Program-made: the position numbers and the translations under genes
Part shown: positions 1-64,000 of the stretch, piece by piece
Layout of the letters: every line of letters begins with the position of its first letter
How positions within the stretch are numbered: position 1 is the first letter of the stretch
Notes under the pieces: generated by a model
Databases searched by the model: none
The model's input: only the letters and a program-made list of their open reading frames with translations
What the model was told of the DNA's origin: nothing
Assembly: GCA_041389625.1 (NCBI GenBank)
Contig: JAWKRM010000003.1
Span: 101,636-165,635 of the forward strand
From: Polyangiales bacterium
GTDB lineage: Bacteria; Myxococcota_A; Polyangia; Polyangiales; JAWKRM01
DNA: 64,000 bases
Direction: 5' to 3'

Positions 1-2
1 AT

Positions 3-896
3 TCGTTCCGCGTCAGCGTCCTGACGACCAAGCTCGCGGAAGTTGTCGATCGTTCCGACGGCGGTCCGTACGCCGATGTCTCGTTCACGCGGCGGCAGAT
101 GAAGGAGCTCGAGTACGCGGCGCTCCTCCACGACTTCGGCAAGATCGGCGTGCGCGAACAGGTGCTTGTCAAAGCCAAGAAGCTCTACCCAAGTCAGCTT
201 GAAGCGATTCGCGCGCGGTTTGACTATGCGCTCGCGGGGCTCGAGCGCGGCGCCCTCGAAAAGAAACTCGCGGCCATCACGGCCGGCGCACCGAAGGGTG
301 AGCTCGCCGATCTCGACGACATCCTCGCCGTCGACAAGGAAACGATGCTCCGGGCCTGGCGCGTCATCGAGCAGGCCAATGAGCCCACGGTACTCAAGGA
401 AGGTGATTTCTCTTCCATCGAAGCGATCGGCGCGCGCACCTACCTCGATGCGAATGGCGTTGCGGTGCCGCTCCTTGCTCCCGAGGAGATCGCCGCGCTC
501 CAAATCCAGAAGGGCACACTCAACGCGATGGAGCTTCGTGAGATCCAGTCGCACGTGGCACACACCTTCGAGTTCCTGTCGCGGATCCCGTGGGGCAAGG
601 ACATGCGGCGCATCCCCGAGATCGCCGGTTCGCACCACGAGAAGCTCAACGGCGGGGGGTATCCGCGGGGCGTTGCGGCGAAGGAGATTCCGCTCGAGTC
701 GAAGATCATGACCATCGCGGACATCTACGATGCGCTTACCGCGCGCGATCGCCCGTATAAGAAGGCCATTCCGCTCGAACGCGCCCTGGCGATCCTCGAA
801 CTCGAAGTGAAGGACGGCAACGTCGACGGCGACCTCGTTCGGCTCTTCGGGGAAGCGAAGGTGTACGAAGTCCTCTTCGAAGACGCGGGCGCATAG
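3..896 (+). CDS. HD-GYP domain protein (c-di-GMP phosphodiesterase family), 5' end outside window
   Basis: The frame of ORF 99..896 stays open back to nt 3, so the ATG at 99 is internal. The translation carries HDFGKIG and HHEKLNGGGYPRG, the HD and GYP signatures. Confidence 0.85.
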   Translation, partial: SFRVSVLTTKLAEVVDRSDGGPYADVSFTRRQMKELEYAALLHDFGKIGVREQVLVKAKKLYPSQLEAIRARFDYALAGLERGALEKKLAAITAGAPKGELADLDDILAVDKETMLRAWRVIEQANEPTVLKEGDFSSIEAIGARTYLDANGVAVPLLAPEEIAALQIQKGTLNAMELREIQSHVAHTFEFLSRIPWGKDMRRIPEIAGSHHEKLNGGGYPRGVAAKEIPLESKIMTIADIYDALTARDRPYKKAIPLERALAILELEVKDGNVDGDLVRLFGEAKVYEVLFEDAGA

Positions 897-907
897 GGCT
901 CGTCGTC

Positions 908-1576
908 GTGCAGGTTCGCGCCGCGATCTTCGACATGGATGGGCTCCTCGTGGACACGGAGCCACTCTGGCGTCGCGTGGAGACGCGCGTGTTCGCCGAG
1001 CTCGGAGTGCACCTCACCGATGCCCTGTGCGAATCCACCAAGGGGCTCCGCATCGAGGAGGTGGTGGCGCACTGGCATTCGGTGTGCCCGTGGCAATCCC
1101 CGAGTGTGCCGGCGGTGGTTGAGCGAATCGTCGACGAGATGCTCGAACGCATTCGGACGGAGGCGACCCCCAAACCGGGCGTCCGCCATGCCATCGATCT
1201 CGCGCGGGCGATCCCCATGCGTCTCGCGCTCGCCTCCTCGTCGCACACGCGTCTCATCCGCGCCGTGCTCGAGCGCCTGGAGCTCGTCGATGCCTTCGAA
1301 GTGGTCTGCTCGGGGGAGCATGAACCCCACGGCAAGCCGCACCCCGGGATCTTCCTCACGGCGGCGTCGCGGCTTGGAGTCGAAGCGCGGGCCTGCGTCG
1401 TGTTCGAAGACTCCATCGCGGGCGTCATCGCCGGAAAGGCGGCGCGCATGCGGGTTGTGGCCATTCCCGAGTCTCCGTCGCCCGCCTTCGCCGTGGCCGA
1501 CGTGGTGCGTGCGTCGCTGCTCGAGGTGCGTGCGGGGGACCTGACGGGTGACCCCGACGCGCCGGGTGCCGTCTAG
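908..1576 (+). CDS. HAD-superfamily phosphatase (sugar-phosphatase / beta-phosphoglucomutase-like)
   Basis: GTG start lies 12 nt after the previous stop. Motif I is FDMDGLLVDTE, followed later by LASSS and EDSIAGVIAGKAA, as in HAD-IA hydrolases. Confidence 0.8.
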   Translation: MQVRAAIFDMDGLLVDTEPLWRRVETRVFAELGVHLTDALCESTKGLRIEEVVAHWHSVCPWQSPSVPAVVERIVDEMLERIRTEATPKPGVRHAIDLARAIPMRLALASSSHTRLIRAVLERLELVDAFEVVCSGEHEPHGKPHPGIFLTAASRLGVEARACVVFEDSIAGVIAGKAARMRVVAIPESPSPAFAVADVVRASLLEVRAGDLTGDPDAPGAV

Positions 1577-1644
1577 GGGCGAATTGCGCGGTGGATCGGC
1601 CGTCCAATTCGCGGTCGGGCCTGTTACACTCCATCCCCTCGCGT

Positions 1645-2553
1645 ATGGCGGAACGCATCCACGGCGGTGTGCTCGACTTGGTGGGGGGTACGCCCCTCGT
1701 GCGGCTCGCAAAGCTGTCGCCGGAGGGCGGCGCGGAGGTGTGCGCCAAGCTCGAGTTCTTAAACCCTGGCGGTAGCGTCAAGGATCGCGCCGCCCTTGCC
1801 ATGGTCACGGCGGCGGAGGGCGCAGGCGAACTCAAGGCCGGCGCGACCATCGTCGAGGCCACGAGCGGCAACACCGGCATCAGTCTCGCGATGATCGCCG
1901 CGGTGCGCGGATACCGTTGCATCCTTGTGATGCCCGAGGACATGAGCCTCGCACGGCGCATGATTCTCAAGTCCTACGGAGCCGAAGTCGTGCTGACGCC
2001 GGCGCAGGAGGGGATGGCGGGCGCGGTGGACCGGGCCGAGCGCATCGTCGCCGACACGCCCGATTCGTGGATGACCAAGCAGTTTGAGAATGCCGCCAAC
2101 CCGCGCATCCACGAGGAAACGACGGGCGAAGAGATCTGGCGGGACACCGACGGCAACATCGACGCGTTGGTCACGGGCGTTGGGACCGGAGGAACGCTCA
2201 CGGGCGTGGCGCGCGTGCTCAAGACGCGGAAGCCGAGCGTGCAGGTGATCGCCGTGGAACCGCGCGGAAGTTCGGTTCTTTCGGGCGGCAAGCCCGGTCT
2301 CCATGGCATTCAGGGGCTCGGCGCCGGTTTTGTGCCCGACGTGCTCGACCTTGAGCTCGTGGATGCCGTAGTCACCGTCACCGACCTCGCCGCCGACCGC
2401 ATGATGAAGCGTCTCGCGCGCGAAGAGGGCCTTCATGTGGGTGTCTCGTCGGGCGCGAACGTGCACGCGGCGACGGAAGTGGCGCGCAACATGCCAAAGG
2501 GTTCGCGTGTCGTGACGGTGCTCTGCGATCTGGGAGAACGGTACCTGTGCTGA
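1645..2553 (+). CDS. cysK: cysteine synthase (O-acetylserine sulfhydrylase)
   Basis: ORF 1591..2553. The in-frame ATG at 1645 gives the N-terminus MAERIHGG. Motifs seen are SVKDR (PLP lysine), TSGNTGIS, GVGTGGTLTG and HGIQGLGAGF. Confidence 0.9.
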   Translation: MAERIHGGVLDLVGGTPLVRLAKLSPEGGAEVCAKLEFLNPGGSVKDRAALAMVTAAEGAGELKAGATIVEATSGNTGISLAMIAAVRGYRCILVMPEDMSLARRMILKSYGAEVVLTPAQEGMAGAVDRAERIVADTPDSWMTKQFENAANPRIHEETTGEEIWRDTDGNIDALVTGVGTGGTLTGVARVLKTRKPSVQVIAVEPRGSSVLSGGKPGLHGIQGLGAGFVPDVLDLELVDAVVTVTDLAADRMMKRLAREEGLHVGVSSGANVHAATEVARNMPKGSRVVTVLCDLGERYLC

Positions 2554-3236
2554 CGACGACTCCGCGGCGCCTTTTGCGCGCGCTCCTATTCGGTTGGCTC
2601 GTAGTCATCGGCGCAGGTGTCGGCGCCAAGACCGCGCACGCGCAATGCATCGACGAGGCAATTCGCGATGAGCTCAACGCTCGACGGAAGTATCGCGGTG
2701 TTGAGGAGCGGCTCTTTCAGAAGGCCGGGCGCCACGAGCTCTCCGTCATGGGCGGTCTCTACGCGGCCGATCTCGTTTCTTCGTCGTACTTGCTTGGGGG
2801 CGCGTACACGTTCCACGTCACCGAGGCCCTCGGGCTTGAAGCGAGTTTCGGCTATACGCGTGCGGACTCGGAAATCGTCCGCATCATCGAGCGCGATCGA
2901 GGTATCACGGTGCTCAAGGAAGCGACGCCCGTCTTCCTGTATCAGGGGCACCTCATCTGGTCGATCGCCTACGGCAAACTGCGGTGGTTTGGCGGAAGCA
3001 TTTCGCGCTTTGATTTTCACCTCGCCCTCGGAGGCGGCGTCACCGACAACGAGACGGCGCGCGGGCTCACGTTTAGCGGCGGGTTCGGTTTGAAGTTCTA
3101 CGTGGACGAGTGGTTCGCGGTGCGTCTCGACGTGCGTGATCAGGTGCTTCAACAGGAGATCCTCGGCGAGTCGACGCTGGTGCAGAACCTTGCGGCGACG
3201 CTTGGCATGTCCGTCTTCCTTCCATTCGGCTTCTAG
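2547..3236 (+). CDS. outer-membrane beta-barrel protein, GltA/NfsA position of a Glt/Nfs-type cluster
   Basis: Signal peptide ends ..AKTAHA/Q. The sequence has an alternating-strand pattern rich in G/Y/F and ends ..SVFLPFGF with a C-terminal Phe. It resembles the myxobacterial OM beta-barrel domain family. It is the first gene of the coupled block. Confidence 0.7.
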   Translation: MLTTTPRRLLRALLFGWLVVIGAGVGAKTAHAQCIDEAIRDELNARRKYRGVEERLFQKAGRHELSVMGGLYAADLVSSSYLLGGAYTFHVTEALGLEASFGYTRADSEIVRIIERDRGITVLKEATPVFLYQGHLIWSIAYGKLRWFGGSISRFDFHLALGGGVTDNETARGLTFSGGFGLKFYVDEWFAVRLDVRDQVLQQEILGESTLVQNLAATLGMSVFLPFGF

Positions 3237-3254
3237 TTCCAACCCGGGGGAACC

Positions 3255-4052
3255 ATGCGCGTTCATCGTACGACCCAATTGCTCCGCTGGATTTCCGCCG
3301 CGATGGTGCTTGGCGCGATCCTCGCGCTCGGCCCCGGCGCGGAGGCACAGCGAAGGAAAAGGCGCACACCGAAGTCCGCGCCCACGGCGGAACCCGCCGC
3401 GCCGCCCGCCTCGGCTCCGGCATCGGATGCCGGTGCCGCAGCGCCAAACGGCGATCCTTCCACGACCGGGACGGGCACCCCGAATGGTGCTGTCGAATCG
3501 GGCGCTCCCGCGTCGCCCGCCGCGTCCGCCGAACCGGTTCCCGCCGCGGACAAGGAAGAACCGGCGCCGGACTACACGGCCATCCGTTCCGAGTTCACGG
3601 ACGTCATGGACGCCATCGTTCAGCTCCGCTCTCGGGTCGCCGTGCTCGGCCGCCAGCTCTTTCAGACCCGCGTTCGCGTCCAGATCCATAACCGTGCCGG
3701 TGACACGCAGTCCCTTGCCCGCCTCACGCTCACCCTCGACGGCGCCCCGATCCACAAGCTCGATGCGGGTGCCCTTGGCGACGAGGAGCGACAGGTGTTC
3801 GATGGATTCGCGGCGCCCGGCCCCCATGTCCTCGCGGTGGAGCTCGAACAGCGTTCACGCGACAACGACAACTATCGTTACACCATGCGCGACAGCTACC
3901 GATTTGAGGTGGAGCGTGGCAAGGCGACCGTGGTGATGCTCGTTCTCGACGACGACTCGGGCATCGGCGAAGACTTTCCGGACGATGGCGAAGGCGAATA
4001 CGACGTGCGCACCCGGGTGCGCGTGGTGACGCGCGAGCTGGGAGACGAGTGA
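3255..4052 (+). CDS. exported protein with a Pro/Ala-rich linker, at the GltB/NfsB position (family not recognised)
   Basis: ATG is preceded by GGGGGA. The signal peptide ends ..GPGAEA/Q. About 90 aa of P/A-rich linker are followed by a beta-rich ~150 aa and an acidic tail. The stop overlaps the next start (GTGA at 4049-4052). Confidence 0.7.
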   Translation: MRVHRTTQLLRWISAAMVLGAILALGPGAEAQRRKRRTPKSAPTAEPAAPPASAPASDAGAAAPNGDPSTTGTGTPNGAVESGAPASPAASAEPVPAADKEEPAPDYTAIRSEFTDVMDAIVQLRSRVAVLGRQLFQTRVRVQIHNRAGDTQSLARLTLTLDGAPIHKLDAGALGDEERQVFDGFAAPGPHVLAVELEQRSRDNDNYRYTMRDSYRFEVERGKATVVMLVLDDDSGIGEDFPDDGEGEYDVRTRVRVVTRELGDE

Positions 4053-6115
4053 GGGCGGAGGGCACGGTGACCTTGGCGTGGGGCGTGCGCGTGCGCGCGG
4101 TGACGGCGATCTGCCTGCTCGCCGGGGGCGTGTCCGTGTTCGGGCTCCACGGGTTCGCAGCTGCGCAGGGCGACGCTCCGGACGGCCCGACGGTCGCCGG
4201 CGATGCCGTGCTTCGCGGCTACCTCGATGCGCTCGCGAAGAAGCGCCTCCTCGCCGCGGAAACGGGCAGCCTCCCCGCACTCAAGAAACTCGTTCAAGCG
4301 GGCGAGCGCCTCTACCTCGATGGGCGCCACGATGCGGCCGCCCTCGTCCTCTTCGAGGTGGCGGAGAGCCCGCGTTTCAGGGACTTCGCCGACGAAACGG
4401 AATTTCGAGGCGCCGAGTACATGCTCGCGCGTTCGCTCACGAAGCTCGGCGCCCTCGAGACGGCCATGCGCTACCTCGAGCGCGTGCTCCGTCGGGGCGA
4501 AAAGGACCCCTATTTCGGTCCTGCATACCGCGCGTTTGTGGACGTGGCCCTCGAGAGAGGGCGCCTGGATGACGCGGCGGAGCGACTGGCGGCCCTTGGC
4601 CCCACGCCCTTGCCGGAGGACGCGGCGAACGAGCTTCACTATCTGCGTGGCCGTGCGCACTTCGACGCGGGTCGTGGCGAATCGGCGGCGAAGGAATTCG
4701 CGGCGATCACCAAAACGAATCGCTTCTATGCGAACGGGCAATACCTTCGCGGGGTGATGGCCGCGCGTGATGGTGATCTGAAGCGTGCCGAAGGCCACTT
4801 CTGCGCCATCGCCGCCGAAGGCAAGAACAACACGTATTCGTTCTACGTCGATCAGCGCTATTTCGAGGTCAAGGATCTCGCCCAGCTCGCCCTGGGCCGC
4901 GTTGCGCACGAAGGCGGGCGTTCGGAGGACGCGTTCTACTATTACTTCCAAGTCCCGCAGGACTCGGAGCGCGTGGCCGAGGCGATGTTCGAGTCCGCCT
5001 ACGCGATGTACGAGGGCGGTGACTACGAAACGGCGGTCGACCTGCTCGACCAACTTGAGGCCCGCTTCCCCGAGTCGGCCTTCGTCGACGAGGCGAAGCT
5101 GCTTCGTGGATACATCCACCTCGGTCGCTGCGAGTTCGAGAAGGCGGACAAGCTCTTTGTGGGCTTCCATCGGCGTTTTCAGCCGGTCCTCGATGAGGTG
5201 GACCGAATTCTCGAAAGCCCGGCGCGCCAGGAAGGCCTATTCGAGACGCTACTCGTGGAGGCCCAGTACGATGCGGAGCGCCGCGCGAAGGGGGAAAAGG
5301 GCGACGCCTCGGCGCCGTCCACGTTGCTCGCGATGCTGCGCGTTGATCCTGAGTTCTACGCGCTTCACGCGGATGTGCGCACCCTCGACGCCGAGGCGGC
5401 TCGCGCGGGACGGCTCGCGGTGGAGCTCGGTGCGCTCGCCGCGCGCGTTGACGGCAAGGACGCGCCCAAGCCCGCCGCGAAGGACGAACAGGTGGCGTGG
5501 GATGAGGCGGCGGAGCTTCGTGGCGACCTTGAGTCTGCGCGAGCCGTCGTGCGAAGCCTGGGCGAACAACTCGATGCCATGCGTCGGTCGAAGGCGAGCC
5601 CCGGCGAGATCCGCGAGCTCGATGTCGCGCTCGTGGAGCTCGGTGGCCGTCTCGCGAAGCTCGAGCGCGCCGTGGGCCGGAAGGCCGGCGAAGCCTTCGC
5701 CGATGCTGACGTTGCCGCAGTCGACGCAACCGGCGACGGGGCGTCGGGCGGCGACCTCACCGCACTCTTCGCCGCCGATCAGCGCCGCGCCCAGACGGTG
5801 CCCGCGCAAGTGGAGCGCACCCGCGAAAAGCTCGTGGAAGCGGGCAACACCATCGCCCTCCGTTCGCTCCGCGTGCTTCGCGACCGACTCGGCAAGGGTC
5901 TCCGCCGGGCGCGCATCGGTCGCATTGACGCGGTCATGGGGAGCAAGCATCGCGTTGAAATCCAGATCGAGAGCCTCGCAGCGGGACGCTTTCCGCCCGA
6001 ACTTCTCGACCCGCTCCGCGTTCAGGGGTTGCTCCGCGACGACGAGGAGTACTGGCCCTTTGAAGGCGAGCTCTGGGAGGACGAGTTCCTCGAGTCCTCG
6101 AAGGGGGCCGATTGA
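4049..6115 (+). CDS. periplasmic TPR-repeat protein, GltC/NfsC-like
   Basis: 688 aa with an N-terminal signal (..HGFAAAQG) and repeated TPR-like helices (YYFQVPQDSERVAEAMFESAYAMYEGGDYETAV..). Its size and position match GltC, which is ~670 aa by my recollection. Confidence 0.7.
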   Translation: MRAEGTVTLAWGVRVRAVTAICLLAGGVSVFGLHGFAAAQGDAPDGPTVAGDAVLRGYLDALAKKRLLAAETGSLPALKKLVQAGERLYLDGRHDAAALVLFEVAESPRFRDFADETEFRGAEYMLARSLTKLGALETAMRYLERVLRRGEKDPYFGPAYRAFVDVALERGRLDDAAERLAALGPTPLPEDAANELHYLRGRAHFDAGRGESAAKEFAAITKTNRFYANGQYLRGVMAARDGDLKRAEGHFCAIAAEGKNNTYSFYVDQRYFEVKDLAQLALGRVAHEGGRSEDAFYYYFQVPQDSERVAEAMFESAYAMYEGGDYETAVDLLDQLEARFPESAFVDEAKLLRGYIHLGRCEFEKADKLFVGFHRRFQPVLDEVDRILESPARQEGLFETLLVEAQYDAERRAKGEKGDASAPSTLLAMLRVDPEFYALHADVRTLDAEAARAGRLAVELGALAARVDGKDAPKPAAKDEQVAWDEAAELRGDLESARAVVRSLGEQLDAMRRSKASPGEIRELDVALVELGGRLAKLERAVGRKAGEAFADADVAAVDATGDGASGGDLTALFAADQRRAQTVPAQVERTREKLVEAGNTIALRSLRVLRDRLGKGLRRARIGRIDAVMGSKHRVEIQIESLAAGRFPPELLDPLRVQGLLRDDEEYWPFEGELWEDEFLESSKGAD

Positions 6116-9100
6116 CGCGTTTCCTTCGGAGCTGTGCGTCCGTCGAGCGATGCCTATGCGCGACGGTGCTTGTGTGTTCGTTCGTTGTGCTGGGTGGAAC
6201 GGCGCATGCGGACACCCCCCGCGAGTTCCAGCGTCCAGCGAACGAGCGCTCGGTTCACATGGACGAAGAAGGCGAATCGACGAAGAAGGTCCGCCCCAAG
6301 GCCGCGCATCCAGAGAACCTCGAGTCGTCGATCTACCTTCGTGAACGCACGGACACCCTCGGCCAAGCCGCGCGTGACTACCAAAACGCGAACCTCGAGA
6401 AGATGCTCCGCGAGCGCGAGAACCTCGTGCGCGTACGCCGAAAGAGCGCCGTGTTGCTCCTCGAGGAGTTCATTCGCGTGGAGCCCGAGTCGGCCGCCGA
6501 GATGCCCGACGCCCTCCTGCGCCTGGCGGAATTGCGCTGGGAGACGGCGCGCGACGTCTACCTGCGAGCATTCGCCGAGTGGCAGCGGGGCCCGCGCGGC
6601 GCCCGCGGCCCCGAACCGAAGCCCGACTACCGCGCCTGCATTGCGCTCTACGACCGCCTCCTCGAGAAACACAAGAAGTTCGAACGCTACGACCTCGTGC
6701 TCTACATGAAGGCCTTTGCGCTTCTTGAGCTGAACGACACGGACGGCGCGCTCGCTCTCTACGGCCGCCTTCGAACCGAGTTCCCGAAATCGCGTTTCGT
6801 GCCCGACGCGCACATGGCGTTCGCCGAGGCCGCGTTCACGGGCAGCTACGACTACGCGACGGCCCTCTCCGAGTACGAGAAGGTTCTCGAGTATCCCGAC
6901 AGCGGTCTCTTCGACATCGCGCTTTTCAAGAGTGCCTGGTGTTTGTGGAAACTCGGCCGCACGAAGGATGCGGCCACGCGCTTCCGGCGCGTCCTGGACC
7001 TGGGTAACGAGCGCGCAAACCTCAGCTCGGATCAGCGGCGGCGCCTCGAGGAGCTCCAAACCGAAGCCCTCGACTATCTGATCCAAGTCTTCACGGAAGA
7101 CGAACGGAATACGGCGGCCGACGTTTTCGGTTTCCTTGAGGAGATCGGCGGCGAAAAGTACGCGTACCGCGTGCTCGTCCGCCTCTCGGACACCTACGTC
7201 GGGCAGGCGCGTTACGACCGCGCCGTTCAAGCGTATCGACTGCTCCTCGAGATGGACCCCGCGTCGCCCGAGGCGCCGAACTACCAGCACGAAATCGCAG
7301 AGAGCTACGCGAGCCTCGAAGATGATCCGAATACCGTGAAGGCACTCACGGACCTCGCGGCGAAGTACCGCAAGGGCTCACCCTGGGCCGTGGCGCAGTC
7401 CGATCCCGAGGTGGTGGCCGCCGCCGCGAAGATGGCGGAGCGCACCGTGCGTCGCCGCGCGATGCGATGGCACGAGCTGGGTCAGCGGGAAAAGCAGCGC
7501 ACGAAGTTCGAGCGGGCCGTCGAGCTCTACGGAGTCTACCTCGAGTACTTCGGTTCGGACCCGCACGCGTACGAGGTGGAGTTCTATCGCGCAGAAGTTC
7601 TCTTTCACCGCCTCGATCGTTACCCGGAGGCCGGTGCCGCATACCTGTCGGCCGCGCGTCGAAACCCGAAGGGCGAATACACCCGCGATGCGCTCTATAA
7701 CGCCATCGGCGCCTTCGAGCGGGTCCGCGAAGCCGAGCTCAAGAACTGCGCAAAGCCCGCCGCCGGCGCCAAGTCGACCTGCGCCGAAACGGAGAACGAC
7801 AAGAGCTTCTCCCAGGCCATCGAGCTCTATGTGCAGCTCTTCCCGAACGACCCCGATCTGCCCGAAATCCTCTTCCGTCAGGGCAAGCTCTACTACGATC
7901 GCGGCGTCTACGACCCCGCCGTGCGCCTCTGGGGCCAGCTCCTCGAGCGGTTCCCGAAGAGCGAGTACGCCGGGCCCGCGGGCGACCTCATCCTCGACAG
8001 CTTCAATCGCGCCGCGGACTACGGGAACATCGAGAAGTGGGCGCGCCGCCTCAAGAAGGCCGACGCGTTCCAATCGCCCGATGCACAACATCGCCTCGAT
8101 GGGCTCATTCTCCAATCCGTCTTCAAGAACGGGGAACAGCTCGCCGAGAAGGGTGAACATGCGAAGGCGGCGGACGCCTATTTCTCCGCCGCCGAAGAGT
8201 TCCCGAAGGACGAACGCGCGAAGAAGGCCTACGTCAACGCGGGCATCGAACGGCAGCGCGCCGGTGATCTTGCCGGCGCGGCGAGTGCCTACGATCGCGT
8301 GATCGAGAAGTATCCCGGTTCGGAGGAGGGCGCCCAGGCCGCGTGGTCGGGCGCACAGATGTACGAGTCCATTGCGCAGTTCTCGGATGCGGCGAAGTAC
8401 TACGAGGCCTACGCCGCGAAGTTTCCGAAGCGCCCGAAGGCCACGGATGCGGCGTACAACGCGGTGCTCCTCCGCGTGACCGCGGGCGAGAACACGGCCG
8501 CGGTGCGCAACGGGCAGCGCTACCTCGACGCGCACCCGAGCGGTGACGGAGCGGATGAAGTCACATTCCTGATGGGCCGCGCCCACGAAGCGGCTGAAGA
8601 TTGGCCCGCCGCGGCGCGCGTGTACCGGAAGTTCGTCGAACGAACCAAGCACGCCGACCGCAAGGTCGAGGCGCAGACGCGACTCGGAAAGGTGCTTCTC
8701 AAGTCCGGCGATCAGCGTGGCGCGAACCAGGCGTTCGACGCGGCGGCAAAGGCAGCGAAGGGTCGCCGCGGCGGCAAGCTCAAGGAGGGTCGCTACTACT
8801 CCGCCGAGGCGCGGTACCTCCAGGGCGACCTCGTGCTCGCCGAGTACGAGCAGATTCAGATCGCGGGCGATACGGCGGGCCTCCGCGGGCGCCTTCAGAA
8901 AAAATCCCAGCTCCTCAAGGAGGCGGCGACCATCTACTCCGACGTGGTGGGTTACCGCGTCGCCGAGTGGGTGACGGCGTCGCTGTACCAGATCGGCCGC
9001 TCCTACGAGCTCTTTGCGAATTCGCTTCGTGAGGCGCCCATTCCCGAGGGGCTCAACGAGGAGGAACAGCAGGCCTACCGTGACCAGCTCGGCATGTTCA

Positions 9101-9384
9101 TCGTGCCGATGGAGGAGCGCGCGCTCGAAGCGTATGAAGGCGGCTACCAGAAGGCCCTCGAACTGAAGATCTACAACGCGTGGACCCAGCGGCTCAGGGA
9201 AGCCCTTACGCGCCTGAACGAAGTGCAGTACCCGCCGTTCCGCGAACTCGGTGGCGATACCGTGGAGGGCGCGGCACTGCCCGTGCCCGCACCGCTCGAG
9301 GGGCTCGACTCGAGTCGCGATCAGTCGTCGCCGGGTCCGGGCAAGGGCGCTGCGCCCGCGGCGGGCAAGGGAGGTGGCGCATGA
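6112..9384 (+). CDS. large TPR-repeat protein, GltD/NfsD (AgmU)-like
   Basis: 1090 aa. The TTG start overlaps the previous stop (6112-6115). It has a signal peptide and many TPR units ending in the recurrent ..FPKS(R/E)(F/Y).. motif. This is the fourth position of the A-H order. Confidence 0.75.
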   Translation: MTRFLRSCASVERCLCATVLVCSFVVLGGTAHADTPREFQRPANERSVHMDEEGESTKKVRPKAAHPENLESSIYLRERTDTLGQAARDYQNANLEKMLRERENLVRVRRKSAVLLLEEFIRVEPESAAEMPDALLRLAELRWETARDVYLRAFAEWQRGPRGARGPEPKPDYRACIALYDRLLEKHKKFERYDLVLYMKAFALLELNDTDGALALYGRLRTEFPKSRFVPDAHMAFAEAAFTGSYDYATALSEYEKVLEYPDSGLFDIALFKSAWCLWKLGRTKDAATRFRRVLDLGNERANLSSDQRRRLEELQTEALDYLIQVFTEDERNTAADVFGFLEEIGGEKYAYRVLVRLSDTYVGQARYDRAVQAYRLLLEMDPASPEAPNYQHEIAESYASLEDDPNTVKALTDLAAKYRKGSPWAVAQSDPEVVAAAAKMAERTVRRRAMRWHELGQREKQRTKFERAVELYGVYLEYFGSDPHAYEVEFYRAEVLFHRLDRYPEAGAAYLSAARRNPKGEYTRDALYNAIGAFERVREAELKNCAKPAAGAKSTCAETENDKSFSQAIELYVQLFPNDPDLPEILFRQGKLYYDRGVYDPAVRLWGQLLERFPKSEYAGPAGDLILDSFNRAADYGNIEKWARRLKKADAFQSPDAQHRLDGLILQSVFKNGEQLAEKGEHAKAADAYFSAAEEFPKDERAKKAYVNAGIERQRAGDLAGAASAYDRVIEKYPGSEEGAQAAWSGAQMYESIAQFSDAAKYYEAYAAKFPKRPKATDAAYNAVLLRVTAGENTAAVRNGQRYLDAHPSGDGADEVTFLMGRAHEAAEDWPAAARVYRKFVERTKHADRKVEAQTRLGKVLLKSGDQRGANQAFDAAAKAAKGRRGGKLKEGRYYSAEARYLQGDLVLAEYEQIQIAGDTAGLRGRLQKKSQLLKEAATIYSDVVGYRVAEWVTASLYQIGRSYELFANSLREAPIPEGLNEEEQQAYRDQLGMFIVPMEERALEAYEGGYQKALELKIYNAWTQRLREALTRLNEVQYPPFRELGGDTVEGAALPVPAPLEGLDSSRDQSSPGPGKGAAPAAGKGGGA

Positions 9385-10541
9385 GGCTTCCGCGGAAGGG
9401 GTGCCGGCGGCTTGGGGGATGCGCGCTTCCGCTCCTGTTCGTCGCCCTCGGGGCGTGTGGTGGCGGCTCGGGAAAGAAGGGGGGCGACATCGACCCCAAC
9501 GCGCGGATTCAGCAGACGGCCGTCCGCGAGTACATGGCGGGCGCGCGCCTCATGAAGTCATCGAGTGCGGCGTCGTCGAAGCGAGCCGCGGCGAAGTTCG
9601 AGCGGGCGCTCGAGATCGACCCGAACCTTTGGGAGGCGCACTACAACCTCGGTGTGCTTCACCGCCGTGAGGGCGAGCTTCGAGACGCGCTTCAGGACTA
9701 CAAGCGTGCGCTTCGCATCCAGCCGAACGCGCGTGTGGCGGTGCTTGGTCTCGCGGAGGCTCACCGTGCCCTCGACGAAGCGGGCGCCGCGGTGGACGTT
9801 CTCGAGGCGTACGTCCCGAAGCACGCTGACGACGTGGAAGCGCGTCTTGCCCTCGTCATCGTACTCCGCGAGAAGGGCGACTACGACGATGCGCTCGAGG
9901 CCGCGAGGGAGATCCTGGTGCGCGACGCATCGCACATCGCGGCTCTTCTCGAGGTGGGGCGCGTTTACCGCGAGAAGAAGGAATACGACGTCGCGGAGCT
10001 CGTGCTCCACAAGGCACTCGACCTCAAGCCGGGCGCGGCCGAGGTTCGAAACGAGCTTGGCCTGGTCGCCCTCGCAAGGGGCGACACCCAGCTTGCCTTC
10101 GTGGAGTTTGCCGAAGCGATTCGCGTCGATCCGAAATTCACACCGGCGCACGCGAACCAGGGCAGCGTGTTTCTTCTCTCCGGCGACTACGAAAGTGCAG
10201 CGCGGGAGTTCCGGGCGGTGCTCGACGTCAACCCCGATGACGTCGACGCGCGCGTCGCCCTCGGCGCGGCCCTGCGGGGTCAGGGCAACAATGGGGCTGC
10301 AAAGGTGGAGTACGACAAGGTGCTCCGCGCCGCACCGCAGCACCCCGCCGCGCTCTGGAATTTGGCTGTGCTTCTCGCGGAGTTTCTCGACAGGCGCGCG
10401 GAAGCTCGTGGATACTTCGAGCGGTTCATGGAGGTGGCGCCAACCGGCGCTCCCGAACGTGCCCGGGCCGAGCAATACTTGAAGGAGCTGCCGACGCCGA
10501 ACGCAACGCCGGCACGGAAGGGGAAGAAGGGGGGACGATGA
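9381..10541 (+). CDS. TPR-repeat lipoprotein, GltE/NfsE (AglT)-like
   Basis: ATGA overlap with the upstream stop at 9381-9384. The lipobox is FVALGAC. Canonical TPRs are present (WEAHYNLGVLHRREGELRDALQDYKRALRIQPN ..). The part of ORF 9180.. upstream of 9381 lies inside the previous gene. Confidence 0.8.
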   Translation: MRLPRKGCRRLGGCALPLLFVALGACGGGSGKKGGDIDPNARIQQTAVREYMAGARLMKSSSAASSKRAAAKFERALEIDPNLWEAHYNLGVLHRREGELRDALQDYKRALRIQPNARVAVLGLAEAHRALDEAGAAVDVLEAYVPKHADDVEARLALVIVLREKGDYDDALEAAREILVRDASHIAALLEVGRVYREKKEYDVAELVLHKALDLKPGAAEVRNELGLVALARGDTQLAFVEFAEAIRVDPKFTPAHANQGSVFLLSGDYESAAREFRAVLDVNPDDVDARVALGAALRGQGNNGAAKVEYDKVLRAAPQHPAALWNLAVLLAEFLDRRAEARGYFERFMEVAPTGAPERARAEQYLKELPTPNATPARKGKKGGR

Positions 10542-10897
10542 AACGGTTTGGCGTACTGACGCTCTCGATGACGTTCGTGCTCCTCGCATGCTCGGCGGTG
10601 TTCGCGCAGCCGAAGGCGGCCCGCCGCGAAGCCAAGGCGCCGCACACCGCGGGCGCCTCGAACGAAGGCGACGCCAAGAAAGACGCGTCGCGCGGCGAAG
10701 GGCGCGAAGTGGAGGAGGGTGGCGGCAAGAAGGTGAAGGAGTACCGATTCACGGGCCTCGACGTATCCGGTTCGCTCAAGTCGCCACAGTTGCTCTACTT
10801 TTTGAATCGCCTCCGAGCGGAGTTCGATCGCCCGAAACTTGGGCACCGCTCATTCATGCCCGAGCTCGCACGCTCGGCGAAGGAAAAGAGCTTCTAG
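10538..10897 (+). CDS. small exported protein, GltF/NfsF position
   Basis: ATGA overlap at 10538-10541. 119 aa with a signal peptide (..LLACSAVFA/QP), a charged low-complexity middle and a conserved-looking C-terminus. Confidence 0.6.
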   Translation: MKRFGVLTLSMTFVLLACSAVFAQPKAARREAKAPHTAGASNEGDAKKDASRGEGREVEEGGGKKVKEYRFTGLDVSGSLKSPQLLYFLNRLRAEFDRPKLGHRSFMPELARSAKEKSF

Positions 10898-10900
10898 ACC

Positions 10901-12271
10901 ATGGCCAAGGCGCCCGCGGAACAGGCACTGCGCCCGAAACACCTGCGCGTCGCGCTCGTGTGGAACGGCACCATGCAAGCGGAAGATCTACTCGACGCGC
11001 CGCGCGTGGTTCGCGTCGGGTCCACCGCCGACTGCGTCTATCCGCTTCCCGCCGACGTGGCGACCACCGAAACGCTCACCGTGCTTGAACCCACGGAGTC
11101 GAGCTACCGGCTCCGGATCACCCCGGAAATGCGCGGTGATGTCTGGCTTCGCGGGCAGCGTCGCTCGGTCTCGGACCTTCGCGCCGAGGAACCCATCGCC
11201 CTTTCGCCCGACGACTTCGGGGTCGTCTCCGTCGGCGCGGTCTCGCTCTTCTTCCAGCAAGTTCGCGCGAGCGAACGCATGCCGCGACGGTTCTTCAATT
11301 TCGACGCCGCCACGGCGGCCTCCCTCGGGCTTGTCGCGTTCCTGACCGTTGCGTTCCTCCTCGTGCTGTTCCTCATCATCCGGCCCGAGATGCCGGAGCC
11401 CGATCCGTTCGAGCTCTCCACCGACCTTGTGGCGCGGTTCATGGTTACCCCACCGCCCGAGAGCATTCTCGAAACCATGCGCGACAGCGGCACGGAGACG
11501 AAGGACCCGGGCAAACAGGATCGCGATGACGCCGGGGGCAAAGCCGCGGAAAAGGAAGAGGGGCGCGTCGGCAAGCGCGATGCGAAGGTTGAGCAAACCG
11601 AGATCGCGGGCGAACGCAAGGATGTGGTCGCCGCGCGCGTGCGGAACATGGGCCTGCTCGGCGCACTGAGCGGAGGCGGCGAGAGCAACGCCATCGCCGA
11701 GGCACTCGACGTGCCCGACGTGAGCGATGTGCTTGGCGGCCTCGGCAGCGCACAGACGATCCTCGGTCGAGGTGCGGGCGGCGCGGGGCTTCGCGGCGTG
11801 GGCGAGGGCGGCGGCGGCACTGGACCAGGCAGCCTCTTTGGCGCGGGGGGTCTCAACACGGGCGTCGGCGCGGGTTCGGGTCGCGGGCTTGGCAAAGGCA
11901 AGGGCGGTATCGGCGCCGCGGGTCGCGAGCGGAAGGAGCGCGCCATCAGTGTGCAGACGGGCACGCCGAAGGTGAACGGCTACCTCTCGATGGAGCAGAT
12001 CAACCGCGTCGTTCGCGCGAACCAGGGGAACATCAAGTACTGCTACGAGGTCGAGCTCCAGCGGCAGCCCGCGCTCAAGGGGCGTGTTGAGCTCCAGTGG
12101 CGCGTGGACCTCCAGGGCCTCGTCACGAGCCCACGCGTGGCAAGCTCGACGCTCCACAACGCGCGCGTCGAAGGCTGCATGGTGCGCCAGCTTCGCAATT
12201 GGCGCTTCCCGAAACCCGACGGCGGCGAAGTCGTCGTCCTCTATCCGTTCCTCTTCGGGATGGGAAACTGA
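10901..12271 (+). CDS. bitopic inner-membrane protein with an AgmX/PglI-type (TonB-C-like) C-terminal domain, GltG/NfsG-like
   Basis: The cytoplasmic N-domain is followed by one TM segment (LGLVAFLTVAFLLVLFLII) and a Gly-rich periplasmic linker. The C-terminus reads ..INRVVRANQGNIKYCYEVELQRQPALKGRVELQWRV..VEGCMVRQLRNWRFPKPDGGEVVVLYPFLFG. Confidence 0.8.
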   Translation: MAKAPAEQALRPKHLRVALVWNGTMQAEDLLDAPRVVRVGSTADCVYPLPADVATTETLTVLEPTESSYRLRITPEMRGDVWLRGQRRSVSDLRAEEPIALSPDDFGVVSVGAVSLFFQQVRASERMPRRFFNFDAATAASLGLVAFLTVAFLLVLFLIIRPEMPEPDPFELSTDLVARFMVTPPPESILETMRDSGTETKDPGKQDRDDAGGKAAEKEEGRVGKRDAKVEQTEIAGERKDVVAARVRNMGLLGALSGGGESNAIAEALDVPDVSDVLGGLGSAQTILGRGAGGAGLRGVGEGGGGTGPGSLFGAGGLNTGVGAGSGRGLGKGKGGIGAAGRERKERAISVQTGTPKVNGYLSMEQINRVVRANQGNIKYCYEVELQRQPALKGRVELQWRVDLQGLVTSPRVASSTLHNARVEGCMVRQLRNWRFPKPDGGEVVVLYPFLFGMGN

Positions 12272-13074
12272 TGATGCGCGCGGTGCTTCGTCGCATGTGG
12301 TTCGCCGGTGCGGCGCTCGCCGCCTTCGCGGTTGGATGTAACCCGCAGGACTACGTCGGCGATCCGAGCCTCCATAGCTTCGCCCTCGACGAGAATACGG
12401 CGCCGCTGCTCATGGCGGAGGACACCGCGTTCTATTTCATTGAGTCCCGTTTCGAGATCCCGCTCCTTCGGCCCACGGACGCACAGATCCGCGCACTCTA
12501 CGAGACACCGGCGCCGCCGTTCCCGCGCTCGCCGTGGGTGGATCGCGACGACCTGCCGATGGAGGTCGACTGGACGCTCACGAACCTCGCCGACACGCCC
12601 ATCGACGCCACGCTGACCTTGAACGGCATCAACGAGTTCCACGAGTACATGCCTTCCTTCGAGGCCGACGACGATGAAGTCGTTATCGGGTTTTCGCAGT
12701 GGGAGCGCACCTACGCCCTCGAGGCGTTCGAAACGCGTGGGGGCACCATCCGCGAGGAGGAGCTCGACGAAGTGGCTGTCGATCTCGCCACCGTCGTCAA
12801 CGGCGCTCCGAACCCGAACCTCATCGTCTACTTCGAGAACCAGTCCGACCATGACCCGCGCGCGGCGGACTACATCCCCGACGTCATCCCGGGGCTCGTG
12901 GGTTTCCGCATGGGGCTCGAGACGCAAGCTCAAGCCCGCCTGGTCGTGGAGTTCACCGTGCGTGTGCGCGATGCCGGCGAGCGCCTGGTGGACCCCGCGG
13001 ACGACCCGATGGACGTTTGGCGTATGCCTCCCCCGGAGGTGTTCGTCGCGGAGTTGCTCGAGGAGGGACCCTAG
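12271..13074 (+). CDS. lipoprotein, GltH/NfsH position
   Basis: The ATG at 12271 overlaps the upstream TGA (12269-12271). The lipobox is AFAVGC. 267 aa. The part of ORF 12097.. upstream lies inside the previous gene. Confidence 0.7.
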   Translation: MMRAVLRRMWFAGAALAAFAVGCNPQDYVGDPSLHSFALDENTAPLLMAEDTAFYFIESRFEIPLLRPTDAQIRALYETPAPPFPRSPWVDRDDLPMEVDWTLTNLADTPIDATLTLNGINEFHEYMPSFEADDDEVVIGFSQWERTYALEAFETRGGTIREEELDEVAVDLATVVNGAPNPNLIVYFENQSDHDPRAADYIPDVIPGLVGFRMGLETQAQARLVVEFTVRVRDAGERLVDPADDPMDVWRMPPPEVFVAELLEEGP

Positions 13075-13077
13075 GCC

Positions 13078-13812
13078 GTGGCCCCCGAAGCGCTTCAAGA
13101 GCGACGAGCGACGGGTTCCCGTGGGCGGTTCGAGTTCGCGGCGTGTGCGCTCGTCGCATTCGCCCTCGTCTTCGCCCTCGTCGGTCTGCCCCTCCGAGCG
13201 AGGGCCGACGACGCCGACCCGTGGCCACCCGAAGAGCAGCCCGACGTGACGCGTCTCGACGTGGAACGCTTGCCGCCCGAAGCCATTGAGGTGACACGCG
13301 ATCTCTACGCCCATGGCTTCTACGCCGAGGCGTGGCTCGGCGCGCGCGGCTACGTGGGAGGCCTCGGCGACATGTCGAACGTCGGTCCCATGGCGGCCGT
13401 GGGCGTGGGGTACGAGCTCTTCCCGTGGCTCTGGGCAGGGGCGATCTTCGAATGCTCGTTCCACGGCACCGATGCGCCGGCGCCGCCGAGCCCGACCATC
13501 TTTGAGCAGCTCGGGCTACTCGGCACCCTGCGCTTTCAACTCGATTTGTCCGCACGTGCCGCCCTTTGGCTCGGCGGCGAGGTGGGCGCGCACCTGCTCT
13601 TGAACGATGTGCTCGAAACCTACGGCTACAAGGATGCGACAAGCCTCGGGCTCATGTTCGGCGGCAGCCTTGGCGGCGATTGGCACTTCGTGAACCAGCA
13701 CACCAGCATCGGTCTGCTCGGGGGCGCGCGCATGCTGCCTTCCGTCAAGGGCATCGACGACGTGGCGACCATTGCCATCCACGGCGCACTCTACCTGCGC
13801 TACGTGTTCTAG
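13078..13812 (+). CDS. putative outer-membrane beta-barrel protein (ninth gene of the block)
   Basis: GTG start lies 3 nt after the previous stop. A hydrophobic signal segment is followed by a Gly/aromatic-rich alternating pattern. The C-terminus is ..HGALYLRYVF, a terminal Phe OMP signature. Confidence 0.6.
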   Translation: MAPEALQERRATGSRGRFEFAACALVAFALVFALVGLPLRARADDADPWPPEEQPDVTRLDVERLPPEAIEVTRDLYAHGFYAEAWLGARGYVGGLGDMSNVGPMAAVGVGYELFPWLWAGAIFECSFHGTDAPAPPSPTIFEQLGLLGTLRFQLDLSARAALWLGGEVGAHLLLNDVLETYGYKDATSLGLMFGGSLGGDWHFVNQHTSIGLLGGARMLPSVKGIDDVATIAIHGALYLRYVF

Positions 13813-13853
13813 GGCTGCCCCCGGGGTTGCCGAGCGCAACAAACCCGTGTGCG

Positions 13854-14234
13854 TTACGCGACGCGGTCCTGCGCGCCCTCACCGAGGTTTGCGAGGAAGC
13901 GTTCGAGACGCGCGTCCTGAGCCGCGGAAAGCTTTCCGAAGCGGATACCCGCCATGTGACTCCCTTCGCTCTGCTCCGCTGTCCAGACGACGGTGCCCTC
14001 CACGTCGAGCGGCTCCATGTCCGGGTCTTCGATACCATCCTCGGTGAGGAACAGCGTGAGCATCACGTTGCCGCTTTCGGGGAGCGGCTCCTTCGTGAGC
14101 AGGCCCACGCCTCCCTTCGACACGTCGCGCGTCGCCGCGACGAGGATGCGGCCGTGCAGCATCACTTCGCCGGAGACGGCGACTGGAAATCGGGTGTACT
14201 CGCGCTTGGTGGGCTCTCGACGTGTTTGGGTCAT
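13854..14234 (-). CDS. PilZ domain protein (c-di-GMP receptor type)
   Basis: 126 aa. Both halves of the PilZ binding signature are present: RxxxR as REYTR, and D-x-S-x-x-G as DVSKGG. The start overlaps the upstream stop (ATGA at 14231-14234). Confidence 0.85.
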   Translation of the reverse strand: MTQTRREPTKREYTRFPVAVSGEVMLHGRILVAATRDVSKGGVGLLTKEPLPESGNVMLTLFLTEDGIEDPDMEPLDVEGTVVWTAEQSEGSHMAGIRFGKLSAAQDARLERFLANLGEGAQDRVA

Positions 14235-14914
14235 CGACGTTCGATGATGCGCAGGAACGCGCCACCCGTAAAGGCATTCAAGAGTGCGGTGATCTCACGA
14301 ATTCGGAGCGCATGTGTGATGTCGCGGTCGCCCTCGAGGTCGCGTGCGAGCTGGAGGCGCCGTCGCTCAAAATAGAGCCCGACCACCGTTCGAACGAGCT
14401 CCTGGTCCCGGGCGTGGGCGCCGCTCGCCACCCGCCACAGGGCCGACTCCTCCGGCGCGTAGACCAGGCGGTCGAAGGAGAAGGTGGCCCACGCTTGGAG
14501 CGTGAGGTCGTCGTCGGTCGACAGGTTGGTTCGGTCGTCCTCGGCGGTTTGGTAGGCCGAGAGGTCCTGGCCCTGCCCGCGGCGCACGCCCAGACGCACC
14601 ACGGGCACCAGTCCACGTAGTCGAGCCCGCGAACGGAGCGCTTCCACGTCGGCGGGGTGCGATCGTGCGACGCGACGTGCCCACGTGATGACGCGTTCGA
14701 CGCTGGGCTCGTGGGCGTACCGGGCGAGCGCACGGGTCACCGGTTCCCTGGTGGGCCCGGGGAGCAGCTGGGTATCGGGCTCGTCGTCGTCCCATTCGGG
14801 CGCGGGTTCCGGTTCCGCGAATGCGCTCGCGGCGACGAGGAGCACCAAGGTGAATGCCCAGGCCCCGCACCCGTGCGCGCGGTCGATTGCGATGCATGGC
14901 CGGTTGAGCCTCAT
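14231..14914 (-). CDS. exported protein of unknown function
   Basis: An internal ATG at 14914 is preceded by GAGGAGG 8 nt upstream. The signal peptide reads AWAFTLVLLVAASAFA/EP. The rest of ORF 14231..15487 upstream is Arg/Gly-rich shadow sequence. Confidence 0.65.
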   Translation of the reverse strand: MRLNRPCIAIDRAHGCGAWAFTLVLLVAASAFAEPEPAPEWDDDEPDTQLLPGPTREPVTRALARYAHEPSVERVITWARRVARSHPADVEALRSRARLRGLVPVVRLGVRRGQGQDLSAYQTAEDDRTNLSTDDDLTLQAWATFSFDRLVYAPEESALWRVASGAHARDQELVRTVVGLYFERRRLQLARDLEGDRDITHALRIREITALLNAFTGGAFLRIIERR

Positions 14915-15303
14915 GGACCGACCTCCTCGGCTGCCGCGAGTGCCTGCGCCACGGCTTGGCCTTCCCACGCGCAGAGGGGCGAAGGGCCGCATTCCGCCCG
15001 CTCGTCCACGAACCCCCAGGCGGGGTGAGGTGGTGGTTGGAGCAGCACATCGAATGGATCGGGCGCCGCCGGAGCCGCCTCGCGCCACGTGGCCAATGCC
15101 GATACTTCCGCGCGCTCGTTGGTGGTGGTCGCTCCGTGACCGCGTCGCCATGCGGCGTAGACGTTGACCTCCGGCACCCATGTTCGAGGCGCACAGGCGC
15201 CGGCGACGGTCGTAACGCACGTTGCCAGGAACAACGTTGCCAGGAACACGGGGGAAACACGTACGCGAGGGCCGATGCGCCGTCGCTTGGTGGGGTGCCG
15301 CAT
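14911..15303 (-). CDS. small lipoprotein of unknown function
   Basis: 130 aa with lipobox TVAGAC. The stop overlaps the downstream start (ATGA at 14911-14914). Confidence 0.55.
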   Translation of the reverse strand: MRHPTKRRRIGPRVRVSPVFLATLFLATCVTTVAGACAPRTWVPEVNVYAAWRRGHGATTTNERAEVSALATWREAAPAAPDPFDVLLQPPPHPAWGFVDERAECGPSPLCAWEGQAVAQALAAAEEVGP

Positions 15304-15363
15304 GCCCCCTCATCGACGCGGCCCGCGCCGAGTTGCGGACGGGGCGCTCCGTCGTCGGCGCGA

Positions 15364-16299
15364 TCAGTCCGCGATGTGGAGCGGGCCCTGGCGAAGCGGA
15401 ATAAATCGCGCGTCGGTGCGCAGGCCGAGGGCGACAAGGTAGCGAGCACCGGACGGCACCCCCGACACCGACCACGTGCCTTCCCACGCCGCGTTCGTGT
15501 GCTCGTGGACCTGCGGCCTCGCGAGAAGTTCGCCCGCCGGCGGCAGCACCACGGCGCGCACCGCTAGTTTGCCGTCCCGTTCCGTGCGCGCGCGCAGTGG
15601 GTCAAGGGACTCGGGGGAGACCGCCCACTCGACCACCACATGCCCATGCTCGTGGTGCACGCGTAGGCCCGCGGTGCCGTCGGCCTTGCTCGGCACGGGT
15701 TTTCCGGCGGCGACGAGCTCCGCGAGGCGCGTGTCTTCCCGCTCGGCGAGCAAGATCAGGTCGTCCGGGTCCGAATCGAGGAGGTGGTCGTAGATCTTGC
15801 GCGCCCGATCGAAGGCGCCCTGTGACGCGAGGAGGCGCGCCATGGTCACCGTCCGAATCGGTTCGCCCGCGCCGCGCCGCGCGCGAGCCACCTTCGGTGC
15901 CGCGACGGGATCCTCGGGGGTGGTCTCTGGGATGTCGGATGCCACCGGCGCGTCGGACATCGCAGGCGCGTCGTTCGGCGAGGTCGAGGTCGTGTCCGTG
16001 ACCAAGGGCGTCGCCGCGCCTCGGGCTGGTTCCGGCGATGCGATGTTGGTTTCGGGTGCGTCTCGCCGCGGCGTGTGCGACTCGAGCTCCGGCGCGAGGC
16101 GCTTGCCAATCTCTTCGCGCAGGCGCTCCGCCACGAGCTCGACCACGAATCGCGCCGCCTGCACGGACGCCCGGTCGCTTGACGCGGCACGCTGAAGTCG
16201 CTGTCCGACCCTTGACTCGGACAGCCGCTCGAGTCCGAGTTTGCCAAGGCGCCCCACGTTTCGGCGCAGGCCCTTTCTGCTCAGATCCATCGGGTCCAC
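15364..16299 (-). CDS. hypothetical protein (basic N-terminus, Pro/Thr/Asp-rich middle, beta-rich C-terminal domain)
   Basis: 311-aa ORF starting at GTG 16299 or ATG 16290, overlapping the ribF stop by 10-19 nt. The C-terminal part (..LRVHHEHGHVVVEWAVSPESL..YLVALGLRTDARFIPL) looks globular. I recognise no family with confidence. Confidence 0.55.
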   Translation of the reverse strand: MDPMDLSRKGLRRNVGRLGKLGLERLSESRVGQRLQRAASSDRASVQAARFVVELVAERLREEIGKRLAPELESHTPRRDAPETNIASPEPARGAATPLVTDTTSTSPNDAPAMSDAPVASDIPETTPEDPVAAPKVARARRGAGEPIRTVTMARLLASQGAFDRARKIYDHLLDSDPDDLILLAEREDTRLAELVAAGKPVPSKADGTAGLRVHHEHGHVVVEWAVSPESLDPLRARTERDGKLAVRAVVLPPAGELLARPQVHEHTNAAWEGTWSVSGVPSGARYLVALGLRTDARFIPLRQGPLHIAD

Positions 16300-17210
16300 T
16301 CCTTCGGAAGTGCGGCCAGCTGCCCACGCCCCACCTTGGCATCGTGCGCGATGGCGTTCTTGAGCTCGTCGAGGCCACCGAACTTGGCCTCGTCACGAAT
16401 GCGGTCCACCCAGCCAACACGGAGACGCTTGCCGTAGAGATCGGGGCTCACATCAAACAAGTGCACTTCGAGTGCGCGACCGGCGTCCACCGTGGGGCGC
16501 TCACCAAGGCTTGCCACGCCATGCCAGAGCTTCGGCCCGACGTCGTCCACGGCCCGGGCGATCACCGCATAGATGCCGTCCGAGGGCAGCAGCGTGCCGT
16601 CGCTGCGCACGTTGGCCGTGGGAAACCCGAGTGTTCGACCGAGGGCCTGTCCGTGTTCCACGACGCCTTCGGTCTCGTGCACGCGACCGAGCATTTGGGC
16701 CGCACCGCGGACGTCCCCCGCGCGAAGTCGGCGACGGATTTCGGAGGATGAGACGCGAACGCCGTCAAGCAGCACCGGTTCCGCCGTCGCGACTTCAAAG
16801 CCAAGCGCTCGCAGCGTGTCGACGGACCCTGCGCGGCCCTTTCCAAATCGAAAGTCTGGGCCCACCACCACCGCACGGGCGTTGTGCGCGCCGCGAAGTA
16901 CGTCCAGGGCGAAGGCTTCGGGCGATAGCTGCGAGAAGGAGAGGTCGAAGCGCTGTGCCTCGGCGCGATCGGCACCCATGGCGCTCAGGAGCTCCGCGCG
17001 CCGTCCGGGCAGGGTGAGCATCGCGGGCGCTCGCTCGGGGGCGAGGACCGTCGCGGGGTGCGGGTCGAAGAACATGGCCTCGGTGCACCACCCGTTCGGT
17101 TCGGCGAGTGCCCGCGCCCGTGCGAGCAATTGCTGGTGCCCAATGTGCACGCCGTCGTGGTTCCCGGGGACCACGACGGTGGGGGCTCCTGCGGCGCATT
17201 TTGTGGGCAT
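16281..17210 (-). CDS. ribF: bifunctional riboflavin kinase / FMN adenylyltransferase
   Basis: An internal ATG at 17210 gives MPTKCAAGAPTVVVPGNHDGVHIGHQQLL (the GNxDGVHxGH motif). The C-terminal kinase half contains GFPTAN..DGIY and E.HLFD..DLYG. The upstream 138 codons of ORF 16281..17624 are shadow sequence. Confidence 0.9.
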   Translation of the reverse strand: MPTKCAAGAPTVVVPGNHDGVHIGHQQLLARARALAEPNGWCTEAMFFDPHPATVLAPERAPAMLTLPGRRAELLSAMGADRAEAQRFDLSFSQLSPEAFALDVLRGAHNARAVVVGPDFRFGKGRAGSVDTLRALGFEVATAEPVLLDGVRVSSSEIRRRLRAGDVRGAAQMLGRVHETEGVVEHGQALGRTLGFPTANVRSDGTLLPSDGIYAVIARAVDDVGPKLWHGVASLGERPTVDAGRALEVHLFDVSPDLYGKRLRVGWVDRIRDEAKFGGLDELKNAIAHDAKVGRGQLAALPKEWTRWI

Positions 17211-17283
17211 GGGCGCGGGGATTATGATGGCGGAGCGAAGCCGGTCAACGCCGCGGCGAGGCCCCGCATTGCCATCGATCCCC

Positions 17284-19041
17284 ATGCGACTTCTTCGAAA
17301 CGCACTTCCACGGACGGTGGCCCTTGCCGCCGTTGGCGCCGCGCTGGCCCTGTGTCCGCCTGCGGCGCTTGCCTCGCCCTGGTGGCCCGCCCCGCTCGAG
17401 CGTGAGGACGCACTCCTTCGTCTCACCGGCGGCACCGAATCGGGACGCGTCTCCGCTGCACGCGATCTTGCCACGTGGCGACGGGGCGACCCGGCGAGTC
17501 GCGCCCTTGCGAATGCGCTTCGGACCGAGCGCTCCCAGAAGGTGCTCGCCGCCATCGCCGACGCGATGATCCGTCGCACCGATCGCGAGAGCCTCCCCGA
17601 ATTGCGGGAGGCCTTGCTCCACACCGCGTACCCTGCACCACTCCTGCGTGCCGTCGCGGCGCTGGGCGAGTCCGAGGACGCCGACCTCCTCGCCCGTTTC
17701 CTCGGTCGCCCCGCCGTTGAGCGCGAGGTGATCGCAGCGTTTGGTCAGTTCGGGGAACGGAGTGTTCCGCGGTTGGTCGCGGGCCTGGCGCATCCCGTGG
17801 AGCGGCGCGTGGCCGTGCGCGCCCTTGCTGCCATTCCCGCAATCGCCGCCACGCGCGCGCTCGTCGTCGCCCTCGGAAACGAAGACGCCGATGCACGCAG
17901 CACGGCCCTCGCGTCCCTCGCGGACCGAGGTGCGGTGCCGGATGGCGTGCTCATGCGGTTCCTTTCGAGCCAGGGGCTTGAGGACGAAGTCGCGGGCTTC
18001 TCCGCGTGCCGCGTCCTTCAAACACCCGAGTGCGAAGGGGCGGCCCTGGCGCGGCTCCGCGCGCCGGAGGCCGTTCTTGATGCGCGCGAGGGGGCGCTCC
18101 GTTACCTCGCCGTCGTGGCAGCGGATCGCGCCACCCCCTTCGTCCGAGCGGCGTTTGCCGGGCAAAACCGCGAGTGGTCCCGTCGGGTCGGGCAGATGGT
18201 TTTCAACGATGCCCGGATCGAGTGGCAGCGACCGTTGCTCGACGCGATGGTCGAGGGGGAAGTCTTGGCGCAGGAGGCCGTGGTTCGTCTCGCGCCCGGG
18301 CGTACTGCCGCCGACCTCGAACACCTCGAGGCCCAGCAGCGCCGGGCCCTCGCTGCCCACCGAAGGGTTTCTGCCCACGCCACGGCGCTCGCCGCCGCGC
18401 TGCTCATGCGTCGCGAGGCGGCGCCCCTGTCCGCGTCGGATCGCGCGCGTGCCTACGCGATCGTGCTTCGTGATCCGTCGCCGTTCGAATCGCGTGCCTT
18501 CGTGCGCGCACTGGCCCGGGATCGATCCATGCTTCCATGGCTCGCGCGCGCCACAAGATCGGAGCGCCCTGCGACGCGTGCCTTGGCGGGGATCGCCGCG
18601 GCGCTCGTGGGATCGGAGGATGCAATCCGGTTGCTCCGCGAGGCTCTTCTCCGCGAGCGCGACCGCGTGGTGGTGCGCGATCTGCTCGTGGGGGCCGCCA
18701 TCGCGCGTGTCCCTGTGCCGTGGGTGATCCTTTCTCGGTGGCGCGACGACGCGGAGGTCGAACCCGAACTCATCGTTGCCATGCGTAGCGCCGAGCGCAC
18801 GAACGAGTCACCCTCGGCACGGACGCGCGCGCGGTCCCACTGGGCGTCGAGGCGGGAAGCGGCGGACGAGCGCACCCGAGCCAACGCGCGGTGGGCGCTC
18901 GGTGAGCACTCCGGCCCCGATCGGGGCGACGCCCCGCGTGGCCTCGTGTGGCAAGGTGCCGCGACGGTTCGCGTTGCCGGCTCTGAAACCGGCGCATTGT
19001 GGGCACCGATCCTGCTCCGCATCCTTGGATTTGGCGCTTGA
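17284..19041 (+). CDS. exported HEAT/armadillo-like repeat protein
   Basis: ATG at 17284 gives a signal peptide (MRLLRNALPRTVALAAVGAALALCPPAALA). Repeated ..R..A..AL(G/A).. helix pairs follow, typical of PBS-lyase HEAT-like repeats. The earlier part of ORF 16573.. is antisense to ribF. Confidence 0.7.
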   Translation: MRLLRNALPRTVALAAVGAALALCPPAALASPWWPAPLEREDALLRLTGGTESGRVSAARDLATWRRGDPASRALANALRTERSQKVLAAIADAMIRRTDRESLPELREALLHTAYPAPLLRAVAALGESEDADLLARFLGRPAVEREVIAAFGQFGERSVPRLVAGLAHPVERRVAVRALAAIPAIAATRALVVALGNEDADARSTALASLADRGAVPDGVLMRFLSSQGLEDEVAGFSACRVLQTPECEGAALARLRAPEAVLDAREGALRYLAVVAADRATPFVRAAFAGQNREWSRRVGQMVFNDARIEWQRPLLDAMVEGEVLAQEAVVRLAPGRTAADLEHLEAQQRRALAAHRRVSAHATALAAALLMRREAAPLSASDRARAYAIVLRDPSPFESRAFVRALARDRSMLPWLARATRSERPATRALAGIAAALVGSEDAIRLLREALLRERDRVVVRDLLVGAAIARVPVPWVILSRWRDDAEVEPELIVAMRSAERTNESPSARTRARSHWASRREAADERTRANARWALGEHSGPDRGDAPRGLVWQGAATVRVAGSETGALWAPILLRILGFGA

Positions 19042-19073
19042 TTCCGGCGATGGAACGGCTCCAAGATCGGCCC

Positions 19074-19643
19074 ATGCGGGCTTGGCTTGGGGCGGGGTTG
19101 GCTCTCGCGATGGCGACGTGCGGCTGCGGCAAGTCCGCCGATTCGCACTACGCGGGCTGGGATGTCTTCGAGCCGGAGGACGGGTCGTTCCTCGTTCGGT
19201 ACCGGAACCCCCCATGGCATCTCGTGAGCAAGGCCGGTGACCGTGCGGTGCTCGAGATCAAGCGCCAAGGGTCGGGCTTCGTGGACATTGACGCCGGCGA
19301 CGTCCTCTCGGCCGGTCGCTTTGACACGAAGTACTACTTCACGACCCGCATCGTGAGTGCATCACCCTCCGATTGCGTGACCGACATGCTCGCGCTGATG
19401 CCCGAAGGTGCGACGATCAAGGCGGCTTCGGCCGATTTCGAAACCTCCTCGGGTGTTCTCGGGCGCGACGCCACGTACCGTTATTACGTGGACGGTCCGG
19501 AGATGACGGCGCCGCGTTACACCCGCGTCGTCTGCCTCACGCATCCAAACGGTTCGCTCGAGCTTGTCGTCGATAGCATTCCCGACCCGCTGGAACGCGA
19601 GATGACCGAGATGCTCCGCGGCGTGGAGGTGAAGGCGCCATGA
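19074..19643 (+). CDS. lipoprotein of unknown function
   Basis: ATG at 19074 gives MRAWLGAGLALAMATCGC, a lipobox-like signal. The stop overlaps the next start (ATGA at 19640-19643). Confidence 0.65.
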   Translation: MRAWLGAGLALAMATCGCGKSADSHYAGWDVFEPEDGSFLVRYRNPPWHLVSKAGDRAVLEIKRQGSGFVDIDAGDVLSAGRFDTKYYFTTRIVSASPSDCVTDMLALMPEGATIKAASADFETSSGVLGRDATYRYYVDGPEMTAPRYTRVVCLTHPNGSLELVVDSIPDPLEREMTEMLRGVEVKAP

Positions 19644-20287
19644 AGCGAATCGCACCCGCGCTCGTGCTACTGGGCCTCGTTGCCTTCGTTCAAGCCCCGG
19701 CCTTCGCCCAGGGCGACGACGACGCCGACGTGCGTACGGCGCTCGGCGTAGAAAGCGCCGACGAACTGCCCCCCGCCCTCGCTTCCGCGCAGGAGGCCTC
19801 CGCAGAGGACGCACCGGCGGAAGAGGACGACGGCGTCTGGAAGGGCCCGCACGTCGAACTTGGCTACAGCCACTTCGTGCTCGCCGATGGCTACGGCGCC
19901 GGCTCGGTCAATGCGGGCTTCTTTGGCGGGTTCCTCCCGCTCGACACCTGGTTGCGCATTGGTCTGAGCGCCGAGATGGGTTCGCGCAGCTACACGTTGG
20001 GTGACAACGACCTCCTCGTTCGCGGCACCCTGGTCGCCGGATATCAGCACCTCGGGCTCGATCGATTCATGCCGTACGCCGTCGCCGTTGCCACCATGGG
20101 CGCCGTCGTCGGAAAGCGATTCCATTCGCCCTTGGCCGAGATGCTCGTCGGAGGTGGCGTGGAGATCGGCGCCGACGTGAGCATCGAACAGAACTTCTAC
20201 GCCGGCATCGGGCTTTCCTACATCCGTGCGTCCATGTGGAACCTCGCCTACGACGTGTTCGTATTCCGGTTCCGCATCGGTCTCTGA
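19640..20287 (+). CDS. exported, probably beta-barrel, protein
   Basis: The signal peptide ends ..VQAPAFA/QG. An acidic linker is followed by Gly/aromatic alternating segments ending ..VFVFRFRIGL. Confidence 0.6.
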   Translation: MKRIAPALVLLGLVAFVQAPAFAQGDDDADVRTALGVESADELPPALASAQEASAEDAPAEEDDGVWKGPHVELGYSHFVLADGYGAGSVNAGFFGGFLPLDTWLRIGLSAEMGSRSYTLGDNDLLVRGTLVAGYQHLGLDRFMPYAVAVATMGAVVGKRFHSPLAEMLVGGGVEIGADVSIEQNFYAGIGLSYIRASMWNLAYDVFVFRFRIGL

Positions 20288-20452
20288 CACGGTCCGCCGC
20301 GGCGTGGGTGGGCGGTGCGCCCCGCCGGAGCTCGGGGCCCGGGCGACGTGGGCCCTAGGACACCGCACGGGCCCGGAATCGTTGACGTCTACGCCCGTAA
20401 TCCCCTGAAGATACGTTGACCCCGGGGCCGCGGCTGAGGCAAGGTTCCCGGG

Positions 20453-20707
20453 ATGGCCAAAGCCACCCCAGCGAAGGACGGCGACCGCTCCTTCGAGGAC
20501 ATCCTCGGGCGCCTTGAGCAGGTGGTGCTCCGCCTCGAGAAGGGCGATCTGCCGCTCGAGGAGTCGTTGGTCATGTTCGAGGAGGGCATCCGTTTGTCCC
20601 GCCTCGGCTCCGAGCGACTTGAGCAGGCCGAGCGTCGCGTTGAGCAGCTGCTTGCCCAGGGCGACGGGGTGACCACCCGTCCGTTCGAAGGGGCGGACGA
20701 GGACTGA
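20453..20707 (+). CDS. xseB: exodeoxyribonuclease VII small subunit
   Basis: 84 aa reading FEDILGRLEQVVLRLEKGDLPLEESLVMFEEGIRLSRLGSERLEQAERRVEQLL, the typical XseB helical hairpin. Confidence 0.9.
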   Translation: MAKATPAKDGDRSFEDILGRLEQVVLRLEKGDLPLEESLVMFEEGIRLSRLGSERLEQAERRVEQLLAQGDGVTTRPFEGADED

Positions 20708-20712
20708 GCGTC

Positions 20713-22101
20713 ATGACCCAGCGAATCCTGCAAGTCCTCACGAAGTATCCGGACATCGCGTCCCTCGCCGAAGCGTTCCGTGAACGGGTCGGTGACGGTA
20801 GCTTGATGCTGTACGGCGCCACGCCCGTGGACGAGGGTGAGGAGATTCGCTTCGAGGTGCTCCTCGGCGATCAGTCGGTCGCCCTCGCGGGTGTGGGGCG
20901 CTCGGTCGGTTCGTTCGAAGGCGGCGCCGAGCGGAGTCCCGACGAAAAGTTCGACATCGTCCTCGATTCGCTCGAACTCGATGGCACCTCAAGCATCGTC
21001 TACGACCGCATTCTCATGGTCCGCGACGGCGCAGCCACGGGTGAGGTGAGCATCGGTGAGCTCGAAGAGGCGGGCGACGGCGGGTTTGATGACTCGTACG
21101 AGCATCAGCCAACGCGCATCGCGCCGCCGGACGCGGACATCGACGTCGACTTCGCGGAGGAGCAGCCCACGATGGTGGCGCAGCTTCCGTCGACACCCCC
21201 CGCCGCGGTGGCGTCGGAGGACATCGAGATGCCATGGAGTTCGTCGGCGCCCCCGGCCCGTGCCGCATCCGAACCCCCCGCCGCCGAAACGTGGGGTGGG
21301 CTCGAGCCCGTTGCTTCCGAGCCGCCGCCAGCTTCCCTTCGCCCGGCCTCCATGCCGCCGGCGAGCGTGCCCCCCGCGAGCGTACCGCCCGCATCGGTGC
21401 GCCCCGGCTCCATGCCCCCCGCCAGCGTGCCGCCCGCATGGGATGCCGCCGCGGACGGCATGGACTCGCCTTCGATGAATTCGCAGATCCCCGCCGCCCC
21501 CGAGGCGCCCGACTGGGATGACGACGATGTACCCGGCACCGCCGTCGAGACCTCGATGGAAGTCGAGTCCTATTCGTACGAAGCGGAGGAACTCTCCGTG
21601 TCCGACGCGATGGAGGAGATGCCGGAGACTCGTGTGAGCTCCATGCCGCCGGCGCGACGGGCGAGTTCCATGCCGCCTGCCCCCGCATCGTGGGAGCAGG
21701 AGTTCGCGGCCCGCGCGGCCGACGGGGATGGCGCGGAACCCGAGTCGGCGCCCGTGCCCGGCGCACCGAGTGAACCTTCGCCGTTCCCGGTGCAGTCCCT
21801 CGCGAGCACGGGCTCCATCCTGACGCGTCCCTCGGCGGGGCGAGGTTGGGATTCCTCGGCGCTCCTCGAGCAACATGAACCGCGGCCCGTGGGTCAGTAC
21901 TTCGCGTACGCCGAGGGTCAGCTCCCGGTTCCCGCCTCTCCGCCGGTCCCCGAGGGGGCCGCGGCCGGCTCGGCGCCGCCGGAACTCATTCCCGTGGAAG
22001 ACGACGAAGACGATTTCCGAGGTGATCCGCAGGCCCACGGCCACGCATCCTTCGGGGAGCAGGACGAGACGGATTTCCTCGAGGAGGACGGAAACGGCTG
22101 A
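20713..22101 (+). CDS. hypothetical protein: ~110-aa N-terminal globular domain plus a long Pro/Ser/Ala/acidic low-complexity tail
   Basis: 462-aa ORF starting 6 nt after xseB. The N-terminal part (..GSLMLYGATPVDEGEEIRFEVLLGDQSVALAGVGRSV..) is reminiscent of a PilZ-like beta barrel but lacks the RxxxR motif. The remainder is disordered-looking. Confidence 0.6.
   Translation: MTQRILQVLTKYPDIASLAEAFRERVGDGSLMLYGATPVDEGEEIRFEVLLGDQSVALAGVGRSVGSFEGGAERSPDEKFDIVLDSLELDGTSSIVYDRILMVRDGAATGEVSIGELEEAGDGGFDDSYEHQPTRIAPPDADIDVDFAEEQPTMVAQLPSTPPAAVASEDIEMPWSSSAPPARAASEPPAAETWGGLEPVASEPPPASLRPASMPPASVPPASVPPASVRPGSMPPASVPPAWDAAADGMDSPSMNSQIPAAPEAPDWDDDDVPGTAVETSMEVESYSYEAEELSVSDAMEEMPETRVSSMPPARRASSMPPAPASWEQEFAARAADGDGAEPESAPVPGAPSEPSPFPVQSLASTGSILTRPSAGRGWDSSALLEQHEPRPVGQYFAYAEGQLPVPASPPVPEGAAAGSAPPELIPVEDDEDDFRGDPQAHGHASFGEQDETDFLEEDGNG
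21349..21438 (+). repeat. in-frame 15-nt tandem repeat encoding (S/M)PPASV units
   Basis: Translation reads SMPPASVPPASVPPASVRPGSMPPASVPPA. The DNA shows successive ccgcc(g/c)gc(g/a)agcgt(g/a)-like units. Confidence 0.7.
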
Positions 22102-22202
22102 GTCCCTCCGCGCTGGACTCGACGGGAATCCGTAGGAAATTCTCCCCATTGAATCGGACGCGCCAAGGTCGCGTCCATGGCGACGAACGGAACGAGGTGA
22201 GC

Positions 22203-22544
22203 ATGGCAAAACCACACACATCGAGCTGGGGGCGGCGCAGTGTTGCGCTCGCGGTGTTCGTGGCGCTGCTGTCCTTGACGAGCCTCGCGTTTGCGAACGC
22301 GTTGGTCGTGGTCAAGGTTCGCGCCACCGGCGACGCCGCCGTGGATGGCAAGGTCACGCTCACGGCACGCAAGGGCGACGCCACGTTCAGCTGTGAGACG
22401 AAGGACGGCGGCTGCAAAATCGACAACGTTCCCGGCGGCGCATACACCGTCACCTTCGAGCCGAAATCGGGGAAAGCTCCGAAACCGCGGCCCGTCATGA
22501 TCCCGCCCGAAGGGACCGTCTCGCTCTTCGTCGCCACGGGCTGA
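22203..22544 (+). CDS. small exported protein with a carboxypeptidase-regulatory-like (Ig-like beta-sandwich) domain
   Basis: ATG at 22203 is preceded by GAGGTGA. The signal ends ..LTSLAFA/NA. The pattern VKVRATGDAAVDGKVTLT..GGCKIDNVPGGAYTVTF is typical of CarboxypepD_reg-type domains. Confidence 0.65.
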   Translation: MAKPHTSSWGRRSVALAVFVALLSLTSLAFANALVVVKVRATGDAAVDGKVTLTARKGDATFSCETKDGGCKIDNVPGGAYTVTFEPKSGKAPKPRPVMIPPEGTVSLFVATG

Positions 22545-22638
22545 GCGACGCCGGCGCTGCCGGCCCACGAATGGACCCGGCGGCGGCCGAGGTGGTACAC
22601 CTCTGTCCGTGCAGATGCGCGGAGGGGAGCACTCGAGC

Positions 22639-24861
22639 ATGCGTGGAGCCGACCGCCGATGGGCGTTCCTGGCGATTCTGACCATGGGCCTGTCCCTGGC
22701 GGGTGGACCGGGAACGGCGTTTGCCCAGTCGGGCAAGGCCGTCCTTGTGGACGACGAGTTCGGCGAAGCGACGGACGGATCCGCGGATGCATCCGCCACG
22801 GTGACGCTGGGGGACACGGGCGTCTCGGCCGACGCGGAAGCTGCCATGGCGCCCACCGCCGGCGCCGCGCCGGCCGACGCGGCACCCTCCGGCGACCGGG
22901 CACACGAGCACGCCCGTCACCTGGCGTGGAAACACAACTCACTCCACGGCTCGGTGGGCGGGCTCCACACGGTGGATGCGGGCTCGGGCGCGGTGGGCTC
23001 CTTTCGTCTCCAGCTCCACTCGGAGTTCTTCTTCGCTTCCGACTTCCTTCTGCCCGGCGACGACAACCAGCGCGTGGGTGGTGCCCTCTCACTGAGCGCG
23101 ACGCTTCTCGAATTCCTCGAGGTCTATGCCTCGGTGTGGACCACGGCCAACTCCAACGACAAGGAAAATCCGGAGCTGTTCCAGGCCCTCGGCGACACGC
23201 TGTTCGGCGCGAAGCTCTTCGGATCGGTGGCCCCGTGGTTGACGCTCGGCGGTGATGTGGAGGTGGCGCTGCTCAATCGCGTTGGCGGCGTGGGGCTCTC
23301 CTTTGCGGGTACGAGCCTAGGGCTCCGGTTCAACGCGACCGCTGACTTTCGCGACCTCCCGAAGGGCGGCTTTCCGCTCATCGCACGACTCAATTTGCAG
23401 TACTACCTCGACAACACGTCGACCCTTGTCGAGGACACCGAGGACAAGCGCTACGACGCGCTTTCAAACCCCGCGCCGCGCGCCGATGAAGCGCGAAACC
23501 TCGTGTCGCGCATCGAACGGTTTGCCCTCGGGATCAATCGCACCGACTTTTTCAACATCGCGCTTGGGTTCGAGGCACCACTCGAAGTGTCGCGGAATTT
23601 CGTGCTTGCGCCGCTCCTCGAGTGGACATGGGGGATTCCGATTAACCGACAGGGCTACGACTGTCTGTTCATCCCCGATCCCGCGAATCCGTCGAAGCCG
23701 AACGGAACCGACGACAGCTGTCTCGACATCGCGGGTGTCTCCGCCTTCCCGATGGACCTGACGCTGGGCGTGCGCGTGCTCCCGCCGGTGTCCGGGCTCG
23801 CTTTTTTTGCCGCGGTGGACGTGGGGCTCACGGGCGCTTCGACATTCGTGCGCGAGCTTGCACCGAATGCGCCTTACAACGTGATGCTCGGCCTCGGTTA
23901 CGCGTTCGACACTCGGCGAACGGACTCGGCGCCAGCCCCCGCGGCCGTGGCACCGCCCGCGCGTGGGCGTGTTCGTGCGACGGTGGTCGAGCAGGGAAAC
24001 CAGGGCGTGATGGTCGGCGGCGCCATCGTGCACTTTACCGGTGCGAACGGAGGTTTGACGGCCCTCGCTGCGGATGCGGGTGGGCAGTTCACCACCTACA
24101 CCTTCGATCCGGGGCCGGTGACCATGGAAATCAGTCATCCGGATTACGAAACCGGGCCCTGCGCGGCGACCGTGCCCGCCTCGGGCGACGCGACCGTTGT
24201 CTGCGAACTTGTCGCGAAACCGAAGGCCGGTTCCGTGGCAGGCCGGTTGGTGGGGCAAGGCGATGCGGCCGCGGCCGGCGAGGTGAAGTACACCGGACCG
24301 AGCTCCGGGTCGACGATGGCGGATGCCGCGGGTGCGTTCGAGATCCACGACCTTGCGCCGGGCATGTACACCGCCACGGTGGATCTGCCGGACTACCTCG
24401 TCACGACCGCTTCCTTTGAGGTACGCCCGCACGAGACGTCCTCGGTTGAAATCCAACTCACACCGCGCCCGAAGAAGTCGCTCGTCGAGGTGCGTGATGG
24501 CGACATCCGCATCAAGAAGCAGATCAACTTCGCGACCAAGAGCGCGGAGGTCAACCCCAACAGCTACGGCCTGCTCGAGGAAGTCGCGGATGCACTTCAG
24601 CGGAACCCGGGAATCGAGCTTGTGGAAATCCAGGGCCACACCGACAACACCGGGCGTGCCGAGCTGAACAAGGAACTCTCGCAGCAGCGTGCGGATGCCG
24701 TGCGAACCTGGCTCATCGCCCACGGCGTCGAATCGGGCCGGCTCACCGCCGTCGGCTATGGCATGGAGCGGCCCCTCGCGCCCAACATCACGAACGCCAA
24801 CCGTGCGAAGAACCGCAGGGTGGAGTTCATCATCGTGCGCAAGGCCGGCGGTACGCCCTAG
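22639..24861 (+). CDS. large OmpA-family outer-membrane protein
   Basis: Start is ATG 22639 or ATG 22609. The signal ends ..GPGTAFA/QS. A long barrel-like region and two CarboxypepD_reg-like segments precede a C-terminal OmpA domain (INFATKSAEV..VEIQGHTDNTGRAELNKELSQQRADAVRTWL..NRRVEFIIV). Confidence 0.85.
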   Translation: MRGADRRWAFLAILTMGLSLAGGPGTAFAQSGKAVLVDDEFGEATDGSADASATVTLGDTGVSADAEAAMAPTAGAAPADAAPSGDRAHEHARHLAWKHNSLHGSVGGLHTVDAGSGAVGSFRLQLHSEFFFASDFLLPGDDNQRVGGALSLSATLLEFLEVYASVWTTANSNDKENPELFQALGDTLFGAKLFGSVAPWLTLGGDVEVALLNRVGGVGLSFAGTSLGLRFNATADFRDLPKGGFPLIARLNLQYYLDNTSTLVEDTEDKRYDALSNPAPRADEARNLVSRIERFALGINRTDFFNIALGFEAPLEVSRNFVLAPLLEWTWGIPINRQGYDCLFIPDPANPSKPNGTDDSCLDIAGVSAFPMDLTLGVRVLPPVSGLAFFAAVDVGLTGASTFVRELAPNAPYNVMLGLGYAFDTRRTDSAPAPAAVAPPARGRVRATVVEQGNQGVMVGGAIVHFTGANGGLTALAADAGGQFTTYTFDPGPVTMEISHPDYETGPCAATVPASGDATVVCELVAKPKAGSVAGRLVGQGDAAAAGEVKYTGPSSGSTMADAAGAFEIHDLAPGMYTATVDLPDYLVTTASFEVRPHETSSVEIQLTPRPKKSLVEVRDGDIRIKKQINFATKSAEVNPNSYGLLEEVADALQRNPGIELVEIQGHTDNTGRAELNKELSQQRADAVRTWLIAHGVESGRLTAVGYGMERPLAPNITNANRAKNRRVEFIIVRKAGGTP

Positions 24862-25736
24862 CGGCGACGACGGCGGGCCCACGCCATCGCCAAGGCGACT
24901 GCACCGACGGCGAAGGCGGCAAACCGCGGAAACCTTCGCGTGCTGCCCGGAGCGCGGCACCCGCAGCCGTCTTCGACACGACACTCGGCCGCGAAGCCGC
25001 CGCTCGGGGTGAAGTCGCACGTGTCGGGGAGCGAGCCTGGCGGGTACGCGTTGCAGATGCCGTCAATGTCGTCCGCCGCCAGCGTGCGCTTCTTGATCTC
25101 ACCCGTGGGCGCGCTCGCGAGCATGGTTGCTTCGGGGTCGCTCGAATGGGCGAGGCCAAAAAAGTGCCCAGCCTCGTGGGTCACGACGTTCTGCACATCG
25201 ACGAAGGGGCATGACGCGCCGACCGGGCAGTCGTCGAAGGTGCGGTTCTCCTCGTTGAGCTCCATGTCCGCGTCGTGAATCAGGCCAGCGGAGTCGTGCC
25301 ACACGCTCGTGAGTGCAAAGGCATCCGGATCGTGATCGCGCGCAACCCAGTCGGCGACGAAGGCAACGGTGTTGAGGTTCCCGCCCTCGGAATTGAAGAC
25401 CGAACGGTCACACAGGCTCGCGGCCTCCGTTTCGGCCACGTCGAGCTGAATCGGCACGCCGTCGCAGCGGACGGACGTCCACGCGCTGTACGACTGGAAG
25501 ATGATCGGCCGAAGCTCCTCGACGGTGAGCCGCTTCGAACCCCCGACAAAGAGGCTGTACGACATGCAGCGTCGGTTCCAGGCCAGGGGGATCCCATCCG
25601 TCACGCAGGCGCCGGGTCCGATGGCCGTCTCGGTACTCGTGGTCAGTCGGCACCATGCGGCCGCGGACGATCCGCCGAGGGCCCAAACGGCGAGCGCCAG
25701 CACCGAAGCGGCGACCCCTCGGACGCTAGGGTGCAT
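24858..25736 (-). CDS. matrixin-like zinc metalloprotease with a MYXO-CTERM sorting tail
   Basis: Zinc motif HEAGHFFGLAHS. The mature protein has 13 Cys. The C-terminus reads ..EDGCGCRAPG..FAAFAVGAVALAMAWARRRRR, i.e. GCGC followed by a hydrophobic stretch and an Arg cluster. Confidence 0.85.
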   Translation of the reverse strand: MHPSVRGVAASVLALAVWALGGSSAAAWCRLTTSTETAIGPGACVTDGIPLAWNRRCMSYSLFVGGSKRLTVEELRPIIFQSYSAWTSVRCDGVPIQLDVAETEAASLCDRSVFNSEGGNLNTVAFVADWVARDHDPDAFALTSVWHDSAGLIHDADMELNEENRTFDDCPVGASCPFVDVQNVVTHEAGHFFGLAHSSDPEATMLASAPTGEIKKRTLAADDIDGICNAYPPGSLPDTCDFTPSGGFAAECRVEDGCGCRAPGSTRRFPRFAAFAVGAVALAMAWARRRRR

Positions 25737-26376
25737 GGCTTCCTTGGGTCGGGTGCCGGACCTCGGCCTGTACGCGCTCCCCGAGCATCTTCAGATCGAT
25801 GGCGCCCGCGAATGCACCGGCCCTCGGTACGAGCTTGCCGTCCTCCGTTTGGGCGACGAGGGCGAGGCCTTCGGTGGTCGGGATGGCATCCGCTCCACCA
25901 TCGGGGCGCACGCGCACCCGAAGGACCCCCTGCGCCATGCCCACGGGTCGGTAGTAGGCTCCGTTGGGGGACCTTCGGCCAAACAGCACCACCGTTGAAG
26001 CCGACGCGAACGTGGGCTCGCCGATGACGCGCAGTGTGTCGCCGCCCTTGGTGCCGCCGAGGGCGCGAACCACGACGCTGCTCCCCTCCTGGGCAGAGCC
26101 CTTCCACGTGTTCCGCACGTGGAGTTCCGCGTCACTCACCGTTCGCGAATAGGCGTCGGTTGAAACCGTGACCCGAGTCACTTGCCCGACGATGATGATG
26201 TCGGACTTCGCCACGAGTTCGACCAGGTCCAACGCTCGTACGATGCTCGCGAACGCGGACGTCGTCGCGCCGAGGCCGATCAGGGTGGCGAGGACGAACA
26301 AGACGCCGCGACGCCAAACGTGGCCACCCATGAACACGGAGCGAGCATGTAGAGGCTCGGGCGCTGCGTCAAGCAT
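25726..26376 (-). CDS. exported protein of unknown function
   Basis: Internal start at ATG 26376 or 26331. The signal/anchor reads VLFVLATLIGLGATTSAFA. The body is beta-rich. The stop overlaps the protease start by 11 nt. The upstream 200 codons of ORF 25726..26985 overlap the MauE gene out of frame. Confidence 0.6.
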   Translation of the reverse strand: MLDAAPEPLHARSVFMGGHVWRRGVLFVLATLIGLGATTSAFASIVRALDLVELVAKSDIIIVGQVTRVTVSTDAYSRTVSDAELHVRNTWKGSAQEGSSVVVRALGGTKGGDTLRVIGEPTFASASTVVLFGRRSPNGAYYRPVGMAQGVLRVRVRPDGGADAIPTTEGLALVAQTEDGKLVPRAGAFAGAIDLKMLGERVQAEVRHPTQGSHAP

Positions 26377-26416
26377 TGCGATGCGACCGATGCCGATGCT
26401 CGAGCTGCGCGACTCG

Positions 26417-26857
26417 CTACGGGTCGCGACGCAGTCGTCGATGGGCGGCGAGAAATGCGTACGTGGCGACGGCGAGGAGCGCGGCATTTCGCAGCAGCGT
26501 CTTCCACGAAACGGCGGTCGCCGTCGCTGACCCGAAACAGCCGCAGTCGATGTTGATGCCTCGCACCAGGGCCTGCCCCATGGCCAGCGAGAAGGCGGCA
26601 AGCAGGCCCCACGCGACGACGGCCGCGCCGCGCACCCATCGATCAACGAGGAGCGCCGCCGCGATTGCGAGCTCGACGCACGGCACGATCGTCGCAAGCC
26701 AGGGCGCCGCAGCGTCGGGCAGCATTCGGTAGTTCCGCACGTCGGCCGCGAAGCTCGCCAAGTCGGAAAGCTTTGGCACCGCGGCCGCGACGAAGACCGC
26801 CGCGAGCACCACGCGTGCGATCCATTCGGCCGCCTTTTTTCGATCGAGCGCGGGCAC
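26417..26857 (-). CDS. MauE/DoxX-family integral membrane protein
   Basis: Four hydrophobic segments and the conserved DCGCFG motif (..GINIDCGCFGS..). The probable GTG start at 26857 lies 1 nt after the rhodanese stop. ORF track start is 26914. Confidence 0.75.
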   Translation of the reverse strand: MPALDRKKAAEWIARVVLAAVFVAAAVPKLSDLASFAADVRNYRMLPDAAAPWLATIVPCVELAIAAALLVDRWVRGAAVVAWGLLAAFSLAMGQALVRGINIDCGCFGSATATAVSWKTLLRNAALLAVATYAFLAAHRRLRRDP

Positions 26858-26858
26858 C

Positions 26859-27332
26859 TCAGTGCTCCCCCGCTTCGGCGGGGTACCCCGCGTCGAGCCA
26901 CGCGGGAAACCCACCCTCGAGTACGCGCACGTCGGGGAAGCCGGCCTCGGTCAGGATGCCCGCGAGGCGAACGGACCGCGCGCACTGTTCCGAGCTATCG
27001 CAGTAGGCGACCACCGTGGTCGCGCCACGGAGCGGTTCGAGCGCGCCATCCCGAACGACGCCACCCACCACGGGGGTGTGCACGCTTCCGGCCACATGGC
27101 CGCTTCGGTACTCCGCGCGGTCCCGCGCATCGACAAACACGACGCCGGCGGTGCCAAGGAGAGGACGCGCGTCCGCGGGCGAAACCCATGTGAGCGCGGC
27201 ACCCTCGGTGGGCCCCCCGCCACAGGCGCCCGCCTCCTCGGGCGCCGCGGGCACCGCCCCGAGAAGAAACGCGAGGAGTGCGCCGAGGAGCCCCACACCG
27301 ACCACCTGCGCGGCCTCCCCGAGGATTCGCAT
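26859..27332 (-). CDS. membrane-anchored rhodanese-domain sulfurtransferase
   Basis: An N-terminal TM segment (VVGVGLLGALLAFLLGAV) precedes a rhodanese fold: FVDARDRAEYRSGHVAGSVH .. active-site loop VAYCDSSEQCARS .. GGFPAW. Confidence 0.8.
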   Translation of the reverse strand: MRILGEAAQVVGVGLLGALLAFLLGAVPAAPEEAGACGGGPTEGAALTWVSPADARPLLGTAGVVFVDARDRAEYRSGHVAGSVHTPVVGGVVRDGALEPLRGATTVVAYCDSSEQCARSVRLAGILTEAGFPDVRVLEGGFPAWLDAGYPAEAGEH

Positions 27333-27397
27333 GCAATCCGTTTAGTGTGTTTTCGTCGTTTTGACAAAGGGCGCTGCTGTGCGATCCATCGCATCCC

Positions 27398-28324
27398 ATG
27401 CAAGGAATCGCGAATCGACGAAGCGCTCTTCCGGTGATGCTCCTCCTCATGCTCGGGGCGGGCTGCAACATGAACGCCTTCACGGCCAACACCACGGCCG
27501 GTGTGTTCGAAGAAGCGGCCCCCGCGTTCGACGAACACTGGGACTATGAGTTTGCCGGCAACGCCGCACCGGGGAACCTCATGCAGCTTGAGGGCTTCCT
27601 CCGGATCGTGCCGGACAACCAGACGCTTCTCCTCCAGCTAGCGAAGGGGTACGCCGGCTACACCTACGGCTGGATCGAAGACGAAATCGAGCGCGTCGAC
27701 CCGAGCGACTTTGAGGCCGACGAGCACCTCCATCAACGCGCGCGCCTCTTCTATCTGCGTGCCCGTGACCTCGGCTTCCGTTGGCTCGAGGAGGAGGCGG
27801 AGGGCGTAACGGCCATGCGTCGCAAGCCGCTCGCCGAGTTCACGAAATTTCTAAAGGAGCACTACGATTCGAAGGAAGACGCCCCCGGACTCTTCTGGGC
27901 CGGATACGCCTGGGGCTCCGCGATCAACGTCTCACGCGAAGACCCCGATCTCATCGCGGACCTCGGGTACGCGCGTGCACTCGTGGACCGCTCCGTGGAA
28001 CTCGACTCCGACTACATGTTTGCGAGCGGCACCGTGTTCCAGGCCGTCATCAAATCCGACTTCCCGGAGGCCCTCGGCGGCGACCCGGAGGGCGGCAAGG
28101 CACTCTTTGAAAAGGCCCTCGCCAAGACCGGCCGCAAGGTCCACCTCGTGCAGCTCAACTACGCACGAACGTACGCCGTCCAAAAGGGCGACAAGAAGCT
28201 CTTCCACGACCTGCTCATGGAGATCGTGGAGGCGGGCGACGTGTTCCCGCCGGCGCGGCTCATGAACAAGATTGCTCGCCGACGGGCGGCACGATACCTC
28301 GAAAACATTGATGAATATTTCTGA
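27398..28324 (+). CDS. TatT-type TPR lipoprotein (TRAP-transporter-associated)
   Basis: Lipobox LMLGAGC. The sequence is helical-repeat and ends ..RRRAARYLENIDEYF. It sits immediately upstream of DctP/Q/M-type genes, as in the TPAT class. There is no Shine-Dalgarno, and TTGACA lies at 27361-27366. Confidence 0.7.
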   Translation: MQGIANRRSALPVMLLLMLGAGCNMNAFTANTTAGVFEEAAPAFDEHWDYEFAGNAAPGNLMQLEGFLRIVPDNQTLLLQLAKGYAGYTYGWIEDEIERVDPSDFEADEHLHQRARLFYLRARDLGFRWLEEEAEGVTAMRRKPLAEFTKFLKEHYDSKEDAPGLFWAGYAWGSAINVSREDPDLIADLGYARALVDRSVELDSDYMFASGTVFQAVIKSDFPEALGGDPEGGKALFEKALAKTGRKVHLVQLNYARTYAVQKGDKKLFHDLLMEIVEAGDVFPPARLMNKIARRRAARYLENIDEYF

Positions 28325-28420
28325 AGTGCGCGGCCGGGCCCGCATTCGACGGTGCCCCGTTCGCGTGCTTGAATCCGCGGGCTGGCGCCACGTCGAAGGC
28401 GGCGCGCCGCACCCGCTTGG

Positions 28421-29455
28421 ATGGAGACACTGACGATGCGTTCGTACCTTCGCTCGATTGGATTTTTCGCGATCACCCTCACCATGGCGGTGGCCATCAC
28501 GGGTCTCTCGGCGTCTGGCGCCAAGGCCGACGATGTGCACACGCTTCGCATCGCGACCCTCGCACCCCGCGGTTCGGCATGGGACAAGGCCTTCCGCGCC
28601 TGGAAGAACACCCTCGAGAAGGAAACGAACGGCAAGCTCGTCCTCGAGTTCTACCCCGGTGGAGCCCAGGGCGACGAACGCGACTACATCCGCAAGATGA
28701 AGGCCGGTCAGCTCGACGGCGCTGCGGTCACGACGACGGGCCTCGGCCAGGTCGTCCGCCCCGTGCTCGTGCTCCAGCTGCCGGGCGTCTTCCGCTCCTA
28801 CGAGGCCATCGACAAGGTGCGCGACTCGCTCGATGAGGAGTTCCGCGGCGAGTTCGACAAGGCGGGCTTTGCGCTCATGGGTTGGGGCGACGTGGGCCGC
28901 GCGCGCCTCTTCTCGAACGCCTCCATTACCACGCCGACCGATTTCAAGACGGCGCACCCGTGGGCATGGCGTGACGACGTCATCTTCAGCGAGTTCCTGA
29001 AGGTGGTTGGCGCGAACAGTCAGCGTCTTGGTGTGAACGAAGTGCTGCCCGCACTTCAGACGGGGCGCGTGGACGCGTTCCCTTCCTCGGCGCTCGCGGC
29101 GGTTTCGCTCCAGTGGTACAACCACGCAAAATTCGTCACGAAGCAGTCCGACTCGATCCTCATCGGCGCCACCATCCTCCGGAAGGATGTTGTGGACGGT
29201 CTCCCGAAGGACCTGCGCGACAAGCTGTTCGAGACCTCCGCGCGAGCACACAAGATCCTCGCAAAGAGCATCCGTGATGCCGACGACAAGGCGTACCAGG
29301 CCATCCTCAAGCGTGGCGTGAAGGAAGTGGACATCTCCGGGCACGAGAAGGAGTGGGAGGCGGCCGCCAAGACGGTGCGCCAGAACCTCGCCGGCCGCCT
29401 CTATCCGAAGGAACTTCTCGATCGCGTCGAGAAGGTCGCCGCCTCGGCGAAGTAG
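28421..29455 (+). CDS. TRAP transporter solute-binding protein (DctP family)
   Basis: 344 aa with a signal peptide (..ITGLSASGAKA/DD). Typical DctP-family features are LRIATLAPRGS, EFYPGGAQGDE and GQLDGA. Confidence 0.8.
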   Translation: METLTMRSYLRSIGFFAITLTMAVAITGLSASGAKADDVHTLRIATLAPRGSAWDKAFRAWKNTLEKETNGKLVLEFYPGGAQGDERDYIRKMKAGQLDGAAVTTTGLGQVVRPVLVLQLPGVFRSYEAIDKVRDSLDEEFRGEFDKAGFALMGWGDVGRARLFSNASITTPTDFKTAHPWAWRDDVIFSEFLKVVGANSQRLGVNEVLPALQTGRVDAFPSSALAAVSLQWYNHAKFVTKQSDSILIGATILRKDVVDGLPKDLRDKLFETSARAHKILAKSIRDADDKAYQAILKRGVKEVDISGHEKEWEAAAKTVRQNLAGRLYPKELLDRVEKVAASAK

Positions 29456-29532
29456 TCCAAAAAGGTCGGTCCCACCCCCTTCGACCAGGCGCAAAATTGC
29501 GCTAAGACCGGTCGGTCAGGTCGCTCTTGGGG

Positions 29533-29557
29533 GCGCCGCACCCACCGTGTGCGGCGC
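29533..29557 (+). promoter_or_regulatory. GC-rich intercistronic stem-loop covering the annotated dctQ-like start codon
   Basis: GCGCCGCAC (29533-29541) pairs perfectly with GTGCGGCGC (29549-29557) across a 7-nt loop, giving 9 bp. The 3' arm begins with the GTG at 29549. No U-tract follows. Confidence 0.55.
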
Positions 29558-30256
29558 GTGAAGGATCACGCGTTGGGAAAATTCCTCCGTCGCCTCGATG
29601 AAGGCATCGCCCGTGGAGAAGCTGCGATTTCGGGCGCAGTGCTCCTCAGCATGATCGTCCTCGCGTTCACGCAGGCGGTCTTGTCAAACCTTGCGCACGG
29701 CGGCACCGAGTGGGCGAATGTCTGGCTCGAGAAGCTCTCGTGGGTCGACTCCGTGCTCCAAAAGGGGACACTCTGGCTCGCGTTCCTCGGGGCGTCGCTC
29801 GCCACGCAGGCGGACAAGCACATCGCCATCGACGCGCTTCAGCGCGTGGTGCCAAAGCGGGTCGAGCGAGTGATGAAGTCGGTCGTCAGCCTTGCGGCGG
29901 GCGTCACGTCGTTGGCCCTCGCCGTTGTGTTCTTTGACGCGGTGCTCATCGCCGGTTCCGAGCGACCCATCGAGTATGAAGTGATGTTCCGGGACGGTGT
30001 CGCGCATATCTGCGACGTTCCGCTCTACGTGGTGGACGACGCCGGGCTTACGCGCCCCGAGTTTTTCTGCGGGCTTCGGGCCGGGTTCACCGCGCTCGGC
30101 GCACCGGTGGAGACGCCGGATGCCATGCTCCAGCTCATCGTCCCGGTGATGTTCGTCGTGATCGGGGTGCGCCTCCTCGCCCGCGCCATCACCTCGGCGA
30201 TGAACGCCCTCGATCGGGACGCGGGCGCCGGGAAACCCCGTGCGGAGGCGGCATGA
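29549..30256 (+). CDS. TRAP transporter small permease (DctQ family)
   Basis: Start is GTG 29549 or GTG 29558. There are four hydrophobic segments. The stop overlaps the next start (ATGA at 30253-30256). Confidence 0.75.
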   Translation: MRRVKDHALGKFLRRLDEGIARGEAAISGAVLLSMIVLAFTQAVLSNLAHGGTEWANVWLEKLSWVDSVLQKGTLWLAFLGASLATQADKHIAIDALQRVVPKRVERVMKSVVSLAAGVTSLALAVVFFDAVLIAGSERPIEYEVMFRDGVAHICDVPLYVVDDAGLTRPEFFCGLRAGFTALGAPVETPDAMLQLIVPVMFVVIGVRLLARAITSAMNALDRDAGAGKPRAEAA

Positions 30257-31803
30257 GCCCGCTCCTCATCGTCGCGTTGCTCCTCTTCGCTGTGCTCGGT
30301 GCGCCGCTCTTTGCGGTTTTCGGGGCCGCGTCCATGTCGCTCTTTGCGGGCCTCGAGGACACGTCCGTCACGGGCGCCGCGCACGACGTCTTCAGCGAAA
30401 AGTTCGCCGACTCGCCCCTGATGGTGACGATCCCGCTCTTCATCTTCGCGGGCTACATGCTCGCAGAGAGCGGCACTCCGCGGCGCATCGTGGAGCTCTC
30501 CCGCGCGTGGCTCGGGTGGATGCCCGGGGGCCTTGCCATCGTGTGCATCGGCGCCTCGGCATTTTTCACGACGTTCACCGGTGGCAGCGGCATCACCATC
30601 GTCGCCATCGGCGGGCTGCTCTTGCCGGCGCTCCTCAAGAACGGTTACCCGGAGAAGTTTTCGCTCGGCCTCGTGACCACGGGCGGAGCGCTCGGCATCA
30701 CGTTCTTCCCGTGCTTGCCGCTCATCGTCTACGGCATCGTCGCCGGCCTCCAGGAGACGCCGCCGGGCGTCGAGAAGCTCCAGCTCGACAAGCTGATCCT
30801 CGCCGGAATCATGCCCGGCCTGCTGATCATCGGGCTCCTCGTTCTCTATTCGATGGTGTTCGGCATCACGCACAAGCTCCCCCGGTCGTCCTTCGACCGG
30901 AAGGAGGCCTTCTCGGCGCTCTGGGAAGCCAAGTGGGAGCTACTCCTGCCGTTCATCATCGCGCCCGCGTTCGCGCGCTTCGGCCCGGTTCCGGCGGCGG
31001 CGCTCACGGCGCTCTACGTGCTCGTGTTCGAGGTTTTCTTCACGAAGGACCTCTCGCTCACGAGGGACCTCCCGCGCGTGGCGCCGGACTCCATGGTCCT
31101 CGTGGGGGCCATCTTCGTGAAGCTCTGCGCCGCCACGGTGCTCACGTTCTACTTCGTTGACGCGCAGGTCGCCGACCGCATCTTTGAGACACTCACGTGC
31201 GGCCCAGAGGCGCAGGCGTACCTTGCCGCCCATTCGGATGCGATTGGCACGTGCCGTGAAGCCGTGGATGCCCTCGCGCGCGAAGGGAAGAGCGCCGGTG
31301 GGCTCATCGATTCATCGCTGACGTTCCTCCTCGCGCTCAACGTGTTCCTGCTGGTGGTCGGGATGTTGATGGACATCTTCTCGGCCATCGTCGTCATCGT
31401 GCCCCTCATCATGGGCATCGCGCTCCACTTCAACATCAACCCGTACCACCTCGGGGTGGTGTTCCTCATCAACCTGGAAATCGGCTACCTGATGCCGCCC
31501 ATGGGGCTGAACCTGTTCATCGCGGGGTTCCGCTTCAATCGGCCCGTGCCCGACCTTTACCGGGTTGTGCTCCCGTTCATCGGCATTTTCGGAACGGCGC
31601 TCCTGATCACCACGTACGTTCCGAGCCTCACACTCGCGTTGTTGCCCGAGAGCAAGCCGGCGGCGGTGGCGCCGGTGACCGGCGTCGGCGACGCGGCCCC
31701 GGGAGAGGCGCCCGCACTCGGCGGGACGGCCGACGACTGCGCCGAGCCTCGACCCGACGAATCGTTCGACGATTTCTCGAAGCGTTGCGACTTCGGCGAG
31801 TAG
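30253..31803 (+). CDS. TRAP transporter large permease (DctM family)
   Basis: 516 aa and polytopic, with typical DctM segments (PLFIFAGYML, FTTFTGGSGITIVAIGGLL, MPPMGLNLF). Confidence 0.85.
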   Translation: MSPLLIVALLLFAVLGAPLFAVFGAASMSLFAGLEDTSVTGAAHDVFSEKFADSPLMVTIPLFIFAGYMLAESGTPRRIVELSRAWLGWMPGGLAIVCIGASAFFTTFTGGSGITIVAIGGLLLPALLKNGYPEKFSLGLVTTGGALGITFFPCLPLIVYGIVAGLQETPPGVEKLQLDKLILAGIMPGLLIIGLLVLYSMVFGITHKLPRSSFDRKEAFSALWEAKWELLLPFIIAPAFARFGPVPAAALTALYVLVFEVFFTKDLSLTRDLPRVAPDSMVLVGAIFVKLCAATVLTFYFVDAQVADRIFETLTCGPEAQAYLAAHSDAIGTCREAVDALAREGKSAGGLIDSSLTFLLALNVFLLVVGMLMDIFSAIVVIVPLIMGIALHFNINPYHLGVVFLINLEIGYLMPPMGLNLFIAGFRFNRPVPDLYRVVLPFIGIFGTALLITTYVPSLTLALLPESKPAAVAPVTGVGDAAPGEAPALGGTADDCAEPRPDESFDDFSKRCDFGE

Positions 31804-31835
31804 ACGCGCGGACGTCGTCGATCGACGCTGCGTAC

Positions 31836-32288
31836 CTACGGCTTCGCGCGACGGCGTGTGGTCGCGCCTTCGACGCGGAGTCCGAGCATTCGCCACGCGC
31901 GCGGGTCGAGTTGGTATGCCGACTGCGTTCGCTCCACGACGGTGCGGAGGCGCGGGTCGTCGGGCAGCTTGCGCGGTTTGATCCCGTGTTCGCGCAGGCT
32001 TGACGGCGTTTCGCCCAGGCGAAGGAGTTCATCGATGTGCGTGACGAAATCGATGGGCTTGAGGGGCTGACCACGACGCCCTTCGCGCGCCTCCTTGAGG
32101 AGGCGCTTCCTGCGCCGCTCGGTGCGTCCGTCGTGCTGCGGTCCGCCGCCGAGGGATTCGACGAGGGTGTTGAGCGCGCGGGCCGCCCTGCGTTTCTCCA
32201 CCGCCTCCCGACTGCCTCGTCCCTTGCCCGCCACGCTGCCCCCGCTGCTCGCCCCCGAATGGGAGCCGCGGAGCATACCAAAAGGCAT
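31836..32288 (-). CDS. hypothetical basic protein
   Basis: 150-aa ORF with a protein-like C-terminal half (..KPIDFVTHIDELLRLGETPSSLREHGIKPRKLPDDPRLRTVVERTQSAYQLDPRAW..). Competing ORFs on both strands are Arg/Ser-rich shadows. Confidence 0.5.
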   Translation of the reverse strand: MPFGMLRGSHSGASSGGSVAGKGRGSREAVEKRRAARALNTLVESLGGGPQHDGRTERRRKRLLKEAREGRRGQPLKPIDFVTHIDELLRLGETPSSLREHGIKPRKLPDDPRLRTVVERTQSAYQLDPRAWRMLGLRVEGATTRRRAKP

Positions 32289-32384
32289 GGGGCGATCCGC
32301 GCGAAAAACCCGAGAATTCCCCCGCTTCGAGATCGCGCTTTGGCGCCTGGCCAGGTGGCCCGCCCGGTGTCATTCTTCCGCGCC

Positions 32385-33233
32385 ATGACTTCCACGCAGC
32401 GCGAAATCGAGGTCTCGTACGACGTCTCGAACGAGTTCTTTAACCTCTGGCTCGACGAGGGCATGCACTACACGAGTGCGAGCTTCTTCTCCGGCAAGGA
32501 GAGCCTCGAGCAGGCCCAGATTCAGAAGTGCAAGATTCTCTACGAGTACGCCGAGATGGCGCCGGAGAAGCTCGTGCTCGACATCGGCTGCGGCTGGGGT
32601 TCGAACCTCGAGTACCTCGTGAGCCGCGGCACGAAGCGCGCCCACGGCATCACGCTCTCGACCGAGCAGGCCAACTGGGTCCACTCGCGCAAGCTCCCCG
32701 GCGTCGACGTCCTCGTCTGCGACTACAAGGACTACGAGCCGAAGGAAAAGTACGACGCGCTCATTTCGATCGAGATGATCGACCACCTCTGCTCGCCCGC
32801 GCAGGCGAACCAGGGCCTCGCCATCGACATCTACCGCGAGTACTTCCGGAAGACGTCGACCTGGGTGAAGCCGGGCTCGTGCTTCGGCTTCCAGGCGATT
32901 CTTCGAAACCGCGTGCCGCGGAACCGGAAGGACCTCGAAGACCTCGCCTTCACCGCCGACGTCATCTTCCCGGGCGGCCTGAACCCGCGCCTCGAAGAGC
33001 TCGTCGCCGCCGTGAATCCCTATTGGGAGGTGCTCGAGCTTCGGACGCAGCGCGAGGCCTACGGCAAGACCACCGGCGAGTGGCTCCGCAAGCTCCAGAT
33101 GCACGAGAAGACCATCCGCGAGAAGTGGGGCGACACCGTGTACGACGACTACGTCCGCTACCTCTCCACCTGCGTGCGCGCCTTCGAGATGCACTACTCG
33201 AGCGACGTGCAGATGAAGCTGCGGAAGATCTAG
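32385..33233 (+). CDS. cyclopropane-fatty-acyl-phospholipid-synthase-like SAM methyltransferase
   Basis: ATG at 32385 gives the CMAS-family N-terminus (VSYDVSNEFFNLWLDEGMHYTSA). SAM motif I is VLDIGCGWGS, and the typical ..ISIEMIDH.. is present. The upstream part of ORF 32037.. is antisense to 31836..32288. Confidence 0.85.
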   Translation: MTSTQREIEVSYDVSNEFFNLWLDEGMHYTSASFFSGKESLEQAQIQKCKILYEYAEMAPEKLVLDIGCGWGSNLEYLVSRGTKRAHGITLSTEQANWVHSRKLPGVDVLVCDYKDYEPKEKYDALISIEMIDHLCSPAQANQGLAIDIYREYFRKTSTWVKPGSCFGFQAILRNRVPRNRKDLEDLAFTADVIFPGGLNPRLEELVAAVNPYWEVLELRTQREAYGKTTGEWLRKLQMHEKTIREKWGDTVYDDYVRYLSTCVRAFEMHYSSDVQMKLRKI

Positions 33234-33254
33234 GCAGCGCGAAACCCGGGAGCC

Positions 33255-33546
33255 AAAGCTGAGCTTTCGGGAAGCGGTCACCGGGACCGAATCTGAAAGC
33301 TGAGCTTTCGAGGGGCGGTCATCGGGACCAAATCTGAAAGCTGAGCTTTCGACAGGCGTTCACCGGGAACCGATTTCCAAGGCTGGGCTTTCCGCATCGG
33401 TTCACGGAGACCCGCGCACCAAAGCTGAGCTTTCCGCGGCGGTTCACGGGGAACCGCGGATGAAAGCTCAGCTTTCGGACGCCGTTGCGGAAGACCCGCG
33501 CATCAAAGCCAGGCTCTCGCCCGTCATCCCAGCCACCTCACGCACG
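33255..33546. repeat. tandem array U: seven 41-42-bp units, each with two short dyads
   Basis: Units start at 33255, 33296, 33337, 33379, 33421, 33463 and 33505. Each opens with (G)AAAGCT-N-AGCTTT(C), followed by CGGT(T)C-N5-G(A)ACCG. Confidence 0.9.
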
Positions 33547-33606
33547 CTCCCCAGCTCAAATTTTTCAATCACTCCGGCCCCCGCCGCAGCCACAAACCCT
33601 CATCCA

Positions 33607-33816
33607 GAGCACCCGGAGTGCCCCAAACCAAGCCCGGAGTTCAAAACCGAGCACCCGGAGTGCGCGAAACCAAGCCCGCAGTTCAACTCCGGGCACTCCG
33701 AGTGCCCCGGATGAAGTCCCAGGTTCAAACCTGGGCACCCCGAGTGCTCCAAGCCGAGCATCGAGCTCAACCCCGGGCACTCCGAGTGCCCCGTGGCGAA
33801 CGTTCAGTTCAACCGA
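33607..33816. repeat. tandem array V: five exact 42-bp units, each with a 17-bp dyad
   Basis: Units start at 33607, 33649, 33691, 33733 and 33775. The dyad is GGGCACTC-C-GAGTGCCC, perfect in units 3 and 5. A downstream (C)AGTTCAA(A/C)C box follows. Confidence 0.9.
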
Positions 33817-33873
33817 GAAGCCAGTCCGCTCGTCGAGCTAAGTGGGAACAGTCGGCCGCCGCGCGAGAAAGAG

Positions 33874-33932
33874 GGGGACACGAGACTCAATTCTCGACGC
33901 TCCGAAATAGGTCTCGTTTCCCCTTGTTTTCG
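33874..33932 (+). terminator. intrinsic-terminator-like hairpin with a T-rich tail
   Basis: GGGGACACGAGAC (33874-33886) pairs with GTCTCGTTTCCCC (33911-33923) at 12 of 13 positions. The loop is 24 nt, unusually large. The tail is TTGTTTT. Confidence 0.45.
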
Positions 33933-34096
33933 CGCCGTACTAGCCACCGCGTCGCGAGAGTCTTCGTACCGGTGGACGCTCGAGCGGCGGCGTGCGCGCC
34001 GCCCACCGACTGCGGGCTCCGTAGGGGCATTCGGTGGTGGCGCAGCGGCCCCCGGCTTGCGGGCGGGTTTTGCGGAGCGGTACACTGCGACGAACG

Positions 34097-35542
34097 ATGG
34101 GGACGACGGACGTTCGCGCACGGGAGGGGGTGGGGCGTCGGTGGAGCCTCTCGGCGCTCGCCTGCGTGGCTCTCGGCGGCTGCCACGATTTCGATGCGCT
34201 TCGGGCATCGGACGGGGGATCGGACACCGAGGCTGCTGTGGAAGCGGGCATGGAGGGGGGCGCGGTCCCGGATCCGATTCGCCCAAGCTTCGTGAGCCCC
34301 AAGAACCTGGCGGCGGCGCTCGCGGGGACCCGGGAGATCATCCTCGAGGGCGGCGTCACCGCGTTGTGGGATGTGGAGTCGGGGGAGCTTCAGGTGAAAG
34401 GTGAAGACGAGCCGAGATTCACACAGGAGCCGCTCGTGGAGTCGCAGGGGGACGGAATGCCCGAACTCGCGGTGTTCCCCGTCGCCCGCCTTGTTGTGAG
34501 CTCGAACGCCACGCTCCAATTCGCCGGCCCCCATGCGGTCGTGCTCTCGGCCAGGGAGGGGATCGACATCGCGGGCACGGTCACCGTCGGCGCGAAGGGG
34601 GGGCTCGGCGGCCCCGGCGGCGCGACGTCACTTCCCGAAGTCGGTGAGCTCAGTTTCCCAGTGTCGGGTCAGCAGGGACCGAAAGGCGGGAACGATCTGG
34701 TCAACGCGTACGCATATTCAGGGGCCGGGGGCGGCGGAAATGGGGCGCCGGGCGGCAGCGGTGGCTTCGCATGGGCGAAGAACGGCGTCGGTTCCGCAGC
34801 AAGCGCGCTCGGCGGACCTGGAGGCGCCGCATGGGCGGATGTTTCGGATTGGGATGCTCGTGCGGCGCTCGTCGGCGGCGGGGCGGGCGGGCCGACGCGA
34901 TGCGGAGTCAATTTCGAGGCTCGCGCGCAAGGTGGTGGTGGCGGTGGGGCGCTCCTCCTCGCTTCGCAGCGCAGCATCGTCCTCCGGGCCTCGGGCCGCG
35001 TTTCGGCTCCGGGGGCGGGCGGACCAGCGCCGGTGGACGCGGCCAACTGCGAGCCCGACCGTTCGGTCGCGGGTGCGGGCGGCGGCGCGGGTGGCACGTT
35101 GGTGCTCGAGGCGCCGCGCGTCGAGATAGCGGGTACCGTGGCAGCGAACGGAGGCGGCGGGGCGGGTTCAGGTCGCAACGCGCTGGCGGTCGAGGCCTCC
35201 CGAGGCAAGGTCGGAACGGACGGGCAGCCCGGCATTCAGGTGGCCGGGGGTGGCGCCGCGGGCGCCAACCACGACTCCGGCGACGGCTACAGCTATCGAC
35301 ATAGCGCAGGTGGCTCGGGCGGTGCCGCGGGCGCTTCGCTGGCACCCGGAGCCGAAGGCGTGACTCTCATGCACATGGTCACTGCGCTCCAAAGCATCAG
35401 CAGCATCTCCGGTGGCGGTGGTGGCGGCGCAGGTCGCATCGAGATCCGGACCGCAAGCGGTGTCCGCGATGCGGCTTGGGTGCTCTCGCCCAGCGACGCC
35501 CCGCAGGTTATCGTGGAGCAGGTCATGCCACTCGCGGAGTAG
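34097..35542 (+). CDS. glycine-rich repeat lipoprotein of unknown function
   Basis: ATG at 34097. The lipobox is VALGGC. Recurring G-runs are flanked by short beta-like segments (GGGGGGALLLASQRSIVLRASGRVSAPGAGG; GGGAGGTLVLEAPRVEIAGTVAANGGGGAGSG; GGGGGGAGRIEIRTASG), suggesting a beta-helix-like solenoid. Confidence 0.7.
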   Translation: MGTTDVRAREGVGRRWSLSALACVALGGCHDFDALRASDGGSDTEAAVEAGMEGGAVPDPIRPSFVSPKNLAAALAGTREIILEGGVTALWDVESGELQVKGEDEPRFTQEPLVESQGDGMPELAVFPVARLVVSSNATLQFAGPHAVVLSAREGIDIAGTVTVGAKGGLGGPGGATSLPEVGELSFPVSGQQGPKGGNDLVNAYAYSGAGGGGNGAPGGSGGFAWAKNGVGSAASALGGPGGAAWADVSDWDARAALVGGGAGGPTRCGVNFEARAQGGGGGGALLLASQRSIVLRASGRVSAPGAGGPAPVDAANCEPDRSVAGAGGGAGGTLVLEAPRVEIAGTVAANGGGGAGSGRNALAVEASRGKVGTDGQPGIQVAGGGAAGANHDSGDGYSYRHSAGGSGGAAGASLAPGAEGVTLMHMVTALQSISSISGGGGGGAGRIEIRTASGVRDAAWVLSPSDAPQVIVEQVMPLAE

Positions 35543-35595
35543 GCGTCCAATCCAGCGCTGGAGCGGTTCCTTGGTGGGGCTGAACGCTCACGACA

Positions 35596-35612
35596 GAGCA
35601 CTCGGAGTGCCC
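35596..35612. repeat. solo copy of the V-type dyad
   Basis: GAGCACTC-G-GAGTGCCC is followed by ..caagccgagcc.. The 9-mer aagccgagc is shared with V unit 4. It lies 54 nt after the glycine-rich gene and 179 nt before acnA. Confidence 0.7.
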
Positions 35613-35790
35613 ACTCGCAAGCCGAGCCAAACGCGGCGAAGCACCGAACTTGCTCACCGACATCCCGCCCAACCCTTGTCGCAACAGGCGATCCGACTCA
35701 CCTCTGCCATCCGAATTGAACCGATTTCCCCTCGTCGCCGCCGTTTTCCTGGGGGTTCTTTGGCCCTAGGCCTCGTGGTAGGACAGCGCC

Positions 35791-38457
<2,667 letters not shown>

Positions 38458-38489
38458 ACGCTGCGAAACGCGACGCGGGTGCGATGTGG

Positions 38490-38804
38490 CTAGAAGCCTC
38501 CGTCGTCCCCGGCGTCGTCGTCGTCGCCGGCGTCGGGGCGACACGCCGCGCCGGCGTTCTGAAACTCCCATGCCCCATCGATACACAAGTACTCGGAGCC
38601 AACGTCGGCGCACGGGGGCGGGGGCGATTCCCCGCAGACGGACCATGGCTTCGTGTTCGGGCATCCCTCGAACGGGGGGCAGTCCTTAGAACCGGCGTCC
38701 GAAGCGCGTTCGTGGCAGGCGGGCAAGAGCGCCCCGACGCTGAACAAGAGGCAAAGACCAATCGCGTACGAGCGGAGCGCGCGCGGGCTGGAGTTGATCG
38801 TCAT
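38490..38804 (-). CDS. small Cys-rich lipoprotein
   Basis: 104 aa. The ATG at 38804 has AAGGA 11 nt upstream. The lipobox is ALLPAC. The mature part has 7 further Cys and an acidic tail. A sigma-54-type promoter lies ~50 nt upstream. Confidence 0.6.
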   Translation of the reverse strand: MTINSSPRALRSYAIGLCLLFSVGALLPACHERASDAGSKDCPPFEGCPNTKPWSVCGESPPPPCADVGSEYLCIDGAWEFQNAGAACRPDAGDDDDAGDDGGF

Positions 38805-38853
38805 TCGGGTTCAATCCTTTGCAGGTCGGTAAGCGTGATTGGGCTCGGAGTGT

Positions 38854-38869
38854 AGCAAGCCGCGTGCCG
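38854..38869 (-). promoter_or_regulatory. sigma-54 (-24/-12) type promoter
   Basis: The minus strand reads CGGCACG-CGGC-TTGCT against the consensus TGGCACG-N4-TTGCW. GG and GC have the correct spacing. The -12 GC sits about 50 nt upstream of the ATG at 38804. Confidence 0.6.
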
Positions 38870-38943
38870 AGCGAGTGGCCGAAGTCCTCGGCCCGTTCGC
38901 GAACGCATGCGTGCCAGATTTCGCCGCGCCTGTGGTCAGCGAG

Positions 38944-39831
38944 CTACTCCCCGCAGGGAATCGCCTTCGTGCCCACGGCCACGTCGTCGACGTAGGTGGT
39001 GGCGGGGCCCGGCGCGAGGGAACCGCTCGACCAGGTATAGGGGATGGGTAGGAAGAGGTGCTTGTACCCGCCCGGCACGTCGAAGGTGGCCGGTCCGCCG
39101 TTGCCCGTGGCCGGCGACGTCTGCATGTAGAGTGATTCCGTTCCGCCCGCTGGCTTGATGTAGACGGTCTGTTGGGGGGGATCGAAACGGACCTCCGCGC
39201 GGAAGCAGAACCACTTGTTGAGCGGAAGCCCGGCGCCGGCCGTGTCGTGGGCGTAGCTGGTGTTGTCGCCGGTGCCGTCGTAGCGCTCGAAGTAGAAGCC
39301 CGCCCCCGCCTGCGTGCCGGTTCGGCCGAGGGCGTAGTAGCTGATCGCGCCCGAGTTGTCGTTCGGGCGAGCGGTTTCGCTCTCAAAGTCGGCGATATCG
39401 AAATGGACGATGGCATCGTCGTCGGTGCTTTCGTCGTCCGCGATGAAGTAGTACGCACGAAAGTAGAGCGTGCCGTTGTCGATCGCGCTTGAGAGAACGC
39501 CCTTGAGTGCGGAGGTGCCCGGCGCACCATCCACCTTGCCGCGCGCCGCCCCGCTGCCGCTGTGCACGGGCTCTGGCGCGGTGACGCGAATGGCGGGGGT
39601 CTCGGGTGCACCCGTCGGTAGCCAAGCGGACAGCGCGTCATCCTCGAATCCATCGCAGAACACGAGACCGTCGAGGGAGTCACAGTCCAACGGGTTTCCG
39701 CCGGCGCACGCGTCTCCTTCGCACGCGACGGCGCCGTCGGCGGTCGCGCGATCGAAGCCGAAGTCGAAGCAGCCTGCCAAGCAGCTCGCGGCGAGGGCGA
39801 AACACACGCCACGCACGGGCGCACGGTGCAT
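38944..39831 (-). CDS. lipoprotein with a concanavalin-A-like (LamG / lectin-glucanase fold) domain
   Basis: Start is ATG 39831 or 39864. The lipobox is SCLAGC. After a Cys-rich linker comes the typical FCDGFEDDALSAWL.. opening of jelly-roll domains, followed by a beta-rich body. Confidence 0.65.
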   Translation of the reverse strand: MHRAPVRGVCFALAASCLAGCFDFGFDRATADGAVACEGDACAGGNPLDCDSLDGLVFCDGFEDDALSAWLPTGAPETPAIRVTAPEPVHSGSGAARGKVDGAPGTSALKGVLSSAIDNGTLYFRAYYFIADDESTDDDAIVHFDIADFESETARPNDNSGAISYYALGRTGTQAGAGFYFERYDGTGDNTSYAHDTAGAGLPLNKWFCFRAEVRFDPPQQTVYIKPAGGTESLYMQTSPATGNGGPATFDVPGGYKHLFLPIPYTWSSGSLAPGPATTYVDDVAVGTKAIPCGE

Positions 39832-39960
39832 CGGGAACGTCGCGTGGTGGGAGCTCCGATGCATGCGCGAGGAAGCCTACCACGCGTCCTCGCCGCGTCG
39901 TGCGAGCCGCTTCTCCCCATTGGAATTCTCAAGTACGCTGGTCGGCATTCCGCGAACCGC

Positions 39961-41262
39961 ATGAGCAAGCCTTCGAACGATCCCGAGACGCTTGAACAGC
40001 CCGATTTGGTCCGCCTTTTTGGGGTCGTCACCAGGGCGTGTCCCTCCGTGCGATGGACCGATTCCGGGGGCGAGCACGAGTTCATCGTCGAATCGAACCG
40101 CGCCGTCATCGGCTCGGGGGGCGGCGTGGACGTTCAGCTCGCCGATCCACTCGTCTCACGGCTCCATGCGGAGTTCGAGCTTGGCGACAACGGGCTCTGG
40201 GTGACCGACCTCGGAAGCAAGAATGGCTCGTACGTGAACGGCGTTCGCGTGCGTGGCGCACGGATTCCTCCGAATGGGGTGGTGCAACTCGGATCGACGG
40301 AGCTGCGCGTGCACTATGGCGCCCCTCCCATGCCCGTCGATGTCTGGCCCGAAGAGGGGTTCGGGCAACTTGTGGGCAAGTCCGTGCTGATGCGCGAGCT
40401 TTTCGCGAAGCTCGCTCGCATCGCGAAGCTCGATGACGGCGTCTTGATCCAGGGCGAGACGGGCACGGGCAAAGAACTTGTCGCGCGCGCGATTCACGAC
40501 CATTCACCGCGCGCCCAAGCGCCATTCGCAGTGGTCGATTGTGCGGCCCTCCCTGGCAACCTGCTCGAGGTCGAACTGTTTGGGCATGCGAGGGGAGCGT
40601 TCACGGGCGCGTCGGACGCACGGGAGGGCACGATCGAGGCGGCGGCGGGCGGCACGGTGCTCCTCGACGAGATTGGTGAGCTTCCGCTCGAGCTCCAACC
40701 GAAGCTCCTGCGTGTCATCGAGTCCCATTCGCTGCGGCGTCTCGGCGAAACGGAGTTCCGGGAAGTCGACGTTCGCTTCATTGCGGCGACGCACCGGAAC
40801 CTCCGGGAGATGGTCAACAACGGTACGTTTCGTGAAGACCTGTACTTCCGGATCGCGGTATTCCCCGTCCTGATCCCGCCGCTTCGTGATCGCGTCGAAG
40901 ACATCCCATTGCTGATCAAGAAGATGTTCCCGAATCAGCCCGAAGGAACGATTCCGCCCGAACTCATGCGCGTGCTGCGCGAGCGGCCGTGGTCCGGCAA
41001 CGTGCGTGAGCTTCGCAATTTCGTGAATCGAGCCGCCGTGTTCGGTGCTTCGGAGGCGGCGGAGACGATGCAGCGACCCCGGAAGGTCGAAACGAGCGAA
41101 ATGAACTTCTCAGAAGCCCGTACGGAGATGATTCACGCCTTCGAGCGTCAGTACGTCAAGGAACTCCTCGAACGGCATGGGCACAATGTTACGGCGGCGG
41201 CGGAGGCGGCTGGGATCACCCGCGTTTGGCTCCACAAGCTGGTCCGCAAACACTCGCTGTAG
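39961..41262 (+). CDS. sigma-54-dependent transcriptional activator with an N-terminal FHA domain
   Basis: ATG at 39961. The FHA region reads VIGSGGGVDVQLADPLVSRLHAEFELGDNGLWVTDLGSKNGSYVNG. The AAA+ core has GETGTGKE and ELFGHARGAFTGA. The C-terminal Fis-type HTH reads GHNVTAAAEAAGITRVWLHKLVRKH. Confidence 0.9.
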   Translation: MSKPSNDPETLEQPDLVRLFGVVTRACPSVRWTDSGGEHEFIVESNRAVIGSGGGVDVQLADPLVSRLHAEFELGDNGLWVTDLGSKNGSYVNGVRVRGARIPPNGVVQLGSTELRVHYGAPPMPVDVWPEEGFGQLVGKSVLMRELFAKLARIAKLDDGVLIQGETGTGKELVARAIHDHSPRAQAPFAVVDCAALPGNLLEVELFGHARGAFTGASDAREGTIEAAAGGTVLLDEIGELPLELQPKLLRVIESHSLRRLGETEFREVDVRFIAATHRNLREMVNNGTFREDLYFRIAVFPVLIPPLRDRVEDIPLLIKKMFPNQPEGTIPPELMRVLRERPWSGNVRELRNFVNRAAVFGASEAAETMQRPRKVETSEMNFSEARTEMIHAFERQYVKELLERHGHNVTAAAEAAGITRVWLHKLVRKHSL

Positions 41263-42782
41263 CGCGCTGGCCTGCTAAAATAACACCCGCTTTGTCCGCA
41301 CCATCCGACGTCCGCGGCGTGGGTGTCGGCTCCGGCCGATCCTACGAACTGCTTCTCAAGATCGCTTCGGGCGGCATGGCGACGGTCTATGTGGGGCGTG
41401 CGGTGGATGCCGCTCCCAACGCGGAGCTCGTGACCGCGAAGCACGTCGCCATCAAGGTGTGTCACCGACACCTCCTCGAGGATGCCGACTTCCGGCGGAT
41501 GTTTCTGAACGAAGCCGCGCTGGCGGCGCGCATCCGGCACCCGAACGTTGTCCCGACGTTGGATGTGGGCGAAGGCAACGCGCTCTTCCTCGTGATGGCG
41601 TACGTGGAGGGGGACCGGGTATCGACCCTCTCCCGCGCTGCGGCGAAGGGCGGGCACCGATTCCCCGTGGATGTCGCCGTTCGCGTTCTGCTCGACGCAC
41701 TGGCGGGGCTCCACGAAGCGCACGAGCTCAAGGGTGAGGACGGTTCGCCGCTACACATCGTTCATCGGGACGCGAGCCCACAGAACATCATCGTGGGCGT
41801 GGATGGCGTCGCGAGGATTCTCGACTTCGGCGTCGCCAAGATATTGGCGCAGCCCGGCACGACGAAGGAAGGCAACATCAAGGGCAAGCTCGGGTACATG
41901 CCGCCCGAGCAGCTCCACTACCGCAAGGTTGGCCGGTTCACGGACGTGTACGCCGCGGGGGTTGTCCTCTGGGAAATGCTGGCCGGTCGACGCCTATTCA
42001 AAGGCGACACGGAGGGAGAAACGGTGGCCCTCGTCCTGCGAGGGGCGGTGCCTGCGCTTGGCGAGTTTCGTCCGGACGTGTCCGCGGAGCTCGAGGCCGT
42101 GATTCGAAGGGCGGTGCACCGCGATCAACGCGAACGGTTTCCATCCGCCCGTGAGTTCGCATTGGCACTCGAGGCGTGCGGCGCGCCCGTGGCCACCCAC
42201 GAGGAGGTGGCGATGTACGTCCAGCGAATGGTGGGGACGACGCTCGAACGGCGGCGTGCGGCGCTCGCCGAACTCGAGCTCAACGGCGGCGCATTGGGCC
42301 GTGTCGGTGGCGTGGAGCCCCATCCCGAGTCGAACGCGGAGGACGGCGTTGACCTGGATGCGAAGACAACCGTGTCACCCCAGGCCGAGTCGTCGACGGA
42401 CCTTCGTGCCCCGTCGGCGGGTTCGAGGCGATTCGCGTGGGGTCTTGGTGCCGTGGTCCTCGTTCTCGGGTTCGGGGTCCTCGCGTTCTGGTGGAATGCG
42501 CAGGGGCCGGCAGCTCCCGTGGAATCGAACGTTGGTGCCGTGGTGGATCGCGCAGCGCCCGAGCAGGCGAATGCGCCCGCGGCACCTTCAACGCCGGTTC
42601 GGGTGGCGGCGGAACCGCCTCCATCGACGGTCGGCGCAAGCGACGATGCGGACACCACGGAGGCGTCAAAGCCTTCCGACGCCCCGAAAAACGCAGTACG
42701 CTCGAGCCGCCGCCGTGAAAACACACGTCCCGACAGACGAAAGAAGTCGCAGCGGCAGGAGTGGTGGCCGGACGACATCTGA
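41226..42782 (+). CDS. Ser/Thr protein kinase with one TM segment and a Pro/Ala-rich extracytoplasmic tail
   Basis: Kinase motifs seen are IASGGMATVY, AIKV, HRDASPQNI, DFGVAK and GYMPPEQ. The TM segment is GLGAVVLVLGFGVLAFWW. The start is uncertain: TTG 41226 overlaps the activator gene, and the alternatives are TTG 41292 and GTG 41319. Confidence 0.85.
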   Translation: MAPQAGPQTLAVARWPAKITPALSAPSDVRGVGVGSGRSYELLLKIASGGMATVYVGRAVDAAPNAELVTAKHVAIKVCHRHLLEDADFRRMFLNEAALAARIRHPNVVPTLDVGEGNALFLVMAYVEGDRVSTLSRAAAKGGHRFPVDVAVRVLLDALAGLHEAHELKGEDGSPLHIVHRDASPQNIIVGVDGVARILDFGVAKILAQPGTTKEGNIKGKLGYMPPEQLHYRKVGRFTDVYAAGVVLWEMLAGRRLFKGDTEGETVALVLRGAVPALGEFRPDVSAELEAVIRRAVHRDQRERFPSAREFALALEACGAPVATHEEVAMYVQRMVGTTLERRRAALAELELNGGALGRVGGVEPHPESNAEDGVDLDAKTTVSPQAESSTDLRAPSAGSRRFAWGLGAVVLVLGFGVLAFWWNAQGPAAPVESNVGAVVDRAAPEQANAPAAPSTPVRVAAEPPPSTVGASDDADTTEASKPSDAPKNAVRSSRRRENTRPDRRKKSQRQEWWPDDI

Positions 42783-43851
42783 TCGGTCGCTCGTCGCTTC
42801 CGGCGGCGCGCTACGGCGACTCGGGCCGACTGTCTTCCTGACCGTTCTCGTCTCCCTCTCCGCGGCACTCTCGAGCTCCGCCCGAGCGCAGTCCAGCGGG
42901 GAAGATGCGGCGGACAGCGGGCGAGCGGGGGCGGATAGCGCAGACGAGGGGCGGCGTCACTTTGCGTCGGGGATGGCGTTCTACAGCGCGCGCAACTTCG
43001 AGGACGCGCTCAACGAGTTTCGGGCGTCGGTGACGGCGTACCCATCGCCCAACGCACAGCTTGCCGTTGCGCGTTGCCTACGGGACATGGGGCGGCTCCC
43101 GGAGGCTGTTCTCGAGTATGAGAAGGCCGTCGTCCTCGCGAGCGAACGAATCGCGGAACAGCCGAACTATCGGCAAGCACGGGACGCGGCGCAGGAGGAA
43201 CTGCGCCTCGTGGCGTCGAGCGTTGGGCGCGTTCGCATCGTCCTTGACCCGCGGCCCTCGGACCTCGAGATGACGCTGAACGGGGAGCCACTTCCCGCGG
43301 CGGCGCTCGACCGCGCCTGGCCGGTGCTTCCAGGGCGGTTTGAGCTCCTCGTTCGGGCGAACGGCTACCGCGAGGGGCGGGTTGTTGCCGAAGTCCGCGC
43401 GGGGGCGGAGGCGCCCGCCGTCGTGGCGCTGGTCCCCGAGCATGGCGAGGTCGCACCGACGGTTCCGGTCGATCCGGCCGCGGACGACGGGGCGCCGGAA
43501 GACGAGGTTACGCCCGGGGGCAGCGCCACCTTGGAGTACCTCGCGTGGGGCGCGACGGGGCTCGCCGCCGCGAGCGCCGTCGTCTTTGTCATTTCCTATG
43601 TGCTCGCCTCGGGGAAGCAGGACGACTTCACGAAGAGCTGCATCGACGCCGTGTGCCCCGCGTCGCGTCGCGACGACCTTCGATCCACGGGCAACACCTA
43701 CGAGTCGATGACGAACATCTCGTTCGGCGTCGGCCTCGTCTCCGTCGCCGCGGCGGTGACGTTCTTCCTCCTCGACTGGGCGGACGCGACACCGGGGGAT
43801 GCCGAGCTTTCGGCACGCCCCGGTGACATTGGCCTCGGCGTGCGTTTCTAG
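42715..43851 (+). CDS. exported TPR / PEGA-like domain protein with C-terminal TM segments
   Basis: The signal-like segment is LGPTVFLTVLVSLSAALSSSARA/QS. A TPR-like region (FEDALNEFRASVTAYPSPNAQLAVARCLRDMGRLPEAVLEYEKAV) is followed by a PEGA-like segment (VGRVRIVLDPRPSDLEMTLNGEP..GRFELLVRANGYREGRVV). The only in-frame start near the signal is GTG 42715, 68 nt inside the kinase gene. Confidence 0.6.
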   Translation: MKTHVPTDERSRSGRSGGRTTSDRSLVASGGALRRLGPTVFLTVLVSLSAALSSSARAQSSGEDAADSGRAGADSADEGRRHFASGMAFYSARNFEDALNEFRASVTAYPSPNAQLAVARCLRDMGRLPEAVLEYEKAVVLASERIAEQPNYRQARDAAQEELRLVASSVGRVRIVLDPRPSDLEMTLNGEPLPAAALDRAWPVLPGRFELLVRANGYREGRVVAEVRAGAEAPAVVALVPEHGEVAPTVPVDPAADDGAPEDEVTPGGSATLEYLAWGATGLAAASAVVFVISYVLASGKQDDFTKSCIDAVCPASRRDDLRSTGNTYESMTNISFGVGLVSVAAAVTFFLLDWADATPGDAELSARPGDIGLGVRF

Positions 43852-45359
43852 ATCAGCTCGGCAAGCGGGCCGTTCGCATACATGTACTTCGGTTCGCCGA
43901 AGGTCTGATCCGTGGCGCCCATGGACTGCAGCACCGTGGTGAAGACCTGGCCGCTCGAAGCGACCTTGCCGCTCCATTTGAGCGAGTTGGGGTCCGCCTG
44001 GCGGTAGGGATTGAAATCGACGTAGCGACCCGTGCGGAAGTACGTTCCGCCGCCGAGCAGCATGAACGGGATGTCCCGCTGTTCCTGGTGGGCGCCGCCG
44101 CAGGAGGCTTCCGTGGTGTAGAGCACCAGGGAGTTGTCGAGCATGGGCCGGCCGCCTTCGAGGAACGAGGTGTCGTTGAGCTGCTCCGCGATGCTCTTCG
44201 CGAGGCCGAGTCGCCACTTGCGCGTGGCGCGCATGTTTCCAAGCCACTTTGCATAACCCGTCGAGTCGCCGAGACCGAAACCCTCGCTCGGGTCCGGCGC
44301 CTGCTTTCCGTATCGCTGGATCTCGTGGCCGAGGCTGTGACCTTCGGCGCCGACCGTGCTCTTGATCGGCGCCATGGTGTCGCCGATCTGCAGGCCAGCC
44401 ACGTTCGTGATGCCGCACCGCATCGCTGCGACGATCAGGTTCGCGAGGATGGGCCCCGTCTTGTCGTGGGGCACCTGATAGTAGTCGGGGGTGTTGAGCC
44501 GGTCCGACGTCGGCGGCTGTGCGCACATCACCGACGGTTCGATGGTCATGATCTGCTTTTCAATGTCCGACAGGTGATCGAGGTGGGCGTCGACGATGGC
44601 CTTGTCGGAGGTGCCGAGCTTCTTGCTGAACTCCGCGTAGCCGTCCATGACGGTGTTGAGCAGGTTCTTGCGCGCCTGTTGCGCGCGGGTCGCCGCGGGA
44701 TCCGTGGTGGAGCCTCCCGTGGGGAGGTTCTTGAAATCGCGATTGAACGCGTCGAGCGGGTTGTACTCGCCTTCGGAGCGCGTGCATCGGGAGCCCAGGG
44801 TGCCGGTGTAGAAGGGCGTGGTGTAGAGCGAGCCGGGCACCGTGTAGTGGAGCGGCGAACTGCGCCCACCGAGTCGCGCCGCGAGGCGTTGCGCGACCAC
44901 GTAGTCGATGGACGGGCCGTTGGCGTACACGCTCTCGACGCCGCGATTGCCGATCGTGGCCTGCGTCAGACAGGTGGCATTGCTCGAATAGTGCTCGCTG
45001 TTGTACGCGCACTCGGCATACCCGGCCGCGCTGTCGATGCCGCGGAGCACGAGCATCTTCGACTCGAGCGCGGTGCCGCGGAAATCGACGTGTGCCTGCC
45101 CGAACTGCCACCCGGCCATCGGCAGCCAGTCGTCGATCTTCGGTCCCAAGTCGTTTCCGCTGCGCCGGTTGCCGACATCGTCAATGGCCATCGTTTCGCC
45201 ACCCTCGTGGTAGACGACCACGAAGCGTTTGAGCGGCCCGCCCGCGGCCCACGCTCGCTCATGGGTGAACTCAAGCAGCGGCAACCCGAGCGTGAATCCG
45301 CCCACCCCGCGTAGGAACGCGCGCCTGCCACTGTTGCGATTTGCGTTGAAGTGCGACAC
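43848..45359 (-). CDS. Tat-signal exported protein, DUF1552-like
   Basis: The N-terminus NSGRRAFLRGVGGFTLGL is a textbook twin-arginine motif. 503 aa. It is paired with a DUF1592-type gene upstream, as in the Planctomycete/Myxobacterial two-gene module. The family name is from memory. Confidence 0.7.
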   Translation of the reverse strand: MSHFNANRNSGRRAFLRGVGGFTLGLPLLEFTHERAWAAGGPLKRFVVVYHEGGETMAIDDVGNRRSGNDLGPKIDDWLPMAGWQFGQAHVDFRGTALESKMLVLRGIDSAAGYAECAYNSEHYSSNATCLTQATIGNRGVESVYANGPSIDYVVAQRLAARLGGRSSPLHYTVPGSLYTTPFYTGTLGSRCTRSEGEYNPLDAFNRDFKNLPTGGSTTDPAATRAQQARKNLLNTVMDGYAEFSKKLGTSDKAIVDAHLDHLSDIEKQIMTIEPSVMCAQPPTSDRLNTPDYYQVPHDKTGPILANLIVAAMRCGITNVAGLQIGDTMAPIKSTVGAEGHSLGHEIQRYGKQAPDPSEGFGLGDSTGYAKWLGNMRATRKWRLGLAKSIAEQLNDTSFLEGGRPMLDNSLVLYTTEASCGGAHQEQRDIPFMLLGGGTYFRTGRYVDFNPYRQADPNSLKWSGKVASSGQVFTTVLQSMGATDQTFGEPKYMYANGPLAELI

Positions 45360-45392
45360 TCGATTTCCTCCCTGATTGTCCCGTTCGCTGCG

Positions 45393-47156
45393 TTATTCGG
45401 CGTGATTGATGTAGCGGAAGACGTCGCTCGCCACGAAGCCGAGGAGCACTTCACGCAGGCTGCCCGGCCGGTCCGTATCGAGCCGGATCGTCTGGAGGCT
45501 GCACACGTCGAGGGGGGCCGGATTTCGGCGGAGGGCGTGCTGGAACCACGCCTCGGCGGCGCACTCGCGAAGCCAGTCCGTTTCGAGCAGCCGCGAGCTG
45601 AGCTCGACCGCGTCCTTCACGGGGCCGTTCGCGAGGCCCGCGTACACGAGCTCTCCGCTTGAATCGACGGGCGCCCCGGACCAGTTCTCCGCGTCGCCCT
45701 GCCACCGGCCCAGCGCGTCGTAGTGCTCGAAGGCGAACCCGATGGGATTGATGCCAGCGTGGCAGCCGTTGCAGAACGGTTCCGCGGTGAGCGATTCCGT
45801 CTTCTCGCGCACGCTCTGGACGGCGGCGCCACCGGGCGCGGAGGATGCCACCGGGGTGTTGTCGACCGTCGGGGGCGGCGGAGTCGGGGGTTGGCAGAGC
45901 AGGTGCTTGCGCACAAACACGCCGCGCTGGATCGGCGATGAATCCGTGTCCGACGCGTGGACCGCGAGGAACCCGGCACGCGTGAGCACGCCGGCGCGCT
46001 GGGTCGTGTCCAGGTCCACCCACGCCCACTGGTTTGCCCCCGTGGGGCCGCCCTCGACGCCGTAGAGGGCAGCGAGTGGGCCGTTGACGTAGGCGCGCGG
46101 ATCCGTGAAGAGCGTCTCGATGGATCCGTCCTTTTCGAACATGACGTAGTCCATGAACGCGTCCATCTCCGTGCGCATGTAGCCACCGAGCTGTGGCGTG
46201 AAGTTGTCGAAGCGCGAGGCGTCCTTGTTGAGATCGTCGACCGGCGCGTTCAGGTGTTCGCCATCCATGTCGAGCCAGCTCGTCAGGTAGCTCCGGAGGA
46301 CGGGCTTGGCGCGATCGTCCGCGAGCATTCGCGTCGCTTGGGAGATGACGCCATCCACGGTGTCGAGTTCTCCGCCCGCCGCCGCGGCGAGGAGCGCGTC
46401 ATCCGGGAGGCTGTCCCACAGGAAGTAGGAAAGGCGCTGCGCCATCTCGTACTCCGCGAGCTGCTTCGTCGTGCTGCCGCTGCCGTCGTCGACACCCGCC
46501 GAGTAGAAATAGAGAAACTGCGGGGCCTGGAGAACCGCCTGCACAACGTACGCGAGTCGCTCCGACTGGGTGCTGCCCGACGGAGCAGCATTCCACGCTG
46601 CGCCGAGCCAGGTGCTCTCGGCGCTCGACAGCGGATGTCGAAATGCGCGTTCCGCGAACTTCGCGAGGAACTCCTGGGCGCAAGCGGTGTTGGATGTGCC
46701 GAGGTCGCACGAGACGTACGCGTTCATCCATGTCGACTGTGCCGGCACGAGATCCGCGGCAATCTGGTTCCACTTCTGAACGGCGAGCAGCGAGGGTGCA
46801 TCGTCGTCCTTGGTCAGGTTCACGTCGATGGTCGGTTCGCCGAGAAGCTCGCGAACGGAGTTCTCGTACTGCCGTTCGGTCAGTCGATAGATTCGTGTCG
46901 CGCCGGTTTGGGGCTCGGCGTCGTTGCATTCGACGAGGCGCGGCTCGCCGTCTTCGCCTGGGACGACAACGGGCCCGTCCGGGATGCCGTCGCCGTCGAG
47001 GTCGCCCGGTACGCCGCTGCCGCGGGGGCCAGCCGGTTCGTCCCCCTTGTCCGCGATGATTCCCGTGCAGCCTGCCACCGCAATCCACATGGCCGCCGCG
47101 AGCACACGGGATGTTCCAATCCGGGGACCCAATTCGTTTCGAGCACCGCCCACCAT
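45393..47156 (-). CDS. lipoprotein of the DUF1587/1595/1592/1588/1585 multidomain family, with a CxxCH motif
   Basis: Lipobox IAVAGC. Landmarks are YRLTERQYENSVRELLG, FLAKFAERAFRHPL, VVQAVLQAPQFLYF and FCNGCHAGINPIGFAFEHYDALGRW. Family names are from memory. Confidence 0.7.
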   Translation of the reverse strand: MVGGARNELGPRIGTSRVLAAAMWIAVAGCTGIIADKGDEPAGPRGSGVPGDLDGDGIPDGPVVVPGEDGEPRLVECNDAEPQTGATRIYRLTERQYENSVRELLGEPTIDVNLTKDDDAPSLLAVQKWNQIAADLVPAQSTWMNAYVSCDLGTSNTACAQEFLAKFAERAFRHPLSSAESTWLGAAWNAAPSGSTQSERLAYVVQAVLQAPQFLYFYSAGVDDGSGSTTKQLAEYEMAQRLSYFLWDSLPDDALLAAAAGGELDTVDGVISQATRMLADDRAKPVLRSYLTSWLDMDGEHLNAPVDDLNKDASRFDNFTPQLGGYMRTEMDAFMDYVMFEKDGSIETLFTDPRAYVNGPLAALYGVEGGPTGANQWAWVDLDTTQRAGVLTRAGFLAVHASDTDSSPIQRGVFVRKHLLCQPPTPPPPTVDNTPVASSAPGGAAVQSVREKTESLTAEPFCNGCHAGINPIGFAFEHYDALGRWQGDAENWSGAPVDSSGELVYAGLANGPVKDAVELSSRLLETDWLRECAAEAWFQHALRRNPAPLDVCSLQTIRLDTDRPGSLREVLLGFVASDVFRYINHAE

Positions 47157-47454
47157 GGGATGTGGTTGAGCAAGAACCGGGCCTCATCAGAATGTCGCGA
47201 AATTCGGCGGAATCGACCCCGCTCGGGCCCTGGAACCCGCCCCGCCGCCCGCGTCGCGCGCGCCAACTGCAAACACGTGGTTTTCGCTCGCCCGGAAGCC
47301 GTCCGAGACACGGCACCCGCCGAGGTTCACCAAGCGCGCCGGAGTGTAAAGCGGCGATTACGGCCTTCGCGTTCGCGGACCGGCAAACCTGGGGAGTTTT
47401 CGGTGCACGGTGCCTGGTCCGGTTGTTGCTCACTCGAAGCGCATGCATGTGGGG

Positions 47455-48606
47455 ATGAGGACCTGGTGGTTTGGGATGTGGCACGCGGAATGGCAGTTCG
47501 GCGGGTTGGTGATCGCCGCGATGCTCTCGCTCATGGTTGCGCCGGTGGCTGGCTGCGACGGGAGCATCGCGGGGGGGGAAGAGGCATCGAACGGCGCGCC
47601 GTTCGAAGGTGGCGGCGACGGGACGTCGAACCGCGACCCCGATGATCTCGCGATGCCGTCGCCGACTGGGCCCGATGGCGCCACGCTGCCGAACTCGGGC
47701 GACCCCGACGGCAGCATGTCAACGGGGATCGAAGACGCGGGCGTGGGTACCGAACCGATGGACGCGGCCGAACCGGTGGACCCCATGAATCCCACGGACC
47801 CCACGGACCCGCCGGGTCCGAAACCGTGGCCCGATGCCACCAACACGGGCGTGCCGAGCGGGACGGCGCTTACGCCGTCCGGAGGCATGACCATCACAAC
47901 CAGCGGTCAAGTCATCGACAAGCTGGACGTCTCTGGAACCATCACGGTCAAGGCGAACAACGTCACGATTCAGAACACGCGCATTCGTGTGACGAACAAG
48001 ATCGCCATCGAGCTCGCGTCCGGATACAGCAATCTCACCATCAAGGACGTGACCATCGAAGGGACTGACACCTCAACCGGCTACCCACAAAACGCTGCCA
48101 TCCGGATCCCGTCGGCCGCGAAGGCCGACCCGACGGTCACCATCCAGCGGCTCAATCTCTCGGGCTACGGCTTCGGAATTTTTCTCGAGGACGGAAGTGG
48201 TTTGATCGAAGACTCCTATCTTCACGACATGCACAACCAAGGCGGGAAGGGTCGCGACGCCATCGAGATGTGGGACAACCACGACTTCGTCATTCGGCAC
48301 AACGTTGTGGAGATGGACGGCGACAGCGCCAACAGCGCCATCAAGTTCCCGTGCGACGTGTCGTGGAACACCGGCGGTGACAACGTCCTCGTCGAGAACA
48401 ACATTCTCGCCGGTGGCGGATTCGCACTCATCGCGGGCTACTGCCCGGGTCAGCCGCAGCAGTGGACGAACACCCGCGTGGTCGGCAACCACTTCAGTAC
48501 CAAGTTCGCGAAGAACTGCGGGTTCTATGGACCGGCGAGCTGGGTGCAATCGTCGCTGGCGAGCGGCAATGTTTGGCACGAAACGGGCAAGCCGCTGCAG
48601 CTCTAG
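47455..48606 (+). CDS. lipoprotein with a right-handed parallel beta-helix (pectate-lyase-like) domain
   Basis: ATG at 47455 (alternatives 47443 and 47410). The lipobox is APVAGC. A Pro/Asp-rich linker precedes repeated turns (NNVTIQNTRIRV, SNLTIKDVTIEG, VTIQRLNLSG, GLIEDSYLHD, FVIRHNVVEM, VLVENNILAG, TRVVGNHF). GC is visibly low. Confidence 0.75.
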   Translation: MRTWWFGMWHAEWQFGGLVIAAMLSLMVAPVAGCDGSIAGGEEASNGAPFEGGGDGTSNRDPDDLAMPSPTGPDGATLPNSGDPDGSMSTGIEDAGVGTEPMDAAEPVDPMNPTDPTDPPGPKPWPDATNTGVPSGTALTPSGGMTITTSGQVIDKLDVSGTITVKANNVTIQNTRIRVTNKIAIELASGYSNLTIKDVTIEGTDTSTGYPQNAAIRIPSAAKADPTVTIQRLNLSGYGFGIFLEDGSGLIEDSYLHDMHNQGGKGRDAIEMWDNHDFVIRHNVVEMDGDSANSAIKFPCDVSWNTGGDNVLVENNILAGGGFALIAGYCPGQPQQWTNTRVVGNHFSTKFAKNCGFYGPASWVQSSLASGNVWHETGKPLQL

Positions 48607-48607
48607 G

Positions 48608-49030
48608 CTAGACCCGCTCCATCACCCAGCAGTTGGTCGCGTTGGTCATGCCAATGTGCGGGTAGTAGCCGGCGGCATCGGGCGCCGTGAGGAGAATGAG
48701 CTTGGCCTGGCGCGTGGCGAGGCGGCGTGTCTCCTCGATGAGGCGCTGTCCAATGCGCTGACGTTGCCAGTCACGATCGACGGCGATGTCGGACAGGTAG
48801 CAGCAGTAAGCGAAGTCGGTCAGGGAGCGGGCAACGCCGATGAGCGCACCGGATTCGTCACGCGCGGTGACGATGAGGTTCGCGTGTTCGAGCATCTTGC
48901 CGATGCGCTCGCGATCGCCCACGGGGCGCCGTTCCGCAAGACCGGAGCGATTGAGAACATCGATGAATTCGTCGGCGGTAACGCTGGTGTCGCGTTGGTA
49001 CGTAACGTTCGGCTGCATGGGGGGCACCAT
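48608..49030 (-). CDS. GNAT-family N-acetyltransferase
   Basis: Internal ATG at 49030 gives 140 aa. The acetyl-CoA motif is DIAVDRDWQRQRIGQRLIEE. The gene is convergent with the previous gene, separated by 1 nt. Confidence 0.75.
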   Translation of the reverse strand: MVPPMQPNVTYQRDTSVTADEFIDVLNRSGLAERRPVGDRERIGKMLEHANLIVTARDESGALIGVARSLTDFAYCCYLSDIAVDRDWQRQRIGQRLIEETRRLATRQAKLILLTAPDAAGYYPHIGMTNATNCWVMERV

Positions 49031-49532
49031 AGCGCGCTCCTGGGCGACGAGCCCACGGAGTTCACGAGCGCGACGAATTCGGACCTCTTCGTCGTCGATT
49101 CCCGGATCGAGGTGGTGTCGATCTCGTATGTGAATGAGTACCCCGGCAAACTGAACCAGGGCGCCGCAACCTTTCGGCCGAGCCTCGCCGGCAATCCCCC
49201 CGCGGCGTACGCCGGATACATTCCATGCTGACCCCCGCGGAGGGCGAATCGGTGACCGTGCGGCGCATCGCGTACGACCTCGGCCCAATACACGTCAAAC
49301 CCGAGCAGCTTGGAACTTCGTTCCAGCGCGGACGACTACGCGGCGCCGCGGTCGGCTTCCGGTGGATCGCAGGAAACGCCTTCGGAGAATAAGGGTGGAG
49401 GTGCCGCAGGTTTCTCGACGAACGACGTGGTGATCTACGGCGACATGTGACCGACGCGCGCGTGCTGTGCGCACCGTGACTCTGGGTTCCTGGGGTTGGC
49501 CTCGCCGGCGCATTGCTTTACGGTCGGAACCC

Positions 49533-50769
49533 ATGACGGCATCACGATTCAACTTGGGGTGGCTCGTCGTTCTTGCCTTGGCGGGAGCGTGCGAAGATTC
49601 GACGGCGGCGAGCGGAGACGCGAGTGCCGGTGATGCCGGGAACGACGCGGCGTTGCGTGACGGTAGCGACCATGACGCGGCGGTGGCCTGCTCCGACGCG
49701 ACGGATTGCGACGACGGGGAATCGTGCACGACCGATGTGTGCGATTCGACGGGCGCATGCGTCCACACCGCCGTTCCCAACGACACAGAGTGTGACGACG
49801 GCGACGCCTGCACTGGCGTCGACACCTGCCAAGCGGGAGTTTGCACGGGTGCGGACCCTGTGATGTGCGCCGCCATTGACCAGTGTCACGACGTGGGCGT
49901 GTGCGACCCGGCACGGGCATGTGCTCGAACCCGCCCAAGACCGACAACACCGGCTGCGATGACGCGGACGCGTGTACGCAGACCGACACGTGCCAAGCGG
50001 GGGTTTGCACGGGCGCGAATCCCGTCGTGTGCTCGGCGGCCGACGAGTGCCACGTGGTGGGCACCTGCGATTCGGACACCGGGAATTGCTCGAATCCGAA
50101 CGCGACCGACGGCACGACATGCATGACGACCGGCGAGTGCCAGGCAGGGACATGCGAGTTCCCCCCGGTCGTGCTCGCCGTTCAAGATTTCGAAACATCG
50201 CCCGCCACACCCACGTGGGCGTTCTCGGGGTCGCCAACCTACGTGAGCGGCTACTCCGATGCGACCAACGCAGCGCCGGCCAATAGCCCCCTCGGCATCG
50301 ACGGTTCACGCGCCTGGGAAACCCATTCCGTGTCCGGGGGCCTGCAGCTCACGTTTGACAACGTGGCCGTCCCCTCCGGCTACGACCAAGTGCGCCTGAC
50401 GTTCCGTCTCGCAGGCATGAACCTCAGCGGCTCAACCGGCGGGCCGACAATCTCGACTACGTGCTCGTCGAGATCAGCACCGACGGCGGTGCGAACTACT
50501 ACCCACGCGTGCGCGTCCGCGGGTCGGCGGCGGACAATAGCTTCTGGGGCTACGACGCGACGGGAGTGGCATCGGTGAGCTACCTGCCCGAGTCGGAGGA
50601 AGTCTTCGAGCGCGCGAACAGTGGCTTGTTGGCCGACGGTTACAGCACCGTGGAGATCACGTTCCCCGGATCCGTCACGCAGGTGCGAACACGGATCACC
50701 GCGCGCTCCAGCTCGGACTCCGATACCTGGCTCATCGACAACGTCCAACTCATCGGCGAGTACCTCTAG
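49533..50769 (+). pseudogene. Cys-rich-repeat lipoprotein gene interrupted by two -1 frameshifts (ORF pieces 49467.., 49883.., 50461..)
   Basis: ATG at 49533 with lipobox LALAGAC. There are three copies of a C-x-D-x-C-T-x-x-D-x-C-x-x-G-x-C-type repeat. The sense continues from frame 0 to frame 2 at the CCC run 49907-49909, and from frame 2 to frame 1 at the GGG run 50441-50443. Confidence 0.75.
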
Positions 50770-50805
50770 CGGGGCGCTAGCCGCACGCGCAACCAGTGCG
50801 GTTCG

Positions 50806-51837
50806 CTACTCACGGAGAAGTACGTCGCAGTAGTACTTCACTTTGCGGAGTAGTTTCCCGTGGGGGCGTTTGTCGATGTCCTTGCGGAGGGCGAGGAAGA
50901 CGCGGCGCTGGAGGGTGTAGCTGTTGACGACGCGCTTTGGGGGCTTGCCGCCGCCCGCGGACTCGAGGGGCTTCCAGAGTTCGGCGCGCGGGGTGCCCCA
51001 GGTGGCGAGGTCATCATCGGAAACGCTGTCGATCATCCGGCGGGCGAGGGCGAGTTTCTTCTCGTCGTGGGCGAGTTCCTCGGCCCATTTCTCGACGGAT
51101 GCGGCGACGGGGCGCGAGTGTTGGTGCACGCCGATGGGGTCGCCGGGGCCCTGCTTGCTGCCGTCGAAACGGTCGCCGTAGTTCGCGGCCTCGGGTTGGT
51201 GTTCGAGGCCGAGGTACCCGAACACGCGCTCGAGCTCCGCCTCGGGCTGTCGGACAAGGGTTTCGTACGAGACGTGCACGTACGGTGCGGGCTTGTCGCG
51301 GAGGAACTTCGCCATGGCGGGCACGTAGCGTTCCACGAGTGGGTTGAACGCGTGCGCGGCGGCCCAGTCACCCTCGAAGAAGGAGTTCGCGAAGGAACTA
51401 AACACCGCGAGCGGGTGCCGCGTGAGCACGACGTACTTTGCCGACGGGTAGAGGCGCGCGAGGAACGGCAGCACGAGCGCGTAGGCCGGTGTCTTGTCCA
51501 TGAATACGGACTTCTCCGGCATTGTCCGAAGCATCTTGCCGTAGAGACCGTCGGTGTAGCTGCGGAGGGAGTCGTAGTAGTCGTGCTCTTTGTTCGGCAG
51601 GTGATCCACGAACAGCTTGATCGCCTCCGCCGAATTGATGTGGTCGTAGGGCGCCGCGTCGACGATGCCGTCGAAGCCGAGGTGGGCGAGGGGCGTGATG
51701 ATGTGCGGCTCGGGATGTGTCCCGATGGCCGTATGCGATCCAAGCATGCGTTGAAGCAAGGTGGAGCCGGACCGCGGCGGCGAAACGACAAAGAGGAGCT
51801 GTTCCTGCGTGAACGTATCCTTCACGGCGCGCACCAT
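50806..51837 (-). CDS. sulfotransferase-family protein
   Basis: Internal ATG at 51837. The 5'-PSB-type loop is VVSPPRSGSTLLQRML, followed later by VVLTRHPL. 343 aa. Confidence 0.75.
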   Translation of the reverse strand: MVRAVKDTFTQEQLLFVVSPPRSGSTLLQRMLGSHTAIGTHPEPHIITPLAHLGFDGIVDAAPYDHINSAEAIKLFVDHLPNKEHDYYDSLRSYTDGLYGKMLRTMPEKSVFMDKTPAYALVLPFLARLYPSAKYVVLTRHPLAVFSSFANSFFEGDWAAAHAFNPLVERYVPAMAKFLRDKPAPYVHVSYETLVRQPEAELERVFGYLGLEHQPEAANYGDRFDGSKQGPGDPIGVHQHSRPVAASVEKWAEELAHDEKKLALARRMIDSVSDDDLATWGTPRAELWKPLESAGGGKPPKRVVNSYTLQRRVFLALRKDIDKRPHGKLLRKVKYYCDVLLRE

Positions 51838-52008
51838 AGCAGGCCCGTGCGGCCACAAGCAGGACCCGTGCCGCGGCGCGGCGGAGATCGCGGCGACCGC
51901 GCATTGCCCGTGCATTGCGCGTGAACTGGGCCGTGCGCGAAAAGGCGCACATTGTCGCCTAGTCGACGTTCTGGATCCTCGGCGACCTAGGCCTCAAAAT
52001 CCTTACCC

Positions 52009-53409
52009 ATGTCGAAGTCGCATCTGAAGCTCCTCGCGGAAGAGGATCTGCGCGCGCGGCAGCGCCCGTCGGTTCCGCCCGATTCGCTGCGTCACCGTGA
52101 TCTCCTCGGCGGCGATTTCTGGCGCCGCATTCCCGCCTTTCGCGACGTGAGCGAGGAGGACTTCCTCGACCACAAATGGCAGATGAAGCACACGATCACC
52201 AAGGCCGAGAAGCTGCTCGACGCGCTTCAAGGGATCGTGAGTGAAGCGTTCCTCGAGGACGCACGCCAGGGCTTCCGAATCGCCCCGATGGCGGTGCGCG
52301 TCTCACCCTACATGCTGAGCCTCATCGACTGGCGCGACCCCTACGGGGACCCGCTCCGAAAGCAGTTCATCCCGGTGCTCTCCACGCGGCTCCCGGATCA
52401 CCCGAAGCTCACCCTGGACTCGCTCGCGGAGCAGGCCGACTCGCCGGTGCCGGGGCTCACGCACCGCTACCCCGACAAGGCGCTTTTCCTCGCGCTCGAT
52501 ACCTGCCCGGTGTACTGCCGGTTTTGCACGCGGTCCTACGCCGTGGGGCCGGACCAGGAGAGCGTCGAGAAGGTGAGCCTCAAGGCGACACAGGAGCGCT
52601 GGGGGAAGGTCTTCGAGTACATCGCGTCGCGTCCCGAACTCGAGGACATCGTCGTGAGCGGCGGTGACTCGTGGAATCTACGCGCCGACCAAATCGAAGA
52701 AATCGGCAATCGCCTCCTCGATATTCCGAACGTGCTTCGCATGCGTTTTGCCTCGAAGGGGCCGGCCGTGATGCCGCAGAAGCTCCTCACCGACGACAAG
52801 TGGTTCAGCGCGTTCGTCGGCGTCGTGAAACGCGGCCGAAAAATGCAGAAAGACGTGGTCCTCCACACGCATTTCAACCACGCGAACGAGATCACGGACA
52901 TCACGCGGCGCGCCCTGGCGCGTCTCCACGACGAGGGTGTCGTCGTGCGCAACCAGAGCGTGCTTCAGCGCGGCGTGAACGATACGCCGGATTCGATGAC
53001 GCTCCTCGTCAAGCGCCTCGCGTACGTGAACGTGCATGCGTATTACGTCTACGTGCACGACCTTGTGAAAGGCACGGAGGAACTCCGAACAACCGTGCAG
53101 ACGGCCATGGACATCGAGAAGCATGTTCGCGGCGCGACGGCGGGCTTCAACACGCCGACCTTCGTCGTCGATGCGCCGGGCGGCGGCGGCAAACGCGACG
53201 TCCATTCCCGCGAGTTCTACGACCGCGTCACGGGGATTTCGGTCTACACGGCGCCGTCGGTGAAGCCGGGGCAGCACTATTTCTACTTCGATCCAGTCGA
53301 TCTCTTGCCGGAGGAGGGGCAGCGCCGGTGGGCGGATCCGTCGCAGCACGATAAGATGCTCCAGGAGGCGCTCGATACGTCGCGCTCGCGACAGATCGGA
53401 CGCGGTTAG
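52009..53409 (+). CDS. KamA-family radical-SAM aminomutase (lysine 2,3-aminomutase-like)
   Basis: The CPVYCRFCTR cluster is present. The N-terminus reads DFLDHKWQMKHTI and ..PYMLSLIDW.DP..DPLRKQFIP. SGGD is present. 466 aa. Confidence 0.85.
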   Translation: MSKSHLKLLAEEDLRARQRPSVPPDSLRHRDLLGGDFWRRIPAFRDVSEEDFLDHKWQMKHTITKAEKLLDALQGIVSEAFLEDARQGFRIAPMAVRVSPYMLSLIDWRDPYGDPLRKQFIPVLSTRLPDHPKLTLDSLAEQADSPVPGLTHRYPDKALFLALDTCPVYCRFCTRSYAVGPDQESVEKVSLKATQERWGKVFEYIASRPELEDIVVSGGDSWNLRADQIEEIGNRLLDIPNVLRMRFASKGPAVMPQKLLTDDKWFSAFVGVVKRGRKMQKDVVLHTHFNHANEITDITRRALARLHDEGVVVRNQSVLQRGVNDTPDSMTLLVKRLAYVNVHAYYVYVHDLVKGTEELRTTVQTAMDIEKHVRGATAGFNTPTFVVDAPGGGGKRDVHSREFYDRVTGISVYTAPSVKPGQHYFYFDPVDLLPEEGQRRWADPSQHDKMLQEALDTSRSRQIGRG

Positions 53410-53411
53410 CT

Positions 53412-54638
53412 TTGACGAACGTTGAACGAATCAAAAAGGTTGCCGTTGCCCTTCGGTACGCGGCGTTCGTGGCGGGATGCGCGCATCTCGTGGTGTTCGT
53501 CGCCGCATGCGACGAACAAAGCTCCGGCGGGCTGTCGATTTCATTCGACCCGGAAAGCCTTGCCGATCAAACCGAAGTCATCGAACTGAACCTTGTCGAC
53601 CGCTGCGATGATTCCACGGGCGGAACTGCGCTTGCGCAGGATCCCAGAAGCAGTGGACGCTCTACCGCGACGGCGCGTTGCCTGATATCGGCAACCTGTC
53701 AAATGGCAGCTACGCGTTCTACGCGCGTGGTTTCGACAAATCGTGCCGCCTGGTTTCGAGTGGATGCCAGGCATTCTCGGTGAAGGCATCAAGCTCGCCA
53801 AACGTCGACGTCGTCCTGGGCATGGCCAAGTGTCCCGTGGGGGGCGCGTGTGGAACGCTCGCATGCAGCCCGCTTGAGGATGGCAGGTCGGATGGCGAAA
53901 CGGACGCCGCGTCGGACGGCGGCATCGACGCTTCACACGACGCGGGCAATCAGCCCACCGTCGACTGGAGTCTAGAGCTCGGGGCGGTGTGCAACGTGAG
54001 CCTTTACGGTTTCTCGTTGTGCAACGCCTCGGCGGCAACGATCACCGTTGCGGCCGCGGGACAGCGCGGAGCGTTCTACGCCGATCAGCTCGTGACCATG
54101 AACGCGGGAACGTCGCTCGAAATCGAGTTCACGGCGACCATGGACATGCCGTCGGCGGAGAAAGTCGCAGACGGAATCGTCTTTGTGATTCGTGAGAAGG
54201 ACGCTCCTGAACTTGGCGCTGGTGCCGGTTGGCTGGGGTACGAGGGCCCTCGTGGGCGAGACCATGTACGACAGCGTGACTCCAAGCATTGGCGTGGAGA
54301 TGGACACGTTTGTCGGTGGGAATGACCCCGGCGCGGGTCAACATGTCGCCGTGCTTTCCAATGGCGACGTCGCGAACCACATCACCTGGGACCCTGCGCC
54401 GTTCGAGTTCACCGCCGTTCCAGAGACCCACGTCTGGATCGACTACGACGGGAACACCAACACGCTCACCGCGTACTTTGCCATGACCGACACCAAGCCC
54501 GCGGAGCCGCAGCTGACGGCGACCCTCGACATTCCGGGTGACGTGGGAAGCCAGGTCTATCTCGGGTTTACGGGTTCGACCGGGCAGTTCTTCGCCCGCC
54601 AGCGCATCACCGACTTTTCGTTCCGCGTCTGGGATTGA
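53412..54638 (+). pseudogene. lipoprotein with a C-terminal L-type (legume-like) lectin domain, interrupted by two frameshifts (ORF pieces 53412.., 53678.., 54192..)
   Basis: TTG start with lipobox VFVAAC. The sense moves from frame 0 to frame 2 at the CCC run 53643-53645, and back to frame 0 at the CCC run 54247-54249. Lectin-like motifs are ADGIVFVI, GWLGYEG, SIGVEMDTF..NDP, HVWIDYDG and YLGFTGSTG. Confidence 0.7.
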
Positions 54639-55419
54639 CCGGGCGCGCAACGACGATTTCAGAAGGTGACTCGTTCGTGATCGGTGAGCGATCGAAGTCG
54701 CCCCACAGCTGATCGAGACGAAAGCCGTTGTAGTGAAGGAGCGCTTCGAGCTCCGCGGGGAATATCTGCCTCTGCGAGAGGGGCGTGGTCACCTTCGCGC
54801 GGCCCCGGCCATCCACGAACTGCATGGTTGTGATCTGAACCTGCGAGGCGGCGTCGTAGTCGTAGCTCTCGAAGAAGCGATAGCGCTTCCCGTGGGACGG
54901 ATAGGGCACGATGCCCGCGGTGAATCGGCGCGTCGGAGGGCGCGAGAGGATGAACGGGTCGGGCAGCAGTACGTCGAACGCGAGCCGCCCCGACGGTCGG
55001 AGGTGTTCGTGCACCCGGGCGAGGGCGCGCTCCCAGTCGCTCCGGTCATAGAGATGCATGAACACGTTGAACGGTGCGATCACGAGCGGGAAGCGCTCCT
55101 TGGCGCGGAACCGGCGCAGGTCGCCCGTGCGGAGGGTGACGCGTTCCCGCACGGAGGCGGGTTCCCGTTCAAGGCGGGTGCGGAGTCCCTCGAGCATGGA
55201 GGGCATCAAGTCCACGCCGACGACCTCCACCCCGGCGCGGGCCAGGGCCAGGGCAACACGGCCCGTGCCGACACCGAGCTCGAGGACGCGCCGCGCCCGG
55301 AGCTCGGCCGCCAGGTCCACGTAGAAGCGTACGTCGTTGCGGCGTTTCTGGTACGCCTGCTCGTAGTAACGCGCATCGCGGTAGTGGGCGCGCGTGCCCT
55401 CGCGGTAGCTCCGGCTCAT
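54607..55419 (-). CDS. class I SAM-dependent methyltransferase
   Basis: Motif I is VLELGVGTGRVALALA. 270 aa. The 3' end overlaps the lectin-like gene by 32 nt (convergent). Confidence 0.8.
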   Translation of the reverse strand: MSRSYREGTRAHYRDARYYEQAYQKRRNDVRFYVDLAAELRARRVLELGVGTGRVALALARAGVEVVGVDLMPSMLEGLRTRLEREPASVRERVTLRTGDLRRFRAKERFPLVIAPFNVFMHLYDRSDWERALARVHEHLRPSGRLAFDVLLPDPFILSRPPTRRFTAGIVPYPSHGKRYRFFESYDYDAASQVQITTMQFVDGRGRAKVTTPLSQRQIFPAELEALLHYNGFRLDQLWGDFDRSPITNESPSEIVVARPVNPRRGTKSR

Positions 55420-56219
55420 GAAGTGCTTACGGAAGTGCGGTCACGCAGGATGGCGTTGGCGAGCTCCGCGAAGCCACGCCCGCGGTCGGCCTGGGTGACG
55501 TAGGTCGGCGGAACGGGGAGGGCGCTCGCGTGCTCACGGACGTTGGCGACCCCCACGGACGGCTCGAAATGGGCGAAGGCCGCGGCGTCGTTCGGGCTGT
55601 CCCCCACGAATGTCCAACGCTGACGGGCCTCGGTGAGATCGATGCCGAGGGCGTCCCGGAGGGCCGAGGCGATCCCCGTGGCCTTGTTCCATGGGCCGGG
55701 GACCGCGTGGGCGTGGACGGTGGATCGCACCGCATCGAAGCCCTCGTCGCGAATCACGGCCATGAGCCGCTCCACGTCCTCCATCGCGAGGGTTGTCTCC
55801 TCGCCGATGTCGAAGGCGAGGTCGAGGCGCCGGGCGCGCTGATCACCGGTGACACGCACTTCGGGCATTTCCCGAGCCACACGCGCCCGCACCTGATCAA
55901 GGCGCGAGCGAACGCGCGCCATTTCTGCTTCGGGCACGGCGTAGCCCTCCCGAACGCGCGGGCCGTCGCGCCAGACCCAGCCGGCACCGTTCTCGCCCAC
56001 GGCGACGTTCACCGGCCAGTGGCGGGCGATGACATCCACCCAGCCAAGGGGGCGTCCCGTGACGGGCACGAGGACAAGCCCAGCGCGATGGAGCGCCCAC
56101 ATCGCATCGAACGCCTCCGGCTCCACGACGCCGTTCCGTGTCAGCGTGTCGTCGATATCGAACGCGATCCCTTCGAGGCGGGACCAGGTGCCGGGTGGGG
56201 CGCTTTGGAGCGGTTCCAT
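55416..56219 (-). CDS. HAD-IIB-type phosphatase
   Basis: Motifs are FDIDDTLT, VPVTGRP and FVGDSPNDAAAF. The stop overlaps the downstream start (ATGA). Confidence 0.75.
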   Translation of the reverse strand: MEPLQSAPPGTWSRLEGIAFDIDDTLTRNGVVEPEAFDAMWALHRAGLVLVPVTGRPLGWVDVIARHWPVNVAVGENGAGWVWRDGPRVREGYAVPEAEMARVRSRLDQVRARVAREMPEVRVTGDQRARRLDLAFDIGEETTLAMEDVERLMAVIRDEGFDAVRSTVHAHAVPGPWNKATGIASALRDALGIDLTEARQRWTFVGDSPNDAAAFAHFEPSVGVANVREHASALPVPPTYVTQADRGRGFAELANAILRDRTSVSTS

Positions 56220-56229
56220 CGGGCGCCCT

Positions 56230-57417
56230 TCAGCGCACCTGGAGGAACGCGCACTTCAGGTAACGCCCTTCGGGGAACGATGCGGGGTTCGGGTGATCCG
56301 GCGCCTGCTCCCCCATCGCAAGCAGCACGACCTCACGCTTCGCGTCGGTGGCGGCCATGCCGATGATGCGCGTGAACGCCGTCGCGTTCATCGCCGCGGA
56401 GCACGAGCAGGAGACCAGGATTCCGCCGGGCTCCACCAAACGAATCGCACTCGCGTTCAGCGTGCGGTACGCCTTCTTGGCTTGTTCGAGATGGCGGGCG
56501 GTCGGGGCGAGTTTCGGCGGGTCCACGATGACCATGTCGAAGCGCTCCCCCTGGGAATGGAGCTGCGGAAAAGTCTTTTTAACATCGGCCACTTGGAACG
56601 AAATTGTGTCCCCGTAGCCGTGTTTTTGGGCGATGGCGGCGCCCGCCGCGACCGCGCCCGCGCTCTTGTCGAGCGCCATGACGCTCGTGGCCCCACCACG
56701 TGCCGCCGCGAGGGAGAAGGCGCCCACGTAGGCAAACGCGTCGAGCACCCGCTTGCCGCGTGCCAGCTGCTCCACGCGCTGTCGGTTGTCGCGCTGGTCG
56801 AAGTAGTAGCCGGTCTTCTGCGCGACGCTGAACGGGATCTCAAAATTGAATCGCCGTTCCATGAACTTTAGGGAATCGATGTCCGGGCCGCGCACCACCC
56901 GCGTCTGGACCTCGAAGCCTTCGATGGACTGCTGGCGTTGGCTCGGGACCTCGACGACCGTCTGCACGCCCGCCACGCGGGCCACGTGTGCGAAGATTTC
57001 CGCCTCGCGTCGCTTCATGCCCACGGTGAGGAGCTGCACCACGGCGACCTTGTCGTAGACATCGACGATGAGACCCGCGAGTCGGTCGCCCTCGGCGTGC
57101 ACGAGGCGGTAGCCCGTGCACTCCTCGCCCGGCAGGTTCCAGAGGGCCTTGCGCCACCCGGCGGCGGCCTCGATGCGCTCGCCGAGCTCGCGGCCCTCGA
57201 GGTTCGCATTCGAATCGCGACTCAGGATGCGTACGGGAATGGCGCTCTTCGGCGACCAATATCCCTTGCCGAGGAATTGGCCCTTCGCGTCGACCACCGA
57301 CACGACGTCTCCGGGGCCAGGTGCGCCAATGACCTCTTCAATCCCCTGAGCGAATACCCAGGGGTGTCCTGCCCACACCGGTTGCACGTGGCCGGCACGT
57401 AGCCGAACCGTTCCCAT
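56230..57417 (-). CDS. rlmI: PUA-domain SAM-dependent rRNA (cytosine-C5) methyltransferase, RlmI-like
   Basis: Internal ATG at 57417 gives MGTVRLRAGHVQPVWAGHPWVFAQ. Further landmarks are YWSPKSAIPVRIL, FAYVGAFSLAAA and IVDPPK. Confidence 0.8.
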   Translation of the reverse strand: MGTVRLRAGHVQPVWAGHPWVFAQGIEEVIGAPGPGDVVSVVDAKGQFLGKGYWSPKSAIPVRILSRDSNANLEGRELGERIEAAAGWRKALWNLPGEECTGYRLVHAEGDRLAGLIVDVYDKVAVVQLLTVGMKRREAEIFAHVARVAGVQTVVEVPSQRQQSIEGFEVQTRVVRGPDIDSLKFMERRFNFEIPFSVAQKTGYYFDQRDNRQRVEQLARGKRVLDAFAYVGAFSLAAARGGATSVMALDKSAGAVAAGAAIAQKHGYGDTISFQVADVKKTFPQLHSQGERFDMVIVDPPKLAPTARHLEQAKKAYRTLNASAIRLVEPGGILVSCSCSAAMNATAFTRIIGMAATDAKREVVLLAMGEQAPDHPNPASFPEGRYLKCAFLQVR

Positions 57418-57569
57418 GGCGCGGACTCTATCACTCGTGTTTGCGGGAAGATACGCGCGAATTGCGAAACCCACCTGAAGGCTCCGGGGTGGCGCGACGC
57501 GTTACACGAGTTCTTGCGGCCGCGGTGACACGCGCCTAGGCTACGCGTAGCCCTTTCAGGGAGGAACCC

Positions 57570-57815
57570 GTGCCAAACATTGGATTCGGCGAGCTCGTCA
57601 TCATCCTTTTGATCGTGCTGATGGTATTCGGCGCGCGGCGGCTCCCGCAGATCGGCGAGGGTATCGGCAAGGCCATCTCAGGCCTCAAGCGTGGCCTGAA
57701 CTCCAACGACGACATTGAGGTCTCATCCGAACCCAAGCGGGTCCCGGAGTCCTCGTCGGCGGAGGGGATGCCAAAGCAGACCACCCGCGAAGCCGACGTC
57801 GTCGAGAAGAAGTAG
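57570..57815 (+). CDS. tatA: twin-arginine translocase subunit TatA/E
   Basis: GTG start. The sequence is MPNIGFGELVIILLIVLMVFGARRLPQIGEGIGKAISGLKRGL followed by an acidic tail. Confidence 0.9.
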   Translation: MPNIGFGELVIILLIVLMVFGARRLPQIGEGIGKAISGLKRGLNSNDDIEVSSEPKRVPESSSAEGMPKQTTREADVVEKK

Positions 57816-57850
57816 GCCGCCGTCTGGCCGCCGTCCTTGGGCGTGGGGCA

Positions 57851-57871
57851 CGTGCCGCGGGAAGCGGCACG
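57851..57871. terminator. GC-rich hairpin between convergent genes (weak terminator candidate)
   Basis: CGTGCCGC (57851-57858) pairs with GCGGCACG (57864-57871) around loop GGGAA. There is no clear U-tract on either strand. Confidence 0.3.
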
Positions 57872-57877
57872 GTTGGC

Positions 57878-58618
57878 TCAATTCACTTCGACGTCGGCGA
57901 GCATGCGCTTCGTGAGGTCTCTGAGTTCGGCGCGTAAGCTCTTGGAATCAGACACGGCTCGGAGATCCTGGTCGTTCAGGTTCAAGGCCAGCTGGAGCGC
58001 CACGTCGAGGGGCGTGTGGGGGTTATAGACGAGGGTCCGTCGCACCCGGTAGCGGAGCACCCAGCGTAGATCCGTGAACACGGCGAGCAGGATGGACGGG
58101 TCGATGGGGCGCGTGGCGGCGAGTCGGACCACGTCGTCCTCGATGAGACGTGGGTTCTTGAGCAGGATGCGGATCACGTCCGGGTGGGGGTCGCGGAGCG
58201 CCTTTAGGATCAAGCGCCGGTCGCTCGTGCGTGCGAGCGTCTTGCGCTCACCGAGGGTGAGGGGGCGCGCGCCGCCAAAGTCGGGAACCCGCCCCGGCTC
58301 CTGGTCGTCGCCGCTGCGGTCCTGGGCGAGGAGGCGCGCCACCTCGATCTGACCGCGCGTGGCCGCCACGAGCGCGGCCTCGGCCCGGGGCGCGAGCATC
58401 GTCGGGTCCGCGAGGGCCACGGAGACGACCAGCAGCACATCGCCGTGCTCCGGTTGGCGAGCCTCCACGGTGACGAGCAGGGACGTCATGAGATCCGCGA
58501 GGTCGGCGGGCGAAAGCGATGCGAGGACCTCCCGGGCGACCCCGACGCGGATCGCCGGGTCGCGCACGCTGCCCGCGGCGCGGAGGAGGCGGTCGACGGG
58601 GTCGTCGTGGTGGCGCAC
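57878..58618 (-). CDS. conserved-looking hypothetical protein (helical repeat)
   Basis: Only the C-terminal ~200-246 codons of ORF 57878..59356 look protein-like (..LILKALRDPHPDVIRILLKNPRLIEDDVVRLAATRPIDPSILLAVF..). The start is GTG 58618 or ATG 58489. The upstream half is antisense to the next gene. Confidence 0.55.
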   Translation of the reverse strand: MRHHDDPVDRLLRAAGSVRDPAIRVGVAREVLASLSPADLADLMTSLLVTVEARQPEHGDVLLVVSVALADPTMLAPRAEAALVAATRGQIEVARLLAQDRSGDDQEPGRVPDFGGARPLTLGERKTLARTSDRRLILKALRDPHPDVIRILLKNPRLIEDDVVRLAATRPIDPSILLAVFTDLRWVLRYRVRRTLVYNPHTPLDVALQLALNLNDQDLRAVSDSKSLRAELRDLTKRMLADVEVN

Positions 58619-58684
58619 CTCCCAGCACCCTGGACGAGGCCGCGGGCTTTGAAAAGGGGGCCCTGGGAGGCCCCGCGGAACCGC

Positions 58685-59350
58685 TTGACGCAGTGCGTCG
58701 GCGCGCGATACACCTCCCGCGTGGTCCAGGCTGATCTCGAGCACGAAACCGTCGACGGCGCGCAGGTACGCCTCATCAAGCGCTATTCGAACCGGAAGCT
58801 CTACGACACGCGCGACAGTCGCTACGTCACGCTGCAGCAGATCGCGGTGTATGTCCGTGCCGGCGAAGAAGTTCGCATCATCGACAACAACACCAAAGAA
58901 GACCTCACCAACGTCACGCTCGCGCAGATCATCTATGAGACCGAGAAGTCGGGCGATGGCGCGGAAAGCGGGGCGGCTAGCAAGAAGCTCCGGGACATCA
59001 TCCAGCGCGGCGGCGAGAAGCTCATCACGAGTCTCCGCGACGGGCCGGTCGGCAAGTTCGTGCCGCAGAGCGTGCGTCCCGAGGAGATGCCCGTGTCCGA
59101 GGCGGAGCGCCGACGCCCCCTGGCGCGGATGCTCGAGCAGTCGAAGGAGGCCCTCGAGAAGCTCGAGCACATGGCCGACGACCGCATGCGCGGGTTGGTC
59201 AACTCCGCCATTGGCCAGGTGCACCAGCTCCACAATGAGATCGGGCGCCTGCAGGCGCGGGTGGAGGAGCTCGAGTCGAGGCTCGTCCGCATGCAGCAGC
59301 GCCGGCAGGGGCAGTCCGATGCCCCTCCGGGCGACGAAAAAGACGAATAA
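58685..59350 (+). CDS. PhaR-like (PHA synthesis regulator, N-terminal DNA-binding domain) protein with a coiled-coil C-terminus
   Basis: IKRYSNRKLYDTRDSRYVTLQQIAVYVRAGEEVRIIDNNTKEDLTNVTLAQII matches the PHB/PHA accumulation regulator DNA-binding domain. The start is TTG 58685 (GGGAGG 14 nt upstream) or GTG 58721. Confidence 0.7.
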   Translation: MTQCVGARYTSRVVQADLEHETVDGAQVRLIKRYSNRKLYDTRDSRYVTLQQIAVYVRAGEEVRIIDNNTKEDLTNVTLAQIIYETEKSGDGAESGAASKKLRDIIQRGGEKLITSLRDGPVGKFVPQSVRPEEMPVSEAERRRPLARMLEQSKEALEKLEHMADDRMRGLVNSAIGQVHQLHNEIGRLQARVEELESRLVRMQQRRQGQSDAPPGDEKDE

Positions 59351-59406
59351 TTCCAACCGCAGTGCGGCGCTGGAAATAGCCCCCGGACCAAGGGCGTTAT
59401 AGACCC

Positions 59407-60078
59407 GTGGAACAACCCATGGATACCGAACGCCAGCGAGCGGAACGGCAAGCCTTCGAGCGGGAGGCGCTTGGCCACATGGATGCCCTCTACGGGACGG
59501 CCCTTCGACTGACGCGTTCCGAGGCGGACGCCGAGGACCTTGTGCAGGACACCTTCGTGCGCGCCTACCGGTTCTACGATCGGTTCGAGGCGGGCACGAA
59601 CGTCAAAGCGTGGCTCTTTCGCATCCTCACGAATACGTTCATCAACCGCTATCGCCGGCGAACGCGCGAGCGGGCGGCGCTCGAGACCCCGCAGGCCTCC
59701 ACGGTCGGTGACGGCGTCATGAGCCGGGCCGTGATGTTGGCGCTCACCGAGCCGGTCTCGACCGCCGAACGGCCACTCCTCGCGCAGGAAATCGAACGCG
59801 CGCTTGAAGAGCTGCCTGAGGACTACCGAACGGTCGTGCTGCTGGCGGACGTGGAGGAGCTTTCCTACCGCGAAATCGCCGACGTGGTTGGATGCCCCAT
59901 CGGCACCGTGATGTCGCGCCTCCACCGGGCGCGACGCGTGCTTCAAACGAGGCTCTTGGAACAGGCGGCGGCGCTCGGCATTGCCGATGAGCGCATCGAT
60001 GCGGCGTCGAAGGATGCGGACGCGGCGAAGCCCGTTGCCCTCGACGACTACCGAAAGGCTCGGGAGGCCGGCAAATGA
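59407..60078 (+). CDS. ECF-type RNA polymerase sigma factor
   Basis: Region 2 reads [29 protein letters not shown]. Region 4 reads [25 protein letters not shown]. The stop overlaps the next start (ATGA). Confidence 0.9.
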
Positions 60079-60917
60079 AGTGCGAACTGTTTCGGCGTCA
60101 CGTGGACGCGTACGTCGACGGCGAGGTGGACCCGTCGACGCAAATCGATTTCGAGCGGCACGCGTCCGAGTGCGCCCGCTGCCAGGAAGACCTGGCCTTT
60201 GTCCGTGCGGCGAAGGGGCATGTGCGAATGGCCCTCGGGGGAGCGAAGGCCCCGTCGCACCTACGTGCCCGCGTGCTCTCTGCCCTCGACTCCGTCGATG
60301 CGGATCGCAGCGGGCAGGGCGCGGACCTGGGTGTGGCGATCCAGGACGAGGGTGCGCCGCGTCCGTGGATTCGGTTCCTTCCGGTGAAGGCTCGCTACGC
60401 GGTTCCGTTGGTGGCTGTCGCGTCCCTCGTGCTTGCCGTCTTCGGTGCGGCCGATGTTCGCCTTGGCCGCGCCACGGGGGCGGAGCAGGCGGCGATGCCC
60501 ATGTTCGAAGACGTGGTGCGTTTGCACTCGGCCTCGCTTCCTCCCGATGTCACCGGGGCGCAGCCGCAGAAGGTTTCGTCGTACTTCCGGGACAAGGTTC
60601 GCTTCCCCGTCCGCCCGGTCTTCGATCAGGGGCAGGCGGAGCTCGTGGGCGCACGACTCTCGAATGTCCGCGACCACCGTGCGGCGGCCCTCTACTACAA
60701 TGTGCGAGGCAACCGCCTGACCGTGGTCGTCTTCGAGGCGGCCCCCTCCGAGCCCCTCGGGCCGCGGACGCGGTACATGGGCCGTGAGCTCTATCTTTCG
60801 CAGGTGGGCGGCTACACCGTGCCGGTCGTTCGGCGTGGGCAAGTGACCTACGCGTTCACGGGCGATGTGGACCGCGACACGCTCCTCCGCCTCGCGGCCG
60901 CGGCGCGCGTTCAGTAG
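60075..60917 (+). CDS. anti-sigma factor (zf-HC2) with one TM segment
   Basis: The N-terminus [24 protein letters not shown] carries the H-x3-C-x2-C motif. The TM segment is [17 protein letters not shown]. The gene is coupled to the sigma gene. Confidence 0.85.
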
Positions 60918-61045
60918 TCGGCGCATCGTCGAAGCGAAAGCGCTCGGAATCGGCTGCAATTCTTCGCACGCCTTCGTTGACGTGGGAGGAATGGGCCCCG
61001 TATCATCGAACCTCTTTTTCGCCCGATCTTCCGGGGGGAGATTCG

Positions 61046-63022
61046 ATGTCGCAACGCATCCTCGTTCTCGAGAGTGACGACAGCTTTGCCACGGCGGTCC
61101 GCGCCGGCTTCATGAGCCTGGGCGTGGACGTGGAGGTGGTCTCGGACGGAGCAGCGGGGCTTGAGCGGGTGCAGGCGGTCAAACCGAACCTGATCCTGCT
61201 CTCCATCGAGTTGGCGGGGATGAACGGCTTCCTCGTCTGCAACAAGATCAAGAAGAAGGCGGAGCTCAAGTCGATTCCGCTGCTTGTGCTTTCGAGCGCG
61301 CCCAATGCATCGGACACGTTCGACCGCCACCGCGAGCTGCCTACGCACGCGGACGACTACATCAAGAAGCCGATCTCGTTCGATGACCTGGTCGAGCGTG
61401 TCCAAAAGTGGGTTGAACTCGACCTCGGCGCGGGTGGCGCTGGTCGTGCGTCGAGCCCCGGGAAAGGAAGCGACAGCATGTCACCGAAGAAGGACGTGGA
61501 CGCGGAGATCGACGCGTTTGCCGACGAAGCGTTCGATGCGCTCGTTGTCGATTCGCCGAGGTCCGCGCCGCCCGCCAGTTCGGCGTTCTCGAGTGTGGAC
61601 GAAGCGACGGGGGTGAGCGCGCCGCCCATCCCCATCGCGGAAGCGGACCTGGTCGACGACGCCGACTTCATCGAACTCGATGACGACGCGGGCCTTGAAC
61701 TCGAGGACGTGGGACCGAGCACCGCGGTGGAACGGCGCTCGTCGATTCCGGCGGCCAAGGCGGCCCGTTCCGAGCGGCCGAAACCGGCTTCCGTGCCGCC
61801 GCCCGCCGCGGTTCCGGCCGTGGATACGGCGGCCCTGGATGAGCTCGAGCGAAAGCTGGCGGCGGCCGAGTCCCGCGCCCAGGAAGCGGAGAAGCTCGCG
61901 ACCGAACTCAAGGCGCAGCGCTCCATGCGGCCCCCGGCCGGTGCATCGAGCGCCGACATCCTCGAGCTTCGCGGGCAGCTGAACGCGAAGGAGGGCCAGC
62001 TCCTCGAACTCAAGGAGCAAGTCACCGCGCGTGAGAAGAAGATTCGCGAACTCGACGGGAAGAACCTCGAAATCGAGCGCTCGAAGGTTGAAATCGAAGA
62101 GCGCTTGGTTGCGCTCGAGGGCGAGCTCGACGACCTGAAGCAGAAGACGACCGCGCTTGAGGGCGACAAGGAGGCCGCGTCGAAGCGTGCGTCCGACATG
62201 AAGGAACGCGCCGAGCGCGCACAGGCGCGCATCAAGCAACTCGAGGAGGAGCTCGAGCAGCAGAAGGTGAGCCTCGAAGGGCAACTCAATGCGCTTGAGG
62301 AGAAACACGCGACCGCGACCGCGCGTGCGGCGAGTGCCCACGCCGGCGAAGTCGAAAAGCTTCGCGCGGATCTCGACGCCGCCGTTGCCAGCGAGCGTGG
62401 CGCGCGGGAGAAGGCCGTGGCCGAACTCTCCGAGGCGCACGAAGGGGCACTGTCGGAGCTCAAGGCGAAGCACAGCGCCGAGCTAGCGACGCTCCGTGAC
62501 AACCACGCCACCGAATCGGCCAAGCGTGCGGCCGAGGCGGAGCAGGCGACCGACGCGGCCGTGGCCGAGGCGACCGCGCGCCTGACCGCGCAGCTCGACC
62601 GCGAAAAGGCAGCGGCGGAGGACGCGCGCGAATCGGCGCTCACCGCGCTTCGAGCGGAATTCGAGACGGAAAAGGCGTCCATCATCCAGACGTCCGAGGA
62701 AAAGCACGGGCGCGAACTCGCGCTCGTGGGACGCAAGCTCACCGAGACCGAGTCTCGGCTCGATCAGGCGTATGCGCGCGTGACCGAGGCGGAGGGCGAG
62801 CGCGACCAGGCGAAGGCCGAGGCCGACAAGCGTGGCCAGGATGTCGAGTCGCTCCGCGCGGAAATCGCGGCGCTCAAGGCGAACACCGACGACCTGCGGT
62901 CGCGGCTCACCAATGCGGAGGCGAAGCTCGCCAACGATGCCGAGGTCCTCGGCCGTGCGCGGAAGGCGTTCGCCATTGGTCTCAGTCTGCTCGAAGATCA
63001 GCAGAAGTCGGCCGCAGAGTAG
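61046..63022 (+). CDS. FrzS/AglZ-like protein: N-terminal pseudo-receiver plus a long coiled coil
   Basis: ATG at 61046 follows GGGGGGAG. The receiver fold (ILVLESDD .. NLILLSIELAGMNG .. PLLVLSS .. HADDYIKKP) has Ser at the phospho-acceptor position. About 400 aa of A/E/K/L-rich heptad-like sequence follow. Confidence 0.8.
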   Translation: MSQRILVLESDDSFATAVRAGFMSLGVDVEVVSDGAAGLERVQAVKPNLILLSIELAGMNGFLVCNKIKKKAELKSIPLLVLSSAPNASDTFDRHRELPTHADDYIKKPISFDDLVERVQKWVELDLGAGGAGRASSPGKGSDSMSPKKDVDAEIDAFADEAFDALVVDSPRSAPPASSAFSSVDEATGVSAPPIPIAEADLVDDADFIELDDDAGLELEDVGPSTAVERRSSIPAAKAARSERPKPASVPPPAAVPAVDTAALDELERKLAAAESRAQEAEKLATELKAQRSMRPPAGASSADILELRGQLNAKEGQLLELKEQVTAREKKIRELDGKNLEIERSKVEIEERLVALEGELDDLKQKTTALEGDKEAASKRASDMKERAERAQARIKQLEEELEQQKVSLEGQLNALEEKHATATARAASAHAGEVEKLRADLDAAVASERGAREKAVAELSEAHEGALSELKAKHSAELATLRDNHATESAKRAAEAEQATDAAVAEATARLTAQLDREKAAAEDARESALTALRAEFETEKASIIQTSEEKHGRELALVGRKLTETESRLDQAYARVTEAEGERDQAKAEADKRGQDVESLRAEIAALKANTDDLRSRLTNAEAKLANDAEVLGRARKAFAIGLSLLEDQQKSAAE

Positions 63023-63025
63023 GCT

Positions 63026-64000
63026 GTGATCCGAAACCGCGACGAGCTGCTCGCGGGGGACGACTCGGGCAAGCGTGCCACCGCGCTCGCGTTGCTCGAG
63101 GCGGGGCTCCATGCCGTAGACCCACGGCGTGCCACCTTGGCTGCGCTCGAGCGAATCCGCGCCGGTGGACGTTCCCTCGACCGCGTGACGCTCCTGGCCT
63201 TCGGGAAGGCGGCGGAGCCCATGGTGCGCGCAGCACTCGAGGTGCTTGAGCCAGCCCGGGGGCTCGTGGTGACGCTCGGGGCGGCGACGTTTTCCGGGCT
63301 TGAGGTGGTCCGGGCGTCGCATCCGTCCGCGGAGGAGGGGGCCCTTGACGCCGGGCGGCGGGCCTTCGCGCTGGCGGAGTCGCTATCGGACGAGGACACG
63401 GTCGTGGTGCTGGTTTCCGGGGGCGGTTCCGCGATGCTGGAGTCGCTGCTTCCGGGCGTTCCCTTCGATGCGTTTCGTGCGCTCACCGACGCGCTCCGTG
63501 AGAGCGGTGCGGCCATCGACGAGCTCAACGCGGTGCGCATGGCGTTTTCCGCGATCAAGGGCGGTGGTCTGTCGGAGGCGTTTTACCCGGCGCGCGTGAT
63601 CAACGTCGTGGTGTCGGACGTGCCTGGGATGGCGCCGTGGTTGGTGGCGTCTGGGCCAACGTTGCCGGCGGAGGCGGGGGCAAAGCTCCCCGACGTCCGC
63701 GCGATTCTCGAGCGACGCGGCGTGGGCGACCTGGTGACGCCCGAGCTTCTAAGCGCGCTCGAGCGCGAGCCGCCCGAGCGACGTTGGGACCATATCGTGA
63801 CCGAAATCGCGGCGGACTCGCGGACCGCGCGGGATGCGATGGTCGAATCCGCGCGCGCCCTCGGGCTCCGCGCCCTGGCGTATCCACGCTTCCTTACGGG
63901 CGAGGCGCGGCTCGCGGGAAGCATCTTCGTACGCGGTTCGTTGCGGCAGCCGACCGACGTGATCGTCGCATCGGGAGAAACGACGGTCCGCGTTGCGGGG
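63026..64000 (+). CDS. glycerate kinase of the DUF4147/MOFRL family, 3' end outside window
   Basis: This gene is absent from the ORF track because it has no stop in the window. GTG at 63026 opens 325 uninterrupted codons. Motifs translated by hand are LLAFGKAAEPM, VVVLVSGGGSAMLE, NAVRMAFSAIKGGGL and VVVSDVPG..VASGPT. Confidence 0.8.
   Translation, partial: MIRNRDELLAGDDSGKRATALALLEAGLHAVDPRRATLAALERIRAGGRSLDRVTLLAFGKAAEPMVRAALEVLEPARGLVVTLGAATFSGLEVVRASHPSAEEGALDAGRRAFALAESLSDEDTVVVLVSGGGSAMLESLLPGVPFDAFRALTDALRESGAAIDELNAVRMAFSAIKGGGLSEAFYPARVINVVVSDVPGMAPWLVASGPTLPAEAGAKLPDVRAILERRGVGDLVTPELLSALEREPPERRWDHIVTEIAADSRTARDAMVESARALGLRALAYPRFLTGEARLAGSIFVRGSLRQPTDVIVASGETTVRVAG

Follow-up and report, generated by a model that had tools for sequence, protein, structure and literature searches.

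A candidate REP/BIME-like cluster of tandem palindromic repeats in an intergenic spacer of a Polyangiales bacterium

MIRU-type minisatellites of mycobacteria are direct tandem repeats of 40-100 bp located between co-oriented genes; their lengths are often multiples of 3, small ORFs lie inside them and their copy number varies between strains. To our knowledge, a conserved perfect palindrome is not a defining feature of MIRUs. Operators of ParB-family or other dimeric proteins, such as KorB OB (TTTAGC-S-GCTAAA) and matS, are 13-bp palindromes with 6-bp arms and a central G or C, and operators of the KorB OB and matS type are scattered singly, not as 42-bp tandem arrays. In the sopC locus of plasmid F, a 43-bp sequence is directly repeated 12 times, and every copy contains an inverted repeat of 16 bp to which SopB binds (PMC3177203). 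Tandem reiteration of REP clusters has been documented (PMC3733652; PMC3333891), and the two described REP superfamilies are defined by a GTAG or CGTC tag at the palindrome end (PMC3733652).

In this study, a repeat array (array U) and its surroundings were investigated in a 64-kb stretch of DNA from an uncultured Polyangiales bacterium, the whole of which is called the window. Array U forms the leading half of a conserved non-coding composite and is followed there by a 60-nt linker and array V (Table 1). The U and V dyads lie within an 863-bp gap that follows the stop codon of the methyltransferase gene. The units described in the initial annotation are real; array U is not alone, as a second 42-bp array starts 60 nt later. 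We give about an even chance to the explanation that U-linker-V is a REP/BIME-like palindromic repeat cluster in a Polyangiales intergenic spacer.

Table 1. Positions of the repeat arrays, their dyads and neighbouring features in the window
Feature	Position	Strand	Details
CMAS-type SAM-dependent methyltransferase	32385..33233	+	Pfam PF02353 at 2e-52; stop codon 22 nt before U1
Array U	33255..33546	.	7 head-to-tail units of 41, 41, 42, 42, 42, 42, 42 bp; starts 33255, 33296, 33337, 33379, 33421, 33463, 33505 (spacing 41, 41, 42, 42, 42, 42)
U first dyads, AAAGCT-N-AGCTTT	33255-33267, 33296-33308, 33337-33349, 33379-33391, 33421-33433, 33463-33475, 33505-33517		U1-U7 in order; U4, two G.T positions; U6, centre base C; U7 degenerate, innermost pair T-A to C-G
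84-aa ORF	33460..33714	+	Spans U6, U7, linker and V1-V3; called by the Logan gene caller
Linker	33547..33606	.	60 nt between arrays U and V
Array V	33607..33816	.	5 units, each exactly 42 bp
V dyads, GCACYC-N-GAGTGC	33609-33621, 33651-33663, 33693-33705, 33735-33747, 33777-33789		
Long hairpin	33863..33935	+	Arms 33868-33893 and 33904-33929, then TTGTTTTCG
Gly-rich putative lipoprotein, 481 aa	34097..35542	+	Codon-position GC; V-type units on both flanks
V remnant, two units	35597..35654	.	Next intergenic region, 1.8 kb beyond array V; perfect dyad AGCACTCGGAGTGCC at 35597-35611 and degenerate dyad AGCACCGAACTTGCT at 35640-35654, their centres 43 bp apart; between them CAAGCCGAGC, which unit V4 also has
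Aconitate hydratase AcnA	35791..38457	+	Pfam PF00330 at 3e-169 and PF00694

Recounting reproduced exactly the seven 41-42-bp tandem units and the starts given in the initial annotation, and TRF agreed, reporting 33255-33373 (period 41, score 180) and 33337-33476 (period 42, score 140). Its description of the first dyad was likewise borne out: perfect in units 2, 3 and 6 (with C at the centre in unit 6), with 6-bp arms in units 1 and 5, and degenerate in units 4 and 7. With up to two mismatches, GAAAGCTNAGCTTTC matched five times, all within array U, compared with 0.10 expected by chance, and 0/100 shuffles reached five matches; the V dyad gave 16 matches in the window versus 1.56 expected. Array V received TRF scores of 177-217, a repeat search grouped its units as one family, and GTTCAA is conserved late in every V unit. 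An independent Logan assembly (L164, SRR15882951) showed 99.67% identity over 33194-36186, and all differences lay at or beyond 35211, leaving the arrays base-for-base identical; they are therefore no assembly artefact, a concern that the initial annotation had raised for array U.

The U-linker-V composite also occurs in a second Myxococcota MAG (L162/L163); the two MAGs concerned are the Polyangiales MAG with locus tags R3A78_ and GCA_020431105.1. The U units of the window are orthologous one by one, by position, to those of L163, and the G-to-C flip at the centre of U6 is common to both genomes. The linker aligns with that of L162 at 60% identity without gaps, sharing the blocks ATTTTTCAATCA and CAGCCACAA with the homologous locus. 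Within array U, mismatches numbered 3/84 in the first dyad versus 46/160 in the rest of the unit (p=5e-7), the dyad thereby varying 5-8 times less than the remainder; within array V, 4 of 65 dyad positions and 35 of 140 others were mismatched (p=1e-3). Between orthologous U units of the two genomes, differences amounted to 6/70 in the first dyad and 47/139 in the spacers (p=4e-5). On this comparison, the first dyad is the sole constrained module of each U unit between the two genomes, and the emphasis that the initial annotation placed on dyads held for this one on both counts. The locus offers a clean comparative case, in which two genomes show unit-by-unit orthology and nothing but the 13-bp dyad and the length of the units has been preserved. 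That the array is conserved in order and almost without indels speaks against the REP/BIME-like explanation, being easier to reconcile with selection on spacing than with a repeat that is purely selfish or prone to slippage.

The neighbours of the array include genes for a TRAP transporter, the methyltransferase, the lipoprotein-like protein, aconitase, a sigma-54 activator and a kinase. The methyltransferase gene has a third-position GC of 0.94, and its product matches a protein of 'MAG: Polyangiales bacterium' at 100%. The 481-aa lipoprotein-like gene separates the methyltransferase gene from the aconitase gene, two genes that lie side by side in relatives (synteny L160, L161); it has no Pfam match, its family is unknown, and it has distant homologues only, plus one paralogue on the same contig. 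The arrays are absent from the orthologous methyltransferase-aconitase spacer of L160 and L161 and from other relatives, indicating a lineage-specific gain, and no homology was found between the window spacer and the spacers of L160 and L161.

Dispersal beyond the locus was found for the V module. Tandem V dyads occur in 28 further metagenome stretches, with up to 17 units and unrelated flanking genes, and V-type arrays lie on several contigs from the same metagenome samples. In these metagenome arrays, the palindrome continues past the searched core, with purines on the left in 17-19 of 22 cases and pyrimidines on the right in 17-20 of 22, and arrays headed by the V dyad have unrelated spacers. 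Within the 64 kb, V is present at two loci and U at one; the U-unit pattern gave 0 matches in JGI metagenomes, and therefore dispersal holds for V, not for U, whose unit was located only in the window and at one homologous locus. The initial annotation had set a dispersed REP-type repeat against its own interpretation: V partly answers to that description, being found at many unrelated loci, and the U unit does not. Viral contigs contained single chance matches only for U and none for V, and plasmid blastn returned no match. A scan of genome contigs for two U dyads 24-32 nt apart yielded 96 stretches, none from a high-GC relative; these were set aside as separate palindrome arrays (Prevotella, Patescibacteria and others), whose periods range over 20-44 bp.

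In each 41/42-bp unit, one perfect dyad of 13-15 bp is under constraint, and the other 27-29 bp drift, mainly holding distance. Under the REP/BIME-like explanation, a short palindromic recognition module would have been copied head to tail in the spacer, the V module also to other intergenic sites. A protein may recognise the palindrome, whether folded into a small hairpin in single-stranded nucleic acid (DNA or RNA) or present as a symmetric site in duplex DNA. Spread would most plausibly have proceeded via an HUH/Y1 tyrosine transposase of the REP-associated type, and growth inside the array via unequal recombination or slippage. Given the terminator-like hairpin that follows array V, both arrays are probably also transcribed, as the 3' untranslated tail of the methyltransferase mRNA. 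Links to transposases were found at several loci. In L163, the gene of a 287-aa RAYT-like protein lies 2.3 kb from the homologous composite; its sole family match is the NCBIfam REP-associated tyrosine transposase NF047646 (E 9e-14, model positions 7-144 of 146), with 51.6 bits, below the curated cut-off of 80 bits. This protein carries the motifs NHYHL and YLLTNPVTAGLV and a long C-terminal extension, has no Pfam match and no PDB sequence match, and its gene is bracketed by an 18-nt inverted repeat, ACACCTTCCCAGGTTG, unlike the U or V dyad. In L139, an IS200/IS605 TnpA is separated from a V-type array by ~310 bp, and a Mu-transposase fragment lies at the edge of an array in L147. The L139 TnpA was considered as a RAYT and proved to be a classical IS200/IS605 transposase instead. 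No RAYT or REP-associated transposase gene was found in the 64-kb window; the ORF 38944-39864 (-) was rejected as a candidate, with a weak tblastn match (E 0.14) and no family match. If the REP-like explanation is true, REP-type clusters reach uncultured Myxococcota in a form missed by definitions based on GTAG/CGTC tags and alternating units.

A protein-loading array on duplex DNA, i.e. a sopC-like, regulatory or architectural scaffold, is a possible but unlikely alternative. Dimers of one or two sequence-specific proteins would occupy the 13-15-bp dyads, and the 42-bp spacing would place them on one face for cooperative assembly. The perfect dyads with an odd centre and 6-bp half-sites fit such sites, the sequence being kept and not merely the pairing. 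The spacers vary and yet their length is kept, as 15 of the 17 full units in the two genomes combined measure exactly 42 bp although the spacers have diverged by ~34%; unit order is conserved between the genomes, sopC of the F plasmid has the same design (PMC3177203), and a sigma-54 activator with an HTH_8 domain is encoded 4 kb downstream of the array. However, ParA/ParB, Rep and recurrent DNA-binding or regulator genes are absent beside array U and beside 20 related arrays, and the centromere-like or iteron-like function suggested initially therefore has no partner. A loading array is also disfavoured by the occurrence of V-type arrays in unrelated contexts, with several loci in one sample, by the lack of plasmid similarity and by the two different adjacent dyads, which would need two proteins. 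The initial annotation had equated 42 bp with four helical turns, placing every dyad on one face. This does not hold in general: where the same dyads form arrays elsewhere, the period is 20, 22 or 36-45 bp, and related arrays have periods of 41-45 bp and also of 20, 21 and 22 bp; helical phasing is therefore no rule. Should the dyads turn out to load a dedicated protein, the element would be far more important.

Quite unlikely, in our assessment, is the view that the composite is an old ordered nucleoprotein platform and not selfish repeat debris, its dyads at four-turn spacing read by putative sequence-specific proteins, possibly including a divergent RAYT-like one. If this were true, GCACTC-N-GAGTGC would be the hallmark of a large family of chromosomal tandem arrays, so far undescribed, in uncultured bacteria of high GC. 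The arrays would also mark exchange sites of unrelated secreted-protein genes, an idea that arises because the two genomes have different genes after the composite, in both cases bracketed by repeats.

A functional RNA, being either the methyltransferase 3' UTR or a separate RNA, in which a string of hairpins stabilises the mRNA or sequesters an RNA-binding protein, is very unlikely. Array U begins 22 nt past the stop codon, and the long hairpin beyond array V (fold -49.6 kcal/mol, z -2.4) looks like a terminator; as its loop is longer than 8 nt, it went uncalled in the terminator scan. U1, U2, U3, U5 and U6 each fold into two small hairpins, both changes in the U4 dyad give G.U pairs on the + strand, and the innermost pair of U7 changes from T-A to C-G. 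Against a functional RNA, single U units are no more stable than shuffles (z -0.5 to -0.9), which counts against the hairpin-string alternative of the initial annotation, and z-scores of the whole-array fold are equally strong on either strand, as expected of any palindrome. The imperfect V dyads give C.A mismatches on the + strand, pointing to the strand opposite to that of U. A search of the whole window with Rfam 15 gave 0 matches at gathering score, sub-threshold matches in the gap (E<=5) were generic hairpins at chance level, and no tRNA or tmRNA was found. GGA and other loop motifs are unconserved; a CsrA-type GGA hairpin sponge was rejected on this ground for U and V on both strands. 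The second dyad claimed for each unit is real in U1 (5-bp arms) and U5 (7-bp arms) and weaker in U2 and U3. Over all U units it stays at shuffle level (mean best arm 4.2 versus 3.6 in shuffled spacers; only U5 reaches p=0.018), and it is not kept in the homologous array of the second genome. Covariation in the second dyad was discarded as evidence: register and arms differ among units, and arm lengths are no better than those of shuffles.

A neutral minisatellite, in which a palindrome-bearing segment was duplicated by slippage without any function and the dyad was kept by hairpin-biased repair or gene conversion, is equally improbable. It would account for the decay gradient along array U (U1 and U2 are 88% alike and U7 is barely recognisable), for U4 being present in one genome and missing from the other, and for the reshuffling of V units between the two genomes. 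However, the dyad is less variable than the spacer both within the array and between genomes, in many metagenome contigs one and the same V dyad stands at the head of arrays whose spacers are unrelated, and order and unit lengths are kept through the spacer divergence.

Finally, it is extremely improbable that the arrays are a coding gene or its remains with the 14-residue repeats KAELSAAVHGEPRx / EHPECxKPSPxFNx, such as a repeat peptide precursor. The 42-bp periods and the 60-nt linker do leave one frame open from U3 through V, every length from unit 3 through the linker and all of array V being a multiple of 3. The initial claim that the 41/42-bp mix breaks any frame accordingly applies to the two 41-bp units only; units 3 onward stay in frame. 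In addition to the 84-aa ORF here, the homologous composite is spanned by an open frame of 183/187 aa, which carries the annotation hypothetical protein KC417_16925, and third-position GC is slightly raised (0.71-0.75). Nevertheless, GC by codon position in the 84-aa ORF is 0.59/0.59/0.71 versus 0.57/0.37/0.94 in the neighbouring gene, and change at third positions is not in excess, either within V (16/10/15 differences by codon position) or between genomes (U 10/13/17, V 28/26/24). Since the substitutions show no codon-position bias, the element is non-coding. A TGA stop lies in V3, U1-U2 shift the frame, U and V do not keep the same relative frame in the two genomes, and periods of 41, 43 and 44 bp occur among related arrays. 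Read as codons, the first dyad consists of rare ones (AAA GCT .. CTT) in a genome with third-position GC of ~0.9. Among 1.84 billion representative proteins, the ORF matches only itself and the translation of the homologous array. We judge the 84-aa ORF to be spurious, and at least one 'hypothetical protein' of GenBank, KC417_16925, is flagged as a probable repeat-array translation. These data support selection on nucleotides rather than on a protein, in agreement with the initial view that the signal is at the DNA or RNA level: no third-position excess exists and the dyad comprises the constrained nucleotides.

Other known systems were tried and dismissed: a CRISPR array (the 'spacers' are mutually homologous, with unit identities of 61-88%, the period is 42 bp instead of 60-80 bp, and no cas genes occur among the annotated neighbours), plasmid iterons or a replication origin (no rep gene, units of 41-42 bp instead of 17-22 bp, and GC of 0.59-0.65 throughout, where an AT-rich stretch or DnaA boxes would be expected), a sigma-54 promoter at the V dyad (GGCAC-N5-GTGC), dropped because it would not apply in general, AGCAC without GG being the sequence in most related arrays, and resemblances by eye to parS, a LexA box, IHF sites or a tRNA T-arm, which were inconsistent from unit to unit.

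Compared with the described systems, the array dyads share with KorB OB and matS the length of 13 bp, the 6-bp arms and the one central base, and the sequences differ. Whereas the copy number of MIRUs varies, the unit order of array U is kept between two diverged genomes. In sopC, as in the composite, the inverted repeat is the only part read (there by SopB), and period, copy number and logic are almost identical to those of arrays U and V (PMC3177203). However, sopC adjoins sopA and sopB on a plasmid, once per replicon, whereas arrays U and V lie amid chromosomal housekeeping genes, with two dyad types, V-type arrays at several loci and no plasmid similarity. The initial annotation recognised no known element. 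The anatomy does correspond to the REP/BIME type, and it lacks REP tags and alternating units: no GTAG/CTAC or consistent CGTC/GACG lies beside the U or V dyads. The dyads have 6-bp arms and a single-base centre, whereas REPs have 8-14-bp stems with a loop; the units run strictly head to tail at a constant period of 42 bp, whereas BIME units alternate in orientation; and two dyad families occur in a fixed order kept between genomes. With REP and BIME, the composite shares short extragenic palindromes right after genes, clustered and in tandem, and a module present at other intergenic sites (PMC3733652, PMC3333891), together with insertion sequences beside some arrays and a transposase-like gene of the REP-associated type near the homologous locus.

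Array U, a tandem array of seven 41- or 42-bp units (U1–U7), was confirmed in the sequence as the initial annotation had described it, including the grading of its first dyad, GAAAGCT-N-AGCTTTC, which is perfect in U2, U3 and U6 (with C at the centre of U6), has 6-bp arms in U1 and U5 and is degenerate in U4 and U7. Tandem Repeats Finder detected the array as 2.9 copies of a 41-bp period at 33255-33373 (score 180) and 3.3 copies of a 42-bp period at 33337-33476 (score 140). Repeat-finder copies begin at 33255, 33296, 33337, 33379 and 33421 (spacing 41, 41, 42 and 42), and U6 and U7 continue the array in register. With up to two mismatches allowed, the dyad had five matches, all within array U, where 0.10 was expected by chance, and none of 100 shuffles gave five. 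The possibility of an assembly artefact was checked using an independent Logan assembly (run SRR15882951), in which one contig is 99.67% identical to window positions 33194-36186; all ten differences lie at or past 35211, and arrays U and V are exactly reproduced, so array U is no assembly artefact. The 12-mer AACCGATTTCC(C) in the U3 tail (33367-33378) has a second copy upstream of the aconitase gene (35718-35729), which BLAST does not separate from chance (E 2.7).

A second array, V (units V1–V5), absent from the initial annotation, begins 60 nt past U7, and its dyad has 16 matches in the window compared with 1.56 expected; Tandem Repeats Finder also detects an 84-bp super-period in it. A remnant of V follows the next gene: its perfect dyad AGCACTCGGAGTGCC (35597-35611) is followed by CAAGCCGAGC, as in V4, and a second, degenerate dyad lies 43 bp further on. 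The 481-aa gene thus has V units on either side. Written as GGCAC-N5-GTGC, the V dyad matches sigma-54 promoters in its -24/-12 spacing, but the GG is missing in most related arrays.

Features of the window and of two related loci
Feature	Position	Details
CMAS-type SAM-dependent methyltransferase	32385-33233	Pfam 2e-52
Array U	33255-33546	seven units
84-aa ORF	33460-33714	Logan gene call P0262; doubtful
Array V	33607-33816	five units, each exactly 42 bp; GCACYC-N-GAGTGC opens the unit, GTTCAA late in the unit
Long hairpin	33863-33935	after array V; 26-nt arms, 77% complementarity, then TTGTTTTCG
481-aa Gly-rich lipoprotein-like gene	34097-35542	next real gene by codon-position G+C; no family hit
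V remnant	35597-35654	two units; intergenic, 481-aa gene to aconitase
Aconitase gene	from 35791	after the 481-aa gene
Sigma-54-dependent activator	39826-41262	FHA, AAA+ and HTH_8 domains; 1.4 kb beyond the aconitase gene end
RAYT-like gene, 287 aa	L163 2803-3666	2.3 kb from the homologous composite; NCBIfam NF047646
IS200/IS605 TnpA gene	L139 1513-1935	complete; about 310 bp from a V-type array (at least 12 units)

The window has a G+C content of 66.7%. Array U starts 22 nt past the stop codon of the methyltransferase gene, which is preceded by a TRAP-transporter operon, and no strong coding signal was found in the gap 33234-34096. The 481-aa gene (70-77% G+C) has a paralogue, R3A78_02555, elsewhere on the same contig (42% identical). 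The hairpin beyond array V carries T-rich tails on both strands and is likely the terminator of the methyltransferase transcript; a simple terminator scan did not call it. The homologous locus likewise has a hairpin, about 50 nt past its V array.

This homologous composite was reached through a protein search that led to MCA9603719.1 in a Myxococcales MAG (locus L162), and the region is also covered by a longer Logan contig (L163) of run SRR15882951. Its U array has at least five units (41, 42, 42, 42 and 42 bp), its linker of about 60 nt has blocks in common with that of the window, and its V array has five 42-bp units. The U units Y1–Y5 of L163 correspond to U2 (Y1, 0.73), U3 (Y2, 0.81), U5 (Y3, 0.81), U6 (Y4, 0.69) and U7 (Y5, 0.69), and U4 has no counterpart among them. 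In both genomes, early units are 41 bp long and the centre of U6 is C instead of G; the U3 tail GGAACCGATTTCT is also retained in the orthologous L163 unit. In array V the units have been reshuffled from one genome to the other; at L162 position 243, for instance, lies one that is nearest V4. Past array V, the sequences of the two loci show no relationship (41% identity), and their downstream genes, the 481-aa Gly-rich gene and one for a 294-aa Cys-rich secreted protein in L163, are non-homologous.

Within the window, mismatches to the consensus occur at 3/84 positions of the first dyad of array U versus 46/160 in the rest (p = 5e-7), and at 4/65 positions of the V dyad versus 35/140 (p = 1e-3). 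Between orthologous U units of the two genomes, 6/70 positions of the 14-nt dyad block differ, compared with 47/139 in the spacer (p = 4e-5). In U7, a compensated change has turned the innermost dyad pair from T-A into C-G. The second dyad that had been proposed for each unit is present in U1 (CGGTC/GACCG) and U5 (GCGGTTC/GAACCGC), but overall it does not exceed chance: across 20 units of the two genomes, the mean best arm was 4.2 bp versus 3.6 bp in shuffled spacers, only the arms of U5 (p = 0.018) and V3 (p = 0.005) stood out, and second dyads were not retained between the genomes.

The element is absent from relatives both nearer and farther; at L097-L103, the next gene lies within about 60 bp of the methyltransferase gene. 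At two further relatives' loci (L160 8595-12670 and L161 8471-12670; aconitase 73-74% identical), aconitase directly follows methyltransferase and the spacer (554-585 bp) has no arrays, so that both the arrays and the 481-aa gene were added to this spacer in a lineage-specific manner. The U-unit pattern had no match in JGI metagenomes. A V pattern of two dyads 27-31 nt apart matched 28 stretches, many of them long arrays, the largest with 17 units, whose periods span 41-45 bp, the periods found being limited by the search windows and the 42-43-bp mode arising partly by construction. These V-type arrays often alternate between two or three unit subtypes; their spacers are unrelated to those of the window, and the palindrome runs past the searched core, with purines at the three left flanking positions in 17-19 of 22 arrays and pyrimidines at the three right ones in 17-20 of 22. 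A second dyad, GGTC-N-GACC (as in U1 and U2), occurs in six V-type arrays, and seven control dyads were hardly found. Several arrays share the samples Ga0079224 and Ga0316628. Three stretches of 26-36% G+C (L143, L144, L158) carry 43-bp tandem repeats with GCACTC-N-GAGTGC and GAGTTCA, a heptamer also found in V1 and V2; this match may be chance, and the contigs are possibly not bacterial.

Unrelated low-GC bacteria also have tandem AAAGCT-N-AGCTTT arrays at multiple loci; the periods are 20, 22 and 36-44 bp (e.g. L022 4767-4920, L043 927-1420 and L010 4685-4815, among stretches L001-L096). Such arrays are found at >30 loci in Prevotella brunnea (22/44-bp period), as >20 copies at 20 bp in a Bacteroidetes MAG and at 36-44 bp in several Patescibacteria MAGs, and their palindrome-extending flanks differ by group. 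The initial annotation had read the 42-bp period as four helical turns that place every dyad on one face; such phasing is no rule, since the periods of related arrays range widely despite the search-window limits.

The genes beside 20 V-type arrays are unrelated housekeeping genes, including those for an ABC transporter, TauD, MntP, a desaturase, MerR and AraC regulators and an ECF sigma factor. ParA/ParB, Rep and recurrent regulators were not found, either beside these arrays or among the window neighbours. The TnpA on L139 scores 135.6 bits with NF033573 and only 33.9 with the RAYT model, and the array edge on L147 overlaps a C-terminal fragment of a Mu transposase. The only family hit of the 287-aa RAYT-like protein on L163 is to the NCBIfam model NF047646 for REP-associated tyrosine transposases (RAYT; E 9e-14; 51.6 bits against a curated cut-off of 80; model 7-144 of 146), and Pfam and PDB sequence searches returned nothing. 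The protein is divergent, with an NHYHL (HUH) motif, YLLTNPVTAGLV and a C-terminal extension of about 145 aa. Its gene is bracketed by an 18-nt inverted repeat, ACACCTTCCCAGGTTG (element 16-26 nt; copies at 540, 1723, 2753 and 3801), of which a second inverted pair brackets the neighbouring 294-aa gene. The 64-kb window has neither this repeat nor a RAYT-like gene.

We give an even chance to the reading of array U as half of a REP/BIME-like palindromic repeat cluster, since a short perfect palindrome is the sole constrained module in head-to-tail intergenic copies, the V module recurs between genes elsewhere, in many unrelated contexts, and the composite was gained in one lineage with HUH/Y1-kind transposases nearby. 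The protein that would recognise the palindrome and the way in which the module would spread are inferred. The rival reading, a protein-loading array on duplex DNA resembling the sopC site of plasmid F (12 repeats, each 43 bp long and containing a 16-bp inverted repeat; PMC3177203), appears unlikely. Its strongest point is the near absence of length change together with the kept unit order: the length is exactly 42 bp in 15 of 17 units from the two genomes, and the order persists through approximately 34% spacer divergence. However, it has no partner gene and must account for multiple loci and two specificities.

An RNA function, raised initially as a string of hairpins, is ranked below both readings. 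Taken singly, U units fold into two small hairpins, but with no gain over shuffled sequence (z -0.5 to -0.9). Folding of the whole arrays is far stronger than that of shuffles, equally so on the two strands (z -4.6 to -7.5), which is what any palindrome set gives. Rfam had no match in the whole window at gathering scores, and only generic hairpin hits far below threshold in the gap.

A coding function is also ranked below both. From U3 on, all lengths are multiples of three, and one frame reads 14-residue repeats (KAELSAAVHGEPRx, then EHPECxKPSPxFNx). The arrays were rejected as coding sequence, with the frame shifted by U1 and U2 and a TGA stop in V3. Differences by frame position were 16/10/15 among V units and 7/8/15 among U3-U6 (not significant), and between-genome substitutions were 10/13/17 (U) and 28/26/24 (V). 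The U frame relative to V differs between the genomes, and the dyad codons AAA, GCT and CTT are rare in the host, whose genes have a third-position G+C of 0.9. Searched against 1.84 billion representative proteins, the 84-aa ORF matched only itself and one homologous-array translation. MCA9603719.1 (KC417_16925; L162 3-554) arises by reading through the U and V arrays (codon-position GC 0.53/0.53/0.75), and this GenBank 'hypothetical protein' is probably not a real gene. Set beside the difference between dyads and spacers, a neutral minisatellite likewise ranks below the REP/BIME-like and sopC-like readings.

The composite shows cleanly which parts of such an array selection has kept, and its V dyad places it in a family with wide occurrence in uncultured high-GC bacteria; arrays of this type probably give rise to spurious 'hypothetical proteins'. 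The composite would be of far greater interest if the dyads were loading sites of a dedicated protein or markers of gene-exchange sites. REP-type palindromic repeat clusters are known to reiterate in tandem (PMC3733652; PMC3333891). Compared with REP and BIME elements as defined, however, the dyads of arrays U and V lack the GTAG or CGTC tag of the REP family and have very short arms with a one-base centre, the units run strictly head to tail, and two dyad families are joined in fixed order.

Follow-up and report, generated by a model that had tools for sequence, protein, structure and literature searches.

Array V of a Polyangiales bacterium, a 42-bp palindromic tandem repeat that probably belongs to a dispersed non-coding repeat family of the REP/BIME-like type

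Results and Discussion

The tandem array at positions 33607–33816 (array V, no strand assigned) of the 64-kb window, i.e., the whole stretch of 64,000 nucleotides analyzed here, is, together with the adjoining array U, probably one copy of a dispersed, non-coding family of palindromic tandem repeats with a REP/BIME-like character, and we put the probability of this reading at roughly 0.6. The units of this family are composed of a near-perfect short palindrome, RRGCACTC-N-GAGTGCYY, and a fast-evolving linker of ~25 bp. The family is apparently previously undescribed, being a variant of a familiar bacterial repeat type, and no literature was found either on the motif or on REP elements in myxobacteria. 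On this reading, an undescribed family of palindromic tandem repeats with a regular phase would exist in Polyangiales-type myxobacteria. Extragenic palindromes that recur are a common feature of bacteria, and the present results do not demonstrate a specific regulatory role at the array V locus.

Structure of the arrays

The five units of array V start at positions 33607, 33649, 33691, 33733 and 33775, and the repeat search of the window gave start-to-start spacings of 42, 42, 42 and 42 bp. The initial annotation had described these as five exact 42-bp units; the period is indeed exact, but the sequence is not, with an identity between units varying from 0.60 to 0.88 in pairwise comparison of all five. 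TRF delimited the array at 33609–33792 with a period of 42, 4.4 copies, 72% matches and a score of 177, and a higher-order period of 84 bp fitted it better (81%). Each unit opens with a 17-bp palindrome (33607–33623, 33649–33665, 33691–33707, 33733–33749 and 33775–33791) related to GGGCACTC-C-GAGTGCCC, that is, GGGCACTCNGAGTGCCC. The count in the window gave 2, 3, 0, 2 and 0 mismatches in units 1–5, respectively, and bore out the earlier statement that the palindrome is perfect in units 3 and 5 and carries 2–3 mismatches in units 1, 2 and 4. Its center base flips across the array, being G, G, C, C and C in units 1–5. At three or fewer mismatches, GGGCACTCNGAGTGCCC had 9 matches in the 64-kb window vs. 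0.67 expected, a number reached in 0 of 100 shuffles.

A conserved box had been noticed in every unit, and it was recovered in 5/5 units as RGYTCAAMNC (starts at 33637, 33679, 33721, 33763 and 33805), lying 14 nt past the end of the palindrome. The box-bearing hairpin at the junction of units 3 and 4, CCCAGGTT-CA-AACCTGGG, was likewise found, at 33717–33734. Outside the array, a solitary V-type palindrome, GAGCACTCGGAGTGCCC, with 1 mismatch was located at 35596–35612, 54 nt beyond the stop codon of the gene for a 481-aa protein (see below), and this copy is followed by the V linker motif CAAGCCGAGC.

Array U (33254–33545, no strand) consists of seven units with periods of 41, 41, 42, 42, 42 and 42 bp, the last unit being degenerate. 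Its palindrome, GAAAGCT-N-AGCTTTC, precedes another small inverted repeat, (C)GGTC/GTTC-N5-GACC/GAAC(G). U and V are separate sequence families with a common architecture, a 15- to 17-bp palindrome plus a linker at a period of 41–42 bp. The initial view of two different families sharing one 42-bp period thus stands for the families and the architecture, but U also has 41-bp periods. Between the two arrays lies a relatively A/T-rich spacer (33546–33606, no strand; AAATTTTTCAATCA ... CAGCCACAA). Further downstream, GAACCGATTTCC at 35718–35729 (no strand) is identical over 12 nt to the end of U unit 3; with E = 0.01 the match is weak, and the sequence may be a remnant of a U unit.

Genomic location and related loci

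The arrays occupy a gap of 863 bp, close to the ~860 bp reported at first, between the stop codon (33233) of a CMAS-type SAM methyltransferase gene (32385–33233, plus strand, annotated as 282 aa) and the annotated start of the next gene at 34097. The first U unit begins 20 nt after the CMAS stop. The gap had been called exceptional for the window; in a rough ORF map filtered by GC3, other gaps of 0.7–1.7 kb were left, which may simply contain genes that the filter missed. Between the arrays and the next gene there is a long imperfect hairpin (33861–33937, no strand; 77 nt, arms of ~26 bp) with a folding energy of −45.9 kcal/mol and z = −3.8, which could be a terminator-like or a bidirectional stem. 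The next gene, within the CMAS–aconitase block, encodes the 481-aa hypothetical protein R3A78_02855 (34097–35542, plus strand), for which no Pfam or NCBIfam match was obtained, and further downstream follows the aconitase gene (35791–38457, plus strand). A paralogue of the 481-aa protein, P0002, is encoded on the same contig.

The orthologous site of a related genome (L060, GCA_020431065.1; 83% aa identity of CMAS) has no arrays: there, the CMAS stop is followed by 93 bp and then by aconitase, and the sequence immediately 5′ of the aconitase start is conserved between the window and this relative. In the window, the two genes are ~2.5 kb apart, the interval being made up of arrays U and V, the hairpin, the 481-aa gene, the solitary V unit and the possible U remnant. 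Because CMAS and aconitase are separated by only 93 bp in the relative, this ~2.5-kb block is lineage-specific. The arrays here accompany an insertion between two conserved genes and, if the REP/BIME-like reading holds, are of interest as a source of intergenic plasticity. In the two loci whose CMAS is most similar (87% and 81% aa identity), unrelated convergent genes come within 40–60 bp downstream of CMAS, and neither the palindrome nor an array was present there. The possibility that the arrays are a conserved feature of the CMAS locus was therefore rejected, since all three loci, with 87%, 83% and 81% aa identity of CMAS, have short spacers and no arrays. Likewise, the idea that the arrays travel with the 481-aa gene was rejected, the distant homologues of this gene (L061 and L062) being unflanked by arrays.

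A second copy of the whole U–spacer–V composite was found on a 1.3-kb contig (L059) of the MAG GCA_020431105.1, and because the block recurs in this second MAG, U and V behave as one composite. The contig begins within U, and the U units are followed by a spacer of ~100 bp and by five V units. It shares 68% identity with the window over 368 bp spanning U, spacer and V, and the spacer, which is partly kept, retains the A/T-rich patch and the CAGCCACAA motif. The homology stops directly past the last V unit: no counterpart of the hairpin at 33861–33937 was present in the alignment, and the gene downstream of the composite in L059 is not homologous to the 481-aa gene of the window. Two V-unit subtypes are common to both loci, namely CACCCGGAGTG + CCAAACCRAGCC and CACYCCGAGTG + TCCRAGCCGAGCAT. 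They stand in a different order in the two genomes, and therefore the units turn over within arrays.

Occurrence in other genomes and metagenomes

One genome per species (GTDB) was scanned for two cores, GCACYCSGAGTGC, located 33–53 bp apart from start to start. One “uncultured Sorangium” MAG yielded three arrays of 11–14 units each, on three contigs; their periods were mostly 42 bp, with 41 and 43 bp interspersed. The scan also returned 43-bp look-alike arrays in two Arcicella species (Bacteroidota, 33–37% GC), a match that could be fortuitous, as only six positions of a palindromic 13-mer are independent. The other matches were evident coding Pro/Gly-rich repeats or arrays of other periods. 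The scan of metagenomes, requiring two perfect cores with periods restricted to 39–45 bp, gave 34 contigs, ~20 of which were GC-rich non-coding arrays with 41- to 44-bp periods. Several contigs came from one sample, including the re-isolated loci of the Sorangium MAG and a fourth array of 16 units (L040). Since two perfect cores at a fixed distance were a precondition in both scans, the conservation of the core and the range of periods are partly imposed by the design.

The consensus over 111 unique units was RRGCACTC-N-GAGTGCYY. The core was nearly invariant, while the center base was free (G 57, C 47, A 5 and T 2); the symmetry of the palindrome stopped at ±8, and a weak covariation was visible only at ±7, with 64 Watson–Crick pairs vs. 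47 expected. The linkers were wholly different from array to array and often came in 2–3 alternating subtypes, resulting in higher-order periods of 84 or 126 bp. A small inverted repeat of the GGTC-N-GACC type, as in array U, is present in many linkers.

The genes neighboring the arrays are housekeeping genes unrelated to each other—fatty-acid desaturase, aminotransferase, H+-PPase, Uma2, methyltransferase and ECF sigma factor—and every orientation occurs, the arrays being placed on the 3′ side of a gene, on the 5′ side or within a divergent gene pair. One of them (L007) abuts a truncated IS21 transposase; the remainder of the IS21 past this array, which was sought to define the insertion site, was not found. 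The V and U patterns had no match in viral contigs and none in plasmids, and on these grounds a plasmid or phage origin was rejected. That the palindrome might be a ubiquitous genomic repeat had been named at the outset as a refutation, and this holds in part: it is recurrent in related genomes, but within the 64-kb window it is confined to the array V locus and the one solitary copy at 35596. Furthermore, family arrays sit at many contig ends and probably break MAG assemblies.

Similarity to known repeat systems

Like the REP/BIME elements of Enterobacteria, Pseudomonas and Xanthomonas (PMC2817692, PMC3116915), the repeats described here are short extragenic palindromes at many unrelated intergenic sites, the 17-bp palindrome of array V itself lying in the non-coding 863-bp gap. 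Solitary copies exist alongside regular clusters, in which linker types alternate (the higher-order periods of 84 and 126 bp); a relative may have or lack the repeats at the orthologous site, and IS remnants sometimes lie beside them. REPs often form regularly spaced clusters (BIMEs) and bind gyrase, IHF and Pol I (PMC2817692).

Several observations weigh against a REP/BIME-like nature. The units are regularly spaced, but they are direct tandem repeats, linkers included, with a strict period of 41–44 bp, instead of having the alternating orientation typical of BIMEs. The palindrome is shorter (15–17 bp), nearly perfect and without a GTAG-type head. The copy number is low judging from 64 kb: with one array and one solitary copy, the window is far below the >100 per genome known for REPs, while at least three arrays of 11–14 units occurred on separate contigs of the related MAG. 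Neither a RAYT nor another dedicated transposase was seen near any array, and there was no Y1_Tnp match among the ~45 neighboring proteins scanned. The arrays are accordingly likened to REP/BIME elements and not assigned to REP/BIME proper. Moreover, the composite is kept in two genomes with five V units in both, which could mean a specific function instead of a selfish repeat, and the strict four-turn spacing with unrelated linkers also fits a scaffold with a function for the host (see below).

In the REP/BIME-like reading, which is the preferred one, arrays would grow, shrink and reshuffle through unit duplication and unequal recombination, and new arrays would arise at new intergenic sites via some mobility mechanism. 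Most likely, a symmetric dimeric protein would recognize each palindrome at the DNA level, with all sites facing one side of the helix, the candidates being a dedicated transposase/nuclease or a host DNA-binding protein. Any influence on neighboring genes, for example through hairpins in the CMAS 3′ region, would then be a by-product.

Other known systems resemble the arrays in single traits. MIRUs are mycobacterial intergenic VNTRs that are not built on a perfect palindrome, and in many of them small ORFs stay in frame with the neighboring genes. Similar to them, the arrays consist of tandem units within the ~40- to 100-bp range in intergenic spacers, and their unit number varies between relatives (5 vs. 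11 at the same locus of the Arcicella look-alike), but they are built around a near-perfect palindrome. As in CRISPR, short repeats that are in part palindromic take turns with segments of about the same length. In contrast to CRISPR, the 42-bp period and the 17-bp repeat are too short and the “spacers” are homologous to each other; with 42-bp units 60–88% identical including the “spacer” and no Cas domains among the scanned neighbors, this candidate was rejected. CIRCE, the operator of HrcA, is a 9-bp inverted repeat with a 9-nt spacer, TTAGCACTC-N9-GAGTGCTAA. Its half-sites, (A)GCACTC and GAGTGC(T), are identical to those of the palindrome, but the spacer here is 1 nt and not 9, there are tens of tandem copies, and these do not lie upstream of chaperone genes. 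An identity with the CIRCE/HrcA operator was therefore rejected on the 1-nt spacer, the likeness being a resemblance only.

Possible recognition by proteins

Judging from sequence conservation, the most likely molecular activity of the arrays would be DNA recognition by a symmetric dimer, because the palindrome and the 42- to 43-bp (approximately four-turn) spacing are preserved while the linker and the RNA pairing are not, and the palindrome is probably a site of protein recognition. The dimeric binder or binders proposed in the initial annotation thus remain plausible, given the kept core, the free center base and the four-turn phasing with unrelated linkers, but they would not be specific to this locus. 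Correspondingly, the suggestion that the palindrome serves a neighboring regulator was undercut by the arrays at unrelated loci, by the non-homologous downstream gene in L059 and by the absence of the arrays from L060.

The same traits would also be expected of a phased protein-binding scaffold with a function for the host, in which a dimer would occupy each palindrome on the same face every four turns and a second protein would sit on U; we regard this explanation as unlikely, with a chance that is small but still appreciable. Such a scaffold could serve as a centromere or condensation site like sopC, organize the nucleoid, or act as an enhancer/promoter module. In its favor, the 42- to 43-bp phasing is kept despite unrelated linkers, also in U with its other palindrome, the core is conserved with the center base left free, and the order U–spacer–V is kept in L059. 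In sopC of plasmid F, SopB binds the 16-bp inverted repeat that is present in each of 12 direct 43-bp repeats (PMC3177203). The arrays share with it the direct tandem repeats of ~43 bp, the inverted repeat in each (a 17-bp palindrome per 42-bp unit in array V) and the phasing of about four turns, the binder here being only predicted. In contrast to sopC, which is a single plasmid locus beside sopAB, there are several arrays per chromosome-like MAG with another palindrome and without a plasmid match, and no ParA/ParB genes were found among the 16 neighboring proteins scanned, which lie within ~12 kb.

In the enhancer/promoter version of the scaffold, U could represent EBP sites, the A/T-rich spacer a bend and V a series of sigma-54-like GG-N10-GC sites. 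Sigma-54 promoters have the form GG-N10-GC in a TGGCAC-N5-TTGC-like context. With this consensus, GGGCAC-N5-GTGC fitted the −24/−12 spacing on at least one strand in 4/5 V units, which in a crude comparison ranked with the better matches of the window, and a gene for an FHA-domain sigma-54 activator is located at 39622–41262, 5.8 kb away. However, most family units contain GAGCAC without the obligatory GG; the GG is absent on both strands in ~40% of the family units and in whole arrays (all units of L016 and of Arcicella). Neither the CIRCE nor the sigma-54 lead explains the whole family. Against a scaffold in general speak the spread of several arrays over unrelated loci of one genome, with some of them flanked by convergent or co-directional genes that need no promoter, the missing array in the orthologous spacer of L060, the different genes after the composite in the window and in L059, and the distribution of periods, which is biased by the search design.

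A more far-reaching version deserves a lower chance than the scaffold as such and is doubtful: a conserved dimeric DNA-binding protein with sequence specificity would load onto RRGCACTC-N-GAGTGCYY every four turns and form a sopC-like, one-face nucleoprotein array on the chromosome. The Arcicella arrays, with the same core and a 43-bp period, would then reflect a system shared across phyla and not a coincidence, and U–spacer–V, kept in two Myxococcota genomes, would be a two-protein module, possibly an EBP/sigma-54 sink or a domain-organizing site. If the phasing and the conservation of the core do reflect a dedicated binder, the arrays would be natural high-avidity landing pads and might give access to a DNA-binding or mobility system that is new, in a phylum that has received little study.

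Possible RNA-level function

Another explanation places the function in the RNA, with the arrays being part of the CMAS 3′ UTR or an independent non-coding RNA whose hairpins would act as 3′-exonuclease barriers, terminators or a protein sponge; we consider it improbable. The position of the arrays is suitable, since they begin shortly after the CMAS stop and are followed by the strong hairpin at 33861–33937, and the look-alike array in Arcicella rosea is situated between a stop codon and an intrinsic terminator. REPs are known to stabilize mRNA (PMC3479197). The array region also folded far better than shuffled sequences on both strands (z = −6.3 and −7.5), as is expected of any palindrome array. 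Other arrays of the family, moreover, sit in divergent promoter regions.

Taken singly, V units 1, 2 and 4 folded no better than shuffled sequence. In the covariation test on the eleven V units of the window and L059, the palindrome helix was either invariant or simply broken; 72% of the cells were paired in the tested structure vs. 69% in shuffles, and helix 2 was only 58% paired. For these eleven units, neither the paired fraction nor the covariation score was convincingly above the shuffles (30/500 and 56/500, respectively). With no covariation and with single units often no better than shuffles, a conserved RNA fold was rejected. A known RNA family was rejected as well, the Rfam search giving only sub-threshold noise of miRNA models in the window and 0 of 14 related loci at the gathering score. 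The composite structured RNA that had been called conceivable initially thus gained no support. A sponge of the CsrB/RsmZ type, binding CsrA, was also rejected: GGA motifs were strand-symmetric (13 on the plus vs. 12 on the minus strand; A.GGA 1 vs. 0), neither enriched nor positioned in loops, and the center base varies between G, C, A and T. In our reading, the G-T/G-U vs. A-C mismatches favor opposite strands in U and V, which speaks against the RNA-level explanation. Passive effects of the arrays at the RNA level may occur, given their 3′ UTR-like position.

Coding potential

That the arrays are translated into a 14-aa repeat, (E/G)H(P/S)EC(P/A/S)KPSPxFxx, either as the 84-aa ORF at 33460–33714 or as a multi-core precursor peptide, has next to no chance of being right: the unit starts of V coincide with codon starts and GC3 in this frame is 0.83 across V, albeit on only 14 independent codons, but the sole frame reading (E/G)H(P/S)EC is ended by a TGA stop in unit 3 (33712–33714, plus strand), the differences between V units in this frame are nearly all non-synonymous, the 41-bp periods in array U break any reading frame, and both strands of V read GHSEC because the core is palindromic. 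The related arrays also mix 41-, 42- and 43-bp periods. The non-coding nature assigned to the arrays in the initial annotation was thereby upheld, with the stop in unit 3, the variable period and the frame that differs from L059, and a genuinely translated repeat was rejected on the same evidence together with the lack of protein relatives.

Indeed, the Arcicella arrays had no open frame above 108 nt, and the EHSEC-repeat translation of the 16-unit array L040 gave 2 weak matches and no protein family against 5.8 billion proteins. In the HMMER scan with the 84-aa ORF against 1.84 billion representative proteins, the only matches were the ORF itself (P0170) and P0171, which is a conceptual translation of the homologous array on L059. 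The U palindrome is read as KLSF in P0171 vs. KAQLS in the ORF of the window, i.e., the nucleotides are conserved and the frame is not. P0170 is a spurious gene call, and the recognition of such arrays is thus of use for annotation, as a gene caller has turned this one into an 84-aa “protein.”

The CMAS–aconitase segment and its repeats

In the related MAG GCA_020431065.1, the SAM methyltransferase gene (CMAS) and the aconitase gene are separated by 93 bp (1086-1178 of the relative's locus, L060), and the same gene pair lies about 2.5 kb apart in the window (33234-35790). The additional segment is a lineage-specific insertion; besides the arrays, it contains a long hairpin and a gene for a 481-aa protein without a known domain. 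Family repeats are found on the far side of the 481-aa gene as well: a solitary V-type unit, consisting of the palindrome and CAAGCCGAGC, is located at 35596-35643, 54 nt past the stop codon, and further downstream, at 35718-35729, 12 nt are identical to the end of a U unit. The inserted gene therefore has family repeats in direct orientation on both sides.

Between array V and the 481-aa gene, positions 33861-33937 form an imperfect hairpin of 77 nt with arms of approximately 26 bp. The predicted structure is strong (-45.9 kcal/mol, z = -3.8), albeit not a textbook terminator, since the T-run is placed inside the stem. The hairpin lacks conservation in L059, a contig of the second MAG with the U-spacer-V composite.

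Two gene calls at the locus need comment. The 84-aa ORF at 33460-33714, which spans array U, the spacer and array V, is present in a public protein collection as the predicted protein P0170, an entry that almost certainly arose when repeat DNA was wrongly called as a gene. The mechanical ORF of CMAS (32037-33233) encodes 398 aa, and the annotated protein and all its close homologues have 282-289 aa, which places the true start near 32385.

Related arrays in other genomes

Tandem arrays with a 43-bp unit, TAATGCACTCNGAGTGCTCTATAAGACCGCTTCGAGTGAACTC, occur at several loci of low-GC Bacteroidota, including Arcicella rosea and A. gelida (L010, L013 and L019; further arrays at L035, L037 and L052), and their 13-bp palindromic core is identical to that of the V-type family. 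At one orthologous locus, 3' of an oxidoreductase-like gene, the unit number is 5 vs 11 between the two Arcicella species. The A. rosea array has a stop codon on one side and an intrinsic terminator on the other. These arrays may belong to the same system as the V-type family, or the likeness may be a coincidence.

At L007 (2769-3590), an IS21-family transposase ORF ends where a 12-unit V-type array starts. It covers the N-terminal ~193 of 294 profile positions, and the remainder of the element was not found downstream of the array.

Three metagenome matches on JAAUXT01 contigs (L024, L036 and L038) contain (CA)n microsatellites and appear to be of eukaryotic origin. The satellites on them, with periods of 43-46 bp, have only part of the core (GCACTCTGGGTGC) in common with the bacterial V-type family and are unrelated to it.

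Palindromes related to the V-type, repeated with different periods, were observed in Kribbella sp. (GCACCCCGGGTGC every 25-26 bp, 11 copies, L012 2145-2411) and in Limnocylindrales (CAGCACTCCGGGTGCTG every 49-50 bp, L001/L002). Tandem arrays bearing palindromes seem to be widespread and largely uncatalogued.

Sigma-54-like sites

Sigma-54 promoters have the spacing GG-N10-GC. The V palindromes at 33691-33791 are compatible with it. On a crude scoring, the top candidate for a sigma-54-like site anywhere in the window is CGGCACGCGGCTTGCT. It lies on the minus strand (38854-38869), with aconitase on one side and, on the other, the gene that precedes the one for the FHA-sigma-54 activator (39622-41262).

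Follow-up and report, generated by a model that had tools for sequence, protein, structure and literature searches.

The 64-kb window analysed here (the whole stretch of 64,000 nucleotides) contains a 139-nt intergenic gap in which a sigma-54 type -24/-12 element precedes a small gene encoding a 104-aa protein (Table 1). Upstream, the gap is bounded by a gene for a 306-aa lipoprotein. On the opposite strand lies an operon of three genes that encode an enhancer-binding protein (EBP) with an FHA domain, a Ser/Thr protein kinase, and a TPR protein, and two further sigma-54-like sites are located at 47 kb. The gene rpoN is absent from the 64-kb window.

Table 1. Coordinates of the genes, sites, and candidate regulatory features discussed in the text
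Feature	Position	Strand	Remarks
104-aa ORF, predicted exported orphan protein	38490-38804	-	N-terminal signal peptide, 8 Cys, acidic tail
Intergenic gap holding the promoter element	38805-38943		139 nt, between the 306-aa and 104-aa ORFs
Shine-Dalgarno-like AAGGA	38815-38819	-	read from the sequence; 10 nt before the ATG
Predicted transcription start	38843	-	12 nt downstream of the -12 C; leader ~39 nt
Sigma-54 type -24/-12 element CGGCACG-CGGC-TTGCT	38854-38869	-	sequence and weight matrix
GC-rich hairpin GGCCGAGGACTTCGGCC	38877-38893	-	just upstream of the -24 element; without T tract
Candidate enhancer cluster	38895-38916	-	centred near -57 to -64
306-aa lipoprotein gene	38944-39864	-	lipobox LAGC; alternative start 39831; all-beta by prediction
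Two GGGAAYCGC copies, weak UAS candidates	38956-38964, 39018-39026	+	62 nt apart
FHA-type bacterial enhancer-binding protein	39961-41262	+	FHA, AAA+ sigma-54 interaction domain, HTH_8 (Pfam)
Ser/Thr protein kinase	41226-42782	+	Pfam Pkinase, E = 3e-31; C-terminal membrane segment
TPR protein, third gene of the EBP operon	42715-43851	+	Pfam TPR_16; signal-like and C-terminal hydrophobic segments
Second sigma-54-like site TGAGGCCCGGTTCTTGCTC	47168-47186	-	14.3 bits, promoter-competent
Third sigma-54-like site CCTGGTCCGGTTGTTGCTC	47413-47431	+	14.27 bits, promoter-competent

The small gene and its neighbours

A GC3 of 0.84 in the coding frame suggests that the 104-aa ORF is a real gene, as does its sole homologue, a strain variant of 96% identity, from which it is set apart by a 6-nt indel that preserves the reading frame. 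The protein belongs to no Pfam or NCBIfam family, and the remote matches returned by an exhaustive phmmer search were discarded, as they are repeat-driven and their cysteines do not align. The first-pass annotation described the product as a small Cys-rich lipoprotein. The Cys-rich part of this description stands, with six of the eight Cys located after the putative cleavage site. The lipoprotein part is less secure. Lipoboxes follow the rule [LVI][ASTVI][GAS]C (PROSITE PS51257), and the putative lipobox of the 104-aa protein, ...FSVGALLPAC, falls outside it, since L-P-A-C carries a proline at -2. Export of the protein, as predicted from sequence, is likely, and its lipidation is uncertain.

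The 306-aa ORF likewise has a GC3 of 0.84. Its product had been labelled LamG-like, a label that was left unconfirmed by searches that returned no Pfam match at thresholds as lax as E = 10 and no match to NCBIfam or to PDB sequences; AlphaFold pLDDT values were 30 and 33 in two runs. The only relatives of this protein (27-38% identity) are encoded in unrelated gene contexts, and distant ones (32% and 27% identity) share the motifs FCDGFEDxA and YVDDVAxG.

The EBP is intact and, in agreement with the first-pass annotation, it is the only sigma-54 activator that tblastn and Pfam detect in the window. Its AAA+ domain (PF00158, E = 1.4e-65) qualifies as a sigma-54 interaction domain and carries Walker A GETGTGK at 165, GAFTGA at 212, and Walker B DEIG at 236. 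The C-terminal Fis-type HTH (PF02954, residues 439-469 of the long ORF) scores 23.9 bits against a cut-off of 22. The FHA domain (PF00498, 56 bits, E = 5.6e-15) also matches the YscD-type FHA-like family PF16697. In canonical FHA domains, phosphate is contacted by the residues G-R, S-x-x-H, and N-G. The EBP has S-R-L-H and N-G, and G-S replaces G-R; in a 14-sequence alignment, Ser is nearly invariant (at least 90%) at this column. Because G-S stands in for the canonical phosphothreonine-contacting Arg, phospho-dependent binding by the FHA domain is not assured. Identity of the EBP to anything found is at most 60%, and its clade is formed by Polyangiales with a G-S FHA domain. The kinase gene overlaps the end of the EBP gene, and the only in-frame start codon found for the TPR gene is the one at 42715. 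The kinase and the TPR protein are 48% and 43% identical, respectively, to the products of syntenic genes in the relative L003.

The sigma-54 type element and its chance expectation

Read directly, positions 38869-38854 of the minus strand are CGGCACGCGGCTTGCT. This sequence matches the consensus TGGCACG-N4-TTGCW at 11 of 12 positions, and the sole departure is the first base, C for T, as the first-pass annotation had claimed. The invariant dinucleotides (GG at 38868-38867 and GC at 38856-38855) stand exactly in the canonical GG-N10-GC register. At the deviating position, C is found in 12% of 152 curated Desulfovibrionales sites. The annotated placement is equally sound, i.e., in the gap between two genes, with AAGGA present and with the -12 C 51 nt from the ATG at 38804, where about 50 nt had been stated. 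From these coordinates and the usual geometry of sigma-54 promoters, transcription would be expected to start at 38843.

The S3 table of PMC12316311 was rejected as a source for a promoter matrix; it holds EBP protein motifs, and the weight matrix was therefore built from the 152 aligned RegPrecise 19-mers in the S2 table of the same paper. With this matrix the element scores 13.44 bits, which places it fourth in the window and at the 14th percentile of the 152 curated sites.

The bare sequence of the element is not beyond chance. It is the only match with at most one mismatch in the 64-kb window, against a chance expectation of 0.46 per window, and 37% of shuffled windows hold at least one match this good. 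As a positioned site, however, it exceeds chance. Promoter-competent positions, i.e., non-coding ones that precede a gene and share its orientation, make up 4.8% of strand positions, and about 0.02-0.04 matches are expected in them by chance. The promoter-competent weight-matrix matches score 14.3, 14.27, and 13.44 bits, and a gap of 6 bits separates these three from the next (7.67 bits). All four window matches of at least 13.4 bits are non-coding, whereas 0.17 are expected from shuffled non-coding intervals; none of 2000 shuffles reached four (P < 0.0005), and P(>=3) was 0.0005. When the plain consensus is used with at most two mismatches, 3 of the 9 matches are promoter-competent (binomial estimate ~0.007).

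These figures bear on the possibility that the element is a chance match in GC-rich DNA and that the 104-aa gene owes its transcription to a sigma-70-family promoter in the gap that went unrecognised, or to read-through from the 306-aa gene. The frequency of matches in shuffled windows, the off-consensus first base, and a score in the lower tail of the curated sites are all compatible with a chance origin, and high genomic GC has been reported to blur the recognition of sigma-54 sites (PMC12316311). Read-through is favoured by the arrangement of the two genes, which run in the same direction across a 139-nt gap that contains no canonical terminator. A consensus scan of this gap found no T-tailed terminator and, in favour of a sigma-54 promoter, no sigma-70-like promoter; the gap has no Rfam match and an RNA fold that is not unusual. 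A conserved orthologous promoter is not available for comparison: the only other copy of the locus is that of a near-identical strain, and more distant orthologues are absent from the databases searched. The sister strain L001 shows 100% identity across the gap (0 substitutions versus 1.9 expected), an identity that carries no weight because this strain is ~98.6% identical (P = 0.15). A chance origin is nonetheless difficult to reconcile with the low expectation at promoter-competent positions, the 6-bit gap, the non-coding enrichment, the good geometry towards the ribosome site and ATG, and the intact EBP encoded next door; it is considered unlikely. The sigma-54 promoter in front of the 104-aa gene is probably real, and the combined statement that it is real and also serves the 104-aa gene is given a probability of roughly 0.6.

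Proposed activation of the probable promoter, and the neighbouring operon

In the preferred reading, 38869-38854 on the minus strand would be a genuine RpoN -24/-12 promoter that gives the 104-aa gene its own transcript, beginning near 38843 with a leader of ~39 nt that includes the AAGGA ribosome site. RNA polymerase would be held at this promoter in a closed complex, a trait of all sigma-54 promoters, and an AAA+ EBP bound upstream would open the complex with its GAFTGA loop at the expense of ATP. Among single activators, the most likely would be the FHA-type EBP whose gene lies 1.1 kb away; the membrane Ser/Thr kinase and the TPR protein from the same operon may set the activity of this EBP. 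As a full chain that ends with this particular EBP, the scheme is put forward tentatively.

The first-pass annotation regarded the EBP and the small gene as a plausible regulator-target pair. An intact EBP does lie adjacent to the small gene; the pairing itself, which this adjacency suggests, is unproven. The module of EBP, kinase, and TPR protein is conserved in the relatives L003, L006, and L007, with left neighbours that differ each time, and L003-L005 contain no weight-matrix match of at least 10.5 bits at a usable position. Near FHA-covering relatives (47 loci, 368 kb), sigma-54 matches are not enriched (3 found versus 6.4 expected), whereas the same scan at 32 control EBP loci reveals an enrichment (18 found versus 4.8 expected). 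Such a distribution would fit a real sigma-54 promoter that is activated by a different EBP from elsewhere in the genome, while the neighbouring FHA-type EBP controls other genes, perhaps the 47-kb promoters or distant targets. Another EBP could serve the promoter because myxobacteria carry many of them; EBPs are unusually numerous in Myxococcota (PMC12316311), and M. xanthus EBPs, Nla28 among them, act on numerous scattered promoters (PMC7910581). Against this alternative, the neighbour is the sole EBP in 64 kb, and three strong sites occur within ~7 kb of its operon, with no such site in the remaining ~46 kb of the window, a distribution that resembles a local regulon. Co-localisation is, moreover, the rule for one-component EBPs in Desulfovibrio, where 10 of 13 of their genes are co-localised with sigma-54 promoters (PMC4641369). 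Activation by a different EBP is regarded as possible, with the odds against it. In the gap 39865-39960, no sigma-54 site of at least 4 bits was found for the 306-aa gene or for the EBP operon.

The two sites at 47.2-47.4 kb, which are equally good, are absent from the first-pass annotation. The one on the minus strand precedes a DUF1592/1588/1595/1585 lipoprotein gene (45393-47156) and a DUF1552 gene (43848-45359), and the one on the plus strand precedes a beta-helix lipoprotein gene (47443-48606). The distance from the -12 GC to the first ATG is 14 nt at both. Since these sites border the other side of the EBP operon, candidate targets exist besides the small gene. Proteins that are predicted to be exported or lipid-anchored are encoded after all three candidate promoters.

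Several sequence features upstream of the element were considered as candidate enhancers. The cluster listed in Table 1 includes an orphan TGGCACG at 38916-38910, the palindrome ACGCATGCGT at 38912-38903, and GCGTTCGCGAAC at 38906-38895, which contains the palindrome TTCGCGAA. A second copy of the 12-mer at 38906-38895 lies at 47369-47380, likewise upstream of a sigma-54-like site; no further exact match to this shared 12-mer, GCGTTCGCGRAC, occurs in the window. The best ungapped match of the two regions was, however, reached in 25% of shuffles and is not significant. The palindromes fared no better, TTCGCGAA being over-represented window-wide, probably via codon usage, and ACGCATGCGT not being enriched. 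The two GGGAAYCGC copies, near -117 and -179, fall within the 3' end of the 306-aa gene; 5 copies occur in the window versus 3.3 expected (not significant), 3 of them within 38624-39026, and the motif is a weak UAS candidate. Where the first-pass annotation anticipated inverted-repeat UAS sites (38.95-39.1 kb), no short-range inverted repeats were found, and the candidate repeats and palindromes are at chance level.

The hairpin between this cluster and the -24 element is present in the minimum-free-energy fold and may possibly represent the end of the upstream transcript; the fold of the region is not unusual (z = -0.45). It is highly improbable that the element binds sigma-54 without acting as a promoter for the 104-aa gene, e.g., as a regulatory roadblock or as a pausing site where the 306-aa transcript ends. 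Such a site could draw on the GC hairpin (38893-38877) directly upstream, on the half-site TGGCACG 47 nt upstream, which has no -12 partner, and on genome-wide studies cited in PMC7910581, in which many sigma-54 sites are not classical intergenic promoters. Neither hairpin nor fold stands out, however, the full -24/-12 site has the right orientation and spacing to serve the downstream ORF, and nothing positive points to a roadblock.

A genuine promoter that serves the 104-aa gene is thus retained as the preferred reading. If it is confirmed, it would add a further case of a sigma-54 promoter with an FHA-type activator, from a poorly sampled lineage of Polyangiales, and would open a way to the regulation of an orphan secreted protein. 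In a broader and rather speculative picture, which is considered improbable, the operon of kinase, TPR protein, and FHA-type EBP would control the three flanking sigma-54 promoters (38.85, 47.18, and 47.42 kb) as a compact and self-contained envelope-signalling island that serves exported proteins only, and GCGTTCGCGRAC might be involved in this control as a shared enhancer element. If true, it would connect the control of the cell envelope by sigma-54 with signalling through eukaryote-like Ser/Thr kinases and give a first regulatory clue for the widespread, uncharacterised DUF1592/DUF1552 pair, and it would be of somewhat greater value than a single promoter. Overall, the locus represents ordinary bacterial gene regulation, and the understanding of sigma-54 regulation is unchanged.

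Comparison with known sigma-54 systems

The FHA-domain EBPs and the sigma-54 regulon of M. xanthus were reportedly described by Jelsbak, Givskov and Kaiser in PNAS in 2005. These EBPs are said to have the same domain order as the one presented here (FHA, AAA+ with GAFTGA, Fis-type HTH), the same genomic link to Ser/Thr kinases within the myxobacterial lineage, and the same presumed logic, in which kinase signalling leads to sigma-54 transcription. The EBP described here differs in its G-S FHA domain and its identity of 60% or less to anything found, and in the presence of the kinase and the TPR protein in the same operon.

The Nla28/Nla6 promoters of M. xanthus, which have been dissected by experiment, have the consensus TGGCACG-N4-TTGC(T/A), in which GG and GC are essential (PMC7910581). 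This is the consensus to which the element conforms, and enhancer half-sites would be expected upstream of it as well. The Nla28/Nla6 promoters are mostly intragenic and have tandem 8-bp half-sites, CT(C/G)CG(C/G)AG (PMC7910581), whereas the element here is intergenic; no Nla28-type repeats are recognisable at this locus, and the candidates GCGTTCGCGAAC, ACGCATGCGT, and the two copies of GGGAAYCGC are unsupported.

The genes for one-component EBPs of Desulfovibrionales likewise lie next to sigma-54-type promoters on the other strand, and proximity served there, too, to assign a regulator to its target (PMC4641369). In Desulfovibrionales, the association is shared across genomes, and the study reconstructed the binding motifs (PMC4641369), whereas the association at this locus is not conserved and is not seen among FHA-type relatives as a group. 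With regard to target genes, Francke et al. 2011 (PMC3162934) present sigma-54 as the controller of the bacterial exterior. The candidate targets here, namely, the orphan Cys-rich protein, the DUF1592/DUF1552 pair, and the beta-helix lipoprotein, do not belong to the families known as classical sigma-54 targets, and they are in line with this theme, as each of the three candidate promoters precedes genes for exported or lipid-anchored proteins.

Sequence and position of the candidate promoter

A reading of the minus-strand sequence in the 139-nt gap between two co-oriented ORFs, of 306 and 104 aa, gave CGGCACG-CGGC-TTGCT, which differs at its first base only from TGGCACG-N4-TTGCW, the consensus that also serves for Myxococcus xanthus promoters dissected by experiment (PMC7910581). 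Its GG (38868-67) and GC (38856-55) have precisely the GG-N10-GC spacing that sigma-54 promoters show, and the -12 C lies 51 nt before the ATG of the 104-aa ORF, at 38804. The motif, its single deviating base, its placement in the gap, the distance to the ATG and the AAGGA had all been described accurately in the first-pass annotation. Transcription would be predicted to start at ~38843, 12 nt downstream of the GC, giving a leader of ~39 nt. A scan of the gap detected neither a sigma-70-like match nor a T-tailed terminator, no Rfam match was found in it, and its RNA fold is ordinary (z = -0.45). The gap is identical in a sister strain (0 substitutions vs. 1.9 expected, P = 0.15).

As a bare string, the candidate is not beyond chance: 0.46 matches with at most one mismatch are expected per window, 37% of shuffles have one, and the nine matches with at most two mismatches compare with 8.9 expected. 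Since promoter-competent positions (non-coding, co-oriented with a gene and no more than 250 nt before it) make up only 4.8% of strand positions, ~0.02 chance matches are expected there. Positions were taken from a rough, GC3-based gene map; a simple GC3-based gene caller mis-handled the region of a 502-aa glycine/alanine-rich ORF at 34 kb. Under a weight matrix built from 152 aligned RegPrecise sigma-54 sites (S2 table, PMC12316311), the candidate ranked fourth among the window's matches. Within the training sites its score falls at the 14th percentile; these sites come from AT-richer Desulfovibrionales, and the matrix penalises a GC-rich spacer. The window, part of a Polyangiales MAG, has a GC content of 66.7%. 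Four matches reach 13.4 bits; every one falls in non-coding DNA, which makes up 15% of the window, and three of them occupy promoter-competent positions. Whole-window shuffles predict 0.84 such matches; when non-coding intervals are shuffled internally, 0.17 are expected, 0/2000 shuffles reach four, and P(at least 3) = 0.0005. At promoter-competent positions the scores are 14.3, 14.27 and 13.44 bits, followed by 7.67 bits, and 3/9 plain-consensus matches with at most two mismatches are promoter-competent (binomial estimate ~0.007). On the strength of these position-aware statistics, the 38.85-kb candidate is probably a genuine sigma-54 promoter (probability roughly 0.65).

The 104-aa ORF appears to be a credible gene, with an in-frame GC3 of 0.84 vs. 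0.59-0.65 for overlapping ORFs; its one homologue, a strain variant, shares 96% identity and is set apart by four substitutions plus an in-frame indel of 6 nt. The protein has no Pfam or NCBIfam family, and an exhaustive phmmer search returned repeat-driven matches only, with the cysteines unaligned. It had been called a small Cys-rich lipoprotein; eight cysteines, a signal-peptide-like N-terminus and an acidic tail are present, but its lipoprotein status is uncertain because the putative lipobox, L-P-A-C, carries proline at -2, which is atypical under the PROSITE rule PS51257. The 306-aa protein (100% identical to NCBI entry R3A78_02865) has a good lipobox, LAGC; labelled "LamG-like" earlier, it has no detectable family in Pfam, NCBIfam or PDB, and shares the motifs FCDGFEDxA and YVDDVAxG with its few distant relatives.

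Features of the region (window positions)
Feature	Position	Strand	Remarks
502-aa Gly/Ala-rich ORF	34034-35542	+	signal-like N-terminus; no Pfam match
104-aa ORF	38490-38804	-	
GGGAAYCGC, third copy	38624-38632	-	
Intergenic gap	38805-38943		139 nt
AAGGA	38819-38815	-	10 nt before ATG of 104-aa ORF
Candidate sigma-54 promoter	38869-38854	-	13.44 bits
GC hairpin	38877-38893		no T tract
GCGTTCGCGRAC, first copy	38906-38895	-	
Palindrome ACGCATGCGT	38903-38912		perfect, 10 nt
Orphan TGGCACG	38910-38916	-	no -12 partner
306-aa ORF	38944-39864	-	
GGGAAYCGC, upstream copies	38956-38964; 39018-39026	+	~-117; ~-179
EBP gene	39961-41262	+	
Ser/Thr kinase gene	41226-42782	+	membrane segment; overlaps EBP gene
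TPR gene	42715-43851	+	overlaps kinase gene
DUF1552 gene	43848-45359		after DUF1592 gene; end abuts EBP operon end
DUF1592/1588/1595/1585 lipoprotein gene	45393-47156		downstream of TGAGGCCCGGTTCTTGCTC site
Sigma-54-like site TGAGGCCCGGTTCTTGCTC	47186-47168	-	14.3 bits; promoter-competent
GCGTTCGCGRAC, second copy	47369-47380	+	
Sigma-54-like site CCTGGTCCGGTTGTTGCTC	47413-47431	+	14.27 bits; promoter-competent
Beta-helix lipoprotein gene	47443-48606		downstream of CCTGGTCCGGTTGTTGCTC site
Fourth high scorer AACGGCAACCTTTTTGATT	53429-53447	-	14.2 bits; non-coding; probably not a promoter

Further sigma-54-like sites and possible enhancer features

The small gene had been proposed as the target of the nearby regulator; it stands as a candidate target, but not as the sole one, as there are two further sites at 47 kb, unmentioned earlier. 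These share CCGGTTNTTGCTCA and point outwards from one divergent gap. With them, sigma-54-type sites before exported-protein genes stand on either side of the operon of the enhancer-binding protein (EBP). At both 47-kb sites the first ATG comes only 14 nt after the -12 GC, and the transcripts would therefore be leaderless or the true start codons further in. Elsewhere in the window, over ~46 kb, the weight-matrix scan found no comparable site, and neither the 306-aa gene nor the EBP operon itself has one of at least 4 bits. The AACGGCAACCTTTTTGATT site has GA for GC at -12 and faces a convergent gene from its 3' side.

Inverted-repeat upstream activating sequences had been suggested for 38.95-39.1 kb; no short-range inverted repeats occur there. 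That stretch holds two copies of GGGAAYCGC, 62 nt apart; as their reading frames within the 306-aa gene differ, they do not reflect a peptide repeat. Of the five copies in the window, three fall within 400 nt around the promoter, and window-wide the motif shows no enrichment. Palindromes ACGCATGCGT and TTCGCGAA lie near -57 to -64, the former overlapping an orphan TGGCACG 47 nt upstream of the -24 element, after which the GC hairpin follows. The 12-mer GCGTTCGCGRAC has exactly two window copies, each preceding a sigma-54-like site in the same orientation, with 32 and 42 nt from the copy's centre to the GG; this sharing is not significant, an equal region-to-region match arising in 25% of shuffles (P ~0.25). 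GGGAAYCGC, the palindromes, the orphan TGGCACG, the GC hairpin and GCGTTCGCGRAC are leads rather than evidence of an enhancer.

The FHA-type regulator and its operon

A search of the window for EBP genes bore out that it encodes a single sigma-54 activator, comprising FHA (56 bits), sigma-54 interaction AAA+ (E = 1.4e-65) and HTH_8 domains in Pfam, with Walker A GETGTGK, GAFTGA and Walker B DEIG. The EBP, kinase and TPR genes overlap and thus form one operon, whose stop codon overlaps that of the convergent DUF1552 gene (43848-43851). The module is kept in the Polyangiales MAG locus L003 (EBP 60%, kinase 48% and TPR 43% identical), and FHA-EBPs of the same clade occur on the short contigs L006 and L007, the latter with a Ser/Thr kinase downstream.

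In canonical FHA domains, the G-R pair contacts the phosphate of phosphothreonine. The EBP (residues ~50-53) and 13/13 aligned relatives (alignment A2 of FHA-EBPs) have G-S at this position, and two more distant FHA-EBPs (L040 and L023) have G-A; the FHA region of the EBP also matches a YscD-type FHA-like family. Given the G-S and the YscD-type match, phospho-signalling from kinase to FHA is plausible, not assured, and this FHA-EBP family may not bind phosphothreonine in the classical manner.

Proposed pairing of regulator and target

The proposed regulator-target pair is plausible by adjacency, its sole and weaker-than-apparent evidence, but comparison with relatives lends it no support. The left neighbours of the EBP module differ from the window's in every relative examined, e.g., a same-strand gene for a glycosidase-like lipoprotein in L003 and L006, and in L007 an opposite-strand gene whose product, a Cys-rich lipoprotein, is unrelated; the weight-matrix scan found no usable sigma-54 match in L003-L005. 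The same matrix was applied to 80 metagenome loci of EBP relatives (L008-L087) at a cut-off of 13.4 bits. The 32 loci matched by the AAA+ part only, i.e., other EBP types, gave 18 matches vs. 4.8 expected, in 15/32 loci, a positive control that the method detects co-localised promoters. For FHA-covering relatives, 368 kb of sequence from 47 loci showed no enrichment, with three matches vs. 6.4 expected; a strong sigma-54 site is thus not a general neighbour of FHA-type EBP genes in this family. Three sites within ~7 kb of the EBP operon are far above this background. Relatives offer exceptions too: among the more distant FHA-EBPs, L040 has a sigma-54-like site (1566-1584, +) ~75 nt after the EBP ORF end, followed by a Ser/Thr kinase ORF from 1634, which hints at an EBP-to-kinase feedback arrangement, and L023 has one (6185-6203, +) ~140-160 nt after the EBP ORF, followed by a TetR-like gene. 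If the 38.85-kb promoter is real, the odds that the neighbouring EBP activates it are about even.

Around the observed motif, geometry and intact EBP, we infer the following steps. RNA polymerase with sigma-54 would first form a closed complex on the -24/-12 element. An EBP oligomer would then bind upstream, the most plausible candidate being the adjacent FHA-EBP under the control of the membrane kinase/TPR pair; the GAFTGA loop of the EBP would touch sigma-54, ATP hydrolysis would open the promoter, and the transcript from ~38843 would yield the exported Cys-rich protein. Such sigma-54 regulation would be ordinary biology; a modest added interest lies in the non-canonical FHA and in the clustering, around a kinase/FHA-EBP operon, of three sigma-54-type promoters, probable or putative, that would serve exported-protein genes. 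One-component EBPs of Desulfovibrio are mostly co-localised with sigma-54 promoters (10/13; PMC4641369), whereas the FHA-type relatives considered here are not as a rule, which suggests that EBPs of this type are usually encoded away from their targets.
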